Shown here: piece by piece, positions 1 through 64,000 of the stretch | How the letters are laid out: every line of letters begins with the position of its first letter | How positions within the stretch are numbered: the first letter of the stretch is position 1 | Source: Bacillota bacterium | Lineage (GTDB): Bacteria; Bacillota; Bacilli; Bu12 | DNA length: 64,000 bases | Assembly: GCA_014896485.1 (NCBI GenBank) | Contig: JADBKH010000007.1 | Location: 83,963 to 147,962 of the forward strand | Direction: 5' to 3' | Position numbers and translations under genes: made by a program | The notes under the pieces: generated by a model | Database searches by the model: none | Seen by the model: the letters and a program-made list of their open reading frames with translations, nothing else | Told to the model about the DNA's origin: nothing

Positions 1-686
1 TAAGTCGACGTTGCCATGATTTGCCCTCCCAGGGAATGGTAATGGCCTTGGTGGATACAATCTCTCGGAAATCAGACAACCTGCTGGCATATGCGGCGAT
101 CTTGGCCAAATCATAAGCGGACGAATAAGGAGCACCGGTATCTAATCCAGCTGGATTTGTAAAATGACTGTCTTGCAGCTGGAGTCGCGTAGCCAAGTCG
201 TTCATTTCGCGGACAAACCCTTCGACAGAACCAGAGGTGAGCAATGCGACTGCGGTTGCGGCGTCGTTACCCGACCGCAACATCATGCCGTAAAGTAACT
301 GGCGCAATGTCATGTGTTCATGCGCTTGCAGGTAGATCGAAGAACCTTCTACACCGACCGCTGCATCCGGAATACTCACTTCCCGATCGACATGGTCTTT
401 TTCAAGAGCGACCGTTGCCGTGACAATTTTGGTGAGGCTGGCAATTGGCAAGCGTTCGTGCGCAGCCTTACTATAGAGCACCCTGCCAGACTCAGCATCG
501 AGCAAGCAAACGGCCCGAGCTGAAACGGTTGGAGGTGCCAGTTGCTGTGCGTGTACCTCGCAGAGATCTGCTGGCCAGATCGTCACGGCCACAAGAAAGA
601 ACAAGAGCAGGAGCCATCCGGTGTTTTTGCTTCTTTCCCACGTTTTTTTCCTGGACTTGCCTTCAGCATATGCTCGGTTACAGGTC
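1..686 (-). CDS. D-alanyl-D-alanine carboxypeptidase (peptidase S11, DacB-like); C-terminus runs off the left edge
   Basis: My own minus-strand translation gives MTCNRAYAEGKSRKKTWERSKNTGWLLLLFFLVAVTIW as a signal peptide. It continues ...ARAVCLLDAESGRVLYSKAAHERLPIASLTKIV... with the SxxK motif (SLTK) and SGN motif (RSGND). The open frame has no stop before position 1, which explains its absence from the ORF track. ATG at 686 or 692 overlaps the ytfJ 3' end. Confidence 0.65.
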
Positions 687-1148
687 ATATGCATCCGTGT
701 CGTCTGTGTAGGCTTGTTCCGCATGCTTCCGTTCTGAATGGGCAGCGGGCGCCTCCTTTTGTAGGCGTGCCTCTATCTTTGAAACGATATCTGGAACCAG
801 ATCAACCAGACGGTCATAGAGTGCACCGTTTGGACTGACCGGTACCAGTCGTACATCCTCGTGGCCGACGACCAAAAAGCCGACCGGGCGAATCGAAACT
901 CCTGCCCCACTTCCTCCGCCAAAAGGCCAAGCGGCAGTTCGTTCATGGGTTTCAAACTGGCTGCCGCCTGCCGCAAAACCAAAACTGACGCGTGAGATAG
1001 GAATGATCAAAGTTCCGTCTGGGGATTCGACTGCGTCACCGACTACGGTATTGACGTCCACCATATCCCGCAGATTTTCCATGGCTGCGGACATCAGGGC
1101 TTCGATAGGGTGATGGACAAGCGGCTTCTCTTGTTCTTCAATGGCCAT
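678..1148 (-). CDS. ytfJ: Sporulation protein YtfJ/GerW family
   Basis: HPIEALMSAAMENLRDMVDVNTVVGD...IIPISRV matches the YtfJ N-terminal block. A Gly-rich GGGSGAG segment follows. The ORF is 678..1202 and the likely start is the internal Met at 1148. An alternative ATG at 1094 overlaps the ytfI stop. Confidence 0.7.
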   Translation of the reverse strand: MAIEEQEKPLVHHPIEALMSAAMENLRDMVDVNTVVGDAVESPDGTLIIPISRVSFGFAAGGSQFETHERTAAWPFGGGSGAGVSIRPVGFLVVGHEDVRLVPVSPNGALYDRLVDLVPDIVSKIEARLQKEAPAAHSERKHAEQAYTDDTDAYDL

Positions 1149-1747
1149 CTCCGCATTCTCCTTCTCTTTTGTCGATGGCGCACCCGTTGCACAAGCAGCC
1201 ACAGAGCGCCTGCGATCAGTTTGGCAAGCCGAGTCCGTGCTATACAGGAAAAAGTGCCGTCTATCCGTAAAGCATTAAAGTCTGGTGTGTACGAAAAGGA
1301 GATCTGGCCCAGCCGAAACTGTTGGCGTGCAAAGGCTGCTACCTGGGACGTCAGAAAGTAAGAAAAACCTACTAAAAATGCTGTGAATGCGGCATCGCCT
1401 ACACCGAACCAGATGCCTAACGCCAGACGGGGGAAATAGAAAACAAGACGCATGAAGAGAAGAAGGTCGCGGTTTTGAAAGACGTTGTTGTGCCGCAGTT
1501 GCTTCCAGATGGCTGGATACGCTTGTCGATGACGTGACCCGACACGGTGGTGCGCACGCTTGTTTTGGAGAAGCAGTTTCCGATTGCCGATTACAAGGTG
1601 TCCATTGCGCCGAAAAAGGCAAACACCTACGAACCGAACAGATAAGGAAAAACGTACACGAACTGCTCGCTTGGTAGCGAGCAGTTGTACGTCGATCGGC
1701 AATAAGAATAGGAGAACGAAAGCAATCAAGAGCGTTAGAAGAAGCAT
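1094..1747 (-). CDS. ytfI: YtfI-like DUF2953 membrane protein
   Basis: Hydrophobic N-terminus MLLLTLLIAFVLLFLLPIDVQL. It sits immediately upstream of ytfJ, as in B. subtilis ytfI-ytfJ. Confidence 0.45.
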   Translation of the reverse strand: MLLLTLLIAFVLLFLLPIDVQLLATKRAVRVRFSLSVRFVGVCLFRRNGHLVIGNRKLLLQNKRAHHRVGSRHRQAYPAIWKQLRHNNVFQNRDLLLFMRLVFYFPRLALGIWFGVGDAAFTAFLVGFSYFLTSQVAAFARQQFRLGQISFSYTPDFNALRIDGTFSCIARTRLAKLIAGALWLLVQRVRHRQKRRRMRRWPLKNKRSRLSITLSKP

Positions 1748-1808
1748 CGTTGCACGTAGTGTCTACACAACGGAAGGGACTTTATGCACCCCAACTCGTT
1801 TAAAAATG

Positions 1809-3152
1809 TCAACCAGCTACAGCATTTATGGCAGAAAGAGAACGCAAACGCTGCGGAACGCGATCAAAAGCGATAAGGCTTTCCAAGCGTTCTCGTTCGA
1901 TGATCAGATCGGCTTGTCCCTCTTTGACCAATACCATGGCTGGGCGAGGTACACGGTTATAGTTGCTGGCCATTGAATAAGTATAGGCACCAGTATTGGT
2001 GATCGCGACGAGATCGCCAACGTGCACTTTTGGCAAAAAGGCATCATACACAAGCATATCTCCACTTTCACAATACCTACCCGCGATCGAGACACGCTCT
2101 TGAGGCACTTCGGCTGCTCTGTTGGCAAGCAATGCTTCGTATCGAGCTTGATACAAGGCCGGACGGATATTGTCGCCCATTCCGCCATCAACCGCAATAT
2201 AAGTACGAATGCCCGGTATCTCTTTGCGGACGCCAACTCGATAAAGCGTCGTTCCGGCAGGACCGACAATGGCACGTCCTGGTTCAATCATCACTCCCGG
2301 TACAGGCATGTGACGAGAGGTGAATGCATGCCTTGTGGCCTGACAGATGGCATGGACATAAGCTTCCGGTGTGAAGGGTCGATCCTCTTCCGTATATCGG
2401 ATTCCAAAACCGCCACCGACGTTCAGCCAGGGGATCTGTATGCCCAGCTCAGTCTGCAGTCGAGCCGCAAAGGCTGCCATCTTTTCGATCGCAAGTTCAA
2501 ACGAGGCCAATGTAAAAATTTGGGAACCAATGTGGCAATGCAAACCATCTAGGATCAGATGTGGGTCCTCGTTTGCCCGTTGCGCTGCTGCCATGGCCTG
2601 CCCACTCAATAAATCCAAACCGAATTTAGAGTCTTCTTGCCCCGTTTGCACATACTCATGCGTGTGCGCCTCAACTCCCGGGGTGACTCGTAGCAGAACT
2701 CGCATCGTCGTCTCTCGCTGACGGAGAATCTCTTGAAGACGGGTTAATTCATCGAGATTGTCGATGACAATATGGCCGACGTGCGTGTCGATGGCGTAGC
2801 GCAGTTCTTTTGCTGTCTTATTGTTGCCGTGGAAGTAGAGGGCATTGGGTTCGATTCCGGCGGCAAGTGCCGTATAAATCTCACCTGCAGAGACAACGTC
2901 GAATTGGCATCCTTCATCATGGACGATCTGAAGCACGGCCATCGTGCAGAGTGCTTTACTTGCATAAAGCACTTGAAAGGGCAACCCTTCTGCTTCAAAA
3001 GAGTGGATATACCGGGATGCCGCTTCACGAATGCTGGTTTCGTCCAACACATACAACGGTGTCTCAAACCGCTCTGCAAGGAGGAGACTGTCACATCCCC
3101 CAATTTCTAAGTGACCTGCTTCGTTGATTCGTTCCGTGCCTGGTAACTGCAT
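1809..3152 (-). CDS. lysA: Diaminopimelate decarboxylase
   Basis: PLP fold-III decarboxylase along the full length. MQLPGTER...ETPLYVLDE... is LysA-like. Start set to the internal ATG at 3152, preceded by AAAGGAG, because the longer ORF start lies inside the riboswitch hairpin. Confidence 0.9.
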   Translation of the reverse strand: MQLPGTERINEAGHLEIGGCDSLLLAERFETPLYVLDETSIREAASRYIHSFEAEGLPFQVLYASKALCTMAVLQIVHDEGCQFDVVSAGEIYTALAAGIEPNALYFHGNNKTAKELRYAIDTHVGHIVIDNLDELTRLQEILRQRETTMRVLLRVTPGVEAHTHEYVQTGQEDSKFGLDLLSGQAMAAAQRANEDPHLILDGLHCHIGSQIFTLASFELAIEKMAAFAARLQTELGIQIPWLNVGGGFGIRYTEEDRPFTPEAYVHAICQATRHAFTSRHMPVPGVMIEPGRAIVGPAGTTLYRVGVRKEIPGIRTYIAVDGGMGDNIRPALYQARYEALLANRAAEVPQERVSIAGRYCESGDMLVYDAFLPKVHVGDLVAITNTGAYTYSMASNYNRVPRPAMVLVKEGQADLIIERERLESLIAFDRVPQRLRSLSAINAVAG

Positions 3153-3194
3153 GTATTTCGCTCCTTTATTATCCACGGCGTGCTCCATAGGAAA

Positions 3195-3395
3195 GGCGAC
3201 CCACTTGGGTCGCCACTATTGACGTACCACACGTGGGGATAGCGCTCCGCCGATCGGCGACAGTTTTACTGCGCTGTGCAGTAAACCCAACGGTACGTTT
3301 CGGCAGACGAACCGTTTCGGCAAGCGTACCCTTCCCCGGCTTCCTAGATGCCTTTCTCCCCCGGGTACCGTAACCGCTTGCAACCTCTATCCCAA
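3195..3395 (-). promoter_or_regulatory. Lysine riboswitch (L-box) leader of lysA
   Basis: The minus-strand leader reads AGAGGTTGCAAGC...GGGGGAGAAAGGCATC...GGGGAAGGGTACGCTTGCCGAAACG...ACTGTCGCCGATCGGCGGAGCGCTATCCCC. This reproduces the L-box blocks AGAGGUGC, GGAGAAAG, GCCGAAG and CUGUC...GGAG.GCUAUC. The hairpin GGCGACCCAAGTGGGTCGCC just before the RBS is probably a sequestering or terminator stem. Confidence 0.6.
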
Positions 3396-3443
3396 AGCGC
3401 TCTTGATCCACTGCTTCATTTGTGATGAACAACATATACCATA

Positions 3444-3480
3444 GGAAAGGGTCGGGTGGCAAGCCGAACCGACCCTTTGA
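3444..3480 (-). terminator. Hairpin terminator between spoVAEB and the lysA leader
   Basis: 7-bp GC stem GGGTCGG/CCGACCC at 3449-3475 flanked by AAA and TTT, directly downstream of the spoVAEB stop. Confidence 0.45.
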
Positions 3481-3509
3481 CGCAAATCGATGCGAGGTCA
3501 GGGTGGCGG

Positions 3510-3863
3510 TTATCCCCGTGGTCTGGCAAAGAGGGAGGCCAGAAAGCCAAAGACGATCGCAGAGGAGATCCCCGCGCTGGTCAATTCAAAGATGCCCGTG
3601 ATTGCCCCGATCAGACCATCCCGTTTTACTTCGGCAATCGCTCCATGGGCCAGGCTGTTTCCGAAACTGGTGATGGGAACACTTGCGCCTGCACCGGCGA
3701 AGTCGATCAATTTTGGATATAGGCCGATTCCGGAAAGGATGGCCCCGGCAACGACGAAGATCACCATCACGCGAGCAGCTGTAAGGTGGGCGACATCGAT
3801 TAACAACTGTCCTACTGCACAGATAGCACCACCCACCAAAAAAGCCCACAAAAAAATCATCAA
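3510..3863 (-). CDS. spoVAEB: Stage V sporulation protein AEB
   Basis: 117-aa polytopic membrane protein, FAGAGASVPITSFGNS, paralogous to SpoVAC. Last gene of the spoVAC-D-EB order. Confidence 0.8.
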   Translation of the reverse strand: MMIFLWAFLVGGAICAVGQLLIDVAHLTAARVMVIFVVAGAILSGIGLYPKLIDFAGAGASVPITSFGNSLAHGAIAEVKRDGLIGAITGIFELTSAGISSAIVFGFLASLFARPRG

Positions 3864-3878
3864 ATTGCCCCCTGATTT

Positions 3879-4883
3879 TTAATTGTTTTCAAGTGCCACG
3901 GCATGGGCAATGCAAGGGATGTTATCCCCTTGTTCGATAGAGACGGGAGAGTGTAGCGAACCAGTTGCAACCACCAGCAAGCGGTTGAGTTCATGTCGGC
4001 GCATGCGTGTCAATAGGTGGCCGAACAGAAAACTGGCAATACACCCCGCTCCTGACGCTCCTGCTTGTACCGATGGGTCGCTTCCATAGTACGTTGCACC
4101 GGCATCCATCAGCCGCTCCCCCAAATCCAGATGGGCATCCCGCAAGAGTTGTTGCGCAGCTTCAAGACCGTATGCAGCCAGATCCCCTGTGACAATGAGA
4201 TCATAGTCGCTCGGTTTTCGCCCCGACTCTTTGAAGTGGGTCACGAGGGTATCCACTGCCGCAGGTACCTCGGCCATTCCCATGTTGTAAGGATCGGACA
4301 TGGCGCTGTCGACGACGCGCCCGACGGTCACCCATGTGACAGAGGGACCTTCACCGGTTGCGCTCAAAAGCCCGGCCCCTGCTGCCGTTACGGTCCACTG
4401 CGCAGTCTTCGGGCGTTGAGAACCATATTCGGTAGGAAAACGCATCTGGCGTTCCGCAGAGGCGTTGTGGCTGACTGCACCCGCCAATGTATATGTGGCC
4501 ATCCCTGATTCGATCAACAGTGCAGCCAATGCCAACGCCTCACCAGCTGTTGCACAGGCGTTGAACAGTCCAAAATAAGGGACACCAGCTGTTTGAGCCG
4601 CAAAGGTGGACGAAATGATTTGATTCAGCAGATCACCAGCAAAAAGCAAGTTTACCTTCTGGGCCTCGATTTTTCCCTTGCGCAGTGTCTCTGCAATCGC
4701 TTCTTCCAAAAGCCTGCGTTCTGCCTTCTCCCAAGAAGGTTGCCCCAGGTAAGGGTCCTCGTGGAGTTGGTCGAAATCATCAGAGAATGCACATTCCATC
4801 TCTTTTGGGCCTCCGACTGCCGCCGACGCAATGACCTTCGCTCGACCTTGTAACTGCCAAGTGCGTTGTCCAACCTGCCCCAT
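3879..4883 (-). CDS. spoVAD: Stage V sporulation protein AD (thiolase-like)
   Basis: MGQVGQRTWQLQ...AGDLLNQI...ATAGEALALAALLIESG shows the thiolase-like SpoVAD fold. The ORF track extends it to 5015 through a Cys/Arg-rich non-genic N-terminus. The true start is taken as the ATG at 4883. Confidence 0.85.
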   Translation of the reverse strand: MGQVGQRTWQLQGRAKVIASAAVGGPKEMECAFSDDFDQLHEDPYLGQPSWEKAERRLLEEAIAETLRKGKIEAQKVNLLFAGDLLNQIISSTFAAQTAGVPYFGLFNACATAGEALALAALLIESGMATYTLAGAVSHNASAERQMRFPTEYGSQRPKTAQWTVTAAGAGLLSATGEGPSVTWVTVGRVVDSAMSDPYNMGMAEVPAAVDTLVTHFKESGRKPSDYDLIVTGDLAAYGLEAAQQLLRDAHLDLGERLMDAGATYYGSDPSVQAGASGAGCIASFLFGHLLTRMRRHELNRLLVVATGSLHSPVSIEQGDNIPCIAHAVALENN

Positions 4884-4900
4884 CTCTGGCCCCTTTCTTT

Positions 4901-5380
4901 TCAGATGGCTGCAATAGCGGCATAGATGAGTGCGACAAAGAAGGCAGCAACTACGCCAAAGACGATCACTGGACCAGCGACACGGAACATCTCTGCCCCT
5001 ACTCCTAATATCCAACCTTCTGTCCGGCGTTCCATTGCAGAAGAGACGATCGAATTGGCAAAACCCGTTACCGGCACTGCCGCTCCGGCACCTGCAAACT
5101 GACCGAAACGGTCGTACCCACCCAATGCTGTCACGACAGAAGCGATCAGGATGAGGGTGGCGACGGTTGGGTTGGCTGCGTCCTCTTTGCTGAAGCCCAA
5201 GGCCATATAGCCGTTTTGGATCGCTTGCCCAACGAGACAGATCAATCCGCCAATGAAGAAAGCCACAATCGTATTGCGTCCAGTTGCTGGACGGGGCAGA
5301 TGATCGGCAATGACCTCTTGAAAGCTACGTTGATCCGATACGGCGCGAGGAAGGGTTGGTTGATCGTTCTTTGAAGCCAT
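4901..5380 (-). CDS. spoVAC: Stage V sporulation protein AC
   Basis: AFFIGGLICLVGQAI...FAGAGAAVPVTGFANS is the SpoVAC signature. RBS AAAGGGGAA precedes the ATG. Confidence 0.85.
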   Translation of the reverse strand: MASKNDQPTLPRAVSDQRSFQEVIADHLPRPATGRNTIVAFFIGGLICLVGQAIQNGYMALGFSKEDAANPTVATLILIASVVTALGGYDRFGQFAGAGAAVPVTGFANSIVSSAMERRTEGWILGVGAEMFRVAGPVIVFGVVAAFFVALIYAAIAAI

Positions 5381-5437
5381 CTCTCGTTCCCCTTTGAGTC
5401 ACATTTTCTCCGATATGAAGCTGTAGACGATGAGAAG

Positions 5438-5468
5438 CACACAAGGCCAGCAGCACTGGCCTTGTGTG
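5438..5468. terminator. Perfect 13-bp inverted repeat (CACACAAGGCCAG / CTGGCCTTGTGTG, 5-nt loop)
   Basis: Read directly from the sequence, 12 nt past the dodecin stop. There is no U-tract on either strand, so it is a hairpin-only terminator or an RNA-stability or processing element. Confidence 0.4.
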
Positions 5469-5480
5469 AATTGAAAGTAC

Positions 5481-5699
5481 TTAGCGGTTTTCTTTGACGC
5501 CGAAGGCAAGATCCACATCTGCCTTATATTCGGTCACGCGGCCAGTCTGTGGATCGACATTGCATGTGAGATTTTTTACCTGTACACCCGTAATGCCCTC
5601 AACGGTTCGCGCTGCTTCAGAAACGGCATTGGTCACTGCCTCTTGGAACGAGTTGGGTGATTCTCCCACAATCTCAATCACCTTCGCTACCTTTGCCAT
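5481..5699 (-). CDS. Dodecin family flavin-binding protein
   Basis: 72 aa. KVIEIVGESP...VQVKNL matches the bacterial dodecin core. RBS AGGAGGG lies 8 nt upstream. Confidence 0.7.
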   Translation of the reverse strand: MAKVAKVIEIVGESPNSFQEAVTNAVSEAARTVEGITGVQVKNLTCNVDPQTGRVTEYKADVDLAFGVKENR

Positions 5700-5807
5700 C
5701 AGATGACCCTCCTGTGCACCTTCAATTGGACGGTCCTTAGCATGGCCAAGGCAGGCCGTTTTATGCCGAAAAACCTTCTTTATGAGCTCTGGGTTGCAAA
5801 GGGAAGA

Positions 5808-6566
5808 TCATTCCTGAAGTTCGACGCGGATGCGGTTGAGGATGCGCTTTTCCAACCGTGAAACCTGTACTTGACTGACTCCCAAAACAGCAGCAACTTC
5901 GGACTGGGTTTTCCCCTGCATATAACGCATGAAGACAATCTTACGGTCCCGCTCATCCAAGCGAGAAAGTACCTCTTTGAGTGCCAGATGATCCACCCAT
6001 TGCTCACCATTATCATTTTCATCTTGAATTTGATCTTCCAAGAGGATCGGATCCCGGTCATTTTCATAGACGGTTTCATAGAGGGAAGCAGGTTGCCGCA
6101 ATGCTTCTTGGGCCAGAATGATCTCTTCAGGCTGCAGCTGGAGTGCTTCAGCAATCTCATGAATGGTCGGCTGTCTTCCCAATTCTTTCAACAGCTGCTC
6201 GCGCTTGCGACGGGCATGTGCGCCAATCTCTTTGAGAGATCGGCTTACCTTGATAGCATGATCATCGCGCAAAAAGCGTTGGATCTCACCGATGATCATC
6301 GGCACGGCATACGTGGAGAATCGCACGTCGTAAGAGAGATCAAATTTGTCGACGGCCTTGATCAGCCCGATACACCCTACTTGAAAAAGATCCTCAGGTT
6401 CATAACCGCGGTTTAGAAAACGTTGTACAACAGACCATACCAGCCGCAGATTCATCTGTACGATCTCTTCACGGGCATGGGTGTCGCCTTGATGGGCACG
6501 TTCCAAGAGACGCTTCAGCTCTTCGTCGGTCAGATCTTCAAAACGGGCGCCCTCCTCGGCTTTCAA
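5808..6566 (-). CDS. sigF: RNA polymerase sporulation sigma factor sigma-F
   Basis: LRLVWSVVQRFLNRGYEPEDLFQVGCIGLIKAVDKFDL...TYAVPMIIGEIQRFLRD...QSEVAAVLGVSQVQVSRLEKRIL is near-identical to B. subtilis SigF. The ORF track runs to 6755 into spoIIAB. A TTG at 6566 gives about 252 aa and sits 2 nt from the spoIIAB TGA. Confidence 0.9.
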   Translation of the reverse strand: MKAEEGARFEDLTDEELKRLLERAHQGDTHAREEIVQMNLRLVWSVVQRFLNRGYEPEDLFQVGCIGLIKAVDKFDLSYDVRFSTYAVPMIIGEIQRFLRDDHAIKVSRSLKEIGAHARRKREQLLKELGRQPTIHEIAEALQLQPEEIILAQEALRQPASLYETVYENDRDPILLEDQIQDENDNGEQWVDHLALKEVLSRLDERDRKIVFMRYMQGKTQSEVAAVLGVSQVQVSRLEKRILNRIRVELQE

Positions 6567-6570
6567 CCAC

Positions 6571-7065
6571 TCACCCCCGTTGCACAGGCTCGTCAGAGAA
6601 ACGCTTGTGCAAGACGATTTCGGTACCCATGTCCGGCGATGAATGGATCTCCACACTATCGCAAAAACTTTCCATGATGCTAAACCCCATGCCGGAGCGA
6701 TCCAAATCCGGCCTTGTTGTGAAAAAAGGTTGTCGGGCCGCTTCAATGTCTGCAATACCAGTGCCGTAATCCCGTATTTTGATGCTTACTTCGCGATCAA
6801 GACGGGTGGCTTGAAGGTAAATCCAACCCATTTGATCTGGGTAGCCGTGCAAGATGGCATTGGTTACCGCTTCCGAGACAGCGGTTTGGATGTCCGCCAA
6901 CTCCTCCATGGTCGGATCCAAAGGAGCAATAAAAGCACCTACGACGACCCGTGCCAAGCTTTCATTTTCAGAACGGCTTAAAAAGCGCATCTGTACATGA
7001 TTGTCAGCAGAGGGCGAAAGAGGTTCAAACGCTGCATCGGTTTGCGGCCACGGCTGTTCAGGCAT
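6571..7065 (-). CDS. spoIIAB: Anti-sigma-F factor (serine kinase)
   Basis: GHKL kinase motifs EAVTNAILHGY, DYGTGI and GMGFSIME. The start may be the internal Met at 6990 (MRFLSRSENES). Confidence 0.85.
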   Translation of the reverse strand: MPEQPWPQTDAAFEPLSPSADNHVQMRFLSRSENESLARVVVGAFIAPLDPTMEELADIQTAVSEAVTNAILHGYPDQMGWIYLQATRLDREVSIKIRDYGTGIADIEAARQPFFTTRPDLDRSGMGFSIMESFCDSVEIHSSPDMGTEIVLHKRFSDEPVQRG

Positions 7066-7405
7066 GAGAAACCTCCTTCACCTGTGCGATTGCTTCAGAA
7101 AGCGTCGGACAAACCGGCATGATCTGGCGGATGCCGGACATTTGCAATAGTCGCCCGACCGTCGGCTGAGGGGCAGCCAAGGCCATCGATACCTTCCTTT
7201 CGCTCAAACGGCGAAAACGCCCCAAGATCAACCCAAGCCCCGATGAATCCATAAAGTTTACCTCTGTCAGATCAAAGACGACCGCCGAAGTCTTAGCTGC
7301 GTCGATGGCCCGATCCACTTCTGTCCGTAACAATTCAACGCGATGGTGATCGAGTTCGCCGTCGAGAGCAATGACCAAGACTTCCTCGACTTGTTGGATG
7401 TGCAT
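7058..7405 (-). CDS. spoIIAA: Anti-sigma-F factor antagonist (STAS domain)
   Basis: 115 aa. LDGELDHH...VFDLTEVNFMDSSGLGLILGRF matches SpoIIAA including the phosphorylatable Ser context. Confidence 0.9.
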   Translation of the reverse strand: MHIQQVEEVLVIALDGELDHHRVELLRTEVDRAIDAAKTSAVVFDLTEVNFMDSSGLGLILGRFRRLSERKVSMALAAPQPTVGRLLQMSGIRQIMPVCPTLSEAIAQVKEVSHA

Positions 7406-7535
7406 GGTTTAAGGAGACCTCCTTCCAGACCAAGAACATTGATCCTAAATAATCCATTAATGCCTGTAACTGAAAATCTCTTGGTGCTAGACTAACGATT
7501 TTTTCGCGATTGCGCAACTGTTGTGCCCTTCCGCT

Positions 7536-7564
7536 GAAAAAAATGCCGCCTCATGTGAGGCGGC
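7536..7564 (-). terminator. Intrinsic terminator downstream of dacF
   Basis: The minus strand reads GCCGCCTCA CATG TGAGGCGGC followed by ATTTTTTT. That is a 9-bp GC stem plus a 7-U tract. Confidence 0.75.
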
Positions 7565-7579
7565 TTCGCGTAAGAGCTG

Positions 7580-8821
7580 TCAATGCCCGAATTGGATCAA
7601 GTGGCGTAAAGTGCGCCCGGCCAATGTAAAAAACGGAGCGCGTTGTGCATCTGCACCGGCAAGGAGTGGCGTTGAAGAAACGATTCGGCCATTGGGCGAA
7701 AGGAGGGTGATCGTGCCGACCGGCGTTCCTTTGCGCAGTGGTAGATCAACAGACTGCCACGCGATTCTTTCTTGATACCCACTTTCGGATTCGCCACGGC
7801 GCAATAACAAAGCGATGGTCTCTCCTGCGACGGCGGGTACATACTCCGGCTGTCCTTTCGGTAGGTGCAGGGTTTTTACCACTTGTCCCTTTTCATAAAG
7901 GTGGCGTTGTTGATACTGAGCAAATGCGTATTGGAGCATATGGGCTACTTCGGCATTACGAGTCTTGGGATTCGGTTCGCCCATGACCACCGCGACAACA
8001 CGAAAGACCTCTTCGGCTTTTGTCGCAGTCAGGCAATAGCCCGCCTGTTGTGTAAATCCTGTCTTGAGTCCGTCGACACCAGGTAGAAAGTGTACCAGTC
8101 GATTCGTGTTGACGAGCTGAAATGGTTTTTTGGAATCCTTGCGAATCCAGTCTTCATAAGTTGATGTATAACGCAAGACTTCTCGATGCTCGAGCAGTGC
8201 TCTGGACATACGCGCGATATCTGCTGCACAGGAATAATGCTGGGACGCAGGTAAACCGTTGGCGTTGGCAAAATGCGTGTGCTTCATACCGAGTGCCTGA
8301 GCTTTTTGATTCATCATGGCCACGAAAGCGGGTTCACTACCTGCAATCCGTTCTGCCAATGCCACTGCGGCATCGTTGGCTGAGGCGATGGCGACGGCCT
8401 TGATCAGGTCTTCGACCCGCATGCGCTCCCCTGGAGCGAGAAAAATTTGACTGCCCCCCATGGAGGCTGCATGAGGGCTGGCTATTACTTCCTCGTTGAA
8501 GGAGAGACGTCCTTGTTCGATGGCTTCGAAAGTGAGCAGTAGGGTCATTACTTTGGTAATAGAGGCTGGCTCCAGTTCCTTGTCGGGTTCTTTGGCGTAG
8601 AGAATCTGTCCTGTGGCTACATCCATGAGGACCGCTGAACGCGCGTGGGGTGCCAAATCCAGGGTTGGTGATTTTTCTGGAGCTTCTTGGGCCACTGCAA
8701 GGGCAGGCAACAGCCCCGATCCCGCAAGAGAAGCAAGGATCAATGCACTCACCCAAGCGGAGACTCGCCGCCTGAGGGCGCCCCACCGTTTTTTCGCTGG
8801 CTGGGCGACGCTTCGTTGCAT
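7580..8821 (-). CDS. dacF: D-alanyl-D-alanine carboxypeptidase DacF (sporulation PBP)
   Basis: SITKVMT is the SxxK motif, SANDAA is the SxN motif. It sits upstream of spoIIAA as in B. subtilis. Start taken at the Met before the signal peptide (MQRSVAQPAKK...). Confidence 0.85.
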   Translation of the reverse strand: MQRSVAQPAKKRWGALRRRVSAWVSALILASLAGSGLLPALAVAQEAPEKSPTLDLAPHARSAVLMDVATGQILYAKEPDKELEPASITKVMTLLLTFEAIEQGRLSFNEEVIASPHAASMGGSQIFLAPGERMRVEDLIKAVAIASANDAAVALAERIAGSEPAFVAMMNQKAQALGMKHTHFANANGLPASQHYSCAADIARMSRALLEHREVLRYTSTYEDWIRKDSKKPFQLVNTNRLVHFLPGVDGLKTGFTQQAGYCLTATKAEEVFRVVAVVMGEPNPKTRNAEVAHMLQYAFAQYQQRHLYEKGQVVKTLHLPKGQPEYVPAVAGETIALLLRRGESESGYQERIAWQSVDLPLRKGTPVGTITLLSPNGRIVSSTPLLAGADAQRAPFFTLAGRTLRHLIQFGH

Positions 8822-8938
8822 GGGATTCCATCTCCCTTTCCCGCGCACCTGTGCACGTTTCCAGGAATACAGTGCCCACACATCGGAAGAGCTATCACGC
8901 ATTTCTTCCCTCAATCGTACAAAAGGAGATGAGGCGGT

Positions 8939-9820
8939 TTACGCGCGGGGATGTGTCTGATCGTAGCTATCGCGCAGTTGTTGGGGAAAAAGATGTGTGT
9001 AAATCTCGGTTGTCGCTAGGTCGGCATGCCCCAAGAGCAGTTGGACATCACGCAGGCTAGCTCCGCCGGCAAGCAGATGGGTCGCGAAGCTATGGCGGAG
9101 CATGTGTGTGGTCACCTCTGGGGGCAAGTTCGCCTGACGTCCATAGCGCTTGACGAGTGACCACACGGCTTGGCGTGACAAAGGAGTCCCCCGTTGTGAG
9201 AGAAAGAGTGCTTCTCTGGAAGACGGGCCGGACCAAAGGGGACGTACATCTTTGATATACGATGTAACCCATTCTATGACCACAGAGGGCAATGGCACGT
9301 AGCGCTCCTTAGACCCTTTTCCGAAGCAGCGTACCTGTCGAGTTGTCAACGAGACATCCGCTACGGTCAACGTACACACTTCCGAAGCGCGCAATCCTGC
9401 TCCATACAGCATTCCCAAAAGTGCCTGATCCCGCTTTCCTGCCGCTGTAGTGGTTGTTGGTTGGGAAAGGAGACGCATTACCTGCTCGACACTGAGTACA
9501 ACGGGTAACCGCCGCTGCTTTTTGGGGGTGGCCAAATAGGCGGCAGGATCCTCTTGGAGGAACCCTTCTTCATGTAGCCACTCACACCATCCACGTACGG
9601 CCGTCATTTTGCGCGCTGCCGTGGCAGGGTGCGCGCCGCATTCGTGGATCTGCTCAAAGAACCGCTGAATCGTTTCCCGGTCGATCCCTGAGAGATCCTC
9701 GACGTCTCTTTTCTGCAAAAAAGCAGCGAATTGGCGTAGATCGCTTTGATAGGCAGCCAAGGTGCTAGGGGCAAGCCCTCGCTCGACAGACAGCAGATCG
9801 AGATAATGTTGTATTGACAC
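8939..9820 (-). CDS. xerD: Tyrosine recombinase XerD/RipX (chromosome dimer resolution)
   Basis: HYLDLLSVERGLA...RHSFATHLL...LLGHADLATTEIYTHL carries the catalytic R-H-R-Y residues. The position matches B. subtilis ripX. A GTG at 9820 is the likely start. The ORF extends to 9964. Confidence 0.8.
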   Translation of the reverse strand: MSIQHYLDLLSVERGLAPSTLAAYQSDLRQFAAFLQKRDVEDLSGIDRETIQRFFEQIHECGAHPATAARKMTAVRGWCEWLHEEGFLQEDPAAYLATPKKQRRLPVVLSVEQVMRLLSQPTTTTAAGKRDQALLGMLYGAGLRASEVCTLTVADVSLTTRQVRCFGKGSKERYVPLPSVVIEWVTSYIKDVRPLWSGPSSREALFLSQRGTPLSRQAVWSLVKRYGRQANLPPEVTTHMLRHSFATHLLAGGASLRDVQLLLGHADLATTEIYTHLFPQQLRDSYDQTHPRA

Positions 9821-9845
9821 TTGAATTTCTACAGCGGACCCCGAT

Positions 9846-10730
9846 TTATTCGAAGGAATGGGAGATCCTCCTTCTTTGGGCAAAAGTAACAAAAGAGGTA
9901 TAACCCGCTTCACGTGCAAGCTTTTGGGCGGTTTCAAGTGCCCTCCCGATATCGTTGGGCTCATGTGCGTCGCTTACTGTTGTGATGGGGACACCTGACT
10001 GCGCAAAGCTGCGTAATAACGCTGGTTCTGGACAGGCTCGGCCAATGGGGTAACGGTAGATCAATCCTGTATTTACTTCGGTAGCAACATCACACTCTGC
10101 AAAGGTATCCGCAACCTGATGATAGAGTGCCAATGGTTCTTGGGTGGGACGATGTCCGTACGCCTTCAAGGAGTCCGGATGCGCAATGACGTCGAAAAGT
10201 CCACTTCTGGCTGCTTCTTGCAGCAACGCGAAGTAACGTCGGTAAGTCACATCGATCTCACGATGCTTCCATTCGGGTAAGTTAAAGCGAAAGTCAAATC
10301 CCCACCCGTCGATCCAATGAACAGAGCCGACGAGATAATCCCACGGATAGCTGGCCAGGAGTTTTTTGGCCAGTGCAACGGTTTCGGGGAAGAAACAGAC
10401 TTCCAGACCGAGGGCAATCGGCCACCCTTCTCCTTTCAGACGTAAGACGAGCTCGATATAGCGCTCGACGTCCTCGTGAAAATGAGCCTGGTACCAAGCC
10501 CGCTGTCGTTCCCCCAAAAGGGTTTCGTCACGCAAAACGGGTTCATAAAGGGGTTGGAACTGTCGGAAATGATGTGTATGTTCGGTGACTCCAAAAAATT
10601 GGATACCCGATTGTAGGCCTCTCTCTAGAAAACGAAGTGCGTATTCTCGATCGATGCGACCCCTTTCCAAGTGCCAATGCAGATCTGCGTACACGTTTCT
10701 CCCCCTCGTGCTTTTCCTTGTGTGGCTCAT
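9846..10730 (-). CDS. PHP-domain phosphoesterase (HisJ histidinol-phosphatase family)
   Basis: YADLHWHLE is the D-x-H-x-H motif, followed by GVTEHTHH. Start at the internal Met (MSHTRK...). Confidence 0.6.
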   Translation of the reverse strand: MSHTRKSTRGRNVYADLHWHLERGRIDREYALRFLERGLQSGIQFFGVTEHTHHFRQFQPLYEPVLRDETLLGERQRAWYQAHFHEDVERYIELVLRLKGEGWPIALGLEVCFFPETVALAKKLLASYPWDYLVGSVHWIDGWGFDFRFNLPEWKHREIDVTYRRYFALLQEAARSGLFDVIAHPDSLKAYGHRPTQEPLALYHQVADTFAECDVATEVNTGLIYRYPIGRACPEPALLRSFAQSGVPITTVSDAHEPNDIGRALETAQKLAREAGYTSFVTFAQRRRISHSFE

Positions 10731-10761
10731 CGCCCAAGGATGCACCTTCCTGCCGGAGACA

Positions 10762-11355
10762 CTACTTTGGCTGAAAGAAAGCAGCTGGATCACTGCGCAT
10801 ACGCTGGAACCAAAGCAACCCGACAAGCGTTTTTGCATCAAAAATGTCTCGCTCTAAAAGCTCCGGTGTGACCTCTTGCGGTTGGACGAGGATGACATCG
10901 ATTTGCTCATCTTCTTCTGGATGGGCACGGCCGAGGTGAGCTGGCGTAGCGAGAAAGAGGGAGATGGATTCGCTGGAAATGCCAGGAGAGGTGGCAAAAG
11001 AAGTGAGCAAACGCCATGAATCGGCGACGAATCCGGTCTCTTCCTCTAACTCACGTTTTGCAGCAACCAAAGGAGTTTCACCTGGCTCCACCTTTCCGGC
11101 AGGAAGCTCGAGCAGGTAGCGATCGACGGGATAGCGGTACTGTCGTTCGAGCACCAGTTCTCCACTCTCCGTCAATGCCAAAACCGCAGCAGCACCAGGG
11201 TGATAGACGACTTCACGTTTGGCAACTGTCCCATTGGAAAGGAGGACGCGATCATCACAGACGGTGATGATGCGCCCCTGGTAGGCTTGAGTACGATCGA
11301 GCTGTTTTTCTGTAGGTAGATCTTTTAAGTGCGCCAGCGCCTCACTGAGATTCAT
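10762..11355 (-). CDS. nudF: ADP-ribose pyrophosphatase (Nudix hydrolase)
   Basis: Nudix box GKVEPGETPLVAAKRELEEETG. Its ATG overlaps the upstream TGA as ATGA. Confidence 0.8.
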   Translation of the reverse strand: MNLSEALAHLKDLPTEKQLDRTQAYQGRIITVCDDRVLLSNGTVAKREVVYHPGAAAVLALTESGELVLERQYRYPVDRYLLELPAGKVEPGETPLVAAKRELEEETGFVADSWRLLTSFATSPGISSESISLFLATPAHLGRAHPEEDEQIDVILVQPQEVTPELLERDIFDAKTLVGLLWFQRMRSDPAAFFQPK

Positions 11356-12476
11356 TGCAGCGCTCCTCTGCTATTTTGCCAGCTTCCAAATGATTGCCAG
11401 TGTACCCCGCCTGGATGCGGATGGGCAGTCTGTACCAGCTGACCCGCAAAAAAACCGCTGGCTGCAGCTGCGTCAAAAAAAATAGGATCTTCCTCTGATC
11501 GTCGCCCCATGGTTCGCCACGGAACATTGGCTGGGTAGTTGGGTACGGGTGTCTCTTCGACGACGAAAACGCTGGAAGAAAGGGCTATTTCCAACTGATG
11601 CGCGATCAATGTTCGCTTTTGCGGATTCACTGTTGGCAGCGGCAGCCAACATGGGGCCAACAAAACCGATAAAAGCGTACGCGTGTGATGGGAGAGTCCG
11701 TAATGTCTTTCGCGGTGCTCTGCAAAAGAGATTCGTGGTGTCATGACCCCTACTCCACCCAACGCAGCGGTTGCATGGATAGTCGTGGCCACTTCCATAC
11801 CAGAAAAGCCAAAGGGCGTATTTGTGCCGACAATACCTGGACCCATCGCAACGATGGCCAGATCGGCGTGCAGCACATTACGCGCTGCCAGCAGCGCACT
11901 GTAAATGTTGACAGCCTCCAAATCGCCGCCGAATGCTTGGCCCACGGTGATCGACCCTAAGAGACGACCTTCTTGACGCATGCGTCTGATCGTCTGCGAA
12001 AATGCGATTGGTAAAGAACCTCCCTCGGTCATGATATAGGCGATGCGATGAATTCCTGCGGCGATGGCACCATACGCAATCGGCTCAACTTGGCTATGTA
12101 GTTCGGCAGCAACAACCACGAGATGATCCAAGTTTCTTGCTTGCTGCATTGAGGCATGATAAGGACTTTCAGGTGCTTCGACGCTATTGACGCCAAACTG
12201 AAGGGGCGTATACCGAAGCTTCATAATATGTCCTGATGCCAACGCTGAAGCTTCTGGCTGGCTCCTTCCTGCTACGAAATACACACCACCTGTGCCAAGT
12301 CGCCGTTCCACAGCCTCACTGTTGAGCCAGAGCGATTCGCCCGCCTTGCATCTGCCAAAAAAACGTACTTCATTGATGGCTGTCGCTTCTCTTCCGTCTC
12401 CCAGGCGTACGATCAGGATTTGTATCTGCTCATCTTCCTGACGGATCCCTTCGACACTCGCCTCTACCAGACGCAT
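11352..12476 (-). CDS. Hypothetical protein, probable YqxK-like (DUF3866) partner of nudF
   Basis: 374-aa soluble protein with no recognisable catalytic motif. Family assignment is inferred from the conserved yqxK-nudF pairing and from memory of DUF3866, so it is weak. Confidence 0.35.
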   Translation of the reverse strand: MRLVEASVEGIRQEDEQIQILIVRLGDGREATAINEVRFFGRCKAGESLWLNSEAVERRLGTGGVYFVAGRSQPEASALASGHIMKLRYTPLQFGVNSVEAPESPYHASMQQARNLDHLVVVAAELHSQVEPIAYGAIAAGIHRIAYIMTEGGSLPIAFSQTIRRMRQEGRLLGSITVGQAFGGDLEAVNIYSALLAARNVLHADLAIVAMGPGIVGTNTPFGFSGMEVATTIHATAALGGVGVMTPRISFAEHRERHYGLSHHTRTLLSVLLAPCWLPLPTVNPQKRTLIAHQLEIALSSSVFVVEETPVPNYPANVPWRTMGRRSEEDPIFFDAAAASGFFAGQLVQTAHPHPGGVHWQSFGSWQNSRGALQ

Positions 12477-12488
12477 CGGATGCGACCA

Positions 12489-12659
12489 CTACAACGATTT
12501 GGAAGCGCCAAAACCGAGTACACCACCGACGACTGCCAGCAACAAGGGGAGCCACACCCCTCCCATTTTGACGCTGGCCGTAAAGACAGCGAGAGCAAAG
12601 ATGACGACACAGGCGATCAAAAGCAGTGTTGCCAAAACGAGACGATCTAAATGCGCCAT
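12489..12659 (-). CDS. Small two-helix membrane protein
   Basis: MAHLDRLVLATLLLIACVVIFALAVFTASVKMGGVWLPLLLAVVGGVLGFGASKSL. RBS GGAGGTG lies 5 nt before the ATG at 12659. Confidence 0.4.
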   Translation of the reverse strand: MAHLDRLVLATLLLIACVVIFALAVFTASVKMGGVWLPLLLAVVGGVLGFGASKSL

Positions 12660-12709
12660 TGAGACACCTCCGCGGCCTTGTATTTCTATCATACCTGTCG
12701 GCAAACAGA

Positions 12710-13573
12710 TCACAAGTCACTATCGGTCCCCCATCGGTCGAATCGCCGGAGCAACGCATGACGATCGATCCAGGCACTCAGTGAATGACTGCTTGTCCAG
12801 TAGTGGAAAAAAACCAGCAAGATCAGTAAAACACCTTTTCCCCAAAGTGGCAAAGCGAGGACGGCCCACAAACCAAAGGCGGCGCCGAGCAAATTGGCAC
12901 CTGAATCGCCCAGCATGGCCCTTTTGCGCAAGTCCATGGGGAAAAAGGAAAGACTAGCGCCGACGAACGGTAGGATGGTCACAGCTCCCTTTCCTTCCAT
13001 GAGGATAAGCCCGATCAACGAAGAGAAATAGAAACCCTTCAGCGCTCTCCCTGGCCGCAGGTCCAGCAAATTGATGGCATTGGCAGATAAAGCAATGAGA
13101 AGAGCATCCAGGAGAGCGAGTGTCCAGGAAGAATGGAGAGAAAATCCCATCGTCAATGCAAGTGCAAATCCTCCTGCAGCCTTGATGCCTCCCGTTGTCC
13201 ACTGCCTGTGCCAGAGGGCGGACAGATGGGCACGAAAGCCCCGCGTTCGATGATCGCCAGCTGCATCGTCTAACAGGCCCAAAAGTGTAAAGCCGGATGA
13301 AAGGGCGATGACCCAAGGGTCCCAGGGGAGCCATTTTGGCCAAGTCATTGTGGGGAACAGGGATTGTAGAAAAGGTTGTAAGACAGAACCCAATGCAGAG
13401 GTTGCCAAAATGGCTCCCCAACAGAGAAGCCCTCCTGCTGTTGGAAGTCGTTTTCCCGTATAGTTGCTGGCGACCAAAGGCGTATCAGAGAGCATCTCCA
13501 CGAGTGGCTTGCTCAACCAAAAGGCGATACCTCCACTGATGAGCGTTATCAATCCGACCGCCAGCCAGTTCAT
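12710..13573 (-). CDS. MraY/WecA-family (GT4) polyprenyl-phosphate sugar-1-phosphate transferase
   Basis: GLLDDAAG and NAINLLDLRPG resemble the DD and NAxNxxDGxDG motifs of family-4 transferases. About 8 TM segments. Confidence 0.6.
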   Translation of the reverse strand: MNWLAVGLITLISGGIAFWLSKPLVEMLSDTPLVASNYTGKRLPTAGGLLCWGAILATSALGSVLQPFLQSLFPTMTWPKWLPWDPWVIALSSGFTLLGLLDDAAGDHRTRGFRAHLSALWHRQWTTGGIKAAGGFALALTMGFSLHSSWTLALLDALLIALSANAINLLDLRPGRALKGFYFSSLIGLILMEGKGAVTILPFVGASLSFFPMDLRKRAMLGDSGANLLGAAFGLWAVLALPLWGKGVLLILLVFFHYWTSSHSLSAWIDRHALLRRFDRWGTDSDL

Positions 13574-14290
13574 CTACGCTTCTTGCCTCGGCTGAGGAGG
13601 AAAATGCTTTTGAAGATAACCCCGTTCCCAAGAGGCGTGAACAACGTCCCAAAGCTGCTTTCCGCGATGAAGAAACGCGCCAGGAGAGCGTCCTGTTTCG
13701 CGATGTCCAAAGTCCGTCGGAATTTCACAGAGGCGCAGACCGAGGCGGAGCGCCTCTATCGTCATCACAACTTCGACAGCGTAGCCATCGGCAAATGGAG
13801 CCAACTGGCGAGCTGCAGCTGCGGTGAGAGCCCGTTGTCCAGAAAGAGGTTGATGGACGGCAACGCCAGTTGCATGTCGCACGATTTTCTTTGCCGTCCA
13901 CTTGACCAAACCAAAACCGCCCTTCCTGTGCGCAGGGGGCAAGATGCCGATCACCAGATCTGCGTGTCCGTCAAGCAGCGGCTGGAGGAGCACAGCAGCG
14001 TGACGAGCAGATCCTTCCAAATCGGCATCGAGAAAAAGGTAGAGATCGACATCGGGAACTTGCTCTACCGCAAGGGTTAAGGCGGCACCTTTTCCTCTCT
14101 GTCGACCGGTTGAGAGAAGGTGCACGCTTGACGCTTTCGCTACTTCCTGCGTGGTGTCTGTGGAACCGTCATCAACGACGATGATCCTGGGATGAAAGGG
14201 AAGTTCAGCCACCGTCTCTATTGTCTGTCGAAGTGTTAAAGCTTCGTTGTGTGCTGGAATGATGGCGGCAATACGAGGAAAGGTCGTCAT
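13574..14290 (-). CDS. GT2 glycosyltransferase (polyprenol-phosphate mannose/glucose synthase-like)
   Basis: IPAHNEALTL...VVDDGSTD...FLDADL is the GT-A DXD architecture. Confidence 0.7.
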   Translation of the reverse strand: MTTFPRIAAIIPAHNEALTLRQTIETVAELPFHPRIIVVDDGSTDTTQEVAKASSVHLLSTGRQRGKGAALTLAVEQVPDVDLYLFLDADLEGSARHAAVLLQPLLDGHADLVIGILPPAHRKGGFGLVKWTAKKIVRHATGVAVHQPLSGQRALTAAAARQLAPFADGYAVEVVMTIEALRLGLRLCEIPTDFGHRETGRSPGAFLHRGKQLWDVVHASWERGYLQKHFPPQPRQEA

Positions 14291-15273
14291 TGGCCTGCGC
14301 CCCCTGAGGATGGTTCAGTTTGGCGAGTAGGAGCATTTTGGGTAGAGGGGTGCGGCAGACGGGATGCCTCCGGAGCGAGCAACGTGGCGATATTGGGGGG
14401 TATCAAACGTTCCGCAGTGGGCTTTTCCCCAAAATTGCCTGTTGCGCCGAGCAAAGCAGCGACCAACGATAACTGCCCGATCGGTTGATCGACATTGTCG
14501 ACCGAGGTGACGTGGCTGGTCTGAAAGACAGGAAAGCTAGAAACTGTAACCCGCAAATTTTCTACACCTACGACATAGGTACCATCGTCTTTGAGCCGCA
14601 TCAACGCGGTTCGGTCGACAGTCGTTTGATCTGCCGTCTCGGGTTGGTTGGCACCTCCTATGACGATGACTGCATCGACCTTGGAACGAGTTTTGATCTG
14701 TTCTTCCCTGCGGACGGTGAGCAATCCGTCACTGCTTAAGGTGTTGAGTAACCAACCATTGGGTGAATTGGGATCATACAGTGCGTCGACAACGGCATTG
14801 GTTAATGTCGTGTAAAAAGTCGAATTGGACGTCGTTGCTGGTAACCCCAACAGCTGTTCCATCTGCGACACTTTGTCCAGATTGACATATTGTAGCCTTC
14901 CGACAAGATCGGCCTGCCATGCGACCTGGGCCCCTGCAAGTGTCAGCGTCCGTTGCACCTGATCGGGGGCCCCCCCATAGAGATTGAGGATGCCAACCTG
15001 CATTCCATCCAATTGTCCGCTGATTACAGTCGGCAAGATCGCTTCGACAGCAGCTTGGTAGTTGGAGAGCTGCAGCTGAGTCTGTGTTAATTGCTGTGCT
15101 GTGGTCTGCATGTTTTGTGTCAACTCGCCGATTTTTGCATCGGCACGTTGAACGGTTTGAATCTGTTCCCGGTTGATCACGTCTTGTCCGATCGATGCTC
15201 CCAGCAAAATTCCCAAAGCAAGTGCCAAGAAAACAGCAACCAAGGTCGCAATATGGTACCGAAAATCACTCAC
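14287..15273 (-). CDS. SteB-like membrane protein (DUF3186 / MctB copper-transporter family)
   Basis: N-terminus MSDFRYHIATLVAVFLALALGILLG is the family signature, followed by coiled-coil and C-terminal domains. ATGA overlap with the GT2 gene. Confidence 0.65.
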   Translation of the reverse strand: MSDFRYHIATLVAVFLALALGILLGASIGQDVINREQIQTVQRADAKIGELTQNMQTTAQQLTQTQLQLSNYQAAVEAILPTVISGQLDGMQVGILNLYGGAPDQVQRTLTLAGAQVAWQADLVGRLQYVNLDKVSQMEQLLGLPATTSNSTFYTTLTNAVVDALYDPNSPNGWLLNTLSSDGLLTVRREEQIKTRSKVDAVIVIGGANQPETADQTTVDRTALMRLKDDGTYVVGVENLRVTVSSFPVFQTSHVTSVDNVDQPIGQLSLVAALLGATGNFGEKPTAERLIPPNIATLLAPEASRLPHPSTQNAPTRQTEPSSGGAGQ

Positions 15274-15289
15274 GCACGCAAAAGCCCTT

Positions 15290-16429
15290 TCATGTAAGCA
15301 GCAGCTTCACATTGTAGTAGAGCAGGCGCAATACATTTTGCGCGGTTGGACTCAACAGTGCGAAAAGAACGGCTGGGACCAGCGCTGCCACCAAGACAAG
15401 GGCGACTGGTCCAAACGAGACATGACCATGATAAAGCTGTGAAACGCCCTTTGCATCTACCAGTCGATCCCCGATCTTCATTCGCGTCAAAAGGGTACTG
15501 GCCATCCCCTTTCGGCCCTTTTGCAGAAAATCTGTCATGGTGGAATGGGAACCTACGGCAACCAAGAGGCTGCAATCCGACTCATAGAGCATCAGCAGGG
15601 CAACGTCTTCACTTGTTCCAGGTGCTGCAATCACATGGGCCTCAAGGCCCATCGCTTGAATCCGTTGAAGCCCTGGCGCATTTCCATCGAGGTATGCATG
15701 GACGACCAATTCGGCACCACTGGTCAATGCGCGATCGCTAACCGAATCCATGTCTCCGACGATGATGTCGGGGCGCATGCCCATGCGCAGCAGTGCGTCG
15801 GCTCCTCCATCTACACCGACCAGTACGGGATGATGATCGCGTATGTAAGGTGCGATGGCCCGTAAATCCTGTTGGTAATGTGCCCCTCGCACCACGACAA
15901 CTGCTGGCCGATGTGCCACAGGTGTTCGTAAGTTTGGCCCAGGAAAAGGGTGCAAGAAGAAGTCTTTTTCCTTGCGGACATATGCGATCGTGTTCTCCAG
16001 GAAGTCATCGAGTGCCTCCGGCAATGCCTGACGCGCTGCCGCCAGTGCTTCCTCGACTTCTTCTATAGAAATTTGGTGGGCAGAAGAGAGGAAGACACGA
16101 TTGCAGTAAAAGGCTCCACCGATGATTTCGACCCAGTCGCCCTCTTCTACTGCATCAAAGACGGTATGCGGCACATCAAACAGCGGAATACCTGCCTCTA
16201 GAAGAATGGCGGGCCCTGCATTTGGGTATGCCTTTGTAATACTGATGGCGGCATTGATCACAGCTTTTGGATGTACCTCCACCAAAGCGTGAGCCGCTAT
16301 CTCATCCAGTGCGTCATGCTGCAGCAATGCGATGTCGCTACTTGCCAGCCGAGGAATGAGGTGCTTGGTTTTGACGTCTTTTTTGACGCGGCCACATACG
16401 GTAGGACGTGTCGCTTGGTCTGCAGCCAT
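15290..16429 (-). CDS. steA: SteA-like putative cytokinetic protein (thiamine pyrophosphokinase-like fold)
   Basis: GRVKKDVKTKHLIPRL...VINAAISITKAYPNAGPAILLEAGIPLFD matches the SteA N-terminal region. It starts 10 nt after the spo0A stop. Confidence 0.65.
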   Translation of the reverse strand: MAADQATRPTVCGRVKKDVKTKHLIPRLASSDIALLQHDALDEIAAHALVEVHPKAVINAAISITKAYPNAGPAILLEAGIPLFDVPHTVFDAVEEGDWVEIIGGAFYCNRVFLSSAHQISIEEVEEALAAARQALPEALDDFLENTIAYVRKEKDFFLHPFPGPNLRTPVAHRPAVVVVRGAHYQQDLRAIAPYIRDHHPVLVGVDGGADALLRMGMRPDIIVGDMDSVSDRALTSGAELVVHAYLDGNAPGLQRIQAMGLEAHVIAAPGTSEDVALLMLYESDCSLLVAVGSHSTMTDFLQKGRKGMASTLLTRMKIGDRLVDAKGVSQLYHGHVSFGPVALVLVAALVPAVLFALLSPTAQNVLRLLYYNVKLLLT

Positions 16430-16439
16430 GCTGTCTCCC

Positions 16440-17273
16440 CTACCTTCGCCCTGCGGCACTCTCCGTTTCACTCAATGCGTCATTGAGTTGCAAATAATCG
16501 GCGACCATTGCGATAAACTCAGAATTGGTTGGTTTATCTCGCTCTGCATCGACTGTATACCCAAACATTTTACGAATGGTTTCGGCATTGCCACGTCCCC
16601 AAGCGACTTCGATAGCATGCCGAATCGCACGCTCGACACGACTGGGGGTTGTTTCAAACTGTGCCGCGATGGTCGGGTATAAAACTTTTGTGACAGCCCC
16701 CAATACTTCTCTATCCTTATAGACCATTAAGATGGCTTCCCGCAAGTATTGATACCCTTTGATATGCGCAGGTACTCCCAGATCGTGGATGAGCGTAGAA
16801 ATATCACTTTCTAGTCGGGCCCGCTGGTTGACGGAAGTCGGAGCCGGAGTCACGGCCAATGCACGCTTTTCCCGATTGAGTGCTCCTGGGGATGCAATAC
16901 AAATCTCGCGCAATCGCTGCGCCAACACTTCCAAAGGGAAAGGCTTCATAATGTAATATTGTGCGCCGAGCTCAACGGCGCGTTGGGTAATCTGTTCTTG
17001 TCCAAATGCAGAAAGCATGATGACATGGGGAACAGGATTTAATTGCATCGATTGGAAGCGTTCCAAAACGCCAATACCGTCTAAATGAGGCATGATGATA
17101 TCCAGCAGCAAAACGTCGCATGCAGCGTGGGAGAGCAAGGCAATGGCCTGTTCGCCGTCACTAGCCGTTCCAACAATTTCAAAATCTCCTTGTTGCTGCA
17201 AAAATGCGGCCAGTTGATCTGTGAACTCGCGGTTGTCATCTGCGACAATCACCCGAACTTTCTCGTTGGACAC
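16440..17273 (-). CDS. spo0A: Sporulation master regulator Spo0A
   Basis: Receiver domain VADDN...[12 protein letters not shown] plus the Spo0A C-terminal domain [10 protein letters not shown]...EFIAMVAD. Confidence 0.95.
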
Positions 17274-17383
17274 GTTTGCTCCTCCTTCGATCCACTTCCA
17301 TAAGACCAGTTAAGGGATCAACCTGGATGATGAGGGGATCGACAGTTGCTTGAAAACTGGTCCAATCGTCAAACGCCAAGGTG

Positions 17384-17415
17384 CCAAAAAGAGGCAGGCC
17401 GTTAGGCCGCCTTCT
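17384..17415 (-). terminator. Probable intrinsic terminator at the spoIVB 3' end
   Basis: Imperfect GC hairpin AGGCGGCC-TAAC-GGCCTGCCT followed by CTTTTTGG on the minus strand. The stop codon lies within the stem. Confidence 0.4.
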
Positions 17416-18565
17416 CTTCTTCACGCACTTGTTCGTACATCCACTGTGCTAAAACGCCATACCCTCGTGTCGGATCATTGACAAAGACATGGGTAACTGC
17501 TCCGGCCAGACGCCCATCCTGTAAGATGGGGGAACCGCTCATACCTTGTACGATACCGCCACTGGTATGCAGAAGTTTTGGATCTGTCACACGCAGTGCC
17601 AAGCCTTTGGGTGCTGGCGTGCGTTGATTCATCACGCTGATGATCTCTACCTGAAAATCTTCAATCTTCTCTCCTCGAACGACGGTGCGCAAGGTTGCAG
17701 GACCTGGATGTACCTGTGCCGGTGTAGCGATTGGAACCATGCGATGCCAATCCAAAGAAGTATCATCCGTGATTTTCCCGAAAATGCCAAACTCGGTATT
17801 CCCTGTGACAGTTCCAATTTGTGGACTTTTTGCAAGGAATTCGCCTTGTTTTTCACCGGGTTGGCCACGTTCTCCTTTTTCAAGAGCAACGATTTTAGCT
17901 GCAACGATTTTTCCACTTCCTATCGGGACAGGTTGTCCAGTTTGGGGATCGGAGACCTGGTGGCCCAACGCTGCAAATCGGTGAGTACTCGGATCGATGA
18001 AGGTAAGTGTTCCAACGCCGACAGCCGCATCCTTGAGCCACAGACCGAGTTGATAATGTTGTCCATTGGCTTCTTTGACCGGTGCGATCTGCACGTCCAA
18101 TTTCCGATCGCCGCGCTCCACTCGAAGATGCAAAGGCTTATTGGCAACCCCAGCCTGTTGCACAAGCTTCTCGAGGGAGACAGGATCGATGGCTTTACCA
18201 TCTCTGGCGAAAAGGAGATCGCCGACATGGATTCCAGCGGCTTCCGCTGGAGAGTATGTCCTTTCAGCAGTATGGATGGGATGAAAGCCTACTACCAGCA
18301 AGCCAGGTGTTTTCAGCGTCACCCCGATCGATTCCCCACTGACAATCACATTTGCCGAAGCTGCCATGGCGCGTGCGGCCGTCAGGGAGATCGCTGGCCG
18401 ACCTGCTGTCGTGACTGATTTGCTTGCAGGAGAAGCGCTCCCCATCTCTGAGGTACTCTCTGCCACCCCCATCGTCCACAGAACTGCCAAAAGGATCAAC
18501 GCGCATTTCCGTATCGCTTTTCCCTTCGAATTGCCCTCTCCTAAACCGTTTCTGCCGCTGTGCAC
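17402..18565 (-). CDS. spoIVB: SpoIVB signalling serine peptidase (S55)
   Basis: A PDZ-like region (IHVGDLLFARDG) precedes the catalytic region GGIVQGMSGSPI. It sits between recN and spo0A as in Bacilli and Clostridia. Confidence 0.85.
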   Translation of the reverse strand: MHSGRNGLGEGNSKGKAIRKCALILLAVLWTMGVAESTSEMGSASPASKSVTTAGRPAISLTAARAMAASANVIVSGESIGVTLKTPGLLVVGFHPIHTAERTYSPAEAAGIHVGDLLFARDGKAIDPVSLEKLVQQAGVANKPLHLRVERGDRKLDVQIAPVKEANGQHYQLGLWLKDAAVGVGTLTFIDPSTHRFAALGHQVSDPQTGQPVPIGSGKIVAAKIVALEKGERGQPGEKQGEFLAKSPQIGTVTGNTEFGIFGKITDDTSLDWHRMVPIATPAQVHPGPATLRTVVRGEKIEDFQVEIISVMNQRTPAPKGLALRVTDPKLLHTSGGIVQGMSGSPILQDGRLAGAVTHVFVNDPTRGYGVLAQWMYEQVREEEKAA

Positions 18566-18661
18566 CTTCTCACTCCCGAACGGCTACCCATCCACCCGTC
18601 CGTTAACGTCTCCGAGGAGGGAACGGTGCATCCGGTCAAGAGGTTCCACGCCAGGGGCAGG

Positions 18662-20377
18662 TTACCCGTTTCGCAATCCCGCTGCCAGGGTCAACATCTC
18701 TTGGGCGCTTTGCCGGGTCAGCTGGGTCACTTTGGCTCCTCCCAGCATGCGCGCCAGCTCTTCTACGCGTTGACTTCCTTCCAGATGTATAGCCTTTGTC
18801 TGCGTGCGGCCGCCCGACTGGATCTTGGCAACGCTGATGTGCAGGTTTCCCATTGCAGCGATTTGCGGTAAGTGCGTAACGCACAATACCTGCTGATGGC
18901 GAGCGAGGCTGGCCAGCTTTTCGGCTAGGGCTTGTCCACTTCGTCCGGCGACTCCAGTATCCACTTCGTCAAATACCAAGGTATCCACCTCGCCCATCGT
19001 ATGGATCGTCACCTTTAAGGCGAGGATCAATCGAGACAGCTCACCCCCAGAAGCGACCCGCTCCAAAGGACGAGGGGGTTCTCCAGCATTGGCTGCCAAC
19101 AGGAATCGGATGGTCTCGCTCCCTGATGGTGATACAATCTGGTGGTCGATTTCCAGGCCCCGCTTGATAGGTTCGAAAGCTACCGTGACCCTGCTGTTCG
19201 ACATATGTAGCGCCTGCAGGTGCTTCTCTACCTCTGCAGAAAAAAGCGGCGCCGCTTGATGACGAAGCTGCGAAAGAACAGTGTCTGCCTGACGGTAGTC
19301 GTCAAGAAGATGGGCACACCTCTTACGCAACGCGATTGCCTCATCCTCCAGGTGTTGCAAGCGCTCTCCCTCTTCACGCCTTGCTTGGGCATAAGCGAGA
19401 ATATCGGGTATGGTAGCCCCATACTTGTGCTTGAGTCGCTCAATGGAGGCCAGCCGCTCTTCTACTTCGGCCAATCGCGATGGATCGGACGAGATTTGAT
19501 CCGCATGCTGGCGAAGACTGTGCGCAAGTTCTTCGACACGCATGGCCAGCTCGTTGGCCTCTTGTGCCCACGAAGCGGCCTCGGGATCGAAGGAGCCAAT
19601 CGTTGATAATGCCGCGGCAGCAGCAGCCAGCTCATCGTAAGCAGTTGGTAACCCATTTTCACCCTCATACAGGTGGACAAAAGCTTCGCGAAAGCGTAAC
19701 AGCCGTTCCTGAACGTGACGTAACGCTTCCCGCTCCTCTAACAGCGCCTCATCTTCTCCAGGTTGTGGTGCCACATGTTCGATCTCTGCGCATTCGTAGG
19801 CGATTAAATCCAGTTCACGTTCGCGTTGCCTGGACTGCTCCTCCAATTTCTGTAGCTCCGCCTGCGTCTCTGCGATCGCTTCGTAGTATTTCCGAACACG
19901 TTGTCGTTCTTGTGCGGCCTCATCGCCGATAAACGCGTCTAAGAAAGCGACGTGTTCTACAGGATCCAAGAGCCTTTGCTGCTGATGTTGGCCGCAAAAA
20001 TCGACGAGGTGGCGCTGTAATTGCCGCAAAGTCGCCAATCCCACTGGGATGCCATTGGCCCGTGCGGTACTACGGCCGGATGAGGTCACTTCGCGATGCA
20101 ACACCAAACCGCCATCTTCTTCGACGGCGATTCCGAGTGCCTCAGCTTGTTGACGCTGGGTGTCATTTAAACGGAAAGCAGCATCAACCGTCGCTTTCTC
20201 CGCTTGCTCTCGCACCCATTCCATTCCCCCCCGTTCACCCAATGCCAGCATCAGGGCATCGACAATCATCGATTTTCCTGCGCCGGTTTCTCCTGTGATG
20301 ACGTTGAGGCCTAGATCGAACTCCAACGAGAGCTCTTCGATAAGGGCAAGGTTACGCACGTGCAGTTCCTCAACCAC
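18662..20377 (-). CDS. recN: DNA repair protein RecN
   Basis: Walker A GETGAGKS, long coiled coil, C-terminal signature and Walker B GELSRL...LVFDEVD. Confidence 0.9.
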   Translation of the reverse strand: MVEELHVRNLALIEELSLEFDLGLNVITGETGAGKSMIVDALMLALGERGGMEWVREQAEKATVDAAFRLNDTQRQQAEALGIAVEEDGGLVLHREVTSSGRSTARANGIPVGLATLRQLQRHLVDFCGQHQQQRLLDPVEHVAFLDAFIGDEAAQERQRVRKYYEAIAETQAELQKLEEQSRQRERELDLIAYECAEIEHVAPQPGEDEALLEEREALRHVQERLLRFREAFVHLYEGENGLPTAYDELAAAAAALSTIGSFDPEAASWAQEANELAMRVEELAHSLRQHADQISSDPSRLAEVEERLASIERLKHKYGATIPDILAYAQARREEGERLQHLEDEAIALRKRCAHLLDDYRQADTVLSQLRHQAAPLFSAEVEKHLQALHMSNSRVTVAFEPIKRGLEIDHQIVSPSGSETIRFLLAANAGEPPRPLERVASGGELSRLILALKVTIHTMGEVDTLVFDEVDTGVAGRSGQALAEKLASLARHQQVLCVTHLPQIAAMGNLHISVAKIQSGGRTQTKAIHLEGSQRVEELARMLGGAKVTQLTRQSAQEMLTLAAGLRNG

Positions 20378-20397
20378 GCCCTAACCTCCCGTTTCTT

Positions 20398-20865
20398 TCA
20401 AGAAGTGGACGCATAGTGTTCAAGCCTTTGGCAGACCATTTCCGCCCCTTTGGAATCCCTGCAGACCAGAAGGCAGGTGTCATCCCCACAAATGGTTCCC
20501 AGTACCTCTTCCCAGCCGATGGCATCCAAAATGGATCCAACCGCGTGCGCATTGCCCGGAAGAGTGTGTAATACAACCAGGTTTTGTGCAGCAGCAACTC
20601 CGCGGAAGATCTCAGGCAACAGATGGCTCAAACGCGTTCCCGGTTCGAGCGTTCCTTCTTGGGGAAGTGCATAGACACTTCGACCGTCGTTGGTCAGCCG
20701 TTTCACCAAGCCAAGTTCATGGATGTCACGAGAGATCGTGGCTTGTGCGACCTCATAACCACGGCTGCGCAGTGCAGCGGCAAGCTCGGCCTGAGTCTCA
20801 ATCGGTGTCGAAGCTACCAGGTCGCGAATTGCCTTGAGTCGTTCTGCTTTACTGGGCTGACGCAT
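20398..20865 (-). CDS. argR: Arginine repressor
   Basis: RLKAIRDLV...TQAELAAAL...ATISRDIHELGLVK plus a C-terminal oligomerisation domain. The ATG overlaps the nadK TGA by 1 nt. Confidence 0.85.
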   Translation of the reverse strand: MRQPSKAERLKAIRDLVASTPIETQAELAAALRSRGYEVAQATISRDIHELGLVKRLTNDGRSVYALPQEGTLEPGTRLSHLLPEIFRGVAAAQNLVVLHTLPGNAHAVGSILDAIGWEEVLGTICGDDTCLLVCRDSKGAEMVCQRLEHYASTS

Positions 20866-21749
20866 CACTCTTCCTGCTCCTGCTCGATCCAGTCGCGACG
20901 ATGCTCTTGAAGCTTGTGGCGCAGGACATCGTAAAACGATCGCTGAAAGATACGGATGAGCCGTGTCGAAAAGGGCGCACGGGTCACTCGCACCTCATCG
21001 CCGACTTGCAGGTGAATACCGAGCTGGCCGTCGACGGTTAAACCGATGTCGCGATGGGTAGCTTGCACACGAACCCGCACCTCTTCCTGATCCGAGAGCA
21101 CGACTGAACGCGCATCGAGGGTATGCGGACAAATTGGGGTGACGATAATGCCATTGACAGTGGGACTGACAACCGGGCCTCCGGCTGAAAGGGAGTAGGC
21201 AGTCGATCCGGTGGGACTGGAAAGGATGACCCCGTCTGCTGGATAGACGGCGAGCAAGGTATCGTTTACGTAGACGGAAAGTGTTATCAGCCGTGAAAAG
21301 GAGCCCTTGGTGATACCGATGTCGTTGAGTGCAACGACCGTCTCCACGCGGTTCCCATTGCGCCAAACCTCGGCGTAGAGCATCGAACGCTCTTCAATGC
21401 GAAAGGCATTGGCATCGATTTGAGAAAGGGCTTTGGAGACATCGTCGGGTTCGACTTCCGTCAAGAAGCCCATATGGCCAAAGTTGATGCCCAAAATGGG
21501 GACCCCCTTGGGCGCCCACGTCCGCGCCACACTCAATAAAGTGCCATCCCCTCCCAGCGAAATGGCCCAATCCAATGGCGTTTCCGCCGTTAAGGGCTGC
21601 AAAGGGGGCTGTACGTCCGCAAATGCAGCAGCCGATCCATAAACGACCGCTCCGTGGGAACGCAATTGAGAAACGACATTGCCCACCACTTCACCAATCT
21701 TTGGAAAGGCGGTGTGGGCGACGATTCCGACACGCCCCATCACCGTCAT
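20865..21749 (-). CDS. nadK: NAD kinase
   Basis: GGDGTLL and NFGHMGFL motifs. The start codon is ambiguous among ATG, GTG and ATG within 9 nt. Confidence 0.85.
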   Translation of the reverse strand: MTVMGRVGIVAHTAFPKIGEVVGNVVSQLRSHGAVVYGSAAAFADVQPPLQPLTAETPLDWAISLGGDGTLLSVARTWAPKGVPILGINFGHMGFLTEVEPDDVSKALSQIDANAFRIEERSMLYAEVWRNGNRVETVVALNDIGITKGSFSRLITLSVYVNDTLLAVYPADGVILSSPTGSTAYSLSAGGPVVSPTVNGIIVTPICPHTLDARSVVLSDQEEVRVRVQATHRDIGLTVDGQLGIHLQVGDEVRVTRAPFSTRLIRIFQRSFYDVLRHKLQEHRRDWIEQEQEE

Positions 21750-22252
21750 CGTCCTCCTTGCCACAGCAGATAGAACAACAGCGCGCCTCCTGCCATCCAA
21801 GCCAGATTATGAGAGATACGTCGCAAGCGCGTACTCCAGGGCAGCCAAAGGCGCAAAGAAACATCCCGTATCTTACCGTGTTCTTCATCGAGATACAGCA
21901 ACCCATATTGTGGATAGACCAGCTTATAAGGCAACATCACGTCCCGGATGAAACCACCTGCTCGGCCCGAAGCATCGTGGACACGTTTGACGGCGTACAA
22001 CCTTCCCTGCCTTTGGGCGATGTAGTCGACGATGAGATGGCTGTCATAATGGTGATCATCGACTTCTACAGCAACTGGGATCTCTCGACGTCCGTCTACG
22101 ACCTCGAATCCTGCACGCCGCAAAAGAAGGGCACCCGCATCGCGTGGACCTGGCTTCCCCCGGTGAGAACGCTCTTGAAAATGCCGAATTAGGGTAAAAG
22201 CAGCCCATGCAATGATCAAAACGGCCAGAAACAGATCCTGCCGATGGACCAT
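21746..22252 (-). CDS. Hypothetical N-terminally membrane-anchored protein (possible nuclease-like fold)
   Basis: One TM helix (LFLAVLIIAWAAFTLI) then a roughly 130-aa domain (FEVVDGRREIPVAVEVDDHHYDSHLIVDYIAQRQGRLYAVKRV). ATGA overlap with nadK and 1 nt gap after tlyA. Confidence 0.45.
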   Translation of the reverse strand: MVHRQDLFLAVLIIAWAAFTLIRHFQERSHRGKPGPRDAGALLLRRAGFEVVDGRREIPVAVEVDDHHYDSHLIVDYIAQRQGRLYAVKRVHDASGRAGGFIRDVMLPYKLVYPQYGLLYLDEEHGKIRDVSLRLWLPWSTRLRRISHNLAWMAGGALLFYLLWQGGR

Positions 22253-22253
22253 C

Positions 22254-23102
22254 TCACTCTACGCTCCGCTTTGACGGCGGTATCAGCGTACTGTGTGCAT
22301 CTCCTACAAGCTTTTCAATGGTTTCCTGCGAAACATGGCAAGTGGCAGGTTTACTGATGCCGCGCCGCGCGTAGAGGAAAAACTCCATGTTTCCGTCGCT
22401 TCCCAGGATCGGCGAAAATGTGATCCCTTCCACCTCAAAACCGCTGATACATGCCCTCTCGCATGCATGGCGCAAAACCGCACAATGAACCTGCGTATTC
22501 CGGACGATGCCGCCTTTTTCCACCTGAGAACGTCCTGCTTCAAACTGTGGTTTCACCAGTGTGAGCAACCAAGCGTTCTCGGTTAAAAGGTTTGCCAGCA
22601 CAGGCAGCAGCAAATCGATCGAGATAAACGATACGTCCATCACCGCGGCATCCGGACGAAACGGAAGCTGTGCCGCCGACAAGTACCGGGCGTTTATCCG
22701 CTCTAAGACAAAGACACGAGGATCGTTGCGCAAACGCCAGTGGAGCTGGCCATGGCCCACATCGAGGGCGATGACGCGAGCGGCCCCATTTTGCAGCAAG
22801 CAATCCGTAAATCCGCCTGTCGATGCTCCAACATCCAGAATCGATAACCCCGAAACAGGAGGATGGAAAACAGTGAGTGCGTGCTCCAGTTTTTCGCCTC
22901 CACGGCCGACATAACGGCGCGGTAGGCCACGAACTTCAAGGGGAACATCTGCTGTGACGCGATCACCTGGTTTCGGGTTGGGTTGTCCAGGGCAGAAAAT
23001 CTGTCCTGCTAACAACATGCGCTTTGCTTCTTCGCGAGAAGGGGCGATCCCTCGCTCGACGAGCAGCGCATCGAGACGTACCTTGGGCTGCCGTACGTTC
23101 AA
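22254..23102 (-). CDS. tlyA: TlyA-family rRNA 2'-O-methyltransferase (S4 + FtsJ domains)
   Basis: RLDALLVERGIAPSREEAKRMLLAGQI is the S4 domain. LDVGASTGGFTDCLL is the SAM-binding motif. TTG start overlaps the dxs TGA. Confidence 0.8.
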   Translation of the reverse strand: MNVRQPKVRLDALLVERGIAPSREEAKRMLLAGQIFCPGQPNPKPGDRVTADVPLEVRGLPRRYVGRGGEKLEHALTVFHPPVSGLSILDVGASTGGFTDCLLQNGAARVIALDVGHGQLHWRLRNDPRVFVLERINARYLSAAQLPFRPDAAVMDVSFISIDLLLPVLANLLTENAWLLTLVKPQFEAGRSQVEKGGIVRNTQVHCAVLRHACERACISGFEVEGITFSPILGSDGNMEFFLYARRGISKPATCHVSQETIEKLVGDAHSTLIPPSKRSVE

Positions 23103-25036
23103 GAAGAGATCACCCGCAGCTGCGGACGTTCGGCCTTCTTGCGTGCCAAAAGTTGCTGTGCTGTCTCGACCAGGTGCCCTGCGGTCAAACCAACATGTTC
23201 CAAAAGTTCTCCACGCTGCCCTTGCGGCACAAAGGCGTCGTCCAATCCGATACGGACGACTGTTGCTGGCTCTCCCCCATCGTTGAGCGCTTCTAAGACA
23301 GCACTCCCGAATCCTCCCATGCGGACGTGTTCTTCCGCCGTGACGATGGGGATGCCTTGCTTGGCCAAGGAGGTGAGGGTCGATTGATCAATAGGCTTGA
23401 TAAAACGCGCATTGTATACAGATGCGTCGATCCCGCCCTTTGCAAGCCGTGTTGCTGCTTCCACGGCAACACGGTGCATCGGTCCGAGCGCGACAAAAGC
23501 GAGTTGAGGCTTTTCGCAAGCAACAGTCTGCTGCATGTGCCCGATGGGTAGGGCGCGTAGCTCTTGATCGAGCGGCACCCCTTCTCCTACACCTCGTGGG
23601 TAACGGATGGCCACAGGTCCTTCTAGGCGGAGAGCGGTATAAAGCATATGTTGAAGCTCGTTTTCATCTTTGGGCATCATCAGCGTCAGGTTGGGGATGT
23701 GCCGCAGATAGGCGATATCGAAGATGCCTTGATGGCTATCCCCATCTTGTCCAACCAAGCCAGCACGATCAATTGCGAAGAGGACCGGAAGATTTTGACG
23801 ACAGACGTCATGGACGATCTCATCATAGGCACGCTGCAGAAAAGTGGAGTAGACGGCAAAAACCGGTCGTTTGCCTTCTGCTGCCAATGCTGCGGCCATC
23901 GTGGTCGCATGTTCTTCTGCAATGCCGACATCAAAAGTGCGATTGGGAAACACCTCTGCAAAACGGTTGAGTTGGGTACCGTCTGGCATGGCTGCTGTAA
24001 TCGCGACGATGCGTGGATCTTCTTGGGCCAAGCGAATCAAGGTCTGTGCGAAGACCTCACTGTAACTCTTGCGCTGGGCCCGTTGTTTGGGCTCTCCTGT
24101 TGCAATGACAAAGGGTGCAGGAGAGTGAAAGGCATTTGGATCTTGCTCTGCCGGTGCATACCCCTTCCCCTTTTGCGTCAGGACATGGATGACCACAGGC
24201 CCTTCCAATTCTTTGGCATGGGAGAGTACGTTCTCCAGCTCAGCAGTACGGTGCCCATTGATCGGTCCCAGATAGGTAAATCCTAGCTCCTCGAACCACA
24301 TGCCCGGGACGATCCATTGTTTGACACCCTCTTTCAGCCGTTCGGCACTACGACTGAGAGATTTTCCTGCCGGAAAATGTTCGAGTACGCTTTTCGCCTC
24401 ATTTTTGAGTCGCAAGTAACTGCGGTCTGTACGCATACGCGCCAGTAGAACCGAGACAGCGCCCACATTTGGTGCGATGGACCACTCGTTGTCGTTGAGT
24501 ACCACGATCAGCCTGCGTCTCGATTCCCCGATATTGTTCAACGCTTCCAACGTCAATCCCGAAGTTAACGCACCATCTCCTACAATGGCGACGACGTGAT
24601 AATGACCGCCGGATAAATCTCGTGCAACGGCTATTCCATAAGCTGCAGATAAACCTGTTCCTGCATGACCCGTATCAAAGCGATCATGCACACTTTCTTC
24701 CCGACGTGGAAAACCGGAGAGTCCACCGTATTGGCGCAATCGCTCGAATCCATTGCGCCGACCTGTAATGATTTTATGGGTGTAAGCTTGATGGCCGGTA
24801 TCCCAGACAATGCGATCGACCGGACTGTTGAAGACACGGTGGATGGCCAGCGTCAGTTCCACGACACCGAGACTGGGTGCCAGGTGTCCGCCGTTTTGGC
24901 TCACTTTTTCGATGATGAACCGGCGGATTTCTTCTGCAAGTTCTTCCAGCTGTGCTTCGTCCAGTCGCTTGAGATCCGCAGGTGAATTGATCGATTCGAG
25001 CAGCAAAATTTCCGCCTCGCTCTCATTCTCCTCCAC
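23099..25036 (-). CDS. dxs: 1-deoxy-D-xylulose-5-phosphate synthase
   Basis: TPP motif GDGALTSG and the transketolase-like fold along the full 645 aa. Confidence 0.95.
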   Translation of the reverse strand: MEENESEAEILLLESINSPADLKRLDEAQLEELAEEIRRFIIEKVSQNGGHLAPSLGVVELTLAIHRVFNSPVDRIVWDTGHQAYTHKIITGRRNGFERLRQYGGLSGFPRREESVHDRFDTGHAGTGLSAAYGIAVARDLSGGHYHVVAIVGDGALTSGLTLEALNNIGESRRRLIVVLNDNEWSIAPNVGAVSVLLARMRTDRSYLRLKNEAKSVLEHFPAGKSLSRSAERLKEGVKQWIVPGMWFEELGFTYLGPINGHRTAELENVLSHAKELEGPVVIHVLTQKGKGYAPAEQDPNAFHSPAPFVIATGEPKQRAQRKSYSEVFAQTLIRLAQEDPRIVAITAAMPDGTQLNRFAEVFPNRTFDVGIAEEHATTMAAALAAEGKRPVFAVYSTFLQRAYDEIVHDVCRQNLPVLFAIDRAGLVGQDGDSHQGIFDIAYLRHIPNLTLMMPKDENELQHMLYTALRLEGPVAIRYPRGVGEGVPLDQELRALPIGHMQQTVACEKPQLAFVALGPMHRVAVEAATRLAKGGIDASVYNARFIKPIDQSTLTSLAKQGIPIVTAEEHVRMGGFGSAVLEALNDGGEPATVVRIGLDDAFVPQGQRGELLEHVGLTAGHLVETAQQLLARKKAERPQLRVISS

Positions 25037-25091
25037 ATCATACTACAGGATGGCGATCATGCATTGCGTTTCGTGGACTTACGCAATGATT

Positions 25092-25997
25092 TCAGTAAGA
25101 ACGTGCTTGTGCAAAAGCGACCAATGCCTTCAGGGCGGTCGGCTCAGGCAACGTTTTTAGGTGCGCGCAAGCATTTTCGTACAACCGTCGATAGGTTTGC
25201 TGGCTCTTCTCTAGCCCGACGATGGCAGGATATGTCGCTTTGCCAAGTGCGGCATCGCGTCCCGCGGCTTTACCCAGTTGTTTGGTTTCTCCAATTTCAT
25301 CGAGCACGTCGTCTTGAATTTGAAAAGCCAAACCGATTTCCTCACCAAAGCGTTGAAGCGCATCTTGCTGTGCTGGTGATGCACCACCAATCAACCCGCC
25401 AATGCGGACAGATGCGGCGATCAAGGCCGCAGTCTTGTTCCGATGAATATAATGTACTTCTTCGATACCGATATATCTTTTCGCTGTTGCTTCTATGTCA
25501 GCCTCTTGTCCACCGACCATGCCTTCTGCACCTGCCGCTTTTGCAAGCATGTGTACCGCTTGTGCTGCGATAGTCGAAGGAAGTGTGTAGCCCTCTATGG
25601 TTGTGGTCATCAGGAAGAAGGCAGCCGTCAGCAATGCGTCCCCTGCCAAAAGAGCCGTCGCTTCGCCAAAGACTTTGTGATTGCTGGGACGGCCTCGACG
25701 CAGATCGTCATTGTCCATCGCGGGGAGATCATCGTGGATGAGCGAGTATGTATGGAGCACTTCGATAGCACACGCAGCCGGCAGGGTTTGGCGCGGGTCG
25801 CCACCACATGCTTCACAGGCAGCAAAAAGCAATGCAGGCCGAAAGCGCTTCCCACCTGCATAGAGCGTATAGGCCATGGCCTCCCGCAGGTGCTGAGGTG
25901 TATCCTCCAACGTCTCTATCCAGTGGTGCAGGGCCGGATCGAGACGTTGCGTGCTTTCCCGTAGATAGGCCTCACCGCGTTGGATTTCAGGTAGCAT
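25092..25997 (-). CDS. ispA: Farnesyl/geranylgeranyl diphosphate synthase
   Basis: First Asp-rich motif LIHDDLPAMDNDDLRRG and second motif FQIQDDVLD. Confidence 0.9.
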   Translation of the reverse strand: MLPEIQRGEAYLRESTQRLDPALHHWIETLEDTPQHLREAMAYTLYAGGKRFRPALLFAACEACGGDPRQTLPAACAIEVLHTYSLIHDDLPAMDNDDLRRGRPSNHKVFGEATALLAGDALLTAAFFLMTTTIEGYTLPSTIAAQAVHMLAKAAGAEGMVGGQEADIEATAKRYIGIEEVHYIHRNKTAALIAASVRIGGLIGGASPAQQDALQRFGEEIGLAFQIQDDVLDEIGETKQLGKAAGRDAALGKATYPAIVGLEKSQQTYRRLYENACAHLKTLPEPTALKALVAFAQARSY

Positions 25998-26236
25998 TAG
26001 CGCTCTGTTTCCTCTTGGTCATTCATCAGGTGGTGAATCTTAACTTCTGCATTTTTCAATTCTTCCTCGAGAAGTCGAACAAGGTGTACGCCTTCTTCAA
26101 ATCGACGCATTGCTTCATCCAAGGAAAGGTTTCCCTCTTCTAAAGCGTGCACGATTCCTTCTAGACGTTGCAATCGATCTTCAAAGGAAAGATCTTCGCC
26201 CAAAGTAGAGAGTTCAGGTTGGGACTCATCAATCAT
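25997..26236 (-). CDS. xseB: Exodeoxyribonuclease VII small subunit
   Basis: 79-aa helical protein (FEDRLQRLEGIVHALEEG) overlapping xseA. Confidence 0.85.
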   Translation of the reverse strand: MIDESQPELSTLGEDLSFEDRLQRLEGIVHALEEGNLSLDEAMRRFEEGVHLVRLLEEELKNAEVKIHHLMNDQEETER

Positions 26237-27569
26237 CTGTGGAAGGCTCCCTTTGGTGGACTTTCACATCGATGGTGCCATCGTGAAACTGAATCGTCAA
26301 TGTTTGGCTACGGTCGACGGCACTTGCACGCCGGACCACCTGGCCTTTTTGTCGTACGATCGCAAAGCCACGTTCCATCACATGCAGCGGCGAAAGTTCC
26401 TCCAAGGCCGTCATTTGTGCAACCACGCGTTCCTCCCGCTGCATTAGTAACTGGGCTTGCGCTTCCGCCAACTGGTTTCGGAGTGCAGCAACCCGTTGGT
26501 GAGCTTCTTCGAGCTCGCCATGTGGAGCTGCTGGTGAAAGGCGGGACAACCACATCTGGTTGTTTTGAAGGCGCGTACGTGTTTGCTCTAGCTTCCATGA
26601 GATGGCTAATTCAAGGGCGGAACGCAGTGTTTGAAAACGCTGCTTATCCCTCTCCAATCGCCCTCGGGGGCTAGCGGCGACAAGGTGCCAGCGCTTCGCA
26701 TCGAGGCGTTGCCGGGCCCAATTTACCTGAGCGCTGGCGGCCCGCTTTAACCCGTCTGCGGCCTGTTCGTAACGCTGACGCAGGTGTGGCACGTCTGCGC
26801 AGATCGCGTGTGCAGCAGCCGTGGGGGTCGCAACGGCCAAATCGGCAGCGAGGTCGGCCAAAGAAAAGTCGCCATCATGACCAATGCCGGTGACCACTGG
26901 AAGCTTTGCTGAAGCGATGGCCCGGACGATGGCTTCTTCGTCGAAAAGCGAGAGATCTTCTCTTGAGCCGCCTCCTCGTACCAAAAGTATCACTTCTCCA
27001 AAACCATCTCGATCAGCCCGGCGAATGGCCTCGGCAACCTCCGAAGCTACCTCCTTTCCTTGCACCGGGATGGGGTAAAGCCAAACTTCGCAACCCATCG
27101 ATTCCAATTGCAGCGTCGTTACGACATCATGGACTGCCCGGCCTTGCGCAGAAGTGATTAAGGCGATTCGTCGCGCTGCTCGTGGGATGGGACGCTTGTT
27201 CTGTGCATCGAACAACCCTTCTTGGGCAAGCCTTTTGCGGCGCTGTTCGAGGGCTAGAAAAGCTGCCCCAGCCCCATAAGGTTCAACGGCATCAATGAGT
27301 ATCTGTACTTGACCGCTCGCCTCATAGACGGCGACGTTGCCCTGCACCAGCACGTGCATTCCATCTTCTAACCCAAAAGGAAGGGTTTTGGCGACCCGAG
27401 CAAAGCAAACCGCACGCAGTTGTGCGGTCTCATCTTTGAGAACGAAAAACAGATGGCCCGCTGCAGTTTGACGTAAGGTGCTGACTTCGCCTTCTACCCA
27501 AAGGCCCGTGTAAAACGGATCGTCTTCGATGCTTTGCTTGATCGATTGGACCAGTTCACTGACCGACAA
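26229..27569 (-). CDS. xseA: Exodeoxyribonuclease VII large subunit
   Basis: OB-fold N-terminus (LWVEGEVS...HLFFVLKDE) plus the catalytic region. Confidence 0.9.
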   Translation of the reverse strand: MSVSELVQSIKQSIEDDPFYTGLWVEGEVSTLRQTAAGHLFFVLKDETAQLRAVCFARVAKTLPFGLEDGMHVLVQGNVAVYEASGQVQILIDAVEPYGAGAAFLALEQRRKRLAQEGLFDAQNKRPIPRAARRIALITSAQGRAVHDVVTTLQLESMGCEVWLYPIPVQGKEVASEVAEAIRRADRDGFGEVILLVRGGGSREDLSLFDEEAIVRAIASAKLPVVTGIGHDGDFSLADLAADLAVATPTAAAHAICADVPHLRQRYEQAADGLKRAASAQVNWARQRLDAKRWHLVAASPRGRLERDKQRFQTLRSALELAISWKLEQTRTRLQNNQMWLSRLSPAAPHGELEEAHQRVAALRNQLAEAQAQLLMQREERVVAQMTALEELSPLHVMERGFAIVRQKGQVVRRASAVDRSQTLTIQFHDGTIDVKVHQREPSTDD

Positions 27570-27635
27570 AGCAAAGGAGGCAGTCGGGGTATGCTGCCCT
27601 GATGCGGCCAGAGGAAAACCCTCCTTTGCGGTGAC

Positions 27636-28058
27636 TTACTCCCCATTGGACTGTTGTTTTCGGATCCGGGTAACATCGTCCAATGTACGGCTTAAAACAC
27701 CATTGATGAAACGATAGGAATCTGCCGTTCCGTATTTCTTGGCGATCTCGACGGCCTCATCGATTGCAATACCAGGAGAGAGTCCTTCTCCGATCATTTC
27801 GTACAAAGCCAAACGCAACAAGTTGCGATCGATCACCGCAATTCGATCCAACTGCCAACCTGAGGTCCGGGCGACGAGGATCTCATCAATTTTCTCGCGC
27901 AATGCACAGGTTCCATGCACCAGTTGAGCAGCATAGGCACGTGCCTCTTGTGAGCAACGTGCCAACGCCGTCTGCAGCGCTTGATCCTCCGGAATGTCAG
28001 CCAAGTCGATTTGGTAGAGAGCTGCCAAAGCTGCTTCTCGCGCCTCGCGTTGGTTCAT
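27636..28058 (-). CDS. nusB: Transcription antitermination factor NusB
   Basis: 140 aa. REAALAALYQ...AIDEAVEIAKKYG. Confidence 0.9.
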   Translation of the reverse strand: MNQREAREAALAALYQIDLADIPEDQALQTALARCSQEARAYAAQLVHGTCALREKIDEILVARTSGWQLDRIAVIDRNLLRLALYEMIGEGLSPGIAIDEAVEIAKKYGTADSYRFINGVLSRTLDDVTRIRKQQSNGE

Positions 28059-28082
28059 GCTTCCTCCCTATTTTTCCGTTCC

Positions 28083-28472
28083 TTATGAAAAGGCGATATC
28101 GGCGACACGGACATCGACGGCGGCAACATGCAACCCAGTCATCGATTCAAGCTGACGACGTACGTTCTCTTGGACAGCCATGGCGACTTCGGGAATGGCT
28201 TTGCCGTATTTGACAGAGATCGTGATTTCTACATGACATTCGTCTTCGTTGGATTCGACGCGTACGCCACGCGCGTTTGGATGCCGGACCCGATCGCCCA
28301 AGGATCCCAGGGGACCTCCTGCTGCCAATTCGGCAACGCCATCCACTTCAGAGGCTGCCATCGCTGCAATTCCTGCCAGCACTTCGTTTGCGATGCGCAC
28401 GGATCCTCCTTCAAGGGCAAAATCATTGCCCACCGGTTCAGGATCCCCCATTGTTGCGTCGTATTCGCTCAT
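28083..28472 (-). CDS. Asp23/Gls24-family alkaline shock protein (YqhY-like)
   Basis: IANEVLAGIAAMAASEVDGV...VEITISVKYGKAIPEVAMAVQENV. Confidence 0.8.
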   Translation of the reverse strand: MSEYDATMGDPEPVGNDFALEGGSVRIANEVLAGIAAMAASEVDGVAELAAGGPLGSLGDRVRHPNARGVRVESNEDECHVEITISVKYGKAIPEVAMAVQENVRRQLESMTGLHVAAVDVRVADIAFS

Positions 28473-28484
28473 TGGCTTTGACCC

Positions 28485-28525
28485 CCTCTGCACTATACCA
28501 TGCTCATGAATCGTTGGCAGATCAA
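28485..28525 (-). promoter_or_regulatory. Possible sigma-A promoter with extended -10 (TGGTATAGT) for asp23-nusB-xseAB
   Basis: TGGTATAGT read at 28492-28500 on the minus strand. The -35 is weak. Confidence 0.3.
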
Positions 28526-28564
28526 GAGTAGCGCAAGGTGGAAGCGCTCACAATGAAGCACGAA

Positions 28565-28594
28565 CGAAAAAGTGGCCGTCGCGTTCGGCCACTT
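28565..28594 (-). terminator. Intrinsic terminator after spoIIIAH
   Basis: GTGGCCG AACGCGA CGGCCAC followed by TTTTTCGTT on the minus strand. Confidence 0.7.
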
Positions 28595-28616
28595 GTATCC
28601 CTTGAGGAGACTGCGA

Positions 28617-29186
28617 TCAGGAATGGTAAGAGACGGCGATCTGTGTGGCGGGAACGCCCATATGTTGTTGAACGGTCGCAATGATCTGTACGACCTGCTC
28701 GGAACTTAGGGAGGGCGCTGCAACTGTCACATTGACCCGGTCTTGGTTCTCCATGACAACGGCATCTTTGTAACCCTCGGCCTTAAGCTGTTCCTCAGCT
28801 TGCGCCTGCTTTTCCTGCTTGGCTAGCAATTGGTTCAGCTGTTGCTGTGCCCGTGCTGCTGCTTCCGAATTGGCACTTCCATTTGCTAGGGTTTCCTGCA
28901 ATTGTGCGATCGATTGATCTTCTGCACGATTTCGAGAAAGGCGCAGTGATGCGAAATAATCTTGCGTCGGGGAAGGCATTGTAGCCTTCTGCTGTTGTAC
29001 TTGGGGAGTGGATTGTTGCAGGATTGGTGGTGCTGTGGGGGTGTTCTGCTGTTGGATTTGCACCTGATTTCCAATCCCCGTTACGATTTCATTGGGTTGG
29101 TTTCGCTCTGCCGCATAATACCAGACTACGCCCGCAACCACCAGCAACATGACCAGCGTCCAGATACGTTGCTGATCGATTTTCAT
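28617..29186 (-). CDS. spoIIIAH: Stage III sporulation protein AH
   Basis: N-terminal TM segment, Gln-rich linker and YscJ-like C-terminal domain. Last gene of the operon. Confidence 0.8.
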   Translation of the reverse strand: MKIDQQRIWTLVMLLVVAGVVWYYAAERNQPNEIVTGIGNQVQIQQQNTPTAPPILQQSTPQVQQQKATMPSPTQDYFASLRLSRNRAEDQSIAQLQETLANGSANSEAAARAQQQLNQLLAKQEKQAQAEEQLKAEGYKDAVVMENQDRVNVTVAAPSLSSEQVVQIIATVQQHMGVPATQIAVSYHS

Positions 29187-29214
29187 CGGAAACTCCTCCT
29201 TTGTGACTATAGCT

Positions 29215-29832
29215 TTACGGATTACTTTTTGAAATTTCCTCGGAAGATGTCAGGGGAAGGACCGTCACTTTGTCTGACAACAAACCGAATGCAGACTGTA
29301 CAGCTGCGACCACCTCTTCCTGTACGGCCGGATGCTCTCCACCGGCAACAGCCACTACAACACCACGAACATGGGGTGTGATACGTTTCTCCACCAATGC
29401 TGTCCCACTTTCTGTCCCAATCCCCTGTTGTGTGAGGACCACGTCTCCCTCTGTGGTCACTTCTGTGGTTGTCCGACGTCCACCTTGACCGTCGTCTTCC
29501 TGAACCGTCTGCTGGGTCTGTTTGGTGTTTTGTGCATAATCCGTTTCATCCACAGAATCGATGGTCACTAAAACGCGGACATTTCCCTTACCGAAAGCCG
29601 CTTCCAAAATGCTTTTCAAGGCATCCTCATAGGCTTGTTGGGCGACCGCAACAGTGTCGGCACTCTTTTCAGTAGTGGGTATTTCCCCTGTTGGCGGAGA
29701 GGAGGGCGTTTTTTTGGGCGTTGGTAGGAAGGAGAGGGCAAAGAGGAGCACAGCCAGGCCACCGATAATCAGAAGGGTCAAACCCCTACGGCTTTTGCGC
29801 AGTTCGGTCCACTTTTCATGGTGCGATGGCAT
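29215..29832 (-). CDS. spoIIIAG: Stage III sporulation protein AG
   Basis: TM helix then the conserved C-terminal ring domain ...VRGVVVAVAGG...VTVLPL. Confidence 0.8.
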   Translation of the reverse strand: MPSHHEKWTELRKSRRGLTLLIIGGLAVLLFALSFLPTPKKTPSSPPTGEIPTTEKSADTVAVAQQAYEDALKSILEAAFGKGNVRVLVTIDSVDETDYAQNTKQTQQTVQEDDGQGGRRTTTEVTTEGDVVLTQQGIGTESGTALVEKRITPHVRGVVVAVAGGEHPAVQEEVVAAVQSAFGLLSDKVTVLPLTSSEEISKSNP

Positions 29833-30460
29833 CTGGATTGTCCCCTTCCATCCTGTGAACGTGCACTGCCTGTGTGGGTAGACCCAACGTGTGGGCGATT
29901 GTCTCGGTCACTTGGTCGTTACCCGGCAACGCCTGTTTCGTTGTGGAATGGGCTGCTCCCCCTGGCTTGCCGATCTCTACGGGTGCTACTGCTGGAATGG
30001 CATCTGATGCGGTGTTGCCCCGAAGCGTCACTTCTACAGAAGCGACTTCTGGCATTTGGAAAAAACCAGCATCGGGATTGGGCTCGTTTCCTTGCCAATG
30101 TACCTGGAAGGAAGCGATCTGCCATCCTAAGGCTTCGGTTTGTGCTTCTACACGTGCCCGCATGCTTTCCGCTGTCTGTTCCAAGACTTGCTGTCGTGCA
30201 GCAGCGGCCATACTGCGATCGTTTGTCTCGTCAAGTGCGGCGAGATGAGGGGCTACTTTCTGCGCTATTCCTAAAACGGCCTGCTGCATTTGTAGCGCCT
30301 GCCCATCCTGGCGCAAACGGCTCAATGGGGTGAGCAGCGTCGCCAGGACGAACAATGCCATGACCAGACGGGCATATTTGCCAACGCCTTCTGAAGGGAG
30401 CAGCAAGAAAAACAGTCCCGCCATCAACACGATAAAGACGAGTTGTCGCAGGTATTCCAT
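29816..30460 (-). CDS. spoIIIAF: Stage III sporulation protein AF
   Basis: My translation from the ATG at 30460 gives MEYLRQLVFIVLMAGLFFLLLPSEG..., 214 aa. The ORF track hides it inside a spurious 590-aa reading-frame extension. Confidence 0.75.
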   Translation of the reverse strand: MEYLRQLVFIVLMAGLFFLLLPSEGVGKYARLVMALFVLATLLTPLSRLRQDGQALQMQQAVLGIAQKVAPHLAALDETNDRSMAAAARQQVLEQTAESMRARVEAQTEALGWQIASFQVHWQGNEPNPDAGFFQMPEVASVEVTLRGNTASDAIPAVAPVEIGKPGGAAHSTTKQALPGNDQVTETIAHTLGLPTQAVHVHRMEGDNPDAIAP

Positions 30461-30483
30461 TCGCTGCTCTGCCCCCTTGCCGA

Positions 30484-31596
30484 TTAACCATGCATGGCGG
30501 CCATAACATTGGCCGAGGCGAGCACTGAGCCGAGCCCAAAGAAAAAAAGAAGTGCAACAATGCCTACAGCAGCAAACAATCCGTGCAACGCTTCCCCAAC
30601 TTCTGCGACACTGTTGGTCATTGTTCCGATTCCCAGAGGTTCCAGCAATGCAGCCATCAGCTGGACGAGCAAGACATTGAGCAAGATCTGCAGCATCGGA
30701 TAAAAAGCGATGCCTGCGATGACGACCAAGCCGAGCAACCCTACGACGTTGCGAATGGCCAGTGAGGTCCCAATCAGTGCCTCTGCCGCATCCGAAAAGA
30801 GCTCTCCTACGACAGGCACGGCTTCGCCGACGGCATATTTGGCCGCACGGAGCGCGAGCCCATTTTCGACTCCGACAGAGAGTCCGGTGATGGACAGCAC
30901 CCCGACAAAGACAGCTGAAGTGATCCCGATAATCCATAACGCCCAACCGCGCATTGCACGGACCAAGCGCGTCAGTGGAAATCCTTCTGCAAAAGACCCT
31001 ACCAGCCCGAGTACAGCCGAGGCATAAATCAATGGAAAAATCACGTGATCCATCAATTGCACGCTCAGCTGAACGGAGAAAACGAGGATGGGATGTAACA
31101 GTGCTGCGCCTGCAACCCCTCCGGTGGCTGTCAAACCCGCGAGCACCATGGGGGTCAAGCTGGCTAGCGCCGTCGATTCGCCGTCGATGGCGCTCTGTGC
31201 CAGTTGCAATACACGGGTAAAAAGGCCGACGCTGACAACGACCATTGCCATCTGAACCAGACTCATCGCTGTAGTGGCCACGGCGCTCTTTCCAAAGGAA
31301 GTGAACAGGCCGGATAACAATGCTGCCATCAAACCGATTGCCAACAAGACTGCTGCTTCGTGAACATTGGAGGCCAGTGCACCTCCCAAGCTGTTCAACA
31401 GTGCGCGAAAGAAGGCTCCCCACTGTGGTGAAGGACCCCCAGGAAGAAGGCTGTACGCAAGCTTTCCAAGATCCAGTGAGGGTCCTCCGCCCGCAACAAC
31501 GATCTGATCCCACAGGGATTGCAATGTTTCGAGTGAGGCCGGCGGCAAGCTCTCCTGCGTCGATTGTTGGGGGATAGCTGTCTCCCATAAGGCCAC
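30484..31596 (-). CDS. spoIIIAE: Stage III sporulation protein AE
   Basis: 370-aa polytopic permease-like protein in the conserved spoIIIA position. Confidence 0.8.
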   Translation of the reverse strand: MALWETAIPQQSTQESLPPASLETLQSLWDQIVVAGGGPSLDLGKLAYSLLPGGPSPQWGAFFRALLNSLGGALASNVHEAAVLLAIGLMAALLSGLFTSFGKSAVATTAMSLVQMAMVVVSVGLFTRVLQLAQSAIDGESTALASLTPMVLAGLTATGGVAGAALLHPILVFSVQLSVQLMDHVIFPLIYASAVLGLVGSFAEGFPLTRLVRAMRGWALWIIGITSAVFVGVLSITGLSVGVENGLALRAAKYAVGEAVPVVGELFSDAAEALIGTSLAIRNVVGLLGLVVIAGIAFYPMLQILLNVLLVQLMAALLEPLGIGTMTNSVAEVGEALHGLFAAVGIVALLFFFGLGSVLASANVMAAMHG

Positions 31597-31624
31597 CTCC
31601 CTCCCCCCTTATTGGCGAAAGCCA

Positions 31625-32011
31625 TTACTGCAACAACTTGGCGATGGAAGCCACAACAGCTGTGAGAATAGGCAACCCCATGGCGAGAATGAGGATGCGA
31701 CCGGCCAACTCCAGCCTGGCTGCCAATGCGTTTTCTCCTGCATCTCTGCAGATATCTGCCCCTAATTCGACCAGATAGGCAATCCCAATGATCTTTAAGA
31801 CGACGATCAACAGAGTGTTGTTGACTTTCCCTAATGAAGAAAGTGCTTCTAGCTGTGTTACGATCGGTTTCAATTGATAAAGTGTTGCTGTCAGCAAGAG
31901 CACGCCCAAACCGATGGAGACGACCAGCGCAATTCCTGGATGTGCCTGGCGAATGACTGTCAATAACAATGCACCGACGATCGCCAGTGCCACGAGTTGT
32001 CCGATACCCAT
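31625..32011 (-). CDS. spoIIIAD: Stage III sporulation protein AD
   Basis: 128-aa four-helix membrane protein. Confidence 0.8.
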   Translation of the reverse strand: MGIGQLVALAIVGALLLTVIRQAHPGIALVVSIGLGVLLLTATLYQLKPIVTQLEALSSLGKVNNTLLIVVLKIIGIAYLVELGADICRDAGENALAARLELAGRILILAMGLPILTAVVASIAKLLQ

Positions 32012-32026
32012 GGCCCTACCTCCGCA

Positions 32027-32224
32027 TCAAAAGCGGAAAAGCGTTTCGAGCGATCGAAAAAGTTCTGTCAACAGGCGAACGGCCATGATCAGCAGCAAGA
32101 TCACGCCACCCAATGTCACGATCTGAGCGATTTCTTCTCTTCCTGTCTGCTTGAGAACGAGGTAAACCAGCGCCAGAAGCAGTCCCACTCCAGCTAATTG
32201 AAAGACGGTACTGATGTCGGGCAT
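32027..32224 (-). CDS. spoIIIAC: Stage III sporulation protein AC
   Basis: 65-aa two-helix membrane protein. Confidence 0.8.
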   Translation of the reverse strand: MPDISTVFQLAGVGLLLALVYLVLKQTGREEIAQIVTLGGVILLLIMAVRLLTELFRSLETLFRF

Positions 32225-32236
32225 GGCGCTGACCTC

Positions 32237-32752
32237 CTAGACCATCACCAAAAAGACGAGTGCACCGCCCAAAAGCCCCAAGGCATGCCACATGCGTATA
32301 TTTTTTTCGCCTTGCGGCCTTGCATCTTGCTCTATTTGGGAGAGATGGGTCGCTGTGTACGCAATTCGATCCAACTGACGACTTCGATCGGCAATTCCCA
32401 AACCGACGCCAAACTGTTGCAATAAAGCCCGCTCTTCTCGCTGCAATGCCAATGTTTCCGCCATCTCATTGAGTTGCCCGATCCAAGCTTGTTCAGCAGA
32501 TTGCCCCTCATCGACTTGACGCGCGACCTCCTGCAGAAAGCTCCCCACTCTTCCGCCGATCGAAGCTGCAATATGTGCCAGCGCTTGGGGAAGTGGGCGT
32601 GCCACATAGCCGACTTCGGTCTCCAAGAGTTTCAATGCCGCCTGAAAGTCGCGCAGACTCCGAAGGCGATGCTCAATTTGGGCAGCTCGTTGAAATCCTG
32701 CTGCAATCGTCAAAAAGGCCATTAGCATAGCTGCGGAGAGATGCAGCAGCAT
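32237..32752 (-). CDS. spoIIIAB: Stage III sporulation protein AB
   Basis: GspF-like helical protein, about 171 aa. The ATG at 32752 overlaps the spoIIIAA TGA as ATGA. Confidence 0.75.
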   Translation of the reverse strand: MLLHLSAAMLMAFLTIAAGFQRAAQIEHRLRSLRDFQAALKLLETEVGYVARPLPQALAHIAASIGGRVGSFLQEVARQVDEGQSAEQAWIGQLNEMAETLALQREERALLQQFGVGLGIADRSRQLDRIAYTATHLSQIEQDARPQGEKNIRMWHALGLLGGALVFLVMV

Positions 32753-33744
32753 CAGCGCATCGTCCAGACAAGCGGATGTCCTTCCGCATCTGTGATGTTT
32801 TCGATGGTTCCAACGCCTCGCCGGCAACTCAATACAATGTAACGGTCAAAATAACGCTCCTCTATCAAGCTTCGCAGGGCCGGGCGTTGGCGAAGCTGAA
32901 CCAAATCGCGGGCATGTGCTGTCGCGAACACGGACACGCCAGCACGCGCTGCCTCTTGCAAGGCTTCAACGTCGTCTGCCCCTCCTATCTCGTCACAGGC
33001 GATGACTTGTGGTCCCATCGCCCGCAGCAATAACGGGATGCCTTCTCTTTTGGGACAGCCGTCCAAGATGTCTGTGCGGGGACCTACGTCAAATTGAGGG
33101 ATGCCTTCGACCAACCCAGCTACTTCGGAGCGTTCGTCGCAAAGACCGACCTGATAACCACCTGTCTGCTGGGGAACAGACTCACCGGTGCTGAAAGCAC
33201 GCACCAAATCTCTCAGCAGTGTTGTCTTGCCAGCTCCGGGAGGCGATAGCAAGAGCGTTGTGGCGGGAAGTTCCCCAACCATTAAGCTAGCTAGCAAAGG
33301 CCGACTACACCCCACGATTTCTCGGGCAACTCGCAGATTGGCACCCTCGAGATCCCGTTGGGTAACCAACGATTCCCCTTGCAAAACCGCTCGCCCGACC
33401 AAGCCTAGACGGTGTCCTCCTGGCAAAGTCAGATAGCCTCGACGCAGCTCTTCTTCATAGGCATACAGAGAAGAGCGTGAGGCACGGTCGAGGACCATCT
33501 CTAGCTCCGCTTTACTCAGTGCAGCGTTATCGGGCGGATGCGCCAGCAAGGCACCGCTTGAAGAAAGAAACCATTCTCCATCTGCGAAGCGCAAGGCAAC
33601 GGGACGCCCCACCCGCAAGCGCACTTCTTGGAGCAAAGCCAGCTTGGGGTCTGGCAACCGATCGAGCACACGAGCAACCTGATTCGGGAGCAGTATGGAG
33701 AGTTGTGAACGAATTTGCTCGGTAAGCGTCTTTTGGGAAGCCAT
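32752..33744 (-). CDS. spoIIIAA: Stage III sporulation protein AA (secretion-type ATPase)
   Basis: Walker A SPPGAGKTTLLRD. Start at the ATG at 33744 with RBS AGGGGGAG. Confidence 0.85.
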   Translation of the reverse strand: MASQKTLTEQIRSQLSILLPNQVARVLDRLPDPKLALLQEVRLRVGRPVALRFADGEWFLSSSGALLAHPPDNAALSKAELEMVLDRASRSSLYAYEEELRRGYLTLPGGHRLGLVGRAVLQGESLVTQRDLEGANLRVAREIVGCSRPLLASLMVGELPATTLLLSPPGAGKTTLLRDLVRAFSTGESVPQQTGGYQVGLCDERSEVAGLVEGIPQFDVGPRTDILDGCPKREGIPLLLRAMGPQVIACDEIGGADDVEALQEAARAGVSVFATAHARDLVQLRQRPALRSLIEERYFDRYIVLSCRRGVGTIENITDAEGHPLVWTMR

Positions 33745-33769
33745 GTGCACTCCCCCTTGTCCCCGATAC

Positions 33770-33798
33770 ACTCTATGGACGAGCGCACGCAAATATGA
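33770..33798 (-). promoter_or_regulatory. Sigma-E-type promoter for the spoIIIA operon
   Basis: The minus strand reads TCATATT, 14 nt, CATAGAGT, compared with the sigma-E consensus TCATATT, 14 nt, CATACA-T. It lies about 25 nt before the spoIIIAA ATG. Confidence 0.55.
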
Positions 33799-33942
33799 GG
33801 AAAGGGCATGCAAAAGGAGGATCATCCGTGGATGGGTCGCAACGCCCTTCCAGAATGATCGAAGAAAAGGTGTTTACGCGCGGGAAGGGGAAGGAGAGGG
33901 TCTGGAGGCTGAGGGAAGGTTTTGCCCGGATCGAAAGGAAGA

Positions 33943-34500
33943 TCAGACCCTTTCCAAATATTCTCCTGTGCGGGTATCGATACGAATGCGATCGCCACGA
34001 TTGATGAAAAACGGAACCTGTACGGTGTAACCCGTCTCTACGGTTGCTGGCTTTGAACCGCCGGTGGCTGTATCGCCGCGTAATCCTGGGTCGGTTTCGA
34101 CAACTTCCAGTTCGACGAAATTGGGAAGATCCACGCCGATCGGATTGCCGTCATACATGACGACATAGACGTTCGTATTCTCCTTGAGGAATTTCCGTTC
34201 GTACTCGAGCTGAGAAGCGGGAATCTGGATCTGCTCATAACTGTTGGTATCCATAAAGGTGTAGTATTCTCCATCGTTATAGAGATACTGCATCTCGCGG
34301 GTCTCAACTGCTGCGCGTGGTACCTTTTCACCAGCCCGGAAAGTGCGTTCCTGTACGGCGCCGGTCTTGAGATTTTTCAACTTGGTACGTACAAAGGCAG
34401 ATCCTTTCCCGGGTTTGACATGCTGGAACTCGACGACTTGCCACAACTCCCCGTCCACTTCTATGTTCACCCCGGGGCGAAAGTCGTTGGATGAAATCAT
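33943..34500 (-). CDS. efp: Elongation factor P
   Basis: 185 aa. [19 protein letters not shown]. Confidence 0.95.
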
Positions 34501-34529
34501 CGACTGTCAACCATCCTTTCACCTCAAAC

Positions 34530-35594
34530 TTACAAGATCAACAGCTCTCGAGGAGCACGTGTGAGGCGCTTGGCACCTTCTGCCGTGATGAGTAGATCAT
34601 CTTCGATGCGTACGCCCCCGATTCCGGGCAGATAAATGCCTGGCTCGTCCGTAACGACCATATTTTCCTGCAAAATCCATTCGCTGTTTGGCGCAATGCT
34701 GGGTGCTTCGTGCACTGCCAAGCCGACGCCATGTCCCAAGCTATGGCCAAAGGCGTCTCCAAACCCGTGTGCGGCAATTATCTTCCTCGCGACGGCATCC
34801 AGTTCCCGACCGCTGATGCCGGGCTGCGCAGCTTGCAGGGCAGCTTCCTGGGCTTCTTTTACGATGGAATAGATCTCCACAAGTTGCTCCGGCGGATGGC
34901 CCACGGCAACGGTTCTCGTCTCATCCGAACAGTATCCGTCATAGATGCAACCAAAATCCAGCGTGACACATTCCCCTGAGACGATTGTCTTGGAGGAGGC
35001 AACACCGTGTGGCATAGATCCCCGTTGTCCAGAGGCGACAATGGTATCAAACGAAAGGCCGCTTGCACCAGCTTCTCGCATCGTCCGCTCCAATGTCCAC
35101 GCGATTTCACGCTCCGTAATGCCGGGGCGAAGGACGTCAAGGGCTGCCTGAAAAGCTTGATCGGCAATGGTACAAGCAATTTGTAGTGCCTCCAGCTCGG
35201 CTGCATCTTTTACGGCACGAGCCCGGATGAGGAGTGCATCAGCAGCGACGAGCTGGCTCTGTGGCAGTAACTCCTTCAAAGCCTGATAAGTTGCGACATT
35301 GATAAACTCCGTCTCAAAGCCCAAATGAGAGATGCCAAGCCGCTGGACTTGCCTCGCTATCTCCGGAAGCGCAGGGTTCCCATGCTGAACAATCGTGAAT
35401 GCGGGGGCCTGGGTTTTTGCCTGTTCGACATAACGAAAATCCGTCAACAAGAGAGCCTCTTCCTCGGTAATCAACAGATAAGCCGAAGTCCCCGTAAATC
35501 CGCTGACATAACGTCGATTTTCTGGTTGGCAGATAAAGAGTGCCTCTAACTCTTCTTCTTCCATCAGCTGACGAACTCTTTGCAAATGATCCAT
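34530..35594 (-). CDS. Xaa-Pro aminopeptidase/dipeptidase (M24B, YqhT-like)
   Basis: Pita-bread fold with metal ligands in HGLGHGVGLAVHE and the ...GGVRIEDD... context. Confidence 0.85.
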   Translation of the reverse strand: MDHLQRVRQLMEEEELEALFICQPENRRYVSGFTGTSAYLLITEEEALLLTDFRYVEQAKTQAPAFTIVQHGNPALPEIARQVQRLGISHLGFETEFINVATYQALKELLPQSQLVAADALLIRARAVKDAAELEALQIACTIADQAFQAALDVLRPGITEREIAWTLERTMREAGASGLSFDTIVASGQRGSMPHGVASSKTIVSGECVTLDFGCIYDGYCSDETRTVAVGHPPEQLVEIYSIVKEAQEAALQAAQPGISGRELDAVARKIIAAHGFGDAFGHSLGHGVGLAVHEAPSIAPNSEWILQENMVVTDEPGIYLPGIGGVRIEDDLLITAEGAKRLTRAPRELLIL

Positions 35595-35598
35595 GCCT

Positions 35599-36045
35599 TT
35601 ATGCCCCCTGGGAAGCCCGTTGTGCCAAGTACCATAGGGCCATTCCATACCCAGATGCACCAAATCCGCTGATCTGTCCAACGCAGACAGGCGCAATCAC
35701 GGAAGTGTGGCGAAATGCTTCTCGTGCATGAATGTTGCTCAGATGCACTTCTACCACGGGGAGGTCGATAGCGGCAATGGCGTCCCGCAAGGCGATGCTG
35801 GTGTGGGTGTATGCACCCGCATTGAGTACAATTGCATCGAAGCTGTCTTGGGCTGCCTGTAGCCAGTCGATCAATGTTCCTTCGTGGTTGCTTTGGCGAA
35901 TCTCGACCTCTATTCCGAACGTGTCGCCCCATTGCATGATCTGTGCATTCATCTGCTCAAAGGAAGTGCTGCCGTAAATTCCGACTTCGCGTTGACCAGT
36001 GCGATTGATGTTGGGACCATCCAAGACCAGCACACGCATGGGCAT
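35599..36045 (-). CDS. aroQ: Type II 3-dehydroquinate dehydratase
   Basis: LVLDGPNINRTGQREVGIYG...NHEG. Confidence 0.9.
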   Translation of the reverse strand: MPMRVLVLDGPNINRTGQREVGIYGSTSFEQMNAQIMQWGDTFGIEVEIRQSNHEGTLIDWLQAAQDSFDAIVLNAGAYTHTSIALRDAIAAIDLPVVEVHLSNIHAREAFRHTSVIAPVCVGQISGFGASGYGMALWYLAQRASQGA

Positions 36046-36110
36046 GCCCCCCCTTCACGTCCCACACAGCCGCTGGGTGACCGAGGCCATGAGATTGGGA
36101 AGCGGCTTCG

Positions 36111-36140
36111 ATTCTAACACAGCGTGCCGTTTTTGCCCAA
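36111..36140 (-). promoter_or_regulatory. Possible sigma-A promoter (TTGGGC, 18 nt, TG-n-TAGAAT) for aroQ-pepP-efp
   Basis: Read on the minus strand between gcvPB and aroQ. Confidence 0.3.
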
Positions 36141-37649
36141 TTACCGGGCGTAGTCGGAAGAGGTAAAGACCAGTTTTGGATGCCGGGCGGCAGTTACTTC
36201 GTCAAGTCGTCCGACAGGTGTGCGATGAGGGGCTTCGCGTAACACCTGTGGGTACGTCTGGGCTTCCTGGACAATGGCGCGAAGTGCATCTGCAAAGGCA
36301 TCGAGGGTGGCCTTGCTCTCTGTTTCTGTCGGTTCGACCATCAGCGCCTCAGGGACGTTGAGCGGGAAGTAAATCGTCGGAGCATAAAACCCGTAGTCGA
36401 GCAGTCGCTTGGCGACATCGATTGCCTTGATCCCTCTCTGCTTGAGTACGGACGCCGAAACGACAAACTCATGCATGCAGCTGCGATCGTAGGCAGGAGA
36501 AAAAAGCTCCCGCACGTGGGCCAATAGGTAATTGGCATTCAGCACAGCCGTTTCAGCCGCATGGCGCAAGCCCTCAGCTCCCATACAACGAATGTAAACC
36601 AGTGCCCGGATCAGGTTGGCCACGTTTCCAAAGAAAGCACGCAAACGCCCGATGCTTGCTTCTCCATGGGTCAAGCGATACTCTTCCCCGTCACGTTCGA
36701 CCCATTCTCCTGGTAGGTAGGGTACCAAGAAATCGCGTACTCCCAATGCCCCAGCTCCTGGCCCTCCACCGCCATGGGGTGTGGCAAATGTCTTGTGGAG
36801 GTTGAGGTGGACAACATCAAACCCCATCTCACGCGGCCGTGCGACCCCCAAAATCGCATTCATGTTAGCACCATCGTAATAAACGAGTGCGCCGACATCG
36901 TGGAGGCAAGCGGTGACCTCTGTAATTTGCTGTTCGAACAGACCCAGGGTATTGGGGTTGGTGAGCATCAATGCTGCGGTCTGAGGCCCAACCAACTGTT
37001 TTAGAGCGCCTAAATCAATGTTTCCCTGGATATCGGTGGGGACTTCGACCACCCGATAACCGGCCATCGCTGCTGAGGCAGGATTGGTGCCGTGGGCAGT
37101 ATTCGGGATGAGTACCTCCGTACGTTGGCCGGGTTCTCGCGCTTCATGATAGGCGCGGATGACCAGCAGTCCCCCCAGCTCCCCATGTGCGCCGGCGGCA
37201 GGATGTAGACTTACACAGTCCATGCCACTGATCTCTGCCAAAGCACGCTGCAATGCTTCGCAAACCGCCAATGTGCCTGAAACGGTCGAAAGTGGCTGGA
37301 GGGGGTGCAATGCAGTAAAGCCATCCAGGCTGGCCAATGCATCGTCGATTTTCGGATTGTATTTCATGGTACACGACCCCAGCGGGTAAAAGCCTTCATC
37401 TACACTGTAGTTGGCATGTGCCAGCTTTGTAAAATGGCGCACAATCTGCCCTTCAGAGAGTTCAGGGAGGGCAGGGGGTTGACTTCGCAAGGCAACGCCC
37501 GGTAAAAGTGCATCCAGGGGTTGTTCTTCCACATCGTCAGTGGGCAAGGAGAAACCGATTCGTCCCGGACGGCTCTCTTCAAAAAGTAAGACTGTCGAAG
37601 CATCCTGCAATGGATCAGCAACACCTACCTGTGCTTCTGTGGACTTCAT
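36141..37649 (-). CDS. gcvPB: Glycine dehydrogenase (decarboxylating) subunit 2
   Basis: PLP-dependent P-protein C-terminal half, 502 aa. Overlaps gcvPA. Confidence 0.9.
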   Translation of the reverse strand: MKSTEAQVGVADPLQDASTVLLFEESRPGRIGFSLPTDDVEEQPLDALLPGVALRSQPPALPELSEGQIVRHFTKLAHANYSVDEGFYPLGSCTMKYNPKIDDALASLDGFTALHPLQPLSTVSGTLAVCEALQRALAEISGMDCVSLHPAAGAHGELGGLLVIRAYHEAREPGQRTEVLIPNTAHGTNPASAAMAGYRVVEVPTDIQGNIDLGALKQLVGPQTAALMLTNPNTLGLFEQQITEVTACLHDVGALVYYDGANMNAILGVARPREMGFDVVHLNLHKTFATPHGGGGPGAGALGVRDFLVPYLPGEWVERDGEEYRLTHGEASIGRLRAFFGNVANLIRALVYIRCMGAEGLRHAAETAVLNANYLLAHVRELFSPAYDRSCMHEFVVSASVLKQRGIKAIDVAKRLLDYGFYAPTIYFPLNVPEALMVEPTETESKATLDAFADALRAIVQEAQTYPQVLREAPHRTPVGRLDEVTAARHPKLVFTSSDYAR

Positions 37650-38998
37650 TGCAGACAGACCTCCTTTAGTCCCTCAACCAACGTGTCGATCTCTGAACGT
37701 GTGCGCTGTTCGGTGACTGCAATCAGGAGTTGTGTCGTTCGTTGAGGATCAAAAGTACTCAAAGGAACTCCTGCGAGAATGCCTCGTTCTGCCAATTTTT
37801 CTACAACAGGAGCGGCCGGGCACCTCAAATCGACGACAAATTCATTGAAAAATGGTGCCTCGTAAGGAAGATGGAATCCAGCTGCCACCAGCTGTCTGGC
37901 GGTGTAATGGGCTTTTTGCAGCGATAGCTCGGCGACACGACGCAGCCCCTGCGGACCCATCCAGGCAAGATAAGCAGCATTCGCCAAAGTGAGCAACGTC
38001 TCATTGGTGCAGATATTGGAAGTGGCCCGTTCGCGGCGAATATGTTGTTCTCTTGTCTGCATGGTGAGCACATATCCCCGACGCCCTTGTCCATCCTGTG
38101 TTTCACCTACGATACGACCTGGCAGTCGGCGCAGAAAAGGTTGCTGCGCCGCGAAAAAACCGACGTAGGGTCCACCCCAGTTGAGATGACACCCGAGGGG
38201 CTGTCCCTCTCCAACCACGACATCGGCTCCTGCTTCGCCAGGAGGCTGGAGCAGTCCGAGTGCGATAGGATAGGCGGTGGTGACAAACAATGCTCCTGCC
38301 TGATGCGCCGCTTGGGCAAATGGGGCAATTGTCTCAATGGCACCATAAAAATTGGGTTGTGCCAAGCAGACAGCTGCCACGTCCTCACTAATTTGTTGCT
38401 GCAGCGCCTGCATCGAGGTTCGGCCGTCCTTTTGTTGAGGCAATGTTTCTACTTCGATCGATTGACCGGCCAGATAAGTGCGGAGGGTCTGTAAGTAATG
38501 TGGGTGCAGTGCTTGGGAGACAAGCACCTTCGCTCGCCCGGTGTGGGCAACCGCCAACAGCAGTGCTTCCGCGCAGGCCGATGCACCATCATACATCGAC
38601 GCATTGGCGATCGCGCAGCCACACAACGTTGCGATCATCGATTGGTATTCGAAGATTGCAGTCAACACGCCTTGTGATGCCTCGGCTTGGTAAGGCGTAT
38701 ACGCGGTGAGAAACTCACCGCGTGAAGTGACCCAATCGCAGATGGCAGGTACGAAGTGGTCATAGGCGCCGGCTCCCAAAAAGCAGGACGCTTGTAAGGT
38801 ATTGAGGTTGGCAGCGGCATGCTGCCGAAAGAGGCGGCTTGCCTCCGCTTCAGAGAGTGCCGGAGGCAGGGAGAGAGGCCGCTGCAACTGTACGTCTTCC
38901 GGTACATCCCGGTAAAGTTGTGTGGTGTCCTGTAAATGCAGGAATGTCAACATCTCCCGCTTTTCTGTTTCAGTCATTGGAATCCATGGATGGGTCAT
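37646..38998 (-). CDS. gcvPA: Glycine dehydrogenase (decarboxylating) subunit 1
   Basis: P-protein N-terminal half, 450 aa. Confidence 0.9.
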   Translation of the reverse strand: MTHPWIPMTETEKREMLTFLHLQDTTQLYRDVPEDVQLQRPLSLPPALSEAEASRLFRQHAAANLNTLQASCFLGAGAYDHFVPAICDWVTSRGEFLTAYTPYQAEASQGVLTAIFEYQSMIATLCGCAIANASMYDGASACAEALLLAVAHTGRAKVLVSQALHPHYLQTLRTYLAGQSIEVETLPQQKDGRTSMQALQQQISEDVAAVCLAQPNFYGAIETIAPFAQAAHQAGALFVTTAYPIALGLLQPPGEAGADVVVGEGQPLGCHLNWGGPYVGFFAAQQPFLRRLPGRIVGETQDGQGRRGYVLTMQTREQHIRRERATSNICTNETLLTLANAAYLAWMGPQGLRRVAELSLQKAHYTARQLVAAGFHLPYEAPFFNEFVVDLRCPAAPVVEKLAERGILAGVPLSTFDPQRTTQLLIAVTEQRTRSEIDTLVEGLKEVCLQ

Positions 38999-40131
38999 CT
39001 GCCTTCCCCTCCTTGTGTCGTTGGACGTTGTGGTACAGGGCTGCGGCCTCTCTGAACAAAAGGAAGAGAGACGCGCTGTGCGGAAACCAGCCGATTGCGG
39101 ATCTCGACAGCAAGCGCTGCTCCTGTGGGCTCAGAGAGCGCTTGACACTGGAGATATGCCAATGCAATGCTTTGGCCCAGTGTCGGTGATTGCGTGCCGC
39201 TGGTCACCCAGCCTGCAGGTTCGCCCGCTGCGTAGAGCTTCATGCCTTCTCTAGCAATGCCGCGCTCTGTCAGTACCAAACCGATCCGCTTTTTTTCGAG
39301 GCCGACTTGCCGTTGCTCTTCCAATGCCTCACGTCCGATGAAGGGATGATCCCAGTCGATAAACTTTTCGAGATCGGCTTCAAGGGGAGTGATCGTATCG
39401 GTCAGTTCATGGCCGTATAAGGGCAAAGCAGCTTCTAACCGCAGCGTATCGCGCGCACCCAATCCACAAGGAACAGCCCCTGCTTCGAGCAGCTTTTCCC
39501 ACAGAGGTCCGGCTTCCTCTGCCTTGCTGAAGATCTCCACGCCATCTTCACCGGTATAGCCGGTACGCGAGATAAGGACCGTATGTCCCCATAGGGTTCG
39601 TTGTGCAGCACGGAACGGCCGGATCGATCCGATTTCGGTACCGCTTGCCTGCTCGATGGCCGGGATCGCAGCAGGACCTTGCGCTGCTAAAAGCGCAATC
39701 TCAGCGGAGCGATCGTAAAGCCTTGCGCCGTTTTCTACTTTTGCTTGTTCCGCCGCACGGCGTAGCGCCTCTCCGTCTTTGGCAATGTTTGCAGCATTGG
39801 CGACAAGCAAGAACCGATCCGATTGCAATCGATAGACCATCGCATCATCGACGGTTCCTCCGTTGGGCCACAGCAAAAAACCATAACGCGCACTGCCGGT
39901 ACGCATCGTCGTTGCATTGCGCGAAAAGGCGACATCCACCAGCTGCGCAGCTGCTTCCCCGTCAATGATCCACTCTCCCATGTGGGAGACATCAAACAGC
40001 CCCCATTTTTGGCGTACCGCATGATGCTCGGCCAAGATAGACTGAAAGTAGAGCGGCATCTCAAAACCTGCGAAGGAGGTCCAACGGGCGACCTGAGACC
40101 GATAACGATCAAATAGAGGCGTATGTCGCAT
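38995..40131 (-). CDS. gcvT: Glycine cleavage system aminomethyltransferase T
   Basis: MRHTPLFDRY... with GGAGGAG 9 nt upstream of the ATG at 40131. The ORF-track 5' extension to 40287 runs into the riboswitch and is not coding. Confidence 0.9.
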   Translation of the reverse strand: MRHTPLFDRYRSQVARWTSFAGFEMPLYFQSILAEHHAVRQKWGLFDVSHMGEWIIDGEAAAQLVDVAFSRNATTMRTGSARYGFLLWPNGGTVDDAMVYRLQSDRFLLVANAANIAKDGEALRRAAEQAKVENGARLYDRSAEIALLAAQGPAAIPAIEQASGTEIGSIRPFRAAQRTLWGHTVLISRTGYTGEDGVEIFSKAEEAGPLWEKLLEAGAVPCGLGARDTLRLEAALPLYGHELTDTITPLEADLEKFIDWDHPFIGREALEEQRQVGLEKKRIGLVLTERGIAREGMKLYAAGEPAGWVTSGTQSPTLGQSIALAYLQCQALSEPTGAALAVEIRNRLVSAQRVSLPFVQRGRSPVPQRPTTQGGEGR

Positions 40132-40182
40132 TTTCTTTCGCTCCTCCTCTCCTAAGACAACCGATCTCATGGCTTTCTTGGC

Positions 40183-40375
40183 AAAACAGAAAGAGGCGCA
40201 TTCAAACAGATGCGCCTCTGTGTGGTACCAGAGAGTTGAAGCCCCGTGGGTGGCCGCTTTGCGACGCTCTCCAGAGTGGCCTCGCATTTTGGTCCTTTTG
40301 CCTGAGAGATTGTCTGCGCTTCTTACTCCTTCGGCGCCGCACGCAGGATAATTGCGGTCTCTCCCAAAATGGTCA
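40183..40375 (-). promoter_or_regulatory. Tandem glycine riboswitch with terminator-type expression platform
   Basis: Minus strand: GGGAGAGACCGCAAT...GCGCCGAAGGAGTAAG...CTCTCAGGCAAAAGGACC is aptamer 1. CTCTGGAGAGCGTCGCAAAGCGGCCACC...GGGGCTTCAACTCTCTGG is aptamer 2. A hairpin AGAGGCGCATCTGTTTGAATGCGCCTCT plus TTTCTGTTTT follows. The blocks GGAGAG, CCGAAGG and CTC.GG..AAAGGAC match the glycine aptamer consensus. Confidence 0.7.
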
Positions 40376-40487
40376 TCAGCCTATTTTATTGTAAGCGAGT
40401 TCTGCTGCCCGTGCACGCCATATTCAGCGTTCCTCTGGGCATGGTAAGGAGCAGAGAAAACAATGCGTGCAAGGGGAGATATACGCC

Positions 40488-42242
40488 GTGGCTGTGCAAC
40501 TTTCGCAAATCAAAGCGTCCACGTTGGAGTTGCCCATGGTCCTCGTTGATACACGGGCGCTGCGCAAGACAGTCGAGGCGTTGGAAGAAGGACGTTTTGA
40601 ACCGTTGACCTGGTGGCAACAGCATTTGACAGCGCGGACGATTCGAAACAACAGCCGCGCGCAAGGGCTAATCTCACTAAAGTCACTTCCAAGAGACTTC
40701 ATCCCCTATCCTCATCAGCTGGAGACGGTTCATCGGGTTGTAGAGGAGATGCATGGGTCGGCACTTTTGGCCGACGAGGTTGGCTTGGGGAAGACCATCG
40801 AAGCCGGGTTGGTTCTAAAAGAGTACCTGTTGCGCGGGCTCGTCCGCCGTGCACTCATTCTGGTGCCGGCGTCCTTGCGCATCCAATGGGCTCGCGAGCT
40901 GCGAGAGAAATGTGGCATTCAGGCCACGGTACAACGGTCCGAATGGGAATGGTCACGAGCGGATCTGGTCATCGCCTCTTTGGAAACAGCCAAGCGGGAG
41001 CCCCATCGTTCGATCGTTTTAGAGCAACCATGGGATATGGTCATTGTCGACGAGGCACATAAATTGAAGAACCGCAAAACGCAAAACTGGCAGTTTGTCA
41101 ATATACTGCCCAAAAAATACATGCTGTTGCTGACCGCAACGCCTATTCAAAATGATTTAAATGAACTCTATTACCTGGTTTCTTTGCTGCGTCCGGGATA
41201 TCTTGGAACCAAGCGCCATTTTACGTCTCGGTTCATGGCAGGAAAGCATGAGGTAAAGGATGCCGAAGGGCTACGTCAGCTGCTCGACGGTGTGCTGATC
41301 CGCAACCGACGTGGGCAGGCGGATCTCCTTTTTCCCAAACGCGTGGTCCATGCAGAATGGGTAACCCTTTCTCCCCAAGAACGAGAACTCTACCAGACAG
41401 TTACCGACTTTGTGCGTCGACGTTATCGCTCGCTGCGATCTGCAAGGCAGAATGCATTGCCACTCATCATCTTACAGCGAGAGGTCTGCTCCAGCGTGCA
41501 GGCCACGGCAGTTACTTTACTCAACATGGCAGATCGCACAGAGGATAAGCAGATCGAAAGAGAACTTCGCTCGATGGCAGCGATTGCAGCCCGTGTTCAG
41601 CAGAACAGCAAAATCGAGCGTTTGATTCCGATGCTGCAAAAAAGCGAACAGCAGTGGGTCGTCTTTACGGAGTTTCGTACCACCCAAGAATTGTTGCTGC
41701 GGCGACTGTTGGATGCAGGTATTCCAGCAATCGGTTTTCATGGGGAATTGGGTCGGGGCAGTCGAGAATGGGTCCAGTCGCTTTTTCACCGGCGCGCCAA
41801 GGTATTGGTGAGCACGCAAGCAGGTGGCGAAGGGATCAACCTTCAATTTTGCAGCCACGCCGTCAATTTTGATTTGCCTTGGAACCCCATGCGCATTGAG
41901 CAGCGTATTGGCCGCCTCCATCGCATTGGCCAGCAGCATGACGTACACATCATCAACTTGAGTTCGGTTGGGACCGTCGAAGAGAAAATTCTTTATCTTC
42001 TTCAGGAGAAGATCCATCTCTTTGAACGGGTTATTGGGGAACTGGATGCAATCGTACGGCAGAGCCTTTCAGAAAGCAGTTTTGAGGGACGAATCATGGA
42101 GCTTCTGGCCGAATCGGAAGATGATAGCGAGTTTGAGGCAAAGTTGCAGGAGATCGCCGATCAGGTGGAAAACGCAAAGCAGCAGCTGTGGCGTTCCAAC
42201 CCACTGGATAGACTTTATTCACAGGAGGAGCATGCTACTTGA
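40488..42242 (+). CDS. SNF2-family DNA/RNA helicase (YqhH-like)
   Basis: DEVGLGKTIEAG is Walker A. DEAH box is VIVDEAHKLKN. The helicase C-terminal motifs follow. The start is ambiguous among GTG 40467, GTG 40488 (best RBS) and ATG 40536. Confidence 0.85.
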   Translation: MAVQLSQIKASTLELPMVLVDTRALRKTVEALEEGRFEPLTWWQQHLTARTIRNNSRAQGLISLKSLPRDFIPYPHQLETVHRVVEEMHGSALLADEVGLGKTIEAGLVLKEYLLRGLVRRALILVPASLRIQWARELREKCGIQATVQRSEWEWSRADLVIASLETAKREPHRSIVLEQPWDMVIVDEAHKLKNRKTQNWQFVNILPKKYMLLLTATPIQNDLNELYYLVSLLRPGYLGTKRHFTSRFMAGKHEVKDAEGLRQLLDGVLIRNRRGQADLLFPKRVVHAEWVTLSPQERELYQTVTDFVRRRYRSLRSARQNALPLIILQREVCSSVQATAVTLLNMADRTEDKQIERELRSMAAIAARVQQNSKIERLIPMLQKSEQQWVVFTEFRTTQELLLRRLLDAGIPAIGFHGELGRGSREWVQSLFHRRAKVLVSTQAGGEGINLQFCSHAVNFDLPWNPMRIEQRIGRLHRIGQQHDVHIINLSSVGTVEEKILYLLQEKIHLFERVIGELDAIVRQSLSESSFEGRIMELLAESEDDSEFEAKLQEIADQVENAKQQLWRSNPLDRLYSQEEHAT

Positions 42243-43183
42243 ACCTTACCGATTCGCACGATCCGCATGATCCGAATGATATCGAAGCAATTCGCCGCTT
42301 TGCCCTCACCTTTTTTCGCAGTCGCAACTGTGAAGTACAGGAGCAGGGAGATCATTTGCTCGTCCACGCTTCTTCCGAAGTGGTACGTCTACTGGAAGAG
42401 CCCTGGAGCTATCTTTGGCAAGCCCTTTCGCACGGAGAGGCGCCTCCCCGTACGCACCGTTTTCGCACACGGCGAGATACGCAAGAAACAGATGAAGAGA
42501 GTGAGTTGTTGGCACCGGGAGGGCGTGCATTTGAGCGCCTGTTGGATGCAGCGTTGGGACAGGGAAAGGTGACGCGCGGCTATGCCTTGGTTTCCTCCCA
42601 ACAGGTCAACGAACAGATAATGGCACTGCGGAGGCGCGCCACCCGCAGACAGCCGAAGCGCTACTTGGTCGATTGGAAAGTGGTGCAAAAACCTTTTCTG
42701 ATCGTCACTTGGCTGGTGACATTCATCTGTGGCAGTTCAAAAGCACAAGATCGCCGGAATGCTATCGATTTAGAGAATGGTGAGATTCTGGAAGATGCTA
42801 CAGCACTGTTGCAGTTGCCCGTCGTCGAGACATCTCTGGAGTCGTCTACAATACCTGCTGCGCTTCCCCTTCAGGAGGCTGTTGAGCGTTTGATGGGTGA
42901 AGTACGCCAAGACAGTCAACCCGATCCGCAATGGTTAGCTGCGGGAAAGGCACGCTACGAGGCGGCACTGCAACGGATGGAACGTTATTTTCTCGAACTT
43001 GGTGTCACAGCAGATGATCCGGAATATGTGCGGCGGTGTGAAGAGCTGCGCTGGCGCGAGGCACCACGCGTGGAAATTGCCCCGGATACAGCCGCGCTGC
43101 TCTATGTCCCCTATTTGCAGGTACGTTTCCTGCAAACTTCGATGTGTGAAGAGATCATCGAAGACCGCTATCCCCTTTTTTGA
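42239..43183 (+). CDS. YqhG-family protein
   Basis: TTG start overlapping the helicase TGA as TTGA, with AGGAGGAG 8 nt upstream. Same yqhH-yqhG pairing as B. subtilis. Family call rests on synteny. Confidence 0.55.
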   Translation: MNLTDSHDPHDPNDIEAIRRFALTFFRSRNCEVQEQGDHLLVHASSEVVRLLEEPWSYLWQALSHGEAPPRTHRFRTRRDTQETDEESELLAPGGRAFERLLDAALGQGKVTRGYALVSSQQVNEQIMALRRRATRRQPKRYLVDWKVVQKPFLIVTWLVTFICGSSKAQDRRNAIDLENGEILEDATALLQLPVVETSLESSTIPAALPLQEAVERLMGEVRQDSQPDPQWLAAGKARYEAALQRMERYFLELGVTADDPEYVRRCEELRWREAPRVEIAPDTAALLYVPYLQVRFLQTSMCEEIIEDRYPLF

Positions 43184-43298
43184 GGATTGGGTCATTTGGG
43201 TTTGTAAACTGCGCCAAAGCGCAATATCCTATGGTTGAAGTTGTGATGGAGAGGCTTTCTCCTCGAAGAAGCACGAAAAGAGAGAAGGAGGGGGAGGC

Positions 43299-44648
43299 TT
43301 GCCTCAGTTGCTGACGATGATCATCTCCATTGCGCTGGGAACTCTGCTCAATCCGCTCAACTCTTCGATGATTTCGGTCGCTCAGCCGACGTTGATCACG
43401 GTGTTTCACACCCAACTGAGCGCCATGAGCCTTATGATTGGATCGTACTATATCGTCAGCGCCATCGCCCAACCTGCTATGGGACGGTTGGGCGATCTGT
43501 TTGGCCACAAGCGCTTCTTCTTGTTGGGAGTCCTTTTGGTCGCAATCGCTTCGGTGGCCGCGCCCTTCTCCCCAAACTTTTGGACATTACTCGTCATTCG
43601 GCTGATTCAGGCAGCTGGATCGGCTACCATATCTCCCAATGGTATGGCGCTCGTGCGTCACAAGGTACGAGAGCGTCAACAAGGCAACGCTTTTGGAATT
43701 CTTGCAACGGTAACCGGAGCGGGTGCGGCACTGGGGCCGACCATCGGCGGGTTGCTCCTTGCTCTCGGTTGGCAGGCGCTCTTTCTGATCAATCTCCCCC
43801 TGTGTCTCATTGCTGGCCTTTTGGCATGGCGCACATTAGAAGAGACCCCGCAGCAGCCAAATATCATCTTTGACTATCGTGGAACAGCCAGCCTAGCTGC
43901 TGTGTTGGCGGGGCTCATGTACTTGCTCGACTCTCTGATTGGCGGGCATCTCAGCCTCGTATGGGTGGTGGTCTTTGCCCTTGGAAGCTTTTGCTTTGCC
44001 TGGTTTGAACAACACACCGAGGAACCCCTGATTTCGTTTGGCCTTTTTCGGCAACGCCGCTTTGCTTTGGTCAGTATTGTGACGTTTCTAACCAACCTTG
44101 CCATGTATGCCCTCTTGTTCTCTTTTCCCCTTTATCTCGAACTGTTGCGCCATTTTTCACATGCGACGACAGGATTGCTCATGTTGTCTTTTTCCGGCGT
44201 AATGTCCTTGATCTCTCCTCTTGGCGGGAGGTTGACCGATCAGCACGGAGCCAAACCTCCCTTGATCATTGGCGCTGCTTGCAGCGTGCTCGGTATGATC
44301 TTGTTGGCGATGTGGACCGGTCTGCGGACGCCCCTCCCCTGGGTCATCGGGGCGATGATCGTCAGTGGTGTCGGTGTTGGCATCGGGGGCGTAGCCATGC
44401 AGACGGCAATCATCCAAGCGGTGCCCCGAGAGATGAGCGGGATTGCATCCGGGCTTTTCATGACCGTTCGCTATATGGGTACCATTTTCTCTCAAACCTT
44501 GTTGGATGGCTTTCTTGGCCGCAGTGTCACCCTACCCGGCCTACGTGCCATGGACTTGGTCTTAGCAGTACTATTGGTGGTGGCACTGGTTGCTTCTCTT
44601 TTGATAAGGCAGCAGAAAGAAGCGGGAGAAAGGGTTTCGGAGGCATGA
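43299..44648 (+). CDS. MFS transporter (14-TM DHA-like)
   Basis: MFS motif GRLGDLFGHKR between TM2 and TM3, with multiple hydrophobic spans. The start is probably the TTG at 43308. Confidence 0.8.
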   Translation: MPQLLTMIISIALGTLLNPLNSSMISVAQPTLITVFHTQLSAMSLMIGSYYIVSAIAQPAMGRLGDLFGHKRFFLLGVLLVAIASVAAPFSPNFWTLLVIRLIQAAGSATISPNGMALVRHKVRERQQGNAFGILATVTGAGAALGPTIGGLLLALGWQALFLINLPLCLIAGLLAWRTLEETPQQPNIIFDYRGTASLAAVLAGLMYLLDSLIGGHLSLVWVVVFALGSFCFAWFEQHTEEPLISFGLFRQRRFALVSIVTFLTNLAMYALLFSFPLYLELLRHFSHATTGLLMLSFSGVMSLISPLGGRLTDQHGAKPPLIIGAACSVLGMILLAMWTGLRTPLPWVIGAMIVSGVGVGIGGVAMQTAIIQAVPREMSGIASGLFMTVRYMGTIFSQTLLDGFLGRSVTLPGLRAMDLVLAVLLVVALVASLLIRQQKEAGERVSEA

Positions 44649-45016
44649 CGTACACGTGCATGCACAGATGTTTAGAAGAGATGATCGATCGGATTCCACC
44701 GCTTTTTCTTGAACAGTTAAATGGTGGCATTTCCCTGCTTGAAGAGGAGAAGCCAGATGAGCAGCTGAGCGATGTCTATATCCTTGGAGAGTACCTCGAT
44801 CAACCGTACGGGCTCGGATCCCTGATCGTGCTCTATTACGGTTCTTTTGCTGCGACATTGGCGGGAGAACCAGAGTCAGTCTGGAAAAAGGAACTGTGGG
44901 AAACGTTGCTCCATGAATTGCGACATCATGTAGAGGCATTGGCGGGAATGGGCGATCTACAGGCTGAAGATGAAGCACGTTTTGAGGCTTGGTTCAAAGA
45001 AGGAGAGGCAAAATGA
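44645..45016 (+). CDS. Small zincin-like metallopeptidase-family protein (HExxH)
   Basis: 123 aa, LLHELRHHVEALAG. ATGA overlap with the MFS stop. Its frame is hidden inside a longer overlapping ORF in the track. Confidence 0.5.
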   Translation: MTYTCMHRCLEEMIDRIPPLFLEQLNGGISLLEEEKPDEQLSDVYILGEYLDQPYGLGSLIVLYYGSFAATLAGEPESVWKKELWETLLHELRHHVEALAGMGDLQAEDEARFEAWFKEGEAK

Positions 45017-45291
45017 ATCCTTCGTTATTAGAAGTGCTTGGGGATCGTTTTGAAGGTCGCGACGTATATGTGCACATCCGAGGCGAAGGAGTCGCTGTGC
45101 AAAACCTATGTGGGCGGCTGCACCAGGTCATTTTACGGGGAGATCCGCCAGAGCAGCAGCTACGCACCGTCTTTTACGATGAGATGGTTCTCGTTGTGTC
45201 TCATGTCGAGCGATGGGGTGAAGACGATCAGGATCGCGTAATCGTCCATGCTGGTCCGGTGCAAGTAACCTTTGGCCTGCGACCTTTCTGA
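45013..45291 (+). CDS. Hypothetical 92-aa protein
   Basis: ATGA overlap with the preceding gene, with AGGAGAGG upstream. No recognisable motif. Confidence 0.4.
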   Translation: MNPSLLEVLGDRFEGRDVYVHIRGEGVAVQNLCGRLHQVILRGDPPEQQLRTVFYDEMVLVVSHVERWGEDDQDRVIVHAGPVQVTFGLRPF

Positions 45292-45327
45292 ATAAATTCC
45301 TGTTTTGGTAAGGGGGAGACCGTCCGT

Positions 45328-46575
45328 ATGGCTGAAGAGCGACTCGGTGATTGGCGCTCAGTCTTGCAGGAAGAGGTAGAAGAGCCTGGGATCGGTTGGC
45401 AGTCATTGCTCGGGGAGACCGGATTGGAACGCAATGCCCCCTGCCCTTGTGGCAGCGGACGAAAATACAAGCAATGCTGTCTCCCCAAAGTAGAATTGGG
45501 ACAGATGGCATTGCTAGCCCAGCAAAAGTTGGAAAACGGGGAAATCGAAGCAGGAGATGCACTGCTCCGGCAGGCGCTACGCATTCCGCCACATGTATGG
45601 CAGGGGGATGCCCAATTGGCCAAGTTGTGGAGTGAAGCAGCGGAATCGGCTATCTACCTTGCGTATGATCGCTGCCGCTATGACGAAGCAATGACCCTGG
45701 TCCAGCAGGCGAGCCAAACCGATGTGGACCATCCGCAGCGATGGATGCTCTTGTCCGCCAACCTCAACCACCGCCTCGGGCATTTGGCCGAAGGATTACA
45801 GCAGGCGACGGCGTTGCTTGAAAACCATGGACTCGGATTGCAAGCCGTATGCGAGGTCGCAGAACAGCTGATCGACTTACGACGTTATGACGAGGCCCTG
45901 CGATTGATTCTCACAGCCTCTGTGATTCAGGGCAAGGATCTTGAAACGGAAACAGATAGCATCGGACTGGACGAACAAGAGCTTGCACAGCTGCGCGATG
46001 AACTTGGGCGGCTGGAGCTTCTCTGTCGACTTGCCGATGGCCAACTCGACGAGGCCTGGCAACTTTGGCAGCGTCGAGGCGCTTCTGCCTATGAAGCTTG
46101 CCTGTGGATAAGTGCAGCAGTAGCCTTTGGGCAAGAGGGGCGCTTTGAAACCCTCTTGAAAGCCGTGGATGATCCCCTGCTTGTCGATTTTTGGAAAGGG
46201 GTGTGGAATTGGCATTCAGGAGATCGGGCGTCTGCCGCTTCCCATCTTCAGAAAGTCGCAACTTTATCGCGACAGGACACGCATACAGAAGAACGTGTTG
46301 CTGCATCCCTCTATCTCGGTGAAGCTTCCCAAGCGATTGGAATAGCTGAGCGCGCGCTCGCATCTCACCCTTTCGATCACGCCAGCCTACTACAGCTTGC
46401 ATTTGCAGCTGCCGTTGCACAAGACCAGACACGGTGTAATGCCGCTTTAAGCTGCCTCGGTCCGACAGCAGCTTGGCAATTGCGCCAATACGAGCTACGT
46501 CATCCAGGATGGCCGGATTCTCTTGCCGCTCACTGGGCAAACCCTTTGTTGGTTCGACTTTCTGTGCGCTGGTGA
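45328..46575 (+). CDS. SEC-C metal-binding motif protein with helical TPR-like repeats
   Basis: CPCGSGRKYKQCC near the N-terminus, followed by about 350 aa of Leu/Ala-rich helical repeats. RBS AAGGGGGAG. Confidence 0.6.
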   Translation: MAEERLGDWRSVLQEEVEEPGIGWQSLLGETGLERNAPCPCGSGRKYKQCCLPKVELGQMALLAQQKLENGEIEAGDALLRQALRIPPHVWQGDAQLAKLWSEAAESAIYLAYDRCRYDEAMTLVQQASQTDVDHPQRWMLLSANLNHRLGHLAEGLQQATALLENHGLGLQAVCEVAEQLIDLRRYDEALRLILTASVIQGKDLETETDSIGLDEQELAQLRDELGRLELLCRLADGQLDEAWQLWQRRGASAYEACLWISAAVAFGQEGRFETLLKAVDDPLLVDFWKGVWNWHSGDRASAASHLQKVATLSRQDTHTEERVAASLYLGEASQAIGIAERALASHPFDHASLLQLAFAAAVAQDQTRCNAALSCLGPTAAWQLRQYELRHPGWPDSLAAHWANPLLVRLSVRW

Positions 46576-46597
46576 CCTCCCTTTATTTTGCGGCATC

Positions 46598-47710
46598 TCA
46601 ACGTACGACATTGTTACCGGGCGGCGTTGGGATTGCAGAGGGTGTCGGTGCAGCAGGAGCATTCATTCCGCCCGGCGATGGCAAACCAGGCGGCGGAAAG
46701 AGCGCGTTGCCACCAGGTTGTGTCTGACGCATCGACCCTCTCCCACCTACTCCCAAAGCATTGGGATCGTAGAGAAAGAGGGTTTGCGTGTACACGTTGT
46801 GTCCAATGCTCCCATCGTCTCCTGGCTGTCCTTTCGGTTGGTCCAAAGCTATGTTCCACTCTTTGGCCGGCATGCTCAGCAAAAGGCCGACAAAACGGCG
46901 CTGACTGCCACTATCTGTAAGAATACGGATTCCAGGACCACTCGGTCCGAGCATCAAGACACGTTGGCCGTCCCGGTTCTTTCCATCTGGGAGTATGTGG
47001 TAGTTGGCATTGCCCAGTTTGGGGTTGAAACGCAACAAATCGTTCCAGGTAAGGGCGAATGTGTAGGGTCCCCCACCCGGTAAAGGCTCGCGATTCGTAT
47101 CCGTCCCAGACGGAGACGGAGCAGAAGGCTGGTTCTTCCCTTTTTCTTGTTGCACTTGTGGGAGAATTGCAGTTGCCCCTCCATAAGGGGTTGGCCGGTT
47201 GGGAGGAGCCCCATTATACCCGGCCATTCCTGGCCCATTTTGAGGGAGTGTATGGGGATCGACCACATAAAGACGTTGTGTATAACGTCCCATGGATGCG
47301 TCCTGTTCTCCTTTTGGTTGATCAAACCAAGGTTGCCAGGCCGTTTCTTTGGGAAAAACAGCCTGAAAACCAAGGATATAACCTTGCCCGTCGGTCATAA
47401 TGTGCAAACCGCTGGCACCTGCACCAAAGCGATAACCTGTTTTGGGCTCCCAAGTGCTGTTTTGCTGAGAGGCGTAAGTGAGCTTCGGATTATATTGCTG
47501 CAAGGTTGCAAAACTGAGTAGCCCAGGGGGAATGCCGGTTGCCGTAGGCGGCGGTGTTGCCACCGTACCGGGCGACTGTTGTGGAAGCGTCTGAGAGACG
47601 CCCGCCTGCTGTGGGATGGGCATCCGCGTGGCTGAAGGCCCACATGCAGCAAGCACCGATGCCATCGTTGCAACTGAAACCGCCATCTTGAACCACTGCA
47701 CCTGCCACAT
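46598..47710 (-). CDS. Lipoprotein with two tandem homologous ~95-aa domains and Pro/Gly-rich linkers
   Basis: Signal peptide MWQVQWFKMAVSVATMASVLAAC with an L-A-A-C lipobox. RBS AAAGGTGGGG lies 7 nt before the ATG at 47710. The repeat units are YNPKLTYASQQNS...FDQPKGEQDASMGRYTQRLYVVDPHTL and FNPKLGNANYHIL...LDQPKGQPGDDGSIGHNVYTQTLFLYDPNAL. Confidence 0.6.
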   Translation of the reverse strand: MWQVQWFKMAVSVATMASVLAACGPSATRMPIPQQAGVSQTLPQQSPGTVATPPPTATGIPPGLLSFATLQQYNPKLTYASQQNSTWEPKTGYRFGAGASGLHIMTDGQGYILGFQAVFPKETAWQPWFDQPKGEQDASMGRYTQRLYVVDPHTLPQNGPGMAGYNGAPPNRPTPYGGATAILPQVQQEKGKNQPSAPSPSGTDTNREPLPGGGPYTFALTWNDLLRFNPKLGNANYHILPDGKNRDGQRVLMLGPSGPGIRILTDSGSQRRFVGLLLSMPAKEWNIALDQPKGQPGDDGSIGHNVYTQTLFLYDPNALGVGGRGSMRQTQPGGNALFPPPGLPSPGGMNAPAAPTPSAIPTPPGNNVVR

Positions 47711-47787
47711 GAAACTACCCCACCTTTCGGAGAGGTAGTTTTTCCCAAGTTTTCCTGATTGATTCTTTGATGTGGATGTTGAACGAG

Positions 47788-48021
47788 CTACACCCAGTGA
47801 AAGACCAAGTTGGCGAGCCAAGCGATCGTCAGCAGGATGCCGATAAACTGCCGCATGTCTATTCCGTGCCGAGAGAGAAAGCGATGCAACCGGTTTGGAC
47901 CCGGTGAACGCCGCCCATGTTGTCGGGCACTTTCTTCCTTGCGTTGCTTGCTGCGCGTCTTTCGGTCACGTTTGTCTGGAAATCGGACAATGCCTTGACG
48001 ATCGTCGGACATTAAACGCAC
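47788..48021 (-). CDS. Possible small protein with a basic N-terminus and C-terminal TM helix
   Basis: 77 aa abutting the NYN gene stop. Weak evidence. Confidence 0.25.
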   Translation of the reverse strand: MRLMSDDRQGIVRFPDKRDRKTRSKQRKEESARQHGRRSPGPNRLHRFLSRHGIDMRQFIGILLTIAWLANLVFHWV

Positions 48022-48023
48022 CC

Positions 48024-48554
48024 CTAGCTATGAATCGGTTCATCTTCCACTTTTTCGACATAGGGACGCAGATCTGCGAGATCGATAAACTTATCTACAG
48101 CGTTGCGCAATTCATGGGCGATCATCCCCTTGGTGGCCACGGCGATAATCTCTTTTCCGCGAGAACGCAACAGCTCCACGGCCCGCTCAAAATCGCCGTC
48201 TCCCGACAGCAAGATGGCCACATCGTATTTGTCGACTGTATTGAACATGTCAATCGCGATTTCAATATCAAGATTTGCTTTCTGCGTCTCTTCTCCCGTC
48301 TCTTGATCGACCATGGTTTTGATGGTCTTTGTGCGTACAGTATAGCCAATTGCTGTCAATGCATTGAGGAACGCCCGATCCTTACTCTCAGAAGGTGCTT
48401 TTACGCCGGTGTAATAAAATGCATTATAAATTTCATATTCCTTTGCAAAGTACTCCAGTATTTTCCGGTATTCGAAGTGCCAGTTGAGTTTTCGTTGCGC
48501 GTAAAACATGTTGGCGCCATCGATAAAGATAGCCGCTCGGCGCATTCTCACCAT
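48024..48554 (-). CDS. NYN-domain (LabA-like) protein
   Basis: AIFIDGANMFYA...DVAILLSGDGDFERAVELL is the PIN-like NYN nuclease fold. Confidence 0.7.
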   Translation of the reverse strand: MVRMRRAAIFIDGANMFYAQRKLNWHFEYRKILEYFAKEYEIYNAFYYTGVKAPSESKDRAFLNALTAIGYTVRTKTIKTMVDQETGEETQKANLDIEIAIDMFNTVDKYDVAILLSGDGDFERAVELLRSRGKEIIAVATKGMIAHELRNAVDKFIDLADLRPYVEKVEDEPIHS

Positions 48555-48671
48555 CCTCTTTGTAGCCAGCGTACCATACGGTTTCCAGGATCGACAATGG
48601 AACTTGCCAGCATATCGAGGAGAGGATTCGGATGGTGCGCCTAAAATGGAGCTTTCTAGGATGCTGCCGTA

Positions 48672-50045
48672 CTACCAGCCGATCCTGCCCACTTGAGGCA
48701 TCTGGCGCAATGTCTCTTCGAGATCGCGTTTGATGCGTTCCAATCCCTCTTCTGTCTTTGACTCGGCGCGAAGAACCAAAGCCGGTTGGGTATTTGATGC
48801 ACGTACCAAACCCCATCCATCTGGGAAGAGAACCCGCGCACCGTCGATATCAATGACATCGTATCGTGCCCGATAATGTTCCTGCACGCGGGCTACAACA
48901 TCAAACTTGACATCATCGGGGCAATCCACCCTGGTTTCTGGGGTGGAAAAGTAATGCGGGATACTCTGCCGGATTTGGGAGAAGGAACGTTCCTCGTTGG
49001 AGAGGATACGTAAGAGTCTTGCAGCTGCATACATGGCATCATCGTAACCATAATACTCGTCTGCAAAAAACATATGCCCGCTCATTTCTCCCGTAAAGAC
49101 AGCTCCCACTTCCTGCATCTTTGCCTTAATTAAGGAATGGCCGGTCTTATAAAACATCGTTTTTCCACCCAACCGCTCGATCTCTTCCACCAAAGCCTGG
49201 CTGCACTTGACTTCGACAATGCAGGGCTTATCAGGATACTTCGGCAAAATCTCACGCCAAAAGAGGATCATCATCTCGTCGCCCCATAAAATCGATCCCG
49301 TCTCGTCAACGGCGCCGAGGCGATCGCCGTCTCCATCGAACGCAACCCCAACGTCCGCATGACTGCGCTTTACTTCTGCAATGAGATCCTGAAGGTTCTC
49401 TGGCTCTACCGGATCAGGGTGGTGGTTGGGAAAACGTCCGTCTGGTTCAGCATACAGTGGGATGACCTCACACCCGAGCCCCTTAAGCAAAGAGATGGCG
49501 CATACACTGGTGGCACCGTTGCCGCAATCGGCGACAACTTTGAGTGGTTTCGGCCCCAGTTTGACTTTGCTGGTGATTTCAGCGATGTAGTCAGGGATGG
49601 GATTTGCGGTAGAAAGGCGGCCCTCTCCTTTGTGGAATGAACCGGCAACCATTCTCCGGTAAATCTCTTGGATCTCGTCCCCATATAACGTTCCAAACCC
49701 ATGCGCAAGCTTAAAACCGTTGTATTCCGGCGGGTTGTGACTGGCTGTGATCATCACACCACCGTCTTTACCATAATGGACCCTGCTGTAGTAAAAGACT
49801 GGCGTAGGTACCAGGCCAATGTCGATCACATCCACCCCTGTTGAAAGCAAGCCATCGACCATCGCCTCTCGAAAAGCTGGCGATGAGAGGCGGTTATCTC
49901 GGCCAACAATGACCTCGTGTTCACCCTTCTCTTGTATGTAGGTGCCATAGGCTTGACCGAGAAGGCGGACGATGTCCGGAGTCAAGTCTTGATCGACGAT
50001 GCCACGGATATCGTATTCGCGAAAGATTTCTTGGTGGATTTCCAT
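48672..50045 (-). CDS. Phosphoglucomutase/phosphomannomutase
   Basis: Active-site ITASHNPPEYNG, metal-binding loop FDGDGDR and sugar-binding GEMSGH. Confidence 0.9.
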   Translation of the reverse strand: MEIHQEIFREYDIRGIVDQDLTPDIVRLLGQAYGTYIQEKGEHEVIVGRDNRLSSPAFREAMVDGLLSTGVDVIDIGLVPTPVFYYSRVHYGKDGGVMITASHNPPEYNGFKLAHGFGTLYGDEIQEIYRRMVAGSFHKGEGRLSTANPIPDYIAEITSKVKLGPKPLKVVADCGNGATSVCAISLLKGLGCEVIPLYAEPDGRFPNHHPDPVEPENLQDLIAEVKRSHADVGVAFDGDGDRLGAVDETGSILWGDEMMILFWREILPKYPDKPCIVEVKCSQALVEEIERLGGKTMFYKTGHSLIKAKMQEVGAVFTGEMSGHMFFADEYYGYDDAMYAAARLLRILSNEERSFSQIRQSIPHYFSTPETRVDCPDDVKFDVVARVQEHYRARYDVIDIDGARVLFPDGWGLVRASNTQPALVLRAESKTEEGLERIKRDLEETLRQMPQVGRIGW

Positions 50046-50133
50046 TTTAGAGAACGCCTCCCATTGCTTCAGTCCCGGTTGGACCCATCGTTGGTTTTAT
50101 TTTACCACCAAATACGAACGGACACCTGTACGC

Positions 50134-51132
50134 TCACTTGTGGCTGACGGACGGTTGTTTTTCTGCCCGCAAGATTCCTTCCCATGCAGAAGTGAGGATC
50201 GCTTCCAACGACGTGTGAAGAGGTTGCCAATCCAAAATTTCGTGTGCGCGTGAGGGATCGGCTACAAGATAGGGTGGATCCCCGGGGCGCCGGGGCATGA
50301 TCTGGATCGGGATCTGACGTCCGGTGATGAGCTGGGCCGCTTCAAGTACTTCCCGTACGCTAAAACCCCGTTGATTGCCGAGATTGGCCACCAGCGAGCT
50401 TCCCCCATCCAGCAGATACTTCCAGGCTGCAACATGGGCCGATGCCAGATCATCGACGTGAATATAATCACGAATGCAAGTTCCGTCTGGTGTTGGGTAG
50501 TCCTCTCCAAAAAGAGAAAAAGGTTCTTGCGGATAAAGTGCCGTATGCAACACATTGGGGATGAGGTGGGTCTCGGGCAGATGCCTTTCGATCAGCGTAT
50601 TATTCCGTCCTGCCCCGGCAGCATTGAAGTAACGCAGAGAGACGAAGCGCATACCAGCACAGCGATCCATCCATTCAAGCATGCGTTCGATGCTCTGCTT
50701 CGATTCTCCATAAGGGTTTTCTGGTACCAGCGGCGCGGTCTCCGGAATCGGTTCAAAGCGTTGGGGGGTCCCGTAAACGGCCGCTGTGCTAGAAAGGATA
50801 AAAGCAGAGACACCAGCCAGGGCTGCTTGACGGATGAGAACGGCACTTTTCCCAACGTTCTCATCAAAATACTTCGCTGGATCGCGCATCGATTCTGCGA
50901 CCAAGGAACGTGCGGCAAAATGGAGAACGGTGTCAATCTTATGTGTCGAAAAGAAATGGTACAAAAATGCAGCGTCTCCTACATCGCCGATAATCAGTGG
51001 AAGCCCAGCAACAGACGCTGCGTGACCAGTGCTCAAATCATCGATCACCCACACATCGGCCCCTACGTCTGCCAATGCCCAGGCAGTTACACTCCCGATA
51101 TACCCTGCACCCCCAGCTACCAGCACACCCAC
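50134..51132 (-). CDS. galE: UDP-glucose 4-epimerase
   Basis: GGAGYIGS Rossmann fold and the YxxxK catalytic context. Confidence 0.9.
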   Translation of the reverse strand: MGVLVAGGAGYIGSVTAWALADVGADVWVIDDLSTGHAASVAGLPLIIGDVGDAAFLYHFFSTHKIDTVLHFAARSLVAESMRDPAKYFDENVGKSAVLIRQAALAGVSAFILSSTAAVYGTPQRFEPIPETAPLVPENPYGESKQSIERMLEWMDRCAGMRFVSLRYFNAAGAGRNNTLIERHLPETHLIPNVLHTALYPQEPFSLFGEDYPTPDGTCIRDYIHVDDLASAHVAAWKYLLDGGSSLVANLGNQRGFSVREVLEAAQLITGRQIPIQIMPRRPGDPPYLVADPSRAHEILDWQPLHTSLEAILTSAWEGILRAEKQPSVSHK

Positions 51133-51159
51133 GTTACTGCCCCCTATCCTTCCAATGTT

Positions 51160-53082
51160 CTAGGCATCTGCGGCGGTAGCCACGCCGCGGCGACGTGCCA
51201 AGCTGGTCGAGATCTCAGGAGAAAAACGACGTTCTCCCGATACATAAGCTTGATACCACAGGAGGAAGCAGCTGATCGTAAACAATGCCCTGCTGCGATC
51301 CGCTTTTCCGCTGCGGTGCTCATCCAGCAAACGCAGCGCTGCCGCACGTTGGATAAAGCCTCCCCCATCGGTTTGATTGAACAACTCTCGAAGCTGCCTG
51401 GCCGGCTGCTCTTCACGGAACCAGACCCGTAGGGGGACCGGAAATCCCAACTTGCGACGTTGCGAAGCTTGCGGGGGCAGCAGCGGCGCAACGGCAGCCC
51501 GCAGGATGCGCTTGGTCGTTTTCTCCCCAACACGGAAGTCGGTGGGCAGGGTAGCGGCAAAGTCGAATAAATCCCGGTCGAGATAGGGAACTCGCAACTC
51601 CAGCGAATGGGCCATAGTCATACGGTCGGCGTTGTTCAAAATGTCCCCTGGCAGCCAAGTTGCAAGATCCATCGCTTGCATCTGTGTAATTTCGTCGTAT
51701 TCGGGGTGTTGTCCATAGATCCGGGCGGCGATCTGCTCAGGTGATTCGTAGTGATGAAGCCATTCCCGCAGCTGCGGGCCGACAATGTGTTCCTTCTCCG
51801 CTTCGTCAAAGATTTTTGCGTTTCCAAAAAAACGTTTTGAAAGCGGCGTAGCGGCTCGAATCAGGTAATTGCGGCCACGTATTCCTTCAGGGAGGAGATG
51901 GGCCATGCGCGCTGCTGTATGCAGCAATGGTACGGGCAGGCGACGCGCCGGTCTAAGATCTAGGGGTTCGCGGTAGATGTTGTATCCCCCAAAGATCTCA
52001 TCCGCACCTTCTCCACTCAGCACGACGGTTACGTGCTCGGCTGCTTCCTGTGCTACAAAATACAGCGCGACCGCAGCCGGATCAGCGATGGGTTGGTCCA
52101 TCTGCCACATCAACTTCGGCAGTACATCTGCATACTCTTGCTGGGTGATTGTGCGTTCATGATGATCGGTGCCGAGAAAGGCAGCGGTCTCACGCGCTTC
52201 TGCACACTCGTCATAGCCAGCTCGGGCAAAACCGACAGTAAACGTTTGAACCGGCTCCAATGTGCGCAACAAGGCGACGATGGTGGACGAGTCCACCCCA
52301 CTTGAAAGAAACGCGCCACGGGGCACGTCACTCTGCATGTGCCTTTTTACTGAGGCAAACAATCGCGCACGCAGCTCCTCTGCAGCAGTTGAAAACGATT
52401 GTGGGTGCGGGCGAAACACAGGTGCCCAATACCGGTGCAGGGTAAGCTCTCTGCCATCAAAACGCATCCAATGTGCTGCAGGAAGTGCAAGAACCCCCTT
52501 GAACAGCGTACGAGGCTCTGGAACATACTGGAAAGTCAAAAACTGCAGGAAGGCTTCGGGATCGGGTATGGCTCTCCTACCTGATGCAAGGAGTGCCTTG
52601 ATCTCTGAGGCAAAAGAGAGCGCATTTTCCGTCAGTGAATAGTAAAAAGGCTTGATACCGAACGGATCACGGGCGGCGTAAAACACCTTGTGTCGGGCGT
52701 CCCAAACAGCGAAAGCAAACATGCCACGCAGCCGATCTGCTGTCTGCTCACCGACTTCTTCATAGAGGTGGACAATCACTTCAGTATCCGTAGCCGTCTG
52801 AAAACGGTGTCCCTGTGCTTCTAGATCATGCCGTAGTTCGCGATAATTGTAGATTTCGCCGTTAAAGACAACCCAGACGGTACCATCTTCATTGCATAGC
52901 GGCTGATGCCCTGTCTTGAGGTCAATGACGGCCAGGCGGCGAAAGCCGAACCCTGCCTCTCCCTCACAGTAGAAGCCCTCATCGTCCGGACCGCGGTGGA
53001 TCATCTGGCTGGCCATCAGCGCCAAGGTTTCTGGGGAAACCGTTCGATGATCCTTGCGAACTTGTCCACAGATGCCGCACAC
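51160..53082 (-). CDS. asnB: Asparagine synthetase (glutamine-hydrolysing)
   Basis: N-terminal MCGICG nucleophile and PP-loop SGVDSS. Confidence 0.9.
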   Translation of the reverse strand: MCGICGQVRKDHRTVSPETLALMASQMIHRGPDDEGFYCEGEAGFGFRRLAVIDLKTGHQPLCNEDGTVWVVFNGEIYNYRELRHDLEAQGHRFQTATDTEVIVHLYEEVGEQTADRLRGMFAFAVWDARHKVFYAARDPFGIKPFYYSLTENALSFASEIKALLASGRRAIPDPEAFLQFLTFQYVPEPRTLFKGVLALPAAHWMRFDGRELTLHRYWAPVFRPHPQSFSTAAEELRARLFASVKRHMQSDVPRGAFLSSGVDSSTIVALLRTLEPVQTFTVGFARAGYDECAEARETAAFLGTDHHERTITQQEYADVLPKLMWQMDQPIADPAAVALYFVAQEAAEHVTVVLSGEGADEIFGGYNIYREPLDLRPARRLPVPLLHTAARMAHLLPEGIRGRNYLIRAATPLSKRFFGNAKIFDEAEKEHIVGPQLREWLHHYESPEQIAARIYGQHPEYDEITQMQAMDLATWLPGDILNNADRMTMAHSLELRVPYLDRDLFDFAATLPTDFRVGEKTTKRILRAAVAPLLPPQASQRRKLGFPVPLRVWFREEQPARQLRELFNQTDGGGFIQRAAALRLLDEHRSGKADRSRALFTISCFLLWYQAYVSGERRFSPEISTSLARRRGVATAADA

Positions 53083-53103
53083 GCTGCTGGAGCTCCTCTC
53101 TCT

Positions 53104-53955
53104 TTATCCGTTTGAAATTGCCGTGTGCAATGCGCGCTTCATCTCTTCCAAAGGCGCAGGACGATGCATCCACCGTTCAAAAGAGAGGGCCCCTTGATGC
53201 AAGAGGAGATGCAGTCCTCCCATTGTCCTGCAACCGTGACGTTGCGCTTCCCGCAAAAGGCGGGTCTGCTGAGGTTGGTAGACCAGATCGGCGACCAGCA
53301 GATGGTTTTCCAGCAGCTCGGGATTCAGTGGGATCGCATCGGTTTTCGGATCCATCCCCACGCTGGTTGCGTTTACCAAAAGCTGTACATAGGGAATGGC
53401 TTCGCCCGGGCGTTCCACGGCTCGTGTACGCCAGTGTCCCATACGCCCCAAAAGCGAAGCCAACCCAATCGCACGCTCTGGTGTACGATTGTAGATAAAC
53501 AGTTCTTCGACGCCTGCCTGCAACAAAGCGGCGCCAATGGCCCGTGCAGCTCCTCCCGCACCCAGCAGCAAGACATGTTGCCCTCGTGGTTGCCAATCAA
53601 AAACCGACTCCAATGCTTTCAAGAAGCCTTCACCATCGGTATTGTAGCCGATGAGCCGACCGTTCTCGTTTACGATGGTGTTGACAGCACCACATAGGCT
53701 GGCTTCCTCGGATAGACCATCGAGGAATTCTGCAATTTCTACCTTAAAAGGGACGGTCACGTTGGCGCCGCGGAAGCCGAGTCCTCGAAGCCCCATCACA
53801 CCTTGTGCAAGCAAGTGTGGTTGGACGTCAAATGCCAGGTAAACGTAAGGCAAACCATAAGCTGCGATGGCTGCATTCTGCATCTGTGGGGACAGCGAAT
53901 GGGCTACAGGGTGTCCCAACAAACCAATCGCCTGTGTCTCAGCGGTGATGTTCAA
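53104..53955 (-). CDS. aroE: Shikimate dehydrogenase
   Basis: LLGHPVAHSLSPQMQNAA...NVTVPFK...GAGGAARA. Probable TTG start at 53955 (GGAG 9 nt upstream). The ORF-track extension to 54219 overlaps yqeG. Confidence 0.85.
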   Translation of the reverse strand: MNITAETQAIGLLGHPVAHSLSPQMQNAAIAAYGLPYVYLAFDVQPHLLAQGVMGLRGLGFRGANVTVPFKVEIAEFLDGLSEEASLCGAVNTIVNENGRLIGYNTDGEGFLKALESVFDWQPRGQHVLLLGAGGAARAIGAALLQAGVEELFIYNRTPERAIGLASLLGRMGHWRTRAVERPGEAIPYVQLLVNATSVGMDPKTDAIPLNPELLENHLLVADLVYQPQQTRLLREAQRHGCRTMGGLHLLLHQGALSFERWMHRPAPLEEMKRALHTAISNG

Positions 53956-53996
53956 CTTGCCTTTACTCCATGATGCCGATATTCCATGAAAGGCTC

Positions 53997-54540
53997 CTAT
54001 CCTAAGTGGTTTGTGGCTGTACGGTTCTTCTCGGCATATGTGCGTTGCATATGCTGAAGTGTTCGTCGCTCTGCAATGCGCATGAGTCGCGTCCCTGCAA
54101 ACTCTACATTCGTCAAAGGTGTCACCAAAACCGTGTAGCATCCAAGGCGGTTGCCAGCCATGACATCCGTAAAGAGTTGGTCTCCAATTACGGCGATCTG
54201 TTTTGGAGGGATCTCCCAACTTTTGATGATATCCCGTAGTATCCGAACGAAGGGTTTATGTACGTCTGCATATCCGGCGACATGGAGCGCTTCTGCCACT
54301 GGAAGCACCCGAGGCACATGATTATTGGAAACGATGGCAAAGCGAAATCCATTCCCTAAAAACCCATTTACCCACTGGGCCAGAGCTTGGTTGATGTTCA
54401 TCTCGTTATAGGGGAGCATCGTATTGTCCAAATCACATAAGACACCCTTGATCTCTTCTTTTGCCAAAGTATCCACATCGATTTGAAGAAGGGAAGCAAC
54501 AAAAAGATCAGGTCGCAGACGCACAGAGGACACCCCATAT
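53997..54540 (-). CDS. YqeG-family HAD-IIIA phosphatase
   Basis: LCDLDNTML (motif I) ...FAIVSNN... and GDQLFTDV. The start is uncertain, with GTG near 54540. Confidence 0.75.
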
Positions 54541-54633
54541 TTCTCTATCGATACTGCCCTGCTCGCTTTTACTATACCGTTCGTCTTTCCTCTCTTCAAA
54601 CCACGCACGACCCACTGAACTTTGGACAGACCG

Positions 54634-55803
54634 CTAGCGTTCTGTCGCAATGGCTTTATTCCAAGTGACACCTATCACCCACCACCAGCCGAAATAGATG
54701 GCCAAAACCGCCATCATACTACCGGCTACCACAAAGGGGCCTGGTGCGCCCATCCAATTCCACGCGATGCCTCCTACCAGTGGGCCTACCGCTGTCCCAG
54801 CATCTTCGACTGCTGTCAGTACCCCAACTGCCCGATCACGCATCCAGCCGGGAACATGATCGGCAAAGAAGGCATTCCACACGGGAAAAACGGCGCCATA
54901 CGCTGTCGCAAAGGCAATGGCAGGTAGGATTGCCGCATGTAAGTGTTGAGCACCACTCAATCCAAACGCACCGGCGGATGCGAGAACAAACGCACCGGTC
55001 AGCAGGGGAAGCCGACCGACCTTATCCGAAATCTTGCCAAAAGGCAGGAGTACCAAGAAAGCAATGGCACCGATTCCCAGGAAGAACAACGCGTATCTTT
55101 CTGGCGGAAGGTGAAGGGCATACAGTGCAAATGGGGCAAAAAAAGGCGTAATGGTCCCAATGACAACCGTCTGCAAGACCATCGGAGGCAAAAACGCCCT
55201 AATGCGACGTCCAAGTACTTGGATGATGCTCCATTCTCGGTGAAAAGAGAGTGCCTTTTGGACAATGCGAGGGTGCAAGAAAAAGCTGCCTATCCAATCG
55301 ACGGCTACAGCAGCGATGATCAGGATTTGGGCCAATGGCAAGGCGTGGGCCATAAAATCCGTGATCAGCATTCCTGCCCCTGTCCCCGCCATCCACGGCA
55401 AAAACGCTTGTGCAACCGACGCTCCCCGCTGTGATTCGGCCGCATCACTGTAGTTGGCCAGCGCGGCAGGCCATACCGAAGCAGCTCCGATACCGAAAAC
55501 TAGAGAAGCGACCAACAATCCTACAGGTTGGTGCACAAAAAGCACTGCAATGGCCGCAAGCAGAGCTAAGAAAGTGCCACCCCGCAACACCCATGCTGTC
55601 CCATGAAGCCGAGCGGAGATAAAGCCAAAGCACAGCTTGGTGAACGCATCGGCTGCAAACTGCAATGTCGTACACAACCCGATCCATTGCAACGTCACAT
55701 CGGTTTGGTGGGGAACGACGAGGGGCAGCCAAGTGTAAAAGAGCGCTCCCCGTGTGAACTCATTGCAAAACAAGACGACTGACCATGCTGGATGTTTCTG
55801 CAT
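54634..55803 (-). CDS. MFS transporter (12 TM)
   Basis: 389-aa polytopic protein with MFS-like loop motifs. Confidence 0.7.
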   Translation of the reverse strand: MQKHPAWSVVLFCNEFTRGALFYTWLPLVVPHQTDVTLQWIGLCTTLQFAADAFTKLCFGFISARLHGTAWVLRGGTFLALLAAIAVLFVHQPVGLLVASLVFGIGAASVWPAALANYSDAAESQRGASVAQAFLPWMAGTGAGMLITDFMAHALPLAQILIIAAVAVDWIGSFFLHPRIVQKALSFHREWSIIQVLGRRIRAFLPPMVLQTVVIGTITPFFAPFALYALHLPPERYALFFLGIGAIAFLVLLPFGKISDKVGRLPLLTGAFVLASAGAFGLSGAQHLHAAILPAIAFATAYGAVFPVWNAFFADHVPGWMRDRAVGVLTAVEDAGTAVGPLVGGIAWNWMGAPGPFVVAGSMMAVLAIYFGWWWVIGVTWNKAIATER

Positions 55804-55889
55804 CTAAATACTCCCAGCTTATTCTGCCTATAAATGGCGCCCAAAAGTGTTAAAGATCGGTTACATTCTCTCCAAATCGGACGAAAATT

Positions 55890-56855
55890 TTACGATGTAG
55901 CACGATCGGAAGGCGGACAGATGCTTGTGTTCATGGGTGCATGACCCGGAAAAAGCCGATCGATGGTCTGCAGGGTTTGATTGTCCACCAGTACCCAGCT
56001 GATATTATCAATATAGGCAGGTTTGCCGGGAAGATCGGTACTTTGAAAGTGCACTCCCATCATCGCTGTCGTTGCCAAATGTGCCTCTGTGCTGAAATTC
56101 AGATCACTCTGAATATTCTTCTGCGCAACAGCGATCACTTGAGGGAGCTTGGTCATGCCACTCGGACTGAGCAGCTGATGAATCACGGCCTCTATCACCT
56201 GTCTTTCCCGATCTTGTCGGCCGACTGTACCCTGCGAATTGTAACGGATGCGCACGTACTGCAGCGCCTGGTTGCCGTTTAGATGATGAACCCCGGCTTT
56301 AAAATAGGTTTTGCCATATCGAGTATCTACGACGTCATAAGGAACATCTACTGTCACGCCGCCCAGGGCATCGATCAATTTTGGGAAAGTTGTTAAGTTG
56401 ACGATAGCGTAGTGATCGATGGGAATCCCCAGTAGTCCGGAGACGACTTGTTCTGCTTCCTTCGGTCCCCCGAAATAAAGCGCGTCGTTGATCTTTTCTG
56501 TACCGCGACCTGGCAGTTCCACCTGTAAGTCTCGCGGAATGCTGACCAGAGTGACCTGATGATTTTTCCAGTCGACCTTAGCGACAATCATGGTATCTGA
56601 GCGTCCTCCTGTGGCATAGTCACTGCCTGCAGGGGCCGTTGCACTGTAATCTGTTCCTAAAAGCAACCAATTTTCGGTGGAGGGAGCTGCAATCGCGCCT
56701 ACTACTGGAAGCGTGCCGAGTGCTGACCACAACCCCGACGAAGCATTGGAAGAAGCGCCTTGTCGTTGAGCGAACCAGTCGCCGGCTCCGATGCCCACAC
56801 CACCTGCTAACAGCAGGGCGCCCATGATCAGGAACAACCTTTTCCAACCGGTCAA
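55890..56855 (-). CDS. LCP (LytR-CpsA-Psr) family cell-wall polymer transferase
   Basis: LLLGTD...RSDTMIVAKVD...SIPRDL...NDAL core. TTG start with AAGGCGGTG. Confidence 0.85.
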   Translation of the reverse strand: MTGWKRLFLIMGALLLAGGVGIGAGDWFAQRQGASSNASSGLWSALGTLPVVGAIAAPSTENWLLLGTDYSATAPAGSDYATGGRSDTMIVAKVDWKNHQVTLVSIPRDLQVELPGRGTEKINDALYFGGPKEAEQVVSGLLGIPIDHYAIVNLTTFPKLIDALGGVTVDVPYDVVDTRYGKTYFKAGVHHLNGNQALQYVRIRYNSQGTVGRQDRERQVIEAVIHQLLSPSGMTKLPQVIAVAQKNIQSDLNFSTEAHLATTAMMGVHFQSTDLPGKPAYIDNISWVLVDNQTLQTIDRLFPGHAPMNTSICPPSDRATS

Positions 56856-56956
56856 CGTTTCACCGCCTTCTCATCAAGGAGAATAATCCGCTTTTCAACG
56901 AGTGGATGTAACAATTTTGAAACAGCGGTCCACCTGTTTTTAGGCGAATCCTTTTA

Positions 56957-58120
56957 CTAGCGCTTATGCGTAAAGGAAAGACCTCGTCGCTTGCGGTAGA
57001 TCGCTTCGATCAGGCCCAGATCGGCGCCGAAAAAGAGTGCGGCTGAGCCACCACTACTGATGAATGGAAGCGGAATACCCATGACCGGTAACAATCCAAC
57101 ATTCATGCCAATATTGCCAAAAACATGGGCCACAAAAATGCCCGTCAATCCTGCAGAAAGGATCGCTTCCTCTTGTGTCGTGCTGCGCCGGCCGATTTGT
57201 ACCATGCGCATCAACATTGCCAAATAACACAGGATTACCAGCGCACATCCGACAAAGCCAAAGAGATTGCCTACAACTGCAAAGGCAAAATCATTTTGCG
57301 CTTCAGGGAGCTGATGAAACGCTGCCAACTGCATCTGAACTCGGTTTAATCCAATGCCCAGCAATCCACCGGAGCCTATAGACTGTTCTGCAACTCGGCT
57401 TTGGTAGGCAGTATCCCCCGCCGTGTTGGGGTGAAGGAAAGCGGTCAACCGGTCCGTGAGATACGCGTAATGGGGTATCCAGTGAGGCAGCAGGACGAGA
57501 AGTGCGAAGATGGCCAGTGCTGCTATGAAAGCAAGAGTCAGCCACTGTAAAGGACGTAGATCGGCGACAAACAGAACAAAGATCAGTTCTACGGCGAGGA
57601 CAAAGACTCCGCCGAATTCAGGCTGTGCGGCGACAAGAAGCACCGGTGGTACTGTTAGCGCAAGTGCTGCTCCGAACCGCTGCCAAGGCGACACTGTACG
57701 TAAGCGAGGGGAAGCCAATAAGGTTGCGGCACAGATGGCAAGAATAGTTTTCATCGGCTCTATCGGTTGAAGGCTCAACCCTCCCGGAAGAGTAATCCAA
57801 CTGCGCGCTCCATTGATTCGTTGCCCAAAAAGCAAAGGGGCAAGCATCATTACCAGACCGGCAAAATAGAACCATCGCGCCAAAGGAAAAAGCTTGTCCA
57901 CAGGTAAGAAACCAATCGCAATCAAAAGGAGGAGTCCCAACAGATCAAAAAGGCCTTGACGCACCACGGCTGAAAGTGTGTTGGTCACAAGATAAAGAAC
58001 AAGGAGCCCCACGCAGTCGAGTATGCTAGCGAGTATCACCAAGGAAACTTGTAGGCCGAATGACGGCGATGGATGGGCGGATCGGGTCAAAGCGGGCTGC
58101 GGTACGGCTGAACGGGTCAA
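56957..58120 (-). CDS. SEDS-family peptidoglycan glycosyltransferase (FtsW/RodA/SpoVE)
   Basis: 10-TM protein with conserved ...FIAALA.. and LPFISSGGSA blocks. Overlaps the upstream PBP gene. Confidence 0.8.
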   Translation of the reverse strand: MTRSAVPQPALTRSAHPSPSFGLQVSLVILASILDCVGLLVLYLVTNTLSAVVRQGLFDLLGLLLLIAIGFLPVDKLFPLARWFYFAGLVMMLAPLLFGQRINGARSWITLPGGLSLQPIEPMKTILAICAATLLASPRLRTVSPWQRFGAALALTVPPVLLVAAQPEFGGVFVLAVELIFVLFVADLRPLQWLTLAFIAALAIFALLVLLPHWIPHYAYLTDRLTAFLHPNTAGDTAYQSRVAEQSIGSGGLLGIGLNRVQMQLAAFHQLPEAQNDFAFAVVGNLFGFVGCALVILCYLAMLMRMVQIGRRSTTQEEAILSAGLTGIFVAHVFGNIGMNVGLLPVMGIPLPFISSGGSAALFFGADLGLIEAIYRKRRGLSFTHKR

Positions 58121-60186
58121 GCTGCACCCCCCTTTGTCGCCGGTGAATCAGGTGTTCCCGTCGGTTCAAAAGGGGGATGACCGAGAATTTGATCCGCAGG
58201 CTTGACCTGCAGTGCAACATCGAACAGATCCCTTGCAGCCTGCGCAACATCGGCCCCCATCAAACCGGCTTGTGGCACGGCGATGACCACGGCGATCTGC
58301 GGGTGATCTGCTGGCGCGTAGCCCATAAAGATAGCATTGTCGGCGCCACGTCCGCCGTTGGTCTGAGCGGTTCCCGTCTTTGCAGCAACGGTATAAGGTG
58401 TCCCTACAAACGCGGTCCATGCTGTACCTCCTGGCTGGGTAACCCCCACCATTCCTTGTCGAATGAGGGCCAGCGTCTGGGAACTTACAGGTACGTGGTT
58501 GAGGACTTTTGGGACTACGGGCAATATCTTTCCCCCTGGCGTTTGCAGGGCCTCTACAAAGTGAGGGGCTACCCTTTCCCCTGTTGCCAATGCGCTGACA
58601 TACTGGGCCAATTCAAGCGGCGTATACTGTACGATTTGGCCGAACCCGGCAATGGCAAAATCAAAGGGCATGCGGATCGCTCCGCTGTTAAAAGCTGCTT
58701 GTGCATCAATGGCATCCGCGACGCCGACGGATTCGTCGGGCCAATCGATGCCCGTTGCAACGCCCAAACCAAAAGCGTGATCGTAACGCGTCAGCAAGGA
58801 AACTGCTGGCCCAACCGCTCCGATATAGGAACTTCCTGTTTTGCGCTGCTCGAAACGTACTGTCTGATCTCCGACCATGGAAAGAAAGACATTGGAGGAA
58901 TGGGTCAATGCCGTTGCAGGAGTGATTGTCAGACCGGTAGGTCCCCCCGGCCCCCATTCATGGACGGCCGTCCCACCGAAGGAGTAGCTGCCTGAATCAT
59001 AAAGAGAGGTATCAGGTGAAATGATGCCTTCGCTTAATGCCATAGCGATCGTAGCCGGTTTTGCTGTCGACCCCGGATTATAGGCACCCTGGATGGGAGG
59101 ATACAGGCCATTGGGCGAATAGAGGGGAGATTGTTCTGCCATTGCCAAAATTTGACCATTTGTGGGGTTGATGACGATAATCGAGGCACTCTGTGGCTTA
59201 CCCCCTTTCTGCATCACTTTTTTGAACAGCTGTGAGGTTTCAAATTCGGCGACTTGTTGTAATGATGGTTGGACGCCCAAAAGGAGAGAATCACCGTTTT
59301 TTGGCGGTTGTATGACCTGCAAGGGCTGAATGATTTGCCCGTTGTGATCCACCACGACCTGTTGTTTTCCCGGCTGGCCGGCCAGTTCTTTGTCGTAGTA
59401 AAGTTCTAGGCCACTAATGCCGTGGGGCATGTTCAGATTGGCCACAAATCTCTTATCGGTACCAGCCGGAGGGGCAAGTCCAATGTTCCCCACCACATGG
59501 TCCATAAAGTCTTTTCCCATCAATGTATTTCCCTGTGCCGCAAATGTCTGAGAAGATCCTCCTGCTGCCAAATCGACGCCAGGCAGCTGATCGAGCATTC
59601 CACTGATTTGTTGTTGTGTAGGGAGATCAATCGGCACCAGCGTCGTTGTAGGCAGATTTTCATTGAAAGCGTTTAAGGTGCGTATATACGAGCTCGGCAT
59701 GTCGTACGCTTCATTGTACAGAAGCAAAGAGGTAACATCTGTCCGTGTGGGCAAATGCGTAAAGGCTCTGCCCTCAGTATCTATCAGATAAGAGTGGGCC
59801 GTAGAATCTGTATTGGCACGCCAATAGTCTTGGAAATAGGGTAGCAAGATCGACGATAAGCGTACTGCGTTTTGTTCTTCTATCTGATGCAGCTTCGATT
59901 GATCCGGAATTGCACCAGGTGTAAAGGTGATCTCAAAATTTGACCCCTCGGCGCTGACCAAAGGGTAGATCTGCCCATTGTCCAGCTTGACTTCGATACT
60001 GCCCCTTGTCGCTGGAACCGGGCTACTCGCGGTAAAGGGACGCACCACTTCATGCGCCAATTGGGGCGCTTCACGGATCTGGAGATACCCTAGGCGTACG
60101 ATGGTTGCCACGCTTGTTGCGACAAGGAGAAACGCCATTAGGGAAAACCGGTGGCTTTGGCGGCGTTTCCTCTGCATGTCCGCCAT
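58117..60186 (-). CDS. Class B penicillin-binding protein (transpeptidase)
   Basis: STAK is SxxK, SSN is SxN, KTGTAQ is KTG. It has an N-terminal anchor and a pedestal domain. Confidence 0.85.
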   Translation of the reverse strand: MADMQRKRRQSHRFSLMAFLLVATSVATIVRLGYLQIREAPQLAHEVVRPFTASSPVPATRGSIEVKLDNGQIYPLVSAEGSNFEITFTPGAIPDQSKLHQIEEQNAVRLSSILLPYFQDYWRANTDSTAHSYLIDTEGRAFTHLPTRTDVTSLLLYNEAYDMPSSYIRTLNAFNENLPTTTLVPIDLPTQQQISGMLDQLPGVDLAAGGSSQTFAAQGNTLMGKDFMDHVVGNIGLAPPAGTDKRFVANLNMPHGISGLELYYDKELAGQPGKQQVVVDHNGQIIQPLQVIQPPKNGDSLLLGVQPSLQQVAEFETSQLFKKVMQKGGKPQSASIIVINPTNGQILAMAEQSPLYSPNGLYPPIQGAYNPGSTAKPATIAMALSEGIISPDTSLYDSGSYSFGGTAVHEWGPGGPTGLTITPATALTHSSNVFLSMVGDQTVRFEQRKTGSSYIGAVGPAVSLLTRYDHAFGLGVATGIDWPDESVGVADAIDAQAAFNSGAIRMPFDFAIAGFGQIVQYTPLELAQYVSALATGERVAPHFVEALQTPGGKILPVVPKVLNHVPVSSQTLALIRQGMVGVTQPGGTAWTAFVGTPYTVAAKTGTAQTNGGRGADNAIFMGYAPADHPQIAVVIAVPQAGLMGADVAQAARDLFDVALQVKPADQILGHPPFEPTGTPDSPATKGGAA

Positions 60187-60338
60187 GGCTCGTCTGCCTC
60201 CTCGAACCTACCTCGCGCCTAGCATAACAATCTGAAGGTGCCAAAATCGTAACGCTTTCGACATTTTTTACACAGCGTCGTTCTTCCGGTGCCTTTTAGG
60301 CTCGGGGAAGCACGACGTGCGTCTGATACCACATTGGA

Positions 60339-61043
60339 TTATCCTCGCGGGGCTTCTAAAAGAGCTCGCCACAATTTGGTCAAGGCGCGTTTTTCAATAC
60401 GAGAGACATAGGATCGAGAAATCCCCATGCGCTTGGCAATCTCCCGCTGGGTTTTCTCTTCTTGGCCACCCAGCCCGAACCTTTCAATCAAAATCTCTTG
60501 TTCCCTAGGTTCCAGCGTTTTCAAGCGTTCCTGTATCTCTGCAGAGTTGATCAATACCTCTACGATTTCCGGTACGTTTTCGTCATCGGCGCTCAGGATA
60601 TCTTCGAGGGTGATCTCGTTGCCCTCGGCATCCATACCAATAGGGTCGTTGAGGGAGACATCTTGCCGGCTGTGCTTGATGGCACGTAGGTGCATCAGGA
60701 TCTCGTTTTCGATGCAACGTGCAGCGTAGGTGGCAAGCTTGGTTCCTTTGTTCGGTTCGTAAGTATCGACGGCTTTGATCAGCCCAATTGTACCAATCTG
60801 GATCAAATCATCTGTATCTGTGCGGGTATTTCCGTATTTTTTCACGATGTGTGCTACCAGGCGCAGGTTGTGCTCGATTAGCAGATCGCGTGCGCTTCGG
60901 TCTCCCTCATGCAGGCGGCGCACAGCCTCCGCCTCTTCTTCGGCTGAAAGAGGTTGTGGAAAAGTGTTGTTGCGCAGATACCCGAGGACCAGAGCTACTT
61001 GTCGGGCCAGATAGACAGCAACTGTGAGGATTCCGGAGATCAT
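60339..61043 (-). CDS. sigK: RNA polymerase sporulation sigma factor sigma-K (uninterrupted)
   Basis: MISGILTVAVYLARQVALVLGYLRNNTFPQPLS...EHNLRLVAHIVKKY...ISRSYVSRIEKRAL is near-identical in pattern to B. subtilis SigK including the pro-sequence. ATG at 61043 with GGGAGG upstream. The gene is contiguous, with no skin-like insertion. Confidence 0.85.
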   Translation of the reverse strand: MISGILTVAVYLARQVALVLGYLRNNTFPQPLSAEEEAEAVRRLHEGDRSARDLLIEHNLRLVAHIVKKYGNTRTDTDDLIQIGTIGLIKAVDTYEPNKGTKLATYAARCIENEILMHLRAIKHSRQDVSLNDPIGMDAEGNEITLEDILSADDENVPEIVEVLINSAEIQERLKTLEPREQEILIERFGLGGQEEKTQREIAKRMGISRSYVSRIEKRALTKLWRALLEAPRG

Positions 61044-61070
61044 GGCATTCCTCCCGCCTACGGCCTCGCC

Positions 61071-61078
61071 AATATATG
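61071..61078 (-). promoter_or_regulatory. Possible sigma-E/sigma-K-type -10 element (CATATATT) upstream of sigK
   Basis: Read about 28 nt before the sigK ATG. Weak. Confidence 0.25.
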
Positions 61079-61175
61079 CGCGCATCTGCAGGTGTGTGCC
61101 TGTCTCGCTGGAATGCAGTAGAAGAATGAATGCCGTACAATGGCGAGGCGAACCCACGCAGAGAGAAGGCAGATC

Positions 61176-62108
61176 ATGTCTGGACGAACTCCCACAGTAG
61201 CTTGGATTGGTTGTGGAACGATGGGCGAGCCCATGGCAAAGCATCTATTGCAGGCAGGATACGCTTTGGTCGTTGTGCCGCATCGTCATGAAGAAGCGAT
61301 TCATCGGCTGGTGGAATCCGGGGCAATGCGGGTGGAGACTGCCGCCGAGGCCGCAAGCACTGTTGATCTCGTCTTTACCATGGTTCCGGACGCGCCCCAA
61401 GTTGAAGAGGTGCTCTTTGGCGCAAAGGGGATAGTAGCTGGAGCCCATCCAGGTCTAACAGTCATCGACTGTAGTACGATTGCGCCACAAGCGGCTCGAC
61501 GGTTTGCTGACCGTTTGCAGGAGGCAGGGATCGCGTTTCTGGATAGCCCTGTCAGTGGTGGCCAGAGTCGAGCACGAAGCGGTACGCTGACACTGATGGT
61601 TGGGGGGTCAGAGGAGGTATTTCTCCCTGTTCAACCTGTTCTTCAGGCATTTGCGGAGAAAATCTTTTACGTAGGTCCAGTGGGCAGCGGGCAGGTGGTC
61701 AAGATGTGCAATAACCTTATCGGTGCTATTTTGGTGCTTGCCAACAGTGAGGCGCTCACCCTGGGTGTCAAAGAAGGGGTGCCTGCTGAACTTTTGCGAG
61801 AAGTAATCGGAACCGCAACTGGAGCCAACTATCAGCTCGAGCAGATTTGGCCAGAAAATGTCCTTCAAAACCGCTATACACCTGGTTTTAAGCTCGACTT
61901 GATGTATAAAGATCTGGGAATCGCACTTTCTTCTGCCGATGCATCCGGGGTACCTCTGTTTGCTGGAGCGTTGGCCCGACAACTCTACCAGTTTGCACGC
62001 AGCAACGGGTTGGGTGAACAGGATTATTCGGTTGTCAGTACGGTTTATCAGCAGGCAGCGGGTATTCTGATCGCGACAAGCAAACCTTATCCTATCGACA
62101 AAGCATAA
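61176..62108 (+). CDS. NAD(P)-dependent 3-hydroxyisobutyrate/6-phosphogluconate dehydrogenase-family oxidoreductase
   Basis: GCGTMGEPMAKHLL Rossmann motif and the conserved block ...SPVSGG.... Confidence 0.8.
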   Translation: MSGRTPTVAWIGCGTMGEPMAKHLLQAGYALVVVPHRHEEAIHRLVESGAMRVETAAEAASTVDLVFTMVPDAPQVEEVLFGAKGIVAGAHPGLTVIDCSTIAPQAARRFADRLQEAGIAFLDSPVSGGQSRARSGTLTLMVGGSEEVFLPVQPVLQAFAEKIFYVGPVGSGQVVKMCNNLIGAILVLANSEALTLGVKEGVPAELLREVIGTATGANYQLEQIWPENVLQNRYTPGFKLDLMYKDLGIALSSADASGVPLFAGALARQLYQFARSNGLGEQDYSVVSTVYQQAAGILIATSKPYPIDKA

Positions 62109-62135
62109 AAACCTCGGCATTGCCGAGGTTTTTTC
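62106..62135. terminator. Bidirectional intrinsic terminator
   Basis: AAAAACCTCGGCATTGCCGAGGTTTTTT. A-tract, GC hairpin, T-tract. Confidence 0.8.
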
Positions 62136-62184
62136 AATTCGGTTAAGGCACGAGAAAAGCTTGTTACATTCGACTTAGTTGCGT

Positions 62185-62442
62185 TTAGGATGCTGTTCTC
62201 TGCACCATCTTTGTCATTGCGCTGGCGATGGCCTCTTGTTCTTTTTCGTCCGCCGCTTCCCACAATTCCTTGAGCAGGCGTTGCTCCGGGCTTTGTACGT
62301 CGTAATGCTCTGCAAGCCAGTCGCCTACCCGGGCTGCCTGGCGACGGATCATCTTGGGGCTGAGCCCTATCTCTTCAGCGACCTCTATTCGCTGCGCCAT
62401 TTCGTGCTTGAATTCCTCAAACGAATCGATTCGCTCCTGCAA
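62185..62442 (-). CDS. DUF3243-family (YmfJ-like) small protein
   Basis: ELWEAADEKEQEAIASAMTKMVQ matches the DUF3243 C-terminal block. TTG start at 62442 with GGAGGTG upstream. Confidence 0.55.
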   Translation of the reverse strand: MQERIDSFEEFKHEMAQRIEVAEEIGLSPKMIRRQAARVGDWLAEHYDVQSPEQRLLKELWEAADEKEQEAIASAMTKMVQRTAS

Positions 62443-62592
62443 GAGAACACCTCCGCTTGTCGTTTCTCCAAGATAGCTTTTCTGGCAAGAAGGATACGTA
62501 TGCATCCTTGGCCGAAACGAGAAAAAAACATACTAGGAAGAATTCCCCAATTGTTTGAAATAGGGAAGCGAAGCGGCTTACGATAAAAGAAC

Positions 62593-63657
62593 ATGCACAC
62601 AGCAGCTCAGAGGAGGTGTTGCATGGCTACAGCGGGAAAGTCGACGACTGGAAAGGCGGTTTCTCCTCAGAATACGGCAACGTCATCACAGCGATGGCTT
62701 GTTGAGATCGAGGTGATTCGGGGTTTGGCTGCACTCAGTGTGGTGGTCATTCACAGCGTCGATGACAATGATGTCACGCCCTTTCTGGATGGATTGCGGC
62801 GGGCGCTGCTGGTCAGTGTTCCCCTTTTTTTCTTGATGTCATCTTTCCTTTCATTTTACAAGTATCCTTTAGGTGCCCCCAAGGGATACTTTCGCAGCCG
62901 TCTCAAACGTTTAGGTATTCCCTACCTATTTTGGGCGTTGCTTTTTAGCGTTTTGCATCCTTGGATGCAAAACGGACAGCTGCCCGGCTGGGCTACGGTG
63001 CTTCACGGCTTGTTACGAGGACCCTTCCAACTCTATTTTTTGGTTGTTTTGCTTCAGTTTGAATTTTTGTTCACGTTGACGCACTGGCAAATCTTTCGAC
63101 ACTGGCTGCTGCACCCACTGGCATTGGCACTGGCGACGGTGATCGATATGGGCAGTGTGCTCTTCTTTGATAACTATCACCGCCAATGGTGGCCCGATTT
63201 CTTTGACGGGGCACAGTCTTGGCTTCTTTTCTTCGTTTTGGGGGCATGGTTGGCTGCCTATTGGCCGTCCATCCAACGTATTCTTTCCCAGCCACGAGTT
63301 CGTTTGGCCGCATTGGCAGCGGCATTGAGCGCTGTCCTTCTCGTTCAAGACGGATTGCACCATGTTGCAGCCTACGAGCCTCGCGTCCAGGCATCTGCCC
63401 TCTTGGTGTTCCCCCTGCTTGTACAAGTTGCCCAGTTGGCTCGTGAACGGGTCATCACATTAATTGCACGACACTCCTTTGGCCTTTACCTTGCACATCC
63501 GCTTCCCTGGATGGTACTGAGCAATTTCTATGATTTTCTACCTGCTTACCCCTACTTTTTGTTGACGCTCGCACTCGACTTAGGTTTTGGTCTCGGTGTG
63601 AGCAAGGCCTTGGGGCATCGGCGGGTTTTCCGTTGGCTTGTCGGCATGGGAAAGTAG
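62593..63657 (+). CDS. Acyltransferase family 3 membrane protein
   Basis: VEIEVIRGLAALSVVVIHS plus about 10 TM segments. Confidence 0.75.
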   Translation: MHTAAQRRCCMATAGKSTTGKAVSPQNTATSSQRWLVEIEVIRGLAALSVVVIHSVDDNDVTPFLDGLRRALLVSVPLFFLMSSFLSFYKYPLGAPKGYFRSRLKRLGIPYLFWALLFSVLHPWMQNGQLPGWATVLHGLLRGPFQLYFLVVLLQFEFLFTLTHWQIFRHWLLHPLALALATVIDMGSVLFFDNYHRQWWPDFFDGAQSWLLFFVLGAWLAAYWPSIQRILSQPRVRLAALAAALSAVLLVQDGLHHVAAYEPRVQASALLVFPLLVQVAQLARERVITLIARHSFGLYLAHPLPWMVLSNFYDFLPAYPYFLLTLALDLGFGLGVSKALGHRRVFRWLVGMGK

Positions 63658-63707
63658 CGAAAGGCTTTCTTTTACGAAGAGGATTGGCTTTGATTTGGAA
63701 TAACCTG

Positions 63708-64000
63708 TCACCGATCGATCCCCGCTTCTTTATAACGGCGCGCCAATTCGACATATCCGCTTGCGCTGCCTTCTAGCCACTCTGCAGAACGTCCTTCGAT
63801 CGACTTGGCGGGTTTAGCCGGTATGCCCGCCACCAACGTATTGGGGGGCACCTGCGTGTTGTCTGTCACGACGACTCCTGCTGCAACGAGGCTATGCGCT
63901 TCGATCGTAACATGCTGAAGGACGACCGCTCCCATGCCGACAAGACAGTCATTGTCAATCTGGCAATCGTGCAAGACCGCATTGTGTCCTACCGTAACAT
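63708..64000 (-). CDS. Hexapeptide-repeat (gamma-carbonic-anhydrase/acetyltransferase-like) protein, 3' part only
   Basis: Left-handed beta-helix repeats (IDNDCLVGMGAVVLQHVTIEAHSLVAAGVVV). The gene continues beyond the window end. Confidence 0.6.
   Translation of the reverse strand, partial: VTVGHNAVLHDCQIDNDCLVGMGAVVLQHVTIEAHSLVAAGVVVTDNTQVPPNTLVAGIPAKPAKSIEGRSAEWLEGSASGYVELARRYKEAGIDR

Follow-up and report, generated by a model that had tools for sequence, protein, structure and literature searches.

The closest described relative of the locus studied here is the SteAB system of Corynebacterium and M. tuberculosis. In that system, SteA dimerises in the cytoplasm and has a nucleotide pocket, and SteB is a coiled-coil protein on the extracytoplasmic side. 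The two make up a septal transmembrane complex; by recruiting a coiled-coil NlpC/P60 peptidoglycan endopeptidase and activating it, the complex brings about daughter-cell separation. Mutants in steAB showed ethambutol hypersensitivity and a cell-separation defect (PMC6705760). The SteA pocket is TPK-like, and CgSteA was stabilised by GDP or UDP; the same study (mBio 2026) already stated that steAB lies directly downstream of spo0A in Clostridia and suggested a sporulation role in one sentence (PMC12977500). It also compared SteAB with the FtsEX-controlled hydrolases (RipC, CwlO, PcsB). These are a functional analogue, in which a cytoplasmic nucleotide-binding part and an extracytoplasmic part likewise position a coiled-coil peptidoglycan hydrolase, but the proteins are unrelated and SteAB has no ABC ATPase.

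A second described system is the C. difficile cluster cdr20291_1053-1057, annotated as a pyrophosphokinase (373 aa), an exported protein (291 aa), a family 2 glycosyltransferase (230 aa), a glycosyltransferase (274 aa), and a DUF3866 protein (355 aa). The cluster was essential, and its knock-down gave chains of short, swollen cells. An identical phenotype was listed for the knock-down of each of four genes, where polarity is possible. The authors gave no function for the cluster and did not use the SteAB name (PMC12157513). The gene immediately before this cluster, CDR20291_1052, is spo0A (PMC5311115). The C. difficile cluster has the same order and annotations as the one described below, a match by annotation, order, and length and not by sequence. 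No 56-aa ORF is listed in C. difficile. The first four C. difficile gene lengths equal those of a Romboutsia locus in our survey (L028; 373, 291, 230, and 274 aa). No paper in the searched literature tied SteAB to glycosyltransferases or to C. difficile, so the linkage of the four genes appears to be undescribed.

The following features were assigned in the window, which is the whole 64,000-nucleotide stretch of Bacillota DNA that was analysed.

18662-20377, minus strand: recN, an open reading frame assigned by synteny (SMC_N gene call in the colinear sibling locus L162)
17402-18565, minus strand: spoIVB, an open reading frame assigned by synteny (Peptidase_S55 gene call in the same sibling locus)
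16440..17273, minus strand: spo0A, upstream neighbour of steA (TIGR02875, 371 bits)
15290..16429, minus strand: steA (NF040608, PF12555, PF04263; PDB 9hmy)
14287..15273, minus strand: steB, MctB family (PF11382 MctB, 123 bits; family profile against PDB)
13574..14290, minus strand: soluble GT2/GT-A glycosyltransferase of 238 aa with a DAD motif (PF00535, 73 bits)
12710..13573, minus strand: PNPT-like MraY/WecA-fold membrane protein of 287 aa (PF00953, 30 bits; MraY profile match; AlphaFold2 model)
12489-12659, minus strand: 56-aa ORF with two predicted membrane helices
11352..12476, minus strand: DUF3866 protein, YqxK-like (PF12982, 358 bits)
10762..11355, minus strand: nudF-type NUDIX hydrolase (PF00293), its start overlapping the DUF3866 stop (ATGA)
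8939..9964, minus strand: xerD-type recombinase, an open reading frame (Phage_integrase gene call in L162) at the downstream end of the conserved block

All genes were on the minus strand, at the positions given by the original prediction, in the order spo0A, steA, steB, GT-A glycosyltransferase, MraY/WecA-fold gene, 56-aa ORF, DUF3866, and nudF. The junctions from spo0A to nudF measured 10, 16, -4 (ATGA), 0, 50, 12, and -4 nt. The predicted start of steA 10 nt after the spo0A stop was confirmed and the packing was tight, but not every junction was ATGA or 0-13 nt as had been claimed; the 50-nt junction lies directly 5' of the 56-aa ORF. GC content was 0.50-0.57 and even across the region. The sibling genome was colinear with this region and showed purifying selection on every gene in it. 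Upstream, spoIVB and recN (17402..20377) form the context of the conserved block. At its downstream end, translation of the xerD-type ORF probably begins at an internal start, since the gene called in the sibling genome encodes 293 aa. The DUF3866 protein, usually the fifth cluster gene in Firmicutes, had no relative in the PDB search.

The 56-aa ORF has a GGAGG ribosome-binding site 7 nt 5' of its ATG. The sibling genome (L162/L163) has it too, and the two copies differ by 9 synonymous codon changes and 1 non-synonymous change. The ORF was not found at the corresponding position in the other surveyed lineages; it is lineage-specific. A longer GTG start for this ORF was rejected on a 1-nt indel in the sibling genome.

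Profile searches and structure matches showed that the predicted SteA, SteB/MctB, GT2, and MraY/WecA-like family assignments were right. The steA product matched NCBIfam NF040608 (division_SteA) with 455 bits against a cut-off of 150, and also PF12555 and the TPK catalytic domain (PF04263). It matched the solved SteA structures 9hmy (E 2e-56) and 9hmz (E 5e-42), and the motifs GVDGGAD and GDMDSVSD were invariant in 17 homologues. The steA ATG lies 10 nt past the spo0A TAG behind a GGGAG ribosome-binding site and gives 379 aa, the same as the public annotation (P0001, 100% identity). The protein is predicted to resemble thiamine pyrophosphokinase, to bind nucleotides in the cytoplasm, and to carry a membrane helix at its C terminus together with an amphipathic tail. 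SteB matched PF11382, the MctB profile, with 123 bits (cut-off 25.6) over the full-length model. Its family profile found the MtSteB/MctB structure 9m9z (E 8e-29) and Cg1604 8au6 (E 7e-22), and its layout is an N-terminal membrane helix, a coiled coil, and a globular domain outside the cytoplasm. The homology of both proteins to C. glutamicum cgp_1603-1604 and M. tuberculosis Rv1697-Rv1698/MctB is clear, with the SteA pocket motifs conserved, although identity to actinobacterial SteB is only ~25%. The two genes are adjacent there as in the window. In Actinobacteria, recN lies upstream of steA, whereas in the window spoIVB-spo0A separate the two. In M. tuberculosis, pyrG presumably follows directly after Rv1698. 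In contrast, steAB in the window is followed directly by the GT-A and PNPT-like genes, and no glycosyltransferases are mentioned in the SteAB study (PMC12977500).

The GT-A gene starts with an ATG that overlaps the steB stop (ATGA). Every NCBIfam match of its product was below the respective cut-off. Against the PDB, its profile found GpgS (1e-22), dolichyl-P-mannose synthase (DPMS; 2e-19), and ArnC (3e-17). The nearest solved relative is therefore GpgS (GT81), a soluble glucosyl-3-phosphoglycerate synthase, with DPMS and ArnC close behind. All share the GT-A domain and the DxD motif with the cluster enzyme, and GpgS also shares the PLSGxxA...PFAxGxGVE block. The cluster enzyme has neither the membrane helices nor the interface helices seen in DPMS and ArnC. 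Phosphate-bearing acceptors are used by all three solved enzymes, and polyprenyl-phosphate is a plausible acceptor here. The description as a polyprenol-phosphate glycosyl synthase-like GT2 was thus upheld for the GT2 family and is plausible for the lipid acceptor.

The start of the PNPT-like gene abuts the GT-A stop (0 nt). Its match to PF00953 was weak (30 bits, cut-off 27), and a single-sequence PDB search gave no match. However, its family profile matched MraY 8g01 (E 1e-8). The AlphaFold2 model (pLDDT 93, pTM 0.91) found only MraY and DPAGT1 in Foldseek, with probability 1.0 and TM 0.55-0.63. The modelled fold is that of MraY/WecA/DPAGT1, the polyprenyl-phosphate N-acetylhexosamine-1-phosphate transferases. 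The predicted label "GT4" holds in the sense of MraY/WecA-like, but not as CAZy GT4; the Pfam name Glycos_transf_4 denotes the MraY/WecA phosphotransferases. The protein retains the invariant DD and MLGDxGxN motifs, which align with the DD and (M/F)xGDxGS/N motifs of MraY, and the beta-hairpin after the first helix is likewise found in the model. In contrast to these transferases, the PNPT-like protein is short (~275 aa, 9 membrane helices) and carries the signature NxxNLxDLRPGRAxK, with an invariant DLRPGR instead of DGxDG, so that Pro replaces the second Asp. The MraY TM10 and loop-E region is missing; loop E, with its His-rich motif, has a role in MraY. Because of this missing region and the Asp-to-Pro change, the protein may be a non-catalytic lipid-binding subunit.

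The spread of the gene order was surveyed in ~160 related loci, and in most of them steAB remained tied to the GT-A and PNPT-like genes. In the forward survey with SteA as seed, whose 80 loci from GTDB species genomes were the 80 best query matches and biased towards the relatives of the query, the non-actinobacterial loci carried GT2 (40/41), the PNPT-like gene (40/41), and steB (34/41) after steA. Upstream of steA was spo0A in 35 of 40. The PNPT-like gene was followed by DUF3866 in 27/39, with nudF in 23/39 and xerD in 20/39. The order spo0A then steA-steB-GT2-PNPT was seen in Syntrophomonadaceae, Peptostreptococcaceae, Thermoanaerobacterium, Desulfotomaculum-type bacteria, Tissierellia, Limnochordia, and Dethiobacter. 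Actinobacteria had nadK-recN-steA in all 22 loci and the PNPT-like gene in 15 of 20; many kept steAB and lost GT2, and some also had nudF and xerD downstream. When metagenomes were searched in reverse from the PNPT-like protein, steA (34/38) and GT2 (31/38) were found upstream of it. Four loci (L087, L108, L133, and L139) had no steA within reach, and three of these had GT2.

Exceptional loci were also found. In Effusibacillus lacus the four genes stood by themselves as a unit, away from spo0A and among unrelated neighbours, Tumebacillus avium also had the unit away from spo0A, and in a Brevibacillus-labelled MAG the cluster was distant from spo0A. In Peptostreptococcus canis, recN was followed directly by steA, and spo0A and spoIVB were missing at the locus, as they were in Armatimonadota-labelled MAGs that carry the cluster. 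A Thermoleophilia MAG (L073) had an in-frame fusion of GT-A and PNPT-like, with pyrG next. The fusion point is the start of the predicted beta-hairpin after the first membrane helix, a position that is cytoplasmic by analogy with MraY. The isolation in E. lacus, the separation from spo0A in T. avium, and this fusion indicated that the four genes behave as a unit.

These results bear on how the region arose. The original prediction was a lineage-specific five-gene insert that had joined the spo0A and yqxK-nudF neighbourhoods, which we take to be separate in B. subtilis, and had placed a SteAB/lipid-sugar module under the sporulation master regulator. The 10-nt distance from spo0A to steA without a terminator fits it. 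However, the gene order proved ubiquitous (40/41, 35/40, and 34/38 above), recurring across many Clostridia and beyond, so neither the insert nor the supposed unusual arrangement could be maintained. Even base composition, closest SteA relatives in Firmicutes (~50% identity), and a recN-steA backbone common to Actinobacteria, some with nudF and xerD downstream, also argued against an insert, which we consider very unlikely. Acquisition of the cluster from Actinobacteria, where SteAB was first described and is best conserved, is hardly credible, given no compositional break, best SteA matches in Firmicutes, and colinearity with other Firmicutes and the sibling genome.

The function of the cluster was weighed in the same way. 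A sporulation-specific job in asymmetric septation, engulfment, or cortex remodelling, kept beside spo0A for co-regulation, would agree with the frequency of spo0A upstream and with the published suggestion. The window had no terminator-like site between spo0A and steA, and since the gap of 10-11 nt in the window and the sibling holds none, read-through from spo0A promoters into steA is likely in these two genomes. Their pattern was shared by 13 of 40 short spacers. The other 27 had a strong terminator-like hairpin with a T-run, and most relatives are predicted to terminate after spo0A. These spacers, together with the location of the four-gene unit apart from spo0A in Effusibacillus and Tumebacillus, show that the cluster is not generally coupled to Spo0A regulation. 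The loci of P. canis and the Armatimonadota-labelled MAGs suggest that the cluster is independent of sporulation; it is also kept without spo0A or spoIVB in Actinobacteria and lies far from spo0A in the Brevibacillus-labelled MAG. Vegetative growth of C. difficile requires the cluster that matches by annotation, order, and length. A dedicated sporulation role is therefore improbable, but an additional part in sporulation is possible. It is also unlikely, if a little less so, that the GT-A and PNPT-like proteins serve a pathway of their own, such as a wall-polymer linkage unit or a glucosylglycerate-type solute, and stay with steAB by conserved synteny alone. The four loci without nearby steA, the Actinobacteria that lost GT2, and the closeness of GT-A to GpgS are consistent with a separate pathway. 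Reciprocal adjacency (40/41 and 34/38), overlapping or abutting start and stop codons, movement of the four genes as one unit in Effusibacillus, and the same phenotype listed for each of the four C. difficile knock-downs, polarity being possible, argue against it.

We conclude, with a probability of roughly 0.8, that the region is no special insert but the genome's normal copy, passed down vertically, of an ancient block of genes for the cell envelope and cell division. Its stable core is steA, steB, the soluble GT-A glycosyltransferase, and the shortened MraY/WecA-fold protein. In Firmicutes, nadK, argR, and recN usually precede this core and DUF3866, nudF, and xerD usually follow it, with recN and steA separated by spoIVB-spo0A in endospore formers. 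The block from nadK to xerD appears to be ancestral because non-actinobacterial and actinobacterial loci share its backbone. B. subtilis, which we assume to lack the steA cluster, would then represent a derived state. In the genome studied here, SteAB would do a similar job in vegetative division as in Corynebacterium and M. tuberculosis. We tentatively propose a further chain of steps, which is possible but doubtful as a whole. The GT-A enzyme would dock on the MraY-like protein from the cytoplasmic side, and together they would use a UDP- or GDP-sugar to glycosylate an acceptor that bears a phosphate and is probably of the polyprenyl type. The SteA pocket would read either the UDP or GDP set free in this reaction or the intact sugar nucleotide, and septal wall cleavage might thereby be coupled to the supply of envelope precursors.

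The row of genes that the original prediction had placed behind spo0A was confirmed on the minus strand with small corrections only. The genes of the region are as follows.

Genes from spo0A downstream in the window (coordinates, strand, gene, profile match or remark)
16440-17273, minus strand, spo0A; TIGR02875, 371 bits
15290-16429, minus strand, steA; NF040608, 455 bits
14287-15273, minus strand, steB; PF11382, 123 bits
13574-14290, minus strand, GT-A glycosyltransferase (GT2); PF00535, 73 bits
12710-13573, minus strand, MraY/WecA-family membrane protein (predicted as "GT4", here PNPT-like); PF00953, 30 bits
12489-12659, minus strand, 56-aa hydrophobic ORF with two helices; GGAGG site before the ATG
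11352-12476, minus strand, DUF3866
10762-11355, minus strand, nudF
9846-10841, minus strand, PHP phosphatase, after nudF; mechanical ORF of 331 aa
8939-9964, minus strand, xerD, after the PHP phosphatase; mechanical ORF of 341 aa
7580-8914, minus strand, PBP5-type D-Ala-D-Ala carboxypeptidase, downstream of xerD

The genes 5' of spo0A were spoIVB, recN, argR, nadK, a TlyA/FtsJ-type methyltransferase gene and dxs. The junctions from spo0A to nudF measured, in order, 10, 16, -4 (ATGA), 0, 50, 12 and -4 nt. Most of them were of the predicted kind, ATGA or 0-13 nt, except for the gaps of 16 nt and 50 nt. GC content was even across the region (0.50-0.57). The mechanical ORFs of the PHP phosphatase and xerD run into neighboring genes. 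The gene calls in a sibling genome were shorter (282 aa and 293 aa), and therefore the real starts are probably internal. In this colinear sibling (locus L162), the PNPT-like protein was 86% identical, and the gene order from nadK to spoVA was the same, the 56-aa ORF included. After the carboxypeptidase, the sibling continued (12754-16864) with spoIIAA, spoIIAB, sigF, a dodecin gene and spoVAC/spoVAD. The gene order of the whole window is therefore the usual one of a sporulation region.

Profile searches upheld the SteA and DUF3186/MctB assignments. The product of 15290-16429 matched NF040608 with 455 bits (cut-off 150) over model positions 2-368 of 369, which was a full-length equivalog match. 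It carries a TPK-like nucleotide-pocket domain, a C-terminal membrane helix and an amphipathic tail, with matches to PF04263 and PF12555. The motifs GVDGGAD and GDMDSVSD were invariant, and the solved structure PDB 9hmy was matched at E 2e-56. On these matches, the identity of SteA was unambiguous. The steB gene adjoins steA and starts 16 nt past its stop. SteB (14287-15273) matched PF11382 with 123 bits (gathering score 25.6) over all model positions (1-306 of 306). No relative was found in the PDB with the SteB sequence alone. The family profile of Firmicute and actinobacterial sequences matched 9m9z (8e-29), 9hle (4e-27) and 8au6 (7e-22), the structures matched including MtSteB/MctB (8e-29) and Cg1604 (7e-22).

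Gene order was surveyed in two directions. In the forward survey, one genome per GTDB species was searched using a SteA alignment, the best 80 loci were kept, and their neighbors were scored by tblastn using the window's own proteins. The reverse survey was seeded with the PNPT-like protein in metagenomes. Among the non-actinobacterial loci with enough flanking sequence from the best 80, the GT2 gene and the PNPT-like gene were each found downstream of steA in 40/41; for steB the count was 34/41. The missing steB in the other 7 loci was probably too divergent for the threshold. Upstream of steA, the same survey gave spo0A in 35/40 and spoIVB in 34/40 such loci; further downstream it gave DUF3866 in 27/39, nudF in 23/39 and xerD in 20/39. 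Among the taxa of these loci were Syntrophomonadaceae, Peptostreptococcaceae, Thermoanaerobacterium, Desulfotomaculum-type Clostridia and Tissierellia, as well as Natroniella, Limnochordia, Dethiobacter and Tumebacillus. All 22 actinobacterial loci of the best 80 had nadK-recN-steA, with the PNPT-like gene downstream in 15/20 and GT2 downstream on the same strand in 3/20, including one Thermoleophilia MAG. In the reverse survey, the genes upstream were steA (34/38), GT2 (31/38) and spo0A (20/38). The original prediction had called the arrangement unusual and had named a ubiquitous order as what would speak against it. With GT2 and PNPT-like genes each at 40 of 41 loci and steA at 34 of 38 in the reverse direction, the order was ubiquitous, and that claim was therefore abandoned. 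The arrangement in the window is the common ancestral one and not an oddity.

The window had also been read as carrying a five-gene insert that linked the spo0A and yqxK-nudF neighborhoods. This reading was rejected, as was horizontal transfer, because of the even base composition and the synteny with relatives and with the sibling. The order nadK-recN-steA-steB-(GT-A)-PNPT-like ... nudF-xerD was common to Firmicutes, Actinobacteria and some Armatimonadota-labelled MAGs, and spoIVB-spo0A sits between recN and steA in endospore formers. In Peptostreptococcus canis, of a genus that is not known to form spores, recN lies directly 5' of steA. We take the order in M. tuberculosis to be tlyA-ppnK-recN-Rv1697-Rv1698-pyrG-nudix-xerD, with pyrG directly after Rv1698. 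The block decays in the class Bacilli. A Brevibacillus-labelled MAG had spo0A and steA separated by 8.7 kb, and Tumebacillus avium had the four-gene unit with no spo0A within 10 kb. B. subtilis presumably has no steA cluster, with its spo0A and nudF regions in the same order about 60 kb apart, and would be a derived state.

Several local variants were seen. In Effusibacillus lacus (L081 10001-13689), steA-steB-GT2-PNPT-like stood alone, with no spo0A or DUF3866 nearby; it was flanked by moaA and moaC (molybdopterin) upstream and by DUF2627, a sigma-54 activator and the bkd operon downstream. Terrisporobacter- and Romboutsia-type loci (L025 8638-9861 and other Peptostreptococcaceae) had a 407-aa gene of the CCA-adding/poly(A)-polymerase family between spo0A and steA. 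Syntrophomonadaceae (L004 13636-14757 and others) had a gene for an M20/M42-type peptidase of about 375 aa between PNPT-like and DUF3866. Four loci (L019, L093, L100, L114) had nadK followed directly by steA, without recN, and may come from Armatimonadota-like genomes. Such genomes also carry the PNPT-like gene, as Chthonomonadaceae names occurred among its homologues. Four reverse-survey loci (L087, L108, L133, L139) had no steA within 4.5-6 kb upstream of the PNPT-like gene, and the first three of them had GT2. In these loci the GT2/PNPT-like pair may have become detached.

Coupling of steA to spo0A was considered at the level of transcription. The gap between the two genes was 10-11 nt in the window and the sibling, without a terminator, and read-through from spo0A into steA is therefore likely in both. 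Spo0A lay upstream in 55 loci, 40 of which had spacers of 6-362 nt. A strong hairpin with a T-run was present in 27 of these 40 spacers; the 13 without it were mostly ≤80 nt. Co-transcription with spo0A is thus the minority case, and the two genes are adjacent mostly through inherited order. Scans for promoters and terminators gave no more matches in the window than in shuffled sequence. Within the 3' end of spo0A, some 140 nt ahead of the ATG of steA, there is a sigma-70-like site (16594-16567, minus strand; GTGGCA, 16 nt, TAAAAT), which carries little weight since the scan was no better than with shuffled sequence.

The GT2 protein was predicted to be similar to polyprenol-phosphate synthases. 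The GT2 part held (PF00535, 73 bits), and the DxD motif was present with D88 and D90 invariant. However, the protein stayed below the cut-offs of the named members and had none of their membrane helices. No named NCBIfam family reached its cut-off: scores were 93 against 325 for AglJ, 47 against 370 for PpgS, 22 against 529 for ArnC, and 64 against 262 for the GpgS (GT81) equivalog NF010496. The best PDB relative of the family profile was GpgS, a soluble glucosyl-3-phosphoglycerate synthase (1e-22), followed by dolichyl-P-mannose synthase (2e-19) and ArnC (3e-17). At 238 aa, the protein stops where its GT-A domain ends, without membrane or interface helices. It shares the GT-A domain and DxD with DPMS, GtrB, ArnC and AglJ, whereas their membrane or interface helices after the domain are absent.

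The MraY/WecA-like assignment of the next protein was borne out. The match to PF00953 was weak (30 bits, cut-off 27), and the sequence alone found nothing useful in the PDB. The family profile matched MraY at E 1e-8, with an alignment that broke off near residue 301 of the 360-residue chain. An AlphaFold2 model (pLDDT 93, pTM 0.91) matched MraY and DPAGT1 only in Foldseek, with probability 1.0. The model thus predicted an MraY-type membrane fold, with nine membrane helices and then two short helices at the end. In an alignment of 26 orthologues, the DD pair of MraY and the motif MLGDxGxN did not vary. D102, D103 and D223, which align with the DD and GD of MraY, were invariant in two sets of 26 and 39 sequences; they are the predicted catalytic Asp-Asp pair and the predicted Mg-binding Asp by which PNPT membership was judged. 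In contrast to MraY, the NxxNxxDGxDG motif was not intact and was replaced by an invariant NxxNLxDLRPGR, with Pro for the second Asp. The loop E His motif and the tenth membrane helix were also absent, along with the corresponding MraY region. We therefore call the protein PNPT-like and not a PNPT member in good standing. A 684-aa "PNPT fusion" in another surveyed locus (L080) was set aside as most likely an over-long ORF on a high-GC contig.

Between the window (12489-12659, minus strand) and the sibling (L162 8916-9086), the 56-aa two-helix ORF had 9 synonymous codon differences and 1 that was non-synonymous. It is under purifying selection. The GGAGG site and the conservation in the sibling with mostly synonymous changes mark it as a real gene, as judged from its sequence. 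A longer GTG start was ruled out by a 1-nt indel just upstream between the two genomes. The ORF was absent from the same position in all other surveyed lineages, and among these it is found only in that of the window. DUF3866 (11352-12476, minus strand) had many invariant Gly/His/Arg positions over 15 orthologues, for example in GHIMKLRYTP and RERHxGxSHH. Neither its sequence nor its family profile found a relative in the PDB; the best was a SIS-type protein at a non-significant E of 0.09. Its single-sequence fold had a pLDDT of 34 and was discarded.

The adjacency of spo0A and steAB is already known, as steAB directly follows spo0A in some Bacillota, mostly Clostridia (PMC12977500). Structures of SteA and SteB have been solved, and SteB binds the RipA coiled coil (PMC12977500, mBio 2026). 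The SteA pocket is TPK-like, and GDP or UDP stabilizes CgSteA; glycosyltransferases are not mentioned in that paper (PMC12977500). steAB has been tied to cell separation and ethambutol sensitivity (PMC6705760). In C. difficile, spo0A is CDR20291_1052 (PMC5311115). The genes cdr20291_1053-1057 are essential with function unassigned, and are entered as a pyrophosphokinase (373 aa), an exported protein (291 aa), a family 2 glycosyltransferase (230 aa), a glycosyltransferase (274 aa) and DUF3866 (355 aa) (PMC12157513). Their knock-down led to chaining and to short, swollen, phase-bright cells (PMC12157513). That paper does not use the name SteA. A Romboutsia locus (L028) has the same lengths for the first four genes. 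The 120 matches listed in a search with a Peptostreptococcaceae PNPT-like protein were from Terrisporobacter, Romboutsia or unlabelled sources. From annotation, order and length, the C. difficile cluster appears to begin with the two genes of SteAB, the structurally characterised hydrolase regulator of mycobacteria. In the literature searched, no paper connected SteAB to glycosyltransferases or to C. difficile. Two leads are modestly new: the steady association of steAB with a GT-A protein and a shortened MraY-like one, and the reading of the essential C. difficile cluster as a SteAB system.

Published work on Actinobacteria describes SteAB as a transmembrane complex at the septum, which brings a coiled-coil NlpC/P60 endopeptidase into position and activates it. 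By analogy, we infer that SteAB in the window would have the same kind of role in vegetative division. For a place at the septum and a part in cell separation, the chaining seen with the matching C. difficile cluster is indirect support. For the four genes, homology, order and joint inheritance are shown. A Thermoleophilia MAG (L073 14634-15830) encodes GT-A and PNPT-like in one 398-aa ORF, with pyrG directly after; this fusion is known from a single MAG and could be an assembly error. The first PNPT-like membrane helix is dropped, and the two parts join where the predicted beta-hairpin after that helix begins, a position that we take to be cytoplasmic by analogy with MraY. We give a probability of roughly one in four to the reading that GT-A works at the PNPT-like protein on its cytoplasmic side, that its substrates are an NDP-sugar and an acceptor that bears a phosphate and is probably a polyprenyl compound, and that SteA reads the nucleotide. 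Soluble GT-A proteins that need a membrane partner have precedents in human DPM1/DPM3 and mycobacterial Ppm1/Ppm2. However, the PNPT-like protein is without two PNPT hallmarks, and the closest GT-A relative uses a soluble acceptor, both of which argue against this model. A bolder and slightly less probable extension is that SteAB was originally half of a four-part machine with GT-A and PNPT-like. The GpgS/DPMS-like GT-A would dock on the shortened MraY-like protein and make a membrane-linked sugar. The SteA pocket would have its missing ligand in the nucleotide by-product or the substrate (UDP, GDP or NDP-sugar), and septal wall cleavage would be permitted only during synthesis of that envelope precursor. 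If this were true, the systems of M. tuberculosis and Corynebacterium would be reduced versions, and C. difficile 1053-1056 would be the full version.

For the window itself, the result is mainly a correction of the earlier reading. Two conserved sugar-handling genes follow steAB in most surveyed Firmicutes and in many Actinobacteria. This link suggests a specific candidate for the signal sensed by the orphan nucleotide pocket of SteA, and the C. difficile correspondence provides a testable entry point to an essential division function in a pathogen.

Follow-up and report, generated by a model that had tools for sequence, protein, structure and literature searches.

A putative membrane-tethered PD-(D/E)xK-fold protein with a degenerate active site, encoded between tlyA and nadK in a Bacillota genome

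The window analyzed here, a stretch of 64,000 nt, carries a 168-aa ORF between tlyA and nadK, which we refer to as gene X; Table 1 lists X, its neighbors, and the parts of its predicted product. As the earlier note had read from the DNA, X follows tlyA after a gap of 1 nt (the tlyA stop ends at 22254 and the X ATG begins at 22252) and its TGA stop overlaps the nadK ATG in an ATGA at 21746–21749, and both the ORF and the junction sequences bear this out. Upstream, tlyA shares 4 nt with the end of dxs. The nadK ATG at 21749 lies 3 nt downstream of an AAGGAGG box placed inside the 3′ end of X; the program-made ORF list starts nadK further out, at a TTG at 21800. Because of this Shine-Dalgarno box, and because the gap from X to nadK is short in relatives too, we take the ATG to be the plausible start. 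The GC content of X at codon positions 1, 2, and 3 (0.67, 0.41, and 0.52) follows the same pattern as in the six flanking genes. Read from the junctions, translational coupling indicates that X is co-translated as part of a dxs-tlyA-X-nadK-argR-recN operon. Between 16 and 28 kb of the window, promoter-like and terminator-like matches did not rise above the shuffled expectation. The only Rfam matches above the gathering score in the window are a lysine riboswitch at 3232–3397 (−, 80.7 bits) and a glycine riboswitch at 40280–40376 (−, 73.2 bits).

Table 1. Features of the X locus, in window coordinates.
Feature	Coordinates	Strand	Evidence and remarks
Gene X	21746–22252	−	ORF with ATG start and TGA stop, 168 aa; predicted membrane-tethered PD-(D/E)xK-fold protein of a degenerate-site branch
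tlyA (S4 + FtsJ-like rRNA 2′-O-methyltransferase)	22254–23102	−	Pfam FtsJ 9e-38, S4 1.4e-6; adjoins X upstream
nadK (NAD kinase)	20865–21749	−	Pfam NAD_kinase_C 2e-36, NAD_kinase 1.5e-16; downstream of X
argR (arginine repressor)	20398–20868	−	Pfam Arg_repressor and Arg_repressor_C; overlaps the nadK stop codon
recN	18662–20377	−	ORF and translation; end member of the conserved tlyA-X-nadK-argR-recN run
AAGGAGG Shine-Dalgarno box for nadK	21753–21759	−	Within the final codons of X; junction sequence GGCAAGGAGGACGATGACG
N-terminal TM helix of X, residues 4–29 (core 7–25)	22166–22243	−	Kyte-Doolittle mean 2.06–2.69; AlphaFold helix 4–29
Predicted cytoplasmic minimal PD-(D/E)xK-fold domain of X, residues ~36–135	21848–22147	−	Invariant G48 and D76; near-invariant L44, R103, and G117
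C-terminal hydrophobic helix of X, residues 140–167 (core 150–164), probable second anchor	21752–21835	−	AlphaFold helix, pLDDT 85–97

A word-indexed search of 5.8 billion proteins with the single X protein returned the identical sequence, the hypothetical protein IMW91_02560 of a Firmicutes bacterium MAG, and no match beyond it; the same search with a profile of the degenerate branch (see below) returned four proteins only, and no usable result came from comparing X by itself with Pfam, NCBIfam, PHROGs, PADLOC, or PDB sequences. Matches of X to MtaC and a xylosidase, at E 0.025–0.5, were dismissed as noise. Such a record, with X itself as the sole product of the first word-indexed search and no Pfam, NCBIfam, or PDB sequence match, is what a chance open frame or an annotation artefact between tlyA and nadK would be expected to leave. 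An exhaustive phmmer search against 1.84 billion cluster representatives speaks against that explanation: it recovered 161 proteins at E≤1e-3, of which 12 reach E≤1e-10, with E-values as low as 2e-15 over residues 1–150, and nearly all of the matched proteins are 150–185 aa long and align end to end. The earlier note had raised the concern that the frame might lack conservation in relatives, and the 161 representatives settle it; together with a confident fold, conserved synteny, and the coding-type GC pattern, they leave the artefact explanation with practically no probability. X is a genuine gene. The Dxs, TlyA, NadK, ArgR, and RecN proteins of the window (16440–25997) are themselves only 35–56% identical to the best relatives fetched, compared with 25–37% for X, so that X stands isolated because the genome branches deeply and not because the ORF is spurious. 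A search of the published literature found no paper on the X family.

We modeled X with AlphaFold using a 60-sequence family alignment (A1), which gave a mean pLDDT of 91.2; a prediction made without an alignment was poor (pLDDT 57.5) and was discarded. The model comprises helices at residues 4–29 (hydrophobic), 39–46, 99–112, and 140–167, five strands between residues 50 and 90, and further strands at 117–122 and 127–131, and the core alpha-beta-beta-beta-alpha-beta restriction-endonuclease-like fold of the PD-(D/E)xK superfamily is present. Foldseek ranks Cas4/RecB-type domains first, and the weak matches obtained with individual relatives of X are to PD-(D/E)xK families only (Cas4, UPF0102, PDDEXK_1, NERD, and Hjc). 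Assignment of X to the PD-(D/E)xK fold is secure. The earlier note, which had proposed structure prediction as a check, had seen a faint resemblance to PD-(D/E)xK or NERD-type nucleases; the first of these is upheld by AlphaFold and Foldseek, whereas X itself has no match to NERD (PF08378) at E≤1, and weak NERD matches are confined to 3 of 60 relatives (best E 5.4e-5) and to none of the 71 degenerate-branch members.

The single N-terminal TM helix described in the earlier note is present at residues 4–29, but the count has to be revised, since a second hydrophobic helix occupies the C-terminus; the soluble part is accordingly about 100 aa (residues ~36–135) and not the roughly 130 aa first estimated. 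The 15 residues that form the core of the C-terminal helix, LAWMAGGALLFYLLW, average 1.68 on the Kyte-Doolittle scale, and the helix lines up with the second TM helix found in relatives, which is clearer in most of them; a C-terminal TM segment is present in 186 of the 262 X-family members that we collected. Given how short this hydrophobic stretch is in X (15 residues), a complete second membrane span is uncertain. Across the family, the mean number of Lys and Arg residues rises from 0.6 before TM1 to 5.4 in the 15 residues that follow, and falls from 2.7 before TM2 to 0.9 beyond it. By the positive-inside rule, this distribution places the domain in the cytoplasm, tethered at one or both ends.

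We weighed the reading that X is a divergent ortholog of YraN/UPF0102 or of Hjc-like resolvases that has acquired membrane anchors. X matches no UPF0102/YraN model in Pfam or NCBIfam, and its best relative scores far under the curated cut-offs (Pfam E 9.7e-5; 16.7 bits against a cut-off of 111 for NF009152). UPF0102/YraN proteins (PF02021; PDB 3fov) are soluble single-domain proteins of ~110–130 aa with no TM helices, whereas the domain of X is flanked by two hydrophobic helices; they lack the QxxxY helix motif of the canonical relatives of X, while X lacks the ExK. The conserved gene context of YraN also differs from that of X (PMC3424549). Hjc (1gef, 1ob8, 2wcw), an archaeal protein, is soluble and has its E-D-ExK site intact, in contrast to the membrane-anchored X, whose site is not intact; matches to PF01870 and NF040854 stay below threshold, profile matches to 1gef reach E 0.03–0.05, and weak Pfam matches occur in 3 of 60 relatives. 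The canonical QxxxY helix, moreover, aligns with Cas4/RecB and not with YraN or Hjc, Foldseek agrees in its ranking, and the TM-domain-TM architecture and the operon slot are specific to the family. A YraN or Hjc ortholog with added anchors is for these reasons improbable.

The best Foldseek matches are Cas4/RecB-family domains (SSO0001 4ic1, ACE1 9iab, AddAB, and RecB), with which the canonical relatives have the motif order D, ExK, QxxxY in common; in X, the ExK and the Gln are lost. Weak Cas4 HMM matches were obtained for 6 to 9 relatives and none for X, and the highest-scoring relatives stop at 25.5 bits where the cut-off is 65 (PF01930, TIGR00372; Pfam E 0.0022 at best). X contains no cysteine and so has no Cas4-type 4-Cys Fe-S cluster. 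Compared with Cas4/RecB proteins, X is also about half the size, membrane-tethered, and associated with neither CRISPR nor a helicase. The well-known housekeeping family that the earlier note had allowed for did not turn up: X stays below the thresholds for YraN, Cas4, NERD, and Hjc alike. Some database entries for canonical relatives do already bear automatic labels, among them "PD-(D/E)XK nuclease family protein" and "YraN family protein", so that the fold of the canonical branch is not new; what is new lies in the architecture, the synteny, and the degenerate branch.

A working precedent is offered by SmdA of Staphylococcus aureus, in which an N-terminal TM helix is followed by a cytoplasmic NERD-like domain missing several canonical residues, and which has a non-nuclease role in cell morphology that depends on membrane attachment (PMC9040797). 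SmdA resembles X as a membrane-tethered domain of the PD-(D/E)xK superfamily with canonical residues missing. It differs in being larger, monocistronic, and restricted to Staphylococcaceae, in having one TM helix, and in showing no sequence-level homology to X in our comparisons.

Two branches could be distinguished among the 262 collected members. About two-thirds (171) carry a full nuclease signature (E...D...ExK...QxxxY), and a 25-sequence canonical alignment (A3) has as invariants E41 (helix α1, G-E), D80, E93-V-K95, G97, R109-R-Q-L-L-E-Y115, and D128. The D / ExK / QxxxY series of these canonical members, which aligns residue by residue with Cas4 SSO0001, is the RecB/Cas4-type motif set. 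A further 83 members, including X and all its best matches, are without the α1 Glu and the Glu and Lys of ExK, and usually without the Gln. The two branches are nevertheless homologous over 172 columns that include both membrane helices (hhalign probability 100%, E 6e-39). X has the features by which the family is recognized, namely the N-terminal TM helix, G48, D76, R103, G117, and the C-terminal hydrophobic helix. X is this genome's ortholog in a new, unnamed PD-(D/E)xK family that no curated family covers, and it falls within the degenerate branch. Named members of this branch come from Calditerricola and Hazenella, both of the class Bacilli, alongside related MAGs.

In X, R37-D38 stands in helix α1 in place of the canonical G-E, strand β3 reads K89-R90-V91 where ExK is expected, and the following helix reads R103-D-V-M-L-P-Y109 where canonical members have RRQLLEY, with the Gln lost and the Tyr kept. 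Four of the five canonical catalytic positions (the α1 Glu, the β3 Glu and Lys, and the helix Gln) are therefore gone, and of the catalytic signature of β2 Asp, β3 (D/E)-x-K, and α1 Glu, only D76 remains. The reading of the D...VKR segment as a nuclease motif, which the earlier note had faintly suggested, is wrong. The helix carries Arg or Lys followed by Gln in 169 of the 171 ExK members, and an acidic residue (Asp or Glu) occupies that Arg position in about 57 of about 70 non-ExK members. From these alignments, the change at the catalytic site is correlated, the replacement of the β3 Glu by Lys or Arg going with that of the neighboring helix Arg by Asp. Across 71 sequences of the degenerate branch, G48 and D76 never vary, and conservation is 90% or higher at L44, R103, and G117, a pattern indicating that the branch is under continued constraint.

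The same residues can be read in another way, in which X would still be an active nuclease or phosphodiesterase whose catalytic residues have migrated (with, for example, D65, D76, D104, and D122 as metal ligands and K89 as a general base or electrostatic residue), or which is metal-independent like the EndA tRNA-splicing endonucleases. The degenerate branch does keep conserved acidic residues at D65, D76, D104, and D122 and a basic residue at 89, and relocation of catalytic residues is known in the PD-(D/E)xK superfamily (PMC3424549). Yet the four canonical positions were lost together, position 89 is variable among members of the branch (K, R, A, I, V, M, F, and Q), unlike a catalytic residue, and a His/Tyr/Lys triad is not conserved. 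We consider a relocated or EndA-like active site unlikely, though it is the main rival. The correlated loss of the catalytic residues and the presence of conserved residues specific to the branch argue that X no longer cleaves in the canonical manner and is probably a non-catalytic derivative for binding or scaffolding.

The surroundings of X in other genomes were surveyed in two ways. Among 12 loci fetched by protein look-up from 11 family members, 11 loci (10 of the 11 proteins) show tlyA-X-nadK or tlyA-X-argR followed by recN, the sole exception being a Lujinxingiaceae (Myxococcota) MAG (L006). Canonical members occupy the slot in Bacillota LX-D, Thermoanaerobacterales (2 loci), Heliobacterium, and Desulfotomaculales, and in a Margulisiibacteriota MAG without argR; degenerate members occupy it in Hazenella, two metagenomic contigs, and a Calditerricola-type contig. 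In the Bacilli-like metagenomic degenerate locus L131 (5001–5917), an X of ~150 aa with a single TM helix and no C-terminal helix lies between tlyA and argR, which it overlaps by 4 nt, in the order tlyA-X-argR-recN-spoIVB-spo0A. Since this locus keeps X while nadK is absent, the genes that X goes with are tlyA, argR, and recN, and not nadK in particular. The nearness of spoIVB and spo0A suggested a sporulation-specific role for X, which we rejected, given that Atribacterota and Margulisiibacteriota also have X in this slot.

We also searched species-representative genomes with a hand-built degenerate DNA pattern (EVK[TS]G...RRQLLEY...DME), which samples canonical members only and therefore yields lower bounds and a biased census; at least 120 loci match it. 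Among the matches listed, TlyA and/or NadK flank X on the same strand at 53 of 120 loci, as judged by tblastn with the proteins of the window, and these belong to Bacillota, Atribacterota, and one Fusobacteria MAG (NadK only); tblastn with the RecN of the window likewise places RecN downstream of X in relatives. Spacing across all loci is tight, with a median of 10 nt from the X stop to the nadK start (at most 60 nt in 54 of 56) and of 50 nt from the tlyA stop to the X start (at most 150 nt in 49 of 52). The other 67 of the 120 loci listed, from Myxococcota, Bacteroidota, Planctomycetota, Pseudomonadota, and others, have neither tlyA nor nadK, and no neighbor is common to more than 8 of them; without conserved neighbors outside Bacillota, Atribacterota, and Margulisiibacteriota, synteny defines no universal partner. 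The slot between tlyA and nadK(-argR)-recN is kept in Clostridia-type Bacillota, Bacilli, Atribacterota, and a Margulisiibacteriota MAG. Looking between tlyA and nadK in relatives, as the earlier note had advised, thus finds the slot across several phyla, and its description of the ORF as "additional" holds only against model organisms, homologs filling the same position in many lineages. In Mycobacterium tuberculosis, Rv1694–Rv1696 form a tlyA-ppnK(nadK)-recN run with no gene between tlyA and ppnK (PMC3072309). That run is conserved and operon-like and has the gene order seen around X; by comparison, Bacillota, Atribacterota, and Margulisiibacteriota have gained a fourth gene in it, X.

Other genes come and go within the block. 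Many relatives have a ~190–210-aa gene with no Pfam match between ispA and dxs (L001 1683–2279; L002 3517–4125; L007 1599–2180; L008 1630–2253; L009 1124–1729; L131 1592–2197); this second uncharacterized occupant is absent from the window, which has only a 55-bp spacer there (25037–25091). A gene of the PF06962 rRNA-methylase family lies between nadK and argR in Bacillota LX-D (L001 6396–6992) and Heliobacterium (L004 6395–7069), where it is a second RNA methyltransferase of the operon; it too is absent from the window. On a contig of Microvenator sp. (Bradymonadales; JBFFMO010000006.1), two canonical copies of the X family lie ~3 kb apart (L030 2125–2550 and L112 7059–7367), so that duplication within the family can occur away from tlyA.

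The patchy distribution of the family across phyla could also be taken to mean that X entered a conserved operon as a mobile, defence, or toxin-type element. In the same direction, the canonical profile (A3) finds its best PDB sequence match in the C-terminal domain of an Rhs family protein (7q97, residues 1296–1358, E 1.9e-4), with the motif raD...V-EVK-G in common, which hints at a common origin of the X family with polymorphic-toxin nuclease domains. However, X has no PADLOC or PHROG match and no tblastn match in 50,697 phage and 72,556 plasmid records, on which grounds we rejected a phage, plasmid, or defence origin. Furthermore, the slot has been kept while X diverged in step with the flanking housekeeping genes (identities given above), the codon-position GC is that of the neighbors, and the overlapping junctions leave X with no immunity-like gene beside it. 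An inserted mobile or toxin-type element is very improbable.

The PD-(D/E)xK fold is common, and the superfamily has known inactive derivatives. The explanation that we favor, and regard as reasonably probable when taken whole, is that X is an operon member from a family of membrane-tethered nuclease-fold proteins and that this particular copy is a pseudo-nuclease used for binding or scaffolding. Specifically, a minimal PD-(D/E)xK domain of ~100 aa would be held on the cytoplasmic face of the membrane by an N-terminal and, in most members, also a C-terminal helix. Canonical members, with their α1 Glu, β2 Asp, β3 Glu-x-Lys, and α2 QxxxY, are presumed to be Mg2+-dependent nucleases with nucleic acid at the membrane as their substrate. 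A derived branch found in the class Bacilli and related MAGs has kept the fold, the anchors, the operon slot, and the motif-II Asp while replacing the other catalytic residues in a correlated way. X would then not cleave by the canonical two-acid/one-lysine metal mechanism and would more likely be a membrane-tethered nucleic-acid-binding or scaffolding pseudo-nuclease, whose amount would be tied to those of TlyA and NadK by translational coupling. Both the catalytic inactivity of X and a binding of nucleic acid are inferred. Synteny by itself would suggest a link of X to RecN-dependent repair or to TlyA, rRNA, and ribosomes.

A bolder proposal, which we put forward tentatively and think quite unlikely, is that the family is an unrecognized fourth partner of an ancient tlyA-nadK-recN cluster. 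Its canonical members would be nucleases on the cytoplasmic membrane face, working with RecN on DNA that is broken or trapped at the membrane, and Bacilli-type copies, including X, would have become, through a compensated charge swap, non-catalytic DNA-membrane tethers or scaffolds for RecN or TlyA. If true, the tether or scaffold reading would make X a bacterial pseudo-nuclease that serves in housekeeping. The tlyA-nadK-recN run is a widely conserved and unexplained association, and several phyla keep a fourth gene inside it. Relatives with an intact site and copies with a remodeled, probably inactive site in the same slot form a natural pair for experiments, with which one may ask what X does and why it is linked to an rRNA methyltransferase, an NAD kinase, and a double-strand-break repair protein.
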